DNA of 14,404 nucleotides. Source: Octopus sinensis (lineage: Eukaryota). Location: contig NW_021825709.1 in assembly GCF_006345805.1 (NCBI RefSeq), positions 1-14,404 of the forward strand, written 5' to 3'. Positions 1 through 14,404 of the stretch are shown piece by piece (the stretch's first letter is position 1; each line of letters opens with the position of its first letter). The notes beneath the pieces are model-generated. The model had not been told where the DNA came from, did no database searches, and saw only the letters and a list, made by a program, of their open reading frames with translations. The translations under genes were made by a program, and so were the position numbers.

Positions 1-57
1 TGTATGTATGATTGAAGAAAACTGAAAGAATCCCGTCCCAGACACACGCGCACACAC

Positions 58-76
58 ATCTATCTATCTATCTATC

Positions 77-140
<64 letters not shown>

Positions 141-173
141 CCTATCTATCTATCTATCTATCTATCTACCTAC

Positions 174-242
<69 letters not shown>

Positions 243-287
243 CGTCTGTCTGTCTGTCTGTCTGTCTATCTGTCTATCTGTCTGTCT
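58..287. repeat. Compound microsatellite (TATC)n followed by (TGTC)n
   Basis: Read directly; it produces the spurious 12..317 ORF. A short SINE-body remnant (gaaaactgaaagaatcccgtc, 17-37) precedes it. Confidence 0.97.
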
Positions 288-316
288 CCCTCTGTACGTT
301 TATATACATATATATA

Positions 317-770
<454 letters not shown>

Positions 771-804
771 TAAAATAATGTACGGTTTACATTATTATAT
801 TACA

Positions 805-1192
805 CTAGCAGTATCACCCGGCGTTGCTCGGGTTTGTTTCGACCCTTTAGAATTGGAATTTTTGAAAAGTAAAACTTCTGCATTATGTAGCTTGTTATTC
901 TCTTCAAGTGTACATTTTTCTGGTTGAAATACACCGAAAAGTGGTGACACAGCAGTGAAAAAATCGTAAAAAATAGTGATTTTCATAGAAAAAAGCACCT
1001 TTTTGATGTAAATAATTTTTGTTAACATGGTCCGATTTGAAATTTATCTTCTACAGAAGGAAGAGCAAGCCTTCTTCTATCATACTCTCAATTTTGGTCA
1101 ACTTGCGCCGCAGAGTCTCGCAGGAGATATTGTTAGTTTAAGGCTACCAAACCTGCCGCACACAGACAACTTCAGCTTTATATAGAGAGAGA
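805..1192 (-). mobile_element. Non-autonomous Helitron (388 bp)
   Basis: On the minus strand it starts TC (1192-1191) after A and ends CTAG (808-805) before T. An imperfect GC hairpin cccggcgttgctcggg (817-832) lies 8 nt from CTAG. Termini match 9370-9663. Confidence 0.85.
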
Positions 1193-1913
1193 TAACACAC
1201 ACATTAATACACATACATACACACACACCCACATGTATGTATGTATGGATGTATGTATGTATATATGTACATCTGTCCACTTCTTGCCATATTGTTATCC
1301 TTCACTTCTTACACACACACACGCGCACACATACACACACACACCTTCTTAGCTTACAATTTTTTTCTTTCAACAATTGACAACTGAAGTACGCTCGCCA
1401 ATGAATACTACCAAAACTTAGCGAAAGATCTCAGTTTCCTTTTTTTTTTTTGAGGATTGGTTTAAGCATCAATAAGAGAAAGTAGCAGAATGTGTAATGT
1501 TGAATAAGAGTTGCAGAAAGAGGATATGATAGTGGTATACACTTGCAAAGAGAAAGTAGGAGAAAGTGTGGTAATGGCAAGAGTAAAGCATTTGAAATGA
1601 GAGAGGCAAATCGTAAAATATTGAGTTTTCTCGAATTTTTGCTTAATTGGGTGTGAAATTGAAAAAAAATGTATATGCCATGACCCAATCGAATCTACTT
1701 CGAAAAATCATAGGTAAATTCCAATTGAAGGAATTCTATATTGTACAATTGTATTAAAAAGAAACATAGTCACAGGCTGAGAAAATCTGCCTTTTATCAT
1801 AAGAGATACAAAGGAGGGAGCCTAATCTCCGAACAGTTGCTCAAAATATAATTTCCTCTAAATATTTATCAGACGAGACGCTTCACCGTTTATTATTTTA
1901 TTACGTGTGATAT

Positions 1914-2123
1914 ACTCTTTTACTTGTTTCAGTCATTTGACTGCGGCCATGCTGGAGCACCGCCTTTAATCGGGCAACTCGAACCCGGGACTTATTCTTT
2001 TTCTAAGCCCAGTACTTATTCTATCGGTTCTCTTTTGCCGAACCGCTAAGTAACGGGGACATAAACACACCAGCATCGGTTGTCAGGCAATGCTAGGGGG
2101 ACAAAGACACCCAAACACACACA

Positions 2124-2164
<41 letters not shown>

Positions 2165-2330
2165 CGACGGGCTTCTTTCAGTTTCCGTCTACCAAATCCA
2201 CTCACAAGGCTTTTGTCGGTCCGAGGCTATAGTAGAAGACACTCGCCCAAGGTGTCATGCAGTGGGATTGAACCCGGAACCATGTGGTTGGTAAACAAGC
2301 TACTTACCACACAGCCACTCCTGCGCCTAT
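1914..2330 (-). mobile_element. SINE family 1, full length
   Basis: Reverse complement of the 12727-13135 copy, from head (ggcgcaggagtggctgtgtggtaag) to tail (aaacaagtaaaagagt), with internal (TA)n. Confidence 0.92.
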
Positions 2331-2346
2331 ATAGATATATATATAT

Positions 2347-2377
<31 letters not shown>

Positions 2378-2378
<1 letters not shown>

Positions 2379-2544
2379 CGACGGGCTTCTTTCAGTTTCC
2401 GTCTACCAAATCCACTCACAAGGCATTGTCGGTCCGAGGCTATAGTAGAAGACACTTACCCAAGGTGTCACGCAGTGGGACTGAACTCGGAACCATGTGG
2501 TTGGTAAACAAGCTACTTACCACACAGCCACTCCTGCACCTATA
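2378..2544 (-). mobile_element. Tandemly duplicated 5' half of the adjacent SINE
   Basis: Repeats 2164-2330 at a 214-bp period and shares private variants with it. Confidence 0.88.
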
Positions 2545-3313
2545 TGTTTAAAGTTTGTAGGATACGTCAATGTGAATCAACTTTAATATTTTATTAGCAG
2601 CTTTATCGATCGGAGGTCAATTTATCGATCGAAGGTCAATTTAGTACTAACAATGAAGTTTGTTAGTTTATATCCATACTTTTCTCAAAAGACATTCTGA
2701 ATATCTGTTTGACATCGAAATACAAACATAAAAGAAGCCTTTATTAATTCAAAGCCTTAACTCTCTACTTGTTATGGTTGACCGCACTTCATCCAACAAC
2801 ATTAAACATGATATATCCAGGGTAAAAGGCAAAACAAATTAATCGAAAGTTATCGATATATTGCTAAGCTTATAAATACAGTCAACTTGTTTCAAGAGGT
2901 ATTGTTGCGGAGACGGGTGAATAGAAGCGGTCATTGATTGGAAAAGTAACGAAGCTGAGAGTGAAACTGATAGTTTATAAATAATCGTGAAAGCAAAGTA
3001 TTTTGGAAAGAAAGCAACAACAATATAAGACTCCAAGTTTGCGAACGTATTTGAGAAAAGCGAAATAACCTGCGGGCAAATTCTAGAGTCAGAGGGAACG
3101 AAGGTTCAAGGTGTACATCTTTCTTAATAAGAGAGTAAAAAATCTGAAGATATTGTTTTAAGGAGATATCATCTTCTTGAAGCTTGAACTGTGAAATATC
3201 TTAAGTTTATTCTTGAATTGTCGGAACGAAGAGAATAGAAAGGAATAAAAGAAATCCTGTTTATCGAAACTGGAAAAAAAGAAATATTAAAAGGCAGAAG
3301 TTATTGTTTCCAG

Positions 3314-3393
3314 TGAGATATGTCCGGTTGGTCGATTTTTAACTAAAAGTGAAGCTTCCTCAACAAACTCTGTAACAGTCATAAACCTTAAAG
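3314..3393 (+). other. Candidate upstream exon (80 nt) of the PAN-domain gene; 5'UTR or coding
   Basis: Acceptor ttattgtttccag| at 3313 and consensus donor AAG|GTAAGT at 3394. Open in frame with the next exon (EICPVGRFLTKSEASSTNSVTVINLK-G). Also holds an out-of-frame uORF, MSGWSIFN* (3319-3345). Confidence 0.55.
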
Positions 3394-3469
3394 GTAAGTG
3401 AATTAATGATATTAAGAATGAAAAGAGAGATAATTACTAAATTTGTTTTCATAATTCTATGATATGCTA

Positions 3470-3960
3470 CGACTCTAGCAGCTCTTAATAAACTCTCTTC
3501 ACTATTTCCTATAAAGGAGTCTATATCTACTCGAGCAAACCCCACGCAGCCTTCTGCTTATATTAACCCTCTTCCGTCCTTTCTAGGTATGTATAATCTT
3601 GCTATTCTTGCCCTTGGGTGGAGTCCTCCATTCATATTGAATTCCTTCCTAGTTCTTCTGACTACCTTTGCTAATTCAGTTATCCCCAATCTACAAAAGC
3701 TGCTGAGTATCTAAGTAATGATACGACCCGAGTATTTACGGCCTTCGCTAGATTCGAACCATTTATTTTGACATTATTAGCTTCCTCACCCTTCTGATGT
3801 ACTCCTTCTCAATTTTCGTTTTCATTTCTGTAGATAGTACTCTGGCAGATTCTAATACGTCTAGAAACTTATAACTCTCTCTTCCTTTCTATGATTTTTA
3901 TGTCTGGCCATCTGTTAAATGGATGCCTTCGCTGTTGACAACCTGTCTCCGTCTCATGGC
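3470..3960 (-). mobile_element. Decayed R4/Dong-like (RLE-type) non-LTR retrotransposon fragment, RT C-terminal region
   Basis: Manual translation: MRRRQVVNSEGIHLTDGQT*KS*KGRESYKFLDVLE...EMKTKIEKEYIRRVRKLIMSK/NGSNLAKAVNTRVVSLLRYSAAF...RRTRKEFNMNGGLHPRARIARLYIPRKDGRGLI*AEGCV. It has the LHPR..RLY.PRK.GRGL motif typical of this clade, with stops and frameshifts. Confidence 0.85.
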
Positions 3961-3973
3961 TAATATTACACAA

Positions 3974-4399
3974 GGCGGTGAGCTGGCAGAAACGTTATAG
4001 CACGTCGGGCGAAATGCGTAGCCGTATTTCGTCTGCCGTTACGTTCTGAGTTCAAATTCCGCCGAGGTCGACTTTGCCTTTCATCCTTACGGGGTCGATA
4101 AATTAAGTACCAGTTATGCACTGGGGTCGATGTAATCGACTTAATCCCTTTATCTGTGCTTGTTTGTCCCCTCTGTGTTTAGCCCCCCTGTGGGTAGTAA
4201 AGAAATAGGCATTTCGTCTGCCGCTACGTTCTGAGTTGAAAATCCGCCGAGGTCGACTTTGCCTTTCATCCTTTCGGGGTCGATAAATTAAGTATCAGTT
4301 ACGCACTGGCGTCGATGTTATTGACTTAATCCCTTTGTCAGTCCTTGTTTGTCCCCTCTGTGTTTAGGCCCTCTGTGTTTCGCCCCTCTGTGTTTAGCC
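3974..4399 (+). mobile_element. tRNA-derived SINE, family 2 (Meta-domain-like), two tandem body units
   Basis: Head ggcggtgagctggcagaa, B box gagttcaaattcc and Meta-like core gcctttcatcctttcggggtcgataaattaagtaccag. Units start at 4025 and 4210. Ends in three 14-15 nt ccctctgtgtttag-like repeats. Confidence 0.88.
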
Positions 4400-4485
4400 A
4401 GACAAATAGAGAAAGAGACAGAGAGAGATAAATAGACACACATGTATGTATGCTGTATACTTGTTTGCTTGTATATTTTTCAGGA

Positions 4486-4813
4486 ATGGAAACATCAATT
4501 CAATGTCATTTGATTCTCCTGTTGCTGCCAGCTTTGACGCTTCTAGTTTTCGTGACTCCGATGACTGGAGAGTCAGCGAACAGAAATGGTTTATTCAGAA
4601 AAATCTCTTCTTCAAAATGCATAAGTGACCAGAGAATAACAACTGCAAAAACGGTGTCTGTTACAAAATGTTCGATTTGGTGTATTTCACAAGACGAATG
4701 CCAATATTTTAGCTATTGTAAAGGTACATGTCATATGCATGGATTGTGGTACGACAAAGAAATCGAAGATTATGATTGCAACTGTTCATTGTATATTTCG
4801 TTCCCAGAAAACG
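4486..4813 (+). CDS. Exon: signal-peptide-like N-terminus plus PAN/apple-like domain of an uncharacterised extracellular protein
   Basis: Acceptor tattttttcag| at 4483, ATG at 4486, hydrophobic core LILLLLPALTLLVFV, pattern C..CSIWC..EC..FSYC..TC..CNC and donor ACG|GTATGT at 4814 (phase 1). Confidence 0.88.
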
Positions 4814-4875
4814 GTATGTAAATCAGCACTTTCTTGCATAATGTTCTGATTTTGATATATTTTAATCAATAAGAG

Positions 4876-5442
4876 GGCGGCGAGCTGGCAGAATCGTTAG
4901 CACGCCGGGCGAAATGCGTAGCCGTATTTCGTCTGCAGTTACGTTCTGAGTTCAAATTCCGCCGAGGTCGACTTTGCCTTTCATCCTTTCGGGGTCGATT
5001 AAATAAGTACCAGTTACGCACTAGGGTAGATGTAATCGAATTAATCGGTCTGTCTGTCCTTGTTTGTCCCCTCTGTGTTTAGCCCCTTCTGGGTAATAAA
5101 GAAATAGGTATTTCGTCTGCCGTTACATTCTGAGTTGAAATTCCGCCGAGGTCGACTTTACCTTTCATCCTTTCGGGGTCGATTAAATAAGTAACAGTTA
5201 AGCACTGGGGTCGATATGATCGACTTAATCCGTATGTCTGTACTTGTTTGTCCCCTCTGTGTTTAGCCCCTTGTGGGTAGTAAAGAAATAGGTATTTCGT
5301 CTGCCGCTACATTCTGAGTTGAAATTCCGCCGAGGTCGACTTTGCCTTTCATCCTTTCGTGGTTGATAAACTAAGTACCAGTTACGCACTGGGGTCGATA
5401 TAATCGACTTAATCTGTTTGTCTGTCCTTGTTTGTCCTCTCT
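4876..5442 (+). mobile_element. SINE family 2 (Meta-like), three tandem body units, third truncated
   Basis: Head ggcggcgagctggcagaatcg. Units start at 4925, 5109 and 5293 (184-bp period). Confidence 0.9.
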
Positions 5443-5794
5443 GGTAGAATGTGTTTATAAAACATCTTTTTCTCTTGGCTTTATTGAGAAAATTCTATAG
5501 TTTGTAAGATATTTGTTGTTGTTTTTCTTCAATTTCTGCAATTTCAATCAATCAATGACGTCTATTGAGGTGAAAGCATTCTGTGCAGTATGAATATGTC
5601 CCTCGTTTAAGAAACAGATTGGGTTTATTTACATTTGTGAAGAAAAAAAAATACCCTTCCCCTACCCCTAACCCTAACTAACCCTGACCCTAAAACAGAT
5701 AGAAATGCAATAGATCGATACTAGGGTCATAATTATGGGTGACATTTTCATATGACACCGCTAGAAAAAACCGCCGTTCAAACCGAAAAGATCC
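5441..5794. mobile_element. Fragment of a putative TIR DNA transposon/MITE ending ...ccgttcaaaccgaaaagatcc, with internal telomere-like repeats
   Basis: 5710-5794 recurs almost identically at 9266-9351 and both stop at the same GATCC end. Degenerate (CCCTAA)n at about 5660-5694. Confidence 0.55.
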
Positions 5795-6056
5795 GGAAAG
5801 TGAATACTTTACGGCTCTTTTCAATGATGAGTTTTTAAAATTTATTCTGCGAGAGACTGACAGTTATTTTAGTATTTGTACAAAATGAAAGTGAAAGTAA
5901 GTGTAAATATGACCCTGAGAAACAAAAGAAACAAAAGAGACGTTTTTTACCAGTTTGTCCAACACATTTATGTAACTCGTTCCTTCCATTTAAGGGCTAA
6001 CATCTTGTCTATACATTTACATGTAAATTGTTGATCTCTATTTATTGCTGATTCAG

Positions 6057-6148
6057 GTACAAGCTGGCAGGGAATGTTTAAAATGACCGAAAACTCATTT
6101 ACAAGAAGTCTTATTTATTTATACTGTGACAAATTTCCTATGGAAAAG
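6057..6148 (+). CDS. Internal exon (92 nt, phase 1 to 0): (G)TSWQGMFKMTENSFTRSLIYLYCDKFPMEK
   Basis: Acceptor ctctatttattgctgattcag| at 6056 and donor AAG|GTAATG at 6149. Open in the frame required by both neighbouring exons. Confidence 0.75.
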
Positions 6149-6177
6149 GTAATGAATTTTCTGCATTTAATAAACTT

Positions 6178-6282
6178 AGGAGTGGCTGTGTGGTAAGTAG
6201 CTTGCTTACGAACCACATGGTTCCGGTTTCAGTCCCACTGTGTTGCACCTTGGGCAAGTGTCTTCTACTGTAGCCTTGGGCC
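6178..6282 (+). mobile_element. SINE family 1, 5' head only
   Basis: aggagtggctgtgtggtaag...caccttgggcaagtgtcttctactgtagccttgggcc, then an abrupt break. Confidence 0.88.
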
Positions 6283-6304
6283 ACTCCTACACCTATGTTG
6301 ATAG

Positions 6305-6380
6305 TTCTTCTCTTCTTCTTCTTCTTCTTCTTCTTCTTCTTCTTCTTCTTCTTCTTCTTCTTCTTCTTCTCCTCCTCCTA

Positions 6381-6420
<40 letters not shown>

Positions 6421-6440
6421 TTAATATTATTATTATTATT
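6305..6440. repeat. (TTC)n followed by (ATT)n trinucleotide microsatellites
   Basis: Read directly; source of the poly-L/poly-I ORF 6240..6446. Confidence 0.97.
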
Positions 6441-6770
6441 GAGTGAGAGAGCAGTGCATGCCATCAAAGTGGCCCTGGGGTAAAATATATAAAGCCCAGT
6501 ATACCCATCATGACTACCCGTCTGATAAGGGTACATCAGGCACATGCATCACAACCATATGTGCGCGACATGGTGATCTCATATCAAGATAAAACAGCAC
6601 ATCACCTTGCAGGTGGGGCCCAGTCAGGATTTTCTTCTGGTCGAGTAACCAATCCCTCTCAAACGGTCCCTGAATAAGGGTTGTTTAAAGATGTTGAACG
6701 AATCCATGTTTCCAGAGGTGAATTATTCAATCCCCAAATAATCCCTCTCAATACATGGCTATGACCGTCA
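6381..6770 (-). mobile_element. Probable 3' end/UTR of a non-LTR retroelement with a (TAA)n tail
   Basis: A GC-richer non-coding block abuts a long (AAT)n tract with 3'-tail geometry. It resembles an interspersed octopus repeat from memory; single copy in this window. Confidence 0.4.
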
Positions 6771-6821
6771 CAATGACTAGAGGGTACAATGTTTAGTGGC
6801 TTTTAGTTACAGATTTTCACT

Positions 6822-6884
6822 TTCTGAGTTCAAGTTCCGTCGAGGTTTCCTTTGATTTACATCATTCTAGGGACGATAAAATAA
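6822..6884 (+). mobile_element. Degenerate Meta-like SINE remnant
   Basis: ttctgagttcaagttccgtcgagg...ggacgataaaataa aligns by eye to the family 2 B box and core. Confidence 0.6.
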
Positions 6885-7387
6885 CATGACAAACGTCATC
6901 AGATCGTAGTGAGAGGATTTCATAGACGTCAACATAACTAAGTGTGTTTGGAGATTGAATCGGTGTCTTGACCAGGAATACTTTTAGGTTTCAAAGGAGA
7001 CTGAACAAATGAATCAGAATATCGAATGATTCGTTCTTGTCATCGGTACGTTGGTGTAGGAAGACCGCAAGAGTTGAAAGGGATTGTGAGCATGGGAACT
7101 AATAAAAAGGCGATTTAAGGAGGAATTTGAAGAGCTGAAGTTGGATCGATTATGAATAAATATCTTGAAGTAGAACAACATGGGGTTTTATCTGTTAGGA
7201 TTGAAATAAGAATGGTGAGTGTTTATAAGTGTATAGGGTTGAGTAAACATGAGTTGGAGGAAGACGGAGAGAGATTATGAGAAGGTTCTGCGTCGGGAAG
7301 CAAAGCTGTTTGTCTTAAAGTCTGAAAGGAAGAGGTGGAAGGATGAAGTTTAGGTCGAAATTTGCAAATATGTAGATACTCTCTCTC

Positions 7388-7418
<31 letters not shown>

Positions 7419-7422
<4 letters not shown>

Positions 7423-7825
7423 TTTATCTTTTACTTGCTTCAGTCATTTGACTGCGGCCATGCTGGAGCACCACCTTTAATCGAGCAAATCGACCTCAGG
7501 ACGTATTCTTTGTAAGCCCAGTACTTATTCTATCGGTCTCTTTTTGCCGAACCGCTAAGTTACGGAGAAATAAACACACCAGCATCGGTTGTCAAGCGAT
7601 GGTGGGGGGGGGCAAACATAGACACACAAACATATACTCCCAAATACACATATATATATATATACGACAGGCTTCTTTCAGTTTCCGTCTACCAAATCCA
7701 CTCACTAGGCATTGGTCGGACCGAGGCTATAGCAGAAGACACTTGCCCAAGGTGCCACGCGGTGGGACTGAACCCGGAACCGTGTGGTTGGTAAGCAAGC
7801 TAATCACCACACAGCCACTCCTGCG
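7419..7825 (-). mobile_element. SINE family 1, near full length
   Basis: Homologous to 1914-2330. Its tail merges with (CT)n at 7380-7421. Confidence 0.9.
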
Positions 7826-8249
7826 GGACGGTAAAAACAAGAATGCTGTTCCCTCGACACGAACTTGAGAACAGGGTATATAGTAACACCCCACCAGGGC
7901 CAAAAGAACATGATGGACATACCTACACGTGTACCTACCCCCAACACCTACAATCCTTCTGGCATCTGCTTCCTACGTCCGTTCATCTCAGATAAAAAAA
8001 ACGGGTTGTTTGAAAGCCCCGTTTCTTGACGTCATCTCACTTCTCTTTTACTTCCGGTTCAGATGTCTCCCTTCATTTCTCCACAGGACATCAATGTGAC
8101 ATTGATGTGGGATTGATTCTTGCTATTTTTATCTTTTGTTTTTGTTTTTCTTCTGATTTTGTCAGGGTCTTCTACTTCCCACAAATGCAACGAAACTTTT
8201 GCAAAGACTCCGAAATCATAACTCCTTGGCCCTTAATCCGATTCTCTGT

Positions 8250-8530
8250 CTTATGAGTTACCCATCTTTTCCTCCTAAACCCCAAATCTTTCTCTCCTCT
8301 CTCTTAGCTTTGCCTTTCTAACGCTACATTGCATTTCGCTTCTTCTTCTCTCTCTCTCTCCTCCTCCTCCTCTCTCTTGTCTTCTCTAGTCTTTTTCTCT
8401 TGCACTCAAGTCTTACTCTTTCCCCCACTGTCCTCTCCATCTCCTTCTCGCCCTCCTACTCTCTCCTTATATCACATCGTAGTCTCCTTTCTCTTCCTAC
8501 AACTCTGTCCTCCCTCACTCTCTCATATTC
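8250..8530 (+). repeat. Extended low-complexity pyrimidine (CT-rich) tract
   Basis: About 280 nt of mostly C/T immediately upstream of the 8562 acceptor. Confidence 0.85.
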
Positions 8531-8562
8531 GTTACTGATCCGAGTTTATGTTCTATTTCCAG

Positions 8563-8733
8563 AAGGAATTTCGGTTGGAAATAGGAATTGGTCATATTAT
8601 AACTTTCAATGGAACAGGGATGAATTCTACATCGTGGCTGCATAATGAGAAAATCCTTTCTAATTCATATCCGGATTGGAAAAATCTGAAATTTACTTTC
8701 AATAAGAAGTATAAACAAACTCCTTATTCATAA
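8563..8733 (+). CDS. Exon: KEFRLEIGIGHIITFNGTGMNSTSWLHNEKILSNSYPDWKNLKFTFNK(KYKQTPYS*)
   Basis: Acceptor ttctatttccag| at 8562 (tandem CAGAAG), phase 0 matching the previous exon, non-repetitive protein-like composition. Ends at TAA 8731-8733 or splices at AA|GTATAA (8709). Confidence 0.75.
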   Translation, partial: KEFRLEIGIGHIITFNGTGMNSTSWLHNEKILSNSYPDWKNLKFTFNKKYKQTPYS

Positions 8734-8794
8734 TTAACACCTTCAACTAATTGTTCCATAAGTAATTCTTTTGAACACTTTCACTGTGTGTATA

Positions 8795-9029
8795 TAATTT
8801 AATTCAATTTTTATTGGCTCAAAGAGCAAAAGCAAGGCCATGTAGGGGGACAGGGAGTTATGTACAGGGAGGGTGGTCATACAAAGAGTTCAGGTCATTT
8901 CTGGTCAAGAGAGACTTTGAACCGAGCAGTCGTCGGCATCTTCACTATCTCGTCCGACAGCTTTTTCCACGGATCCACAACCCGGACGGAAAAGGCCCCT
9001 CTCCTTCGATTGAGATGAAATCGTCGTAG
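8795..9029 (-). mobile_element. 5'-truncated CR1-like LINE 3' end
   Basis: Minus translation LRRFHLNRRRGAFSVRVVDPWKKLSDEIVKMPTTARFKVSLDQK*PELFV* fits the CR1 ORF2 C-terminal FS.RVV..W..L...V....FK..LD motif. A short 3'UTR and aataaaaattgaattaaatta tail follow. Confidence 0.85.
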
Positions 9030-9180
9030 ATAGAGCTTTTCGGAGTGACCCCGCAGCCCACGTTAACTTTACAGATATACTTTATATCCCATTGTTGTAT
9101 AATATTATAGTTCCATAATAATAATCATTTCTTCCATAGGCAGAACGTCTGATAGTTTGTTGGGGGCGGGGGGGGGGGTT

Positions 9181-9265
9181 AGTCGATTGCATCAGTAACA
9201 GTGACAACTGGTAATTATTTCAACGATCCCCCACATATGTAAAAGACAAAATCGATTTCGGCAAT
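9181..9265 (-). mobile_element. Degenerate Meta-like SINE remnant
   Basis: agtcgattgcatc...aactggtaattattt...aaaagacaaaatcgatttcggc resembles the reverse-strand family 2 core. Confidence 0.55.
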
Positions 9266-9351
9266 ATAGATCGATACTAGGGTCATAATTATGGGTGACA
9301 ATTTCATATGACACCGCTAGAAAAAAACTGCCGTTCAAACCGAAAAGATCC
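9266..9351. mobile_element. Second copy of the GATCC-ended putative TIR element terminus
   Basis: Near-identical to 5710-5794. Confidence 0.6.
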
Positions 9352-9369
9352 CAAATTGTATATAAAACA

Positions 9370-9663
9370 CTAGCAGTATCGCCCGGCGTTACTCGGGTTT
9401 GTAAGGGAAATAACTATATAAGCATTTTTAGAGAGTTACTTCCCTTATATAAACCGAGCAAAAAATGCATTAAAAATGCAAAAAATTTTTTTTTTAATCG
9501 TAGACTCATCGTAGAAGCGCACTAATACCCAGAAGGGCTCGATATGAATCACGGCTATAAGATACCCGTTTTTGGTTAAACTGCACCGCAAAATGTAGGA
9601 GTAGTTAGGAATCTAATTCAGAGGAGACAGAGTCTCACACAGCTTCATTTTTATATATAAAGA
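9370..9663 (-). mobile_element. Non-autonomous Helitron (294 bp)
   Basis: A|TC start (9663-9662), CTAG|T end (9373-9370) and hairpin cccggcgttactcggg (9382-9397). Confidence 0.88.
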
Positions 9664-10110
9664 TTAATATCAGAGATGAAATTATAAACTCATTGATTTA
9701 ATTAAACTGAACCGATTATTGTAAATTAAGTCGTAAAAATGTTTTCTTTATGTTTAAGTTAATTAAATTAATCAATTGTAATATATTAGTTTCAGTTACC
9801 CGTACTTTAGCGCCGAGTTTGATAACAATTGGACGTTAGAAGCCTATAGAGAAAGTGGAAACGTCGAAAAGTACGATATTCCTATGAAAGATCCATCCGG
9901 GAGTAAGTAAAATATATCTTCTTACCTTCAATGCAAGTGATTGTATAATTCCCTCTGTGTGTATTTGTGTGTTTGTGTTTGCGTGCGCGCGAGCACCGGT
10001 TGTTTTCAAAAAGCATTGTCTCATACATAAATACATAAAACATAAATATTTTAGAGTGGTTGTATACTGTCAACTTAACGTGACAGTCCTGTAAGGGAAT
10101 TACACCACTG

Positions 10111-10154
10111 CTGTTTAGCCCTAGGAAGCATGTCGATGCTTCCTAGGGCTAAAC

Positions 10155-10156
<2 letters not shown>
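10111..10156. repeat. Perfect inverted repeat: 21-bp stem, 4-nt loop
   Basis: ctgtttagccctaggaagcat-gtcg-atgcttcctagggctaaacag; the arms are exact reverse complements. Confidence 0.97.
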
Positions 10157-10251
<95 letters not shown>

Positions 10252-10266
10252 TAGATAGATAGATAG
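10156..10266. repeat. (GATA)n microsatellite
   Basis: Read directly. Confidence 0.97.
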
Positions 10267-10471
10267 CGTAAATCTTTCTATCCATCTCTTTCCATATTCT
10301 TCAAGTGGCGATTAGAATTCGTTTCGGAAGCGAGGTAAGTTAACGGTACTGATGAGCAGAAATAACTACGAAATATCGATATCTGTTGTACACGTTCACT
10401 TTCGGAACAATTTCGTTTCGCTTAGTTTTCAAGTATACCGTGTCTTTTAATATTATATATATTTAAATGGA

Positions 10472-10720
10472 TTTAGAGTGCTACTTCCCTTATATAAACC
10501 GAGCAAAAATGCATTAAAAATGCGACAAAATTATGGTAAATTTTTTTCTCATCGTAGACTCATCGTAGACGCACGCTAATACCAAAAAGGGCTCGATATG
10601 AATCATGACTATAAGATACCCGCTTTTGGTTAAACTGCACCGCAAAATGTGGAAATAGTTAGGAATCTAAATCGGAGGAGACAGACTCTCACACACACAA
10701 CTTCAGTTTTATATATAAAG

Positions 10721-10721
<1 letters not shown>
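10472..10721 (-). mobile_element. Helitron copy lacking its 3' hairpin/CTAG end
   Basis: Colinear with about 9428-9663, keeps the A|TC 5' end, and homology stops near 10472. Confidence 0.85.
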
Positions 10722-10764
<43 letters not shown>

Positions 10765-10877
10765 CATACATATTCATATTCAAATATAGATAGATAGAGA
10801 ATGAGAGAGAGATACGCGTGTGGGCATTGAGTTAATTTAATAAATTTTTAACGAATCTATCCTTTCGTGTTTTTCAG

Positions 10878-10971
10878 ATGTGCAATGGCGTTACCCACAA
10901 CTGGTCTTCTCAGTACTTTTAAAATAGAATACATATACAATTCCAGAAATTACATAATTTTACATACATAA
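10878..10971 (+). CDS. Possible terminal exon: (K)[30 protein letters not shown]
   Basis: Good acceptor cctttcgtgtttttcag| at 10877. Open in phase 2, matching the weak donor at 8709, with stop at 10969-10971. No other support. Confidence 0.35.
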
Positions 10972-10996
10972 ATACATACATACATACGTACGTACA

Positions 10997-11027
<31 letters not shown>

Positions 11028-11300
11028 GTTAGTACATGCATATCTACACACATGCATATTTTTACATACATACATATGTAAGTACATACATAATCATATT
11101 CATGTAGATAGATAGATACAGAGAGACAGAGAGAGAGAATTAGATAGAAAGAATTGATAGATAGATAGAGAGAGAGGGATGTGTATATATATATATACGT
11201 ATATATAGATAGAGAGAGAGGGATGTGTATATATATATATACGTATATATATAGATATATGTGTGTATATATATATATATATAGATAGATATATATATAT

Positions 11301-11378
<78 letters not shown>
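10960..11378. repeat. Compound (TACA)n, (GA)n and (TA)n microsatellite field with a 44-bp local duplication (11164/11208)
   Basis: Read directly; source of the YI-repeat ORFs. Confidence 0.93.
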
Positions 11379-11381
<3 letters not shown>

Positions 11382-11919
11382 GTTTAAATATTTGTTGTGC
11401 AAGATTTTTTATGTGAAGTCGTGTGTTGAAACAGATATTGTTATATTTCGGAATGGTCATATTGCCAGTTAGCCAATAAAAACACACGCACTATATATTT
11501 GGTGTTATTTTGCTTCAGTGATATTTATTTTTTACATTAATCTTAATCTTATTTCGGCCAAAGCTCTTTCGTCACACTCCTGTGACCGCATCAGTGGTCC
11601 TTTATTTTCTTCTCACTTATTTGTGTCTCTCCTTACTAACCGTCAGCCATTTTGTATTTCTATTGTATGTCTTCATTTGCGCATGCTTATATCTCTATGT
11701 GCGTCTATGTTTATTTAGTGTGTGTGTGGGGGGATGCCTGTAATATTTGTATCTTCTGTTTATATACATTCTTGTAATTTGTATTTTGTTTTTGTTGTTG
11801 TTGCTTTTGTTCTAATTTTGTTCATGTGTTTACATCCACCCATTATTATCAGTACATATGCTTGTATGTATGTATAACAACAATATTAGTAATAATAATA
11901 ATAAATCTAATCGAAAAAA

Positions 11920-12300
11920 AAAATATGAGCACGCAAAGGAAGAAAAGCAGAAGTATCCAGATACAATAAATGGAATTATTATGGAAGATGTGTTACTACC
12001 AGAAGAGTTCAATAAAGACAATGAAGCGAACATCTATGGGGGAGTAACAACGGACCCAGATGAAATATCGATACTTCAACTACCACCAAAGTATGCAGTG
12101 TATAGTAAGGTGAATACCATCAAATGCCTGTCTGAGATTGAAAAGTCGTTCACAAAAATACGTTGGAATTTAAATAGATACAATGACAACAACACTTGCG
12201 ACAACAACAACAACGCGAAAAACACTAACCGCAGCAACACTGTTAACTCTCTGGCACGTTCAACAAAATTCTAAAGAGGGCGCTTCAGTCTATTTCACAT
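11920..12300 (+). mobile_element. Probable Penelope-like retroelement fragment (N-terminal pre-RT region)
   Basis: 12032-12166 encodes IYGGVTTDPDEISILQLPPKYAVYSKVNTIKCLSEIEKSFTKIRW, resembling the E..L.L.PKF/Y...EIE....K.RW stretch of Penelope-like ORFs. No splice signals or RT domain follow. Confidence 0.5.
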
Positions 12301-12726
12301 TATGAAAAAGATATCTTGCTAAATTTTTTACTTCAGAGATTATCCTTCCTCAGTATATATTGTTCTTTAACTCAGAAATGCAAGATATTTCACCCCACCG
12401 CCACCCAAAGTCCATACACACACACACACACACATTCACATATTTTTCGGTCATGTATTTAATATGCTTTCTGTGGTGCACGAATGGGAAACACTCCGCG
12501 ACGCACGAATGTAATATATTCGAATGAAATATTTCCGAATTGAATATCTCAAAGAGTAACTATTCTTTCTGGTTACTTTACTCTTCTACTCTTTTCTCTG
12601 TAACCCAGTTATACTTTTTATTGTTGTAAAATAAAACATTTTTATCTGAAAAAAAAGGTTCGTCTGTCATATTTCTAAAATATTTCCCGTTCTTCTTTAT
12701 ATCAACATCAACATATAACATTTATA

Positions 12727-13135
12727 GGCGCAGGAGTGGCAGTGTGGTAAGTAGCTTGCTAACCAACCACATGGTTCCGGGTTCAGTCCCACTGCGTGCG
12801 TCTTGGGCAAGTGTCTTCTGCTATAGCCCCGGGCCGACCAATGCCTTGTGAGTGGATTTGGTAGAGGGAAACTGAAAGAAGCCTCTCGTATATATGTATA
12901 TATGTATATGTGTGTGTTTGTGTGTCTGTGTTTGCCCCCCTAGCATTGCTTGACAACCGATGCTGGTGTGTTTACGTCCCCGTGACTTAGCGGTTCGGCA
13001 AAAGAGACCGATAGATTAAATACTGGGCTTACAAAGAATAAGTTCCGTGGTCGATTTGCTCGACTAAAGGCGGTGCTCCAGCATGGCCGCAGTCAAATGA
13101 CTGAAACAAGTAAAAGAGTAAAAGAGTAAAGAGTA
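12727..13135 (+). mobile_element. SINE family 1, full length
   Basis: ggcgcaggagtggcagtgtggtaag head, ggttcagtccc B box, internal (TA/TG)n and (gtaaaaga)n tail. Confidence 0.92.
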
Positions 13136-13210
13136 ATATTAAATGGGTGATCACTACGTGAAATATACTGATTTCAATTTTTACCAGAAGTCGACAATGT
13201 CAAGGAGGGG

Positions 13211-13370
13211 ATAAATCGACCCCAGCACTCAACCAGTACTTATTTTATCGACCCCGAAAGGATGAAATGTAAAGTCAATCTCGGTGGAATTTGAACTGAA
13301 AACGTGAAGATAGACAAAAGGCCGCTAAGCATTTCCAGCAGCGTGCTAACGATTCGGCCAGCTCACAGCC
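13211..13370 (-). mobile_element. Older monomeric Meta-like SINE copy
   Basis: Reverse complement has head ggctgtgagctggccgaatcgttagcacg, B box cagttcaaattcc and core catcctttcggggtcgataaaataagtactgg. Confidence 0.8.
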
Positions 13371-13502
13371 TCCGACGTGAGGAATCTTATTTGTCAACTG
13401 ACACAGGCAACGATTGAAACAAGTTCCTCAACTCTTGTACAAAGTTTGTAAGATCTGTGATCTACACAACCATTCACCACGCCCCCATTTCTCTCTATAT
13501 AA

Positions 13503-14100
13503 ATTTCTTTATTGCCCACAAGGGGTTAAACATAGAGGGGACAAGCAAGGACAGACAAACGGATTAAGTCGATTACATCGACCCCAGTGCGTAACTGGCA
13601 TTTTATTAATCGACCCCGAAAGGATGAAAGGCAAAGTCGACCTCGGCGGAATTTGAACTCAGACCGTAGCGGCAGACGAAATACCTATTTCTTTACTACC
13701 CACAAGGGGCTAAACATAGAGCGGACAAACAAGGACAGACAAACGGATTAAGTCGATTACATCGACCCCAGTGCGTAACTGGCACTTTATTTGTCGACCC
13801 CGAATGGATGAAAGGCAAAGTCGACCTCGGCGGAATTTGAATTCAGAACATAGCGGCAGACGAAATGCCTATTTCTTTACTACCCACAAGGAGCTAAACA
13901 TAGAGAGGACAAACAAGGAAAGACAAACGGATTAAGCCGATTACATCGACCCAAGTGCGTAACTGGCACTTTATTTGTCGACCCCGAATGGATGAAAGGC
14001 AAAGTCGACCTCGGCGGAATTTGAACTCAGAACGTAACGGCAGACGAAATACGGCTACGCATTTCGTCCGGCGTGCTAACGTTTCTGCCAGCTCGCCGCC
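13503..14100 (-). mobile_element. SINE family 2 (Meta-like), three complete tandem units
   Basis: Head at 14100. The cagacgaaat anchor occurs at 13673, 13857 and 14041 (184-bp period). Confidence 0.92.
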
Positions 14101-14404
14101 TATATATATATATATATATCTCCCTCTCCGTGAGCTGGCAGTGTTGTCTGGTACTTATTTTATCCATTCCTGTTTCTCAAATTACTCACCTGACCAGGTA
14201 TAAGGGACATTAGCATTGGTGGGTTTTATTCCTCATTAAACACACACACATCGACGCAGGTACAACATCAACTACGATACTAAAAATACGGAAGCAAAAA
14301 CATGCTGTAATTGTTAGCTTAATACTCAAGGATTAAGGAGCTGAAATTATATAAAGTTGAGCTGAAAGAGTAAATTTAGTAAGAAGCGTTTGGGATCTTT
14401 TCCT

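What the first reader, a model, noticed from the sequence alone, without database searches (positions are those of the whole stretch)
3314..10971. Hidden multi-exon gene for a secreted PAN/apple-like protein with an unnamed second domain
Seen: exons 4484-4813, 6057-6148 and 8563- have canonical splice sites and join without a stop (phases 1, 0). The product is METSIQCHLILLLLPALTLLVFVTPMTG-ES..., an 8-Cys module, then a domain with SWQGMFK, FRLEI...ITFNGTG..STSW...KILSNSYPDW, and four N-glycosylation sequons (NCS, NGT formed across a splice junction, NGT, NST). Established: PAN/apple domains mediate protein-protein and protein-carbohydrate binding in extracellular proteins. Inference: the second domain resembles, from memory only, an uncharacterised domain found after PAN modules in molluscan secreted proteins, so this may be a lineage-expanded lectin-, immune- or venom-gland-type factor.
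Basis: partly seen in the sequence, partly recalled or inferred. Interest (0 to 1): 0.75.

Follow-up and report, generated by a model that had tools for sequence, protein, structure and literature searches.

The report
Octopus secreted PAN plus fibrinogen-like gene
This is a real five-exon octopus gene for a small secreted glycoprotein, with a PAN/apple module joined to a stripped-down fibrinogen-like domain; it belongs to a large, fast-evolving, uncharacterised family that so far appears only in Octopus.

Summary
The true CDS has five exons (4486-4813, 6057-6148, 8563-8708, 9790-9902, 10878-10927) and encodes 242 aa rather than 196. Exon lengths and splice sites are identical in O. sinensis and O. 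bimaculoides, and NCBI's O. bimaculoides model (XP_014785803.1, 242 aa) uses the same five exons. The window sequence alone fails the Pfam PAN models. The PAN/apple call holds at family level through paralogue Pfam hits, profile hits to PAN-repeat proteins and the fold of a long-form relative.

The second domain has no confident Pfam name. Profile comparison (hhalign 98.9%, E 1e-17) links it to a longer domain found in sponge, corals, starfish, amphioxus and octopods. Coral and sponge members carry a recognisable fibrinogen/COLFI A-subdomain in front of that domain. An AlphaFold model of a long-form octopus relative (pLDDT 81) weakly matches fibrinogen-related domains. Domain 2 therefore looks like a reduced fibrinogen-related (FReD-like) domain with no A-subdomain.

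dN/dS is 0.2 in the PAN module and about 0.85 in domain 2. The family is tandemly expanded, with about 30 short-form clusters, all from Octopus. Function is untested; a lectin-like recognition role is inferred. Interest is moderate.

The parts
3314..3393 (+). Conserved upstream (5'UTR) exon with acceptor ...tttccag| and donor |gtaagt. It splices to 4484. O. sinensis paralogue models start here with ATG-AAC-CTT-AAA-G (MNLKG); the window has ATA.
   Evidence: 97.7% identical to L001 8023-8153
4484..4813 (+). Coding exon 1 (ATG at 4486). It encodes the signal-like peptide (aa 1-28, 4486-4569) and the 8-Cys PAN/apple module (C45-C100, about 4618-4785). It ends in phase 1 with donor gtatgt.
6057..6148 (+). 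Coding exon 2 (92 nt). It starts domain 2 with (N)GTSWQGMFKMTENSFTRSLIYLYCDKFPMEK. The SWQGMFK strand corresponds to the 'GGWTMVFK' strand of fibrinogen-related domains.
8563..8708 (+). Coding exon 3 (146 nt). It holds the most conserved core of domain 2 (EFRL..ITFNGTGMNSTSW..).
9790..9902 (+). Coding exon 4 (113 nt): (N)FSYPYFSAEFDNNWTLEAYRESGNVEKYDIPMKDPSG.
   Evidence: (100% aa identity to O. sinensis)
10878..10927 (+). Coding exon 5 (50 nt, including the TAG stop): (N)[15 protein letters not shown], the last beta-strand of domain 2.
3998..5454 (.). Arrays of a ~184-bp SINE-like tandem repeat bracket exon 1 (3998-4372 upstream, 4898-5454 in intron 1). They are not part of the gene product.

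Best explanation
The interval holds an intact, conserved octopus gene with one 5'UTR exon and five coding exons. It encodes a 242-aa precursor. The precursor has three parts: a cleavable-looking signal peptide (aa 1-28), a PAN/apple module with 8 Cys (aa ~40-105), and a 133-aa all-beta domain (aa 110-242).

The all-beta domain is a shortened, highly diverged relative of the fibrinogen-related/COLFI superfamily. It starts at the strand equivalent to FReD 'GGWTVIQ'. It lacks the A-subdomain; PAN sits in that position. It also lacks the Cys-bounded loop of the long form.

The mature product would be a secreted glycoprotein of ~25 kDa before glycans. It carries up to six sequons, two of which (NGT and NST in FNGTGxNSTSW) are nearly family-wide.

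The gene belongs to a tandemly duplicated, fast-evolving family that so far appears only in Octopus.

My inference, which is not shown, is that it acts outside the cell as a binding or recognition protein. The PAN module would be the constrained anchor, and the FReD-like domain the rapidly diversifying surface. This would be analogous to the fibrinogen-related lectins (FREPs) of other invertebrates.
For: Gene reality:
- Splice sites and frame are correct.
- Exon lengths and splice sites are identical in O. sinensis and O. bimaculoides.
- The translation of the mapped O. bimaculoides exons equals NCBI's 242-aa model P0001, as read.
- The ORF is intact in three species, with P = 0.0057 under random substitution.
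- PAN-module dN/dS is 0.20-0.28, Fisher p = 2.6e-4.

Signal peptide: a 15-residue hydrophobic core (mean Kyte-Doolittle 3.0) after a short polar N-terminus, with a conserved G at -1.

PAN/apple:
- The family profile hits PAN-repeat proteins over aa ~50-90 (P0031 at E 1e-12, and others), and these hits are PAN_1/PAN_4 by Pfam.
- 10 of 21 family members hit PAN_1 or PAN_4, and P0065 (28.7 bits) and P0033 (25 bits) exceed the PAN_1 cut-off of 21.4.
- UniRef names the orthologue 'Apple domain-containing protein'.
- The model of long-form relative P0068 matches the HGF N-domain with Foldseek probability 1.0.

Domain 2:
- hhalign of the short-form family against long-form domains gives 97.7% and 98.9%, E 2e-12 and 1.4e-17.
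- The multiple alignment is collinear end to end.
- Coral, sponge and metagenome long-form members carry 'C..DGVYWI..FPVYCDM..GGWTMVFK' directly upstream. Pfam scores this as COLFI (26.6 bits against a cut-off of 26.2) and Fibrinogen_C (22.1 against 22).
- A profile of those members finds 52 PDB sequences. All are fibrinogen-related domains or intelectin-1, with a best E of 2.7e-4.
- The AF2 model of P0068 has pLDDT 81.
- About 40 of the top 50 Foldseek PDB hits are fibrinogen, ficolin, MFAP4, FGL1 or ANGPTL domains.

Expansion:
- About 30 short-form representatives, and every one looked up is from Octopus.
- Paralogues lie next to the gene in both O. sinensis loci and in O. bimaculoides.
Against: - The window protein itself passes no Pfam model.
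- The AF2 model of its orthologue was unusable (pLDDT 38), so every fold statement comes from a paralogue that pairwise BLAST cannot link to it (E 0.5).
- Foldseek matches to fibrinogen domains are weak: E 0.02-0.14, TM about 0.3, none at E <= 1e-3.
- Sequence matches to FReD cover only the A-subdomain plus one strand. The A-subdomain is absent from the octopus proteins.
- Domain 2 dN/dS is 0.82-0.86 and not distinguishable from 1. Window against O. sinensis shows 17 non-synonymous and 4 synonymous changes. This fits relaxed constraint as well as diversifying selection.
- There is no transcript evidence, tissue data or literature.
Confidence: 0.6

Rival explanations
1. The locus is a decaying or functionless recent duplicate (an expressed or unexpressed pseudogene in the making) within a tandem array. 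Its open frame is a short-term survivor.
For: - dN/dS is about 1 between the window and O. sinensis (17 non-synonymous, 4 synonymous), and 0.82-0.86 in domain 2 against O. bimaculoides.
- The chromosome-level O. sinensis copy (L003) is collinear only up to window ~7581 and has no exons 3-5 in the stretch read. Its gene model ends in a reverse-transcriptase fragment.
- Many family models are truncated.
Against: - The ORF, exon lengths and all ten splice sites are intact in three species, at dS about 0.22 from O. bimaculoides. Random substitution keeps the ORF open in only 0.57% of trials.
- The PAN module is under significant purifying selection (p = 2.6e-4).
- Motifs in domain 2 are invariant across paralogues that are only 25-55% identical.
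Confidence: 0.1
2. Exon 3 is the terminal exon, read through the weak gtataa donor to the stop at 8733, giving a 196-aa protein with a truncated second domain.
For: The donor AA|gtataa is weak. The read-through frame is open for eight more codons before TAA. The same read-through peptide (KKYKQTPY) is possible in O. sinensis.
Against: - Exons 4 and 5 are present, in frame and conserved in all three species (exon 4 is 100% aa identical to O. sinensis).
- NCBI models in two species use the gtataa donor.
- The C-terminal strand encoded by exon 5 aligns with the last strand of every family member and of the long-form domain.
- Read-through would remove about four predicted core strands.
Confidence: 0.07
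3. Domain 2 and its long-form relatives are a separate, new beta-fold. This fold merely sits next to a fibrinogen-type A-subdomain in corals and sponge, and the resemblance to FReD is superficial.
For: - No Foldseek hit at E <= 1e-3, and TM about 0.3.
- The profile of the domain alone finds no fibrinogen chain in PDB sequences.
- Pfam Fibrinogen_C and COLFI matches stop at profile positions ~65 and ~88.
- There is a weak Pfam DUF7922 signal on an amphioxus member.
Against: - In FReDs the A-subdomain never stands alone. Here the match runs through the 'GGWT-hydrophobic' strand, which is the first strand of the octopus domain.
- About 40 of the top 50 structural neighbours are FReDs, and the rest are explained by the PAN module.
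- The intelectin-1 alignment continues past that strand.
Confidence: 0.2
4. It is a venom or salivary-gland toxin, or another specialised secretion component (sucker, skin mucus, egg coat), rather than an immune-type recognition protein.
For: It is small, secreted, Cys-rich, glycosylated, taxon-restricted, tandemly expanded and fast-evolving. These traits are shared by venom and other secretory-product families.
Against: No tissue data of any kind were available and no similarity to a known toxin was found. This rival differs from the best explanation only in where the protein is deployed.
Confidence: 0.2

Closest known systems
Octopus bimaculoides LOC106880400 (XP_014785803.1; UniRef A0A0L8FY73, 'Apple domain-containing protein') and O. 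sinensis LOC118761643 (XP_036355631.1)
   Same: These are orthologues. The window is collinear with the O. sinensis locus; with O. bimaculoides only the exon regions and their flanks align. All three have the same five coding exons of identical length. The O. bimaculoides protein is 242 aa and 79% identical. The O. sinensis model is 96% identical over its 176 aa.
   Different: The window is from a different, closely related genome: 92-96% nucleotide identity to O. sinensis and 17 amino-acid differences. The O. sinensis model is N-terminally truncated. None of these proteins has been characterised.
Long-form octopod 'PAN + domain' proteins (for example O. sinensis LOC118768580, XP_036371248.1, 293 aa; also Argonauta hians)
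   Same: They have the same architecture: signal peptide, PAN-like module, then the homologous C-terminal domain (hhalign 98.9%). They are also massively expanded in octopods.
   Different: The long form keeps a helix and loop after the first strand, and the 'FYINRNxGGCxxDxGWL...CxWE' disulfide loop. The window's short form has lost both, making it about 45 residues shorter. Pairwise similarity is not significant.
Fibrinogen-related domain proteins (Pfam Fibrinogen_C PF00147: ficolins, angiopoietins, MFAP4, FIBCD1, tachylectin-5A, molluscan FREPs) and the fibrillar-collagen C-propeptide domain (COLFI PF01410)
   Same: Coral and sponge members of the long-form family start with a bona fide A-subdomain followed by the GGWT strand. 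The structural neighbours of the modelled domain are FReDs. From established knowledge of FREPs, they are also secreted, lineage-expanded and fused to variable N-terminal modules.
   Different: The window protein has no A-subdomain and no match to either Pfam model. The Ca2+ and acetyl-binding residues of the P-subdomain were not identifiable. The domain is about 133 aa, against about 220.
PAN/apple modules (HGF and plasminogen N-domains, factor XI and prekallikrein apple domains, nematode and apicomplexan PAN proteins)
   Same: The Cys spacing C..C...C.....C..F.Y......C matches, with an outer Cys pair. Paralogues pass PAN_1. The family profile finds PAN repeats. The fold of the relative matches the HGF N-domain.
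   Different: It has 8 Cys rather than 4-6. The extra pair, C78 and C100, is lost together in paralogues. The window sequence itself is below every Pfam PAN threshold.
Pfam DUF7922 (PF25538)
   Same: An amphioxus ZP protein with four copies of the long-form domain scores 32 bits summed (cut-off 25) over the 'ELIFDGTNTDKFTWFSKSRL' hairpin.
   Different: No single repeat passes on its own. No octopus member and no other long-form protein tested hits it. I do not treat this as membership.

Membership tests
PAN/apple domain (Pfam PAN_1 PF00024, PAN_4 PF14295) | Profile-HMM match above the curated threshold | tested here: not met
   The window protein gives PAN_4 at 9.1 bits (cut-off 27, E 1.8) and no PAN_1 hit. 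Paralogues do pass PAN_1: P0065 at 28.7 bits and P0033 at 25 bits, against a cut-off of 21.4. 10 of 21 family members hit at E <= 1.
PAN/apple domain (Pfam PAN_1 PF00024, PAN_4 PF14295) | Homology to PAN domains detectable with a family profile | tested here: met
   The profile of the octopus family hits multi-PAN proteins over aa ~50-90 (P0031 at E 1.2e-12 with 13 stretches; also P0035, P0036, P0040, P0041). Pfam confirms these as PAN_1/PAN_4.
PAN/apple domain (Pfam PAN_1 PF00024, PAN_4 PF14295) | Conserved cysteine framework (core C-C pairs plus an outer apple pair) | tested here: met
   C45, C62, C66, C72, C82 and C98 are conserved across family members with PAN-like spacing. The extra C78 and C100 co-vary. 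Disulfide connectivity itself cannot be tested here.
PAN/apple domain (Pfam PAN_1 PF00024, PAN_4 PF14295) | PAN fold (helix packed on a curved antiparallel sheet) | tested here: inconclusive
   The orthologue model is unusable (pLDDT 38). The long-form relative P0068 models with helix 62-71 plus five strands and matches HGF NK1 with Foldseek probability 1.0.
Fibrinogen-related domain (Pfam Fibrinogen_C PF00147) / COLFI PF01410 | Profile-HMM match above threshold | tested here: not met
   There is no hit for the window protein or any octopus member. Only coral and metagenome long-form relatives reach threshold, and only over the A-subdomain (P0082 COLFI 26.6 against 26.2; P0076 Fibrinogen_C 22.1 against 22).
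Fibrinogen-related domain (Pfam Fibrinogen_C PF00147) / COLFI PF01410 | N-terminal A-subdomain with the C...YCDM motif | tested here: not met
   It is absent from the window protein, where domain 2 starts at SWQGMFK directly after PAN.
Fibrinogen-related domain (Pfam Fibrinogen_C PF00147) / COLFI PF01410 | B/P-subdomain fold | tested here: inconclusive
   Foldseek of the P0068 model gives about 40 FReD chains in the top 50, but at E 0.02-0.14 and TM about 0.3. A domain-only search was not possible with the tools.
Fibrinogen-related domain (Pfam Fibrinogen_C PF00147) / COLFI PF01410 | Ca2+ site and acetyl-group binding pocket in the P-subdomain | not tested
   No reliable residue-level alignment to a FReD P-subdomain was obtained.
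Long-form 'FYINRN-GC' domain family (unnamed; sponge to amphioxus to octopods) | Profile-profile homology over the conserved core (LPIxKVK ... FxGxG....WF...L.S.PW ... F.I) | tested here: met
   hhalign gives 97.7% (E 2e-12) and 98.9% (E 1.4e-17). The MAFFT alignment is collinear from the first W to the last strand.
Long-form 'FYINRN-GC' domain family (unnamed; sponge to amphioxus to octopods) | Cys-bounded loop 'C..D.GWL......C.WE' | tested here: not met
   This loop is deleted in the window protein and in all short-form paralogues.
Pfam DUF7922 (PF25538) | Profile-HMM match | tested here: not met
   The only signal is a summed 32-bit score on amphioxus P0032, with no single stretch passing. 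There is nothing for the octopus proteins.

The most novel reading that the evidence does not exclude
Octopus evolved its own diversified repertoire of secreted recognition proteins. It took an ancient fibrinogen-superfamily domain, replaced the A-subdomain with a PAN module, pruned the domain to a ~130-aa glycosylated beta core, and amplified it in tandem arrays under diversifying selection. This would be a cephalopod counterpart of snail FREPs, built on a previously unrecognised minimal FReD-like fold.
Probability: 0.2. Interest if true: 0.6.

Novelty: new variant of a known kind. Interest (0 to 1): 0.4.

Why it matters
Cephalopods lack adaptive immunity, and their taxon-restricted secreted gene families are largely unstudied. 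This gene is a clean example of such a family. It shows that a domain left unnamed in databases is probably a pared-down fibrinogen-related module with roots in sponges and corals.

If the family proves to be a recognition repertoire, or a component of a specialised secretion, it would give a concrete entry point into octopus innate immunity or surface biology. It would also be a natural experiment in how far a FReD-type fold can be reduced.

On the practical side, the work corrects the gene model (242 aa rather than 196). It also flags faulty O. sinensis annotations: one model is N-terminally truncated and one is fused to a reverse-transcriptase fragment.

Tried and rejected
I used orthologue P0001 instead.
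- AlphaFold of P0001 with a 7-sequence alignment was unusable (pLDDT 38). I therefore modelled the long-form relative P0068 with 81 sequences.
- DUF7922 was considered as the identity of domain 2. It was rejected as unsupported beyond one summed weak score.
- A profile of the long-form domain alone against PDB sequences gave only chance hits to YTH and PARP15.
- Pairwise BLASTP of the window protein against P0068 was not significant.
- Literature searches for DUF7922, the LOC identifiers, 'apple domain' or 'PAN domain' with octopus or cephalopod, and fibrinogen-related expansions in octopus found nothing on this family.
- Rfam found nothing in the window.
- The 138-aa ORF at 11858-12274 and two intronic ORFs have no Pfam match.
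- No paralogous exons of this family lie elsewhere in the window.

Full report
**1. Observation**

The window is AT-rich (GC about 0.27-0.45), repeat-laden animal DNA. Exon 1 starts at 4484, with the ATG at 4486, and ends at 4813|gtatgt. Exon 2 is cag|6057-6148|gtaatg. Exon 3 starts at ccag|8563. They join in phases 1 and 0 without a stop and give exactly the peptide strings quoted.

Homologues show this is read-through into an intron. Exon 3 ends at 8708 (AA|gtataa). It is followed by exon 4 (ttag|9790-9902|gtaagt) and exon 5 (tcag|10878-10927, ending in TAG). The corrected CDS is 729 nt and encodes 242 aa.

O. sinensis gene models use it to begin with MNLKG. In the window the corresponding codon is ATA, so translation starts at METSIQ.

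**2. Is it a real gene?**

A search of 5.8 billion proteins found seven relatives, all from Octopus. The best full-length hit is O. bimaculoides LOC106880400 (242 aa; 79% identical when aligned to the corrected 242-aa model). UniRef names it 'Apple domain-containing protein'. The O. sinensis model LOC118761643 is 96% identical to the corrected model over its 176 aa.

I fetched both genomic loci. The window is collinear with the O. sinensis contig at 92-96% nucleotide identity. With O. bimaculoides, only the exon regions and their flanks align, at 84-90%. The window therefore comes from a close relative of O. sinensis; I cannot name the species.

The five coding exons have identical lengths (328/92/146/113/50) and retain all splice sites in the three genomes, including the weak gtataa donor. 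As far as I can see by eye, the translation of the mapped O. bimaculoides exons equals NCBI's 242-aa model, so an independent annotation uses the same structure.

The ORF is intact in all three species. With the 93 nucleotide differences from O. bimaculoides placed at random, it stays open in only 0.57% of 20,000 simulations.

Nei-Gojobori dN/dS against O. bimaculoides:

| Region | dN/dS | Note |
|---|---|---|
| Whole CDS | 0.52 | dS 0.23; Fisher p = 0.011 |
| PAN part (aa 29-109) | 0.20 | Fisher p = 2.6e-4 |
| Domain 2 (aa 110-242) | 0.86 | not different from 1 |

Between the window and O. sinensis there are 17 non-synonymous and 4 synonymous differences.

The gene is therefore real and constrained, but its C-terminal domain evolves very fast. 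A pseudogene reading is unlikely. It is not excluded for individual copies: the chromosome-level O. sinensis copy shows no exons 3-5 in the stretch read, and its gene model ends in a reverse-transcriptase fragment.

**3. The N-terminal half**

Residues 1-28 have the layout of a signal peptide. A short polar start is followed by a 15-residue hydrophobic core (mean hydropathy 3.0), then TPMTG|ES with a family-conserved G at -1. This is inference, since no signal-peptide predictor was available.

The next ~65 residues carry eight Cys (45, 62, 66, 72, 78, 82, 98, 100). The window sequence alone does not pass Pfam (PAN_4 9.1 bits against 27). The family does:

- 10 of 21 members hit PAN_1 or PAN_4.
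- Two relatives exceed the PAN_1 cut-off.
- The family profile finds multi-PAN proteins at E down to 1e-12 over exactly this stretch.

C78 and C100 are lost together in paralogues, which suggests an extra disulfide beyond the PAN framework.

**4. The second domain**

No Pfam family matches it in any short-form member. An exhaustive profile search found two amphioxus multidomain proteins matching aa ~125-180. Iterating from these recovered 73 proteins with a longer (~180 aa) version of the domain. They include:

- a second large octopod expansion (Octopus species and Argonauta hians), again placed behind a PAN-like module;
- amphioxus proteins in which the domain is combined with kringle, C-type lectin, EGF or ZP modules;
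- proteins from corals (Acropora, Montipora), a starfish (Patiria) and a sponge (Oscarella).

All are 'uncharacterized' in their sources. Profile-profile comparison of the short-form family with long-form domains gives 97.7% (E 2e-12) and 98.9% (E 1.4e-17). A multiple alignment is collinear from the first W..F strand to the last strand.

Relative to the long form, the window's domain lacks a helix and loop after strand 1. It also lacks the Cys-bounded loop 'NRNxGGCxxDxGWL...CxWE'.

**5. What fold is it?**

Coral, sponge and metagenome members start with 'C..DGVYWI....FPVYCDM..GGWTMVFK'. Pfam scores this as COLFI (26.6 bits, cut-off 26.2) and Fibrinogen_C (22.1, cut-off 22), covering profile positions 3-65 of 221. 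That span is the A-subdomain plus the first strand of the B-subdomain.

A profile of those members finds 52 PDB sequences at E <= 1. Every one is a fibrinogen-related domain or intelectin-1: MFAP4 at 2.7e-4, then fibrinogen beta and gamma, FGL1, tenascins, FIBCD1, angiopoietins, ficolin-3 and tachylectin-5A. The strand 'GGWTMVFK' aligns with SWQGMFKM of the window protein.

An AlphaFold model of the long-form octopus protein P0068, built with 81 sequences, is good (pLDDT 81.4, pTM 0.71). Its Foldseek neighbours in the PDB fall into two groups. The first is PAN-bearing proteins: fungal copper oxidases at E 3e-3 and HGF NK1 at probability 1.0. The second is about 40 fibrinogen-type domains, at E 0.02-0.14 and TM about 0.3.

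These structural matches are weak, and I could not search the domain alone. I therefore rate 'reduced FReD/COLFI-like domain without an A-subdomain' as likely (about 0.75) but not proven. The weak DUF7922 signal on one amphioxus protein is not supported elsewhere.

**6. How it probably works**

What is shown: the architecture, conservation across species, tandem expansion and an uneven selection pattern.

What is inferred: the product is a secreted glycoprotein of about 25 kDa before glycans. It has six sequons, and the pair in FNGTGxNSTSW is almost family-wide. It would act outside the cell by binding. The PAN module would be the constrained part and the FReD-like domain the diversifying surface. 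This is how fibrinogen-related lectins behave in other invertebrates, from established knowledge of FREPs, ficolins and tachylectins.

In the window's orthologue group, the otherwise invariant Trp of 'IYLYWD' is replaced by Cys133. That gives an odd Cys count in the mature protein and a possible free thiol for covalent dimerisation.

The site of deployment is unknown. It could be immune, mucus or skin, sucker, egg coat or salivary. No paper in the searchable library mentions the family.

**7. Family and genomic context**

About 30 short-form clusters (at the 50% identity level) were found. Every one I looked up is from O. bimaculoides, O. sinensis or O. vulgaris. Paralogues lie next to the gene in other genomes: inverted downstream in O. 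bimaculoides (LOC106880398) and on the O. sinensis contig, and in tandem on the O. sinensis chromosome scaffold. None lies in the window.

**8. Verdict**

The gene is an orthologue of already predicted but uncharacterised Octopus genes.

The added value here has three parts. The first is the corrected model. The second is the placement of the unnamed domain as a pruned member of an ancient FReD/COLFI-like family. The third is the contrast in selection between the two modules. I rate it as a new variant of a known kind, of moderate interest.

Noticed in passing
window 3998-4372, 4898-5454 (+) and 13503-14054 (inverted): Tandem arrays (2-3 copies each) of a ~184-bp SINE-like unit (…GGCGAGCTGGCAGAA…TTCGTCTGCCG…GGGTCGA…). 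They bracket coding exon 1 and recur inverted ~8 kb downstream, with arms up to 589 nt at 89% complementarity. Rfam finds no tRNA or other family in them.
   Followed up: partly
window 2127-2545, 7664-7825, 317-519 (inverted), 12720-13130: A second dispersed repeat family (unit ~213 bp, often next to TA/TG microsatellites). Copies lie upstream of the gene, in intron 2 and downstream. There are many copies in the O. sinensis and O. bimaculoides loci too.
   Followed up: partly
window 9484-9641 and 10538-10695; also 5700-5800 vs 9268-9350: Introns 3 and 4 each hold a copy of the same ~158-bp element (89% identical) on either side of exon 4. By eye, another short element (…GATCGATACTAGGGTCATAATTATGGGTGACA…) is shared by introns 1 and 3.
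   Followed up: no
window 58-287, 6305-6440, 10155-10266, 10961-11377: Long microsatellites: (ATCT)58; (TTC)22 followed by (ATT)20 in intron 2; (AGAT)28 in intron 4; and TACA/TA tracts just after the stop codon.
   Followed up: no
window 11858-12274 (+): The longest ORF in the window (138 aa, Asn-rich, containing …IYGGVTTDPDEISILQLPPKYAVYSKV…) lies ~1 kb downstream of the gene. It has no Pfam match. The region is collinear with O. sinensis at ~96% identity. It may be a transposon remnant, but this is unresolved.
   Followed up: partly
L003 (O. sinensis CM016885.1) 10001-25610; L001 (VCDQ01005269.1): O. sinensis has two near-identical versions of this gene's 5' half. The chromosome copy loses collinearity after window ~7581 and shows no exons 3-5 in the stretch read, and its NCBI model (XP LOC118768099) ends in an RVT_1 fragment. 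The unplaced contig carries all five exons but its model is N-terminally truncated. These could be assembly or haplotig artefacts, or a real partial duplicate.
   Followed up: partly
L001 3314-3443 and 8023-8153; L003 4722-4853 and 9924-10040: The upstream (5'UTR) exon occurs twice about 5 kb apart in both O. sinensis loci. All copies except the L001 copy nearest the gene (8023-8153) read ATGAACC (MNLKG start); that copy and the window read ATAAACC.
   Followed up: partly
window 6123-6125 (codon 133, in exon 2): Cys133 replaces a Trp that is invariant in all paralogues outside this orthologue group (IYLYWD to IYLYCD). The mature protein therefore has nine Cys.
   Followed up: partly
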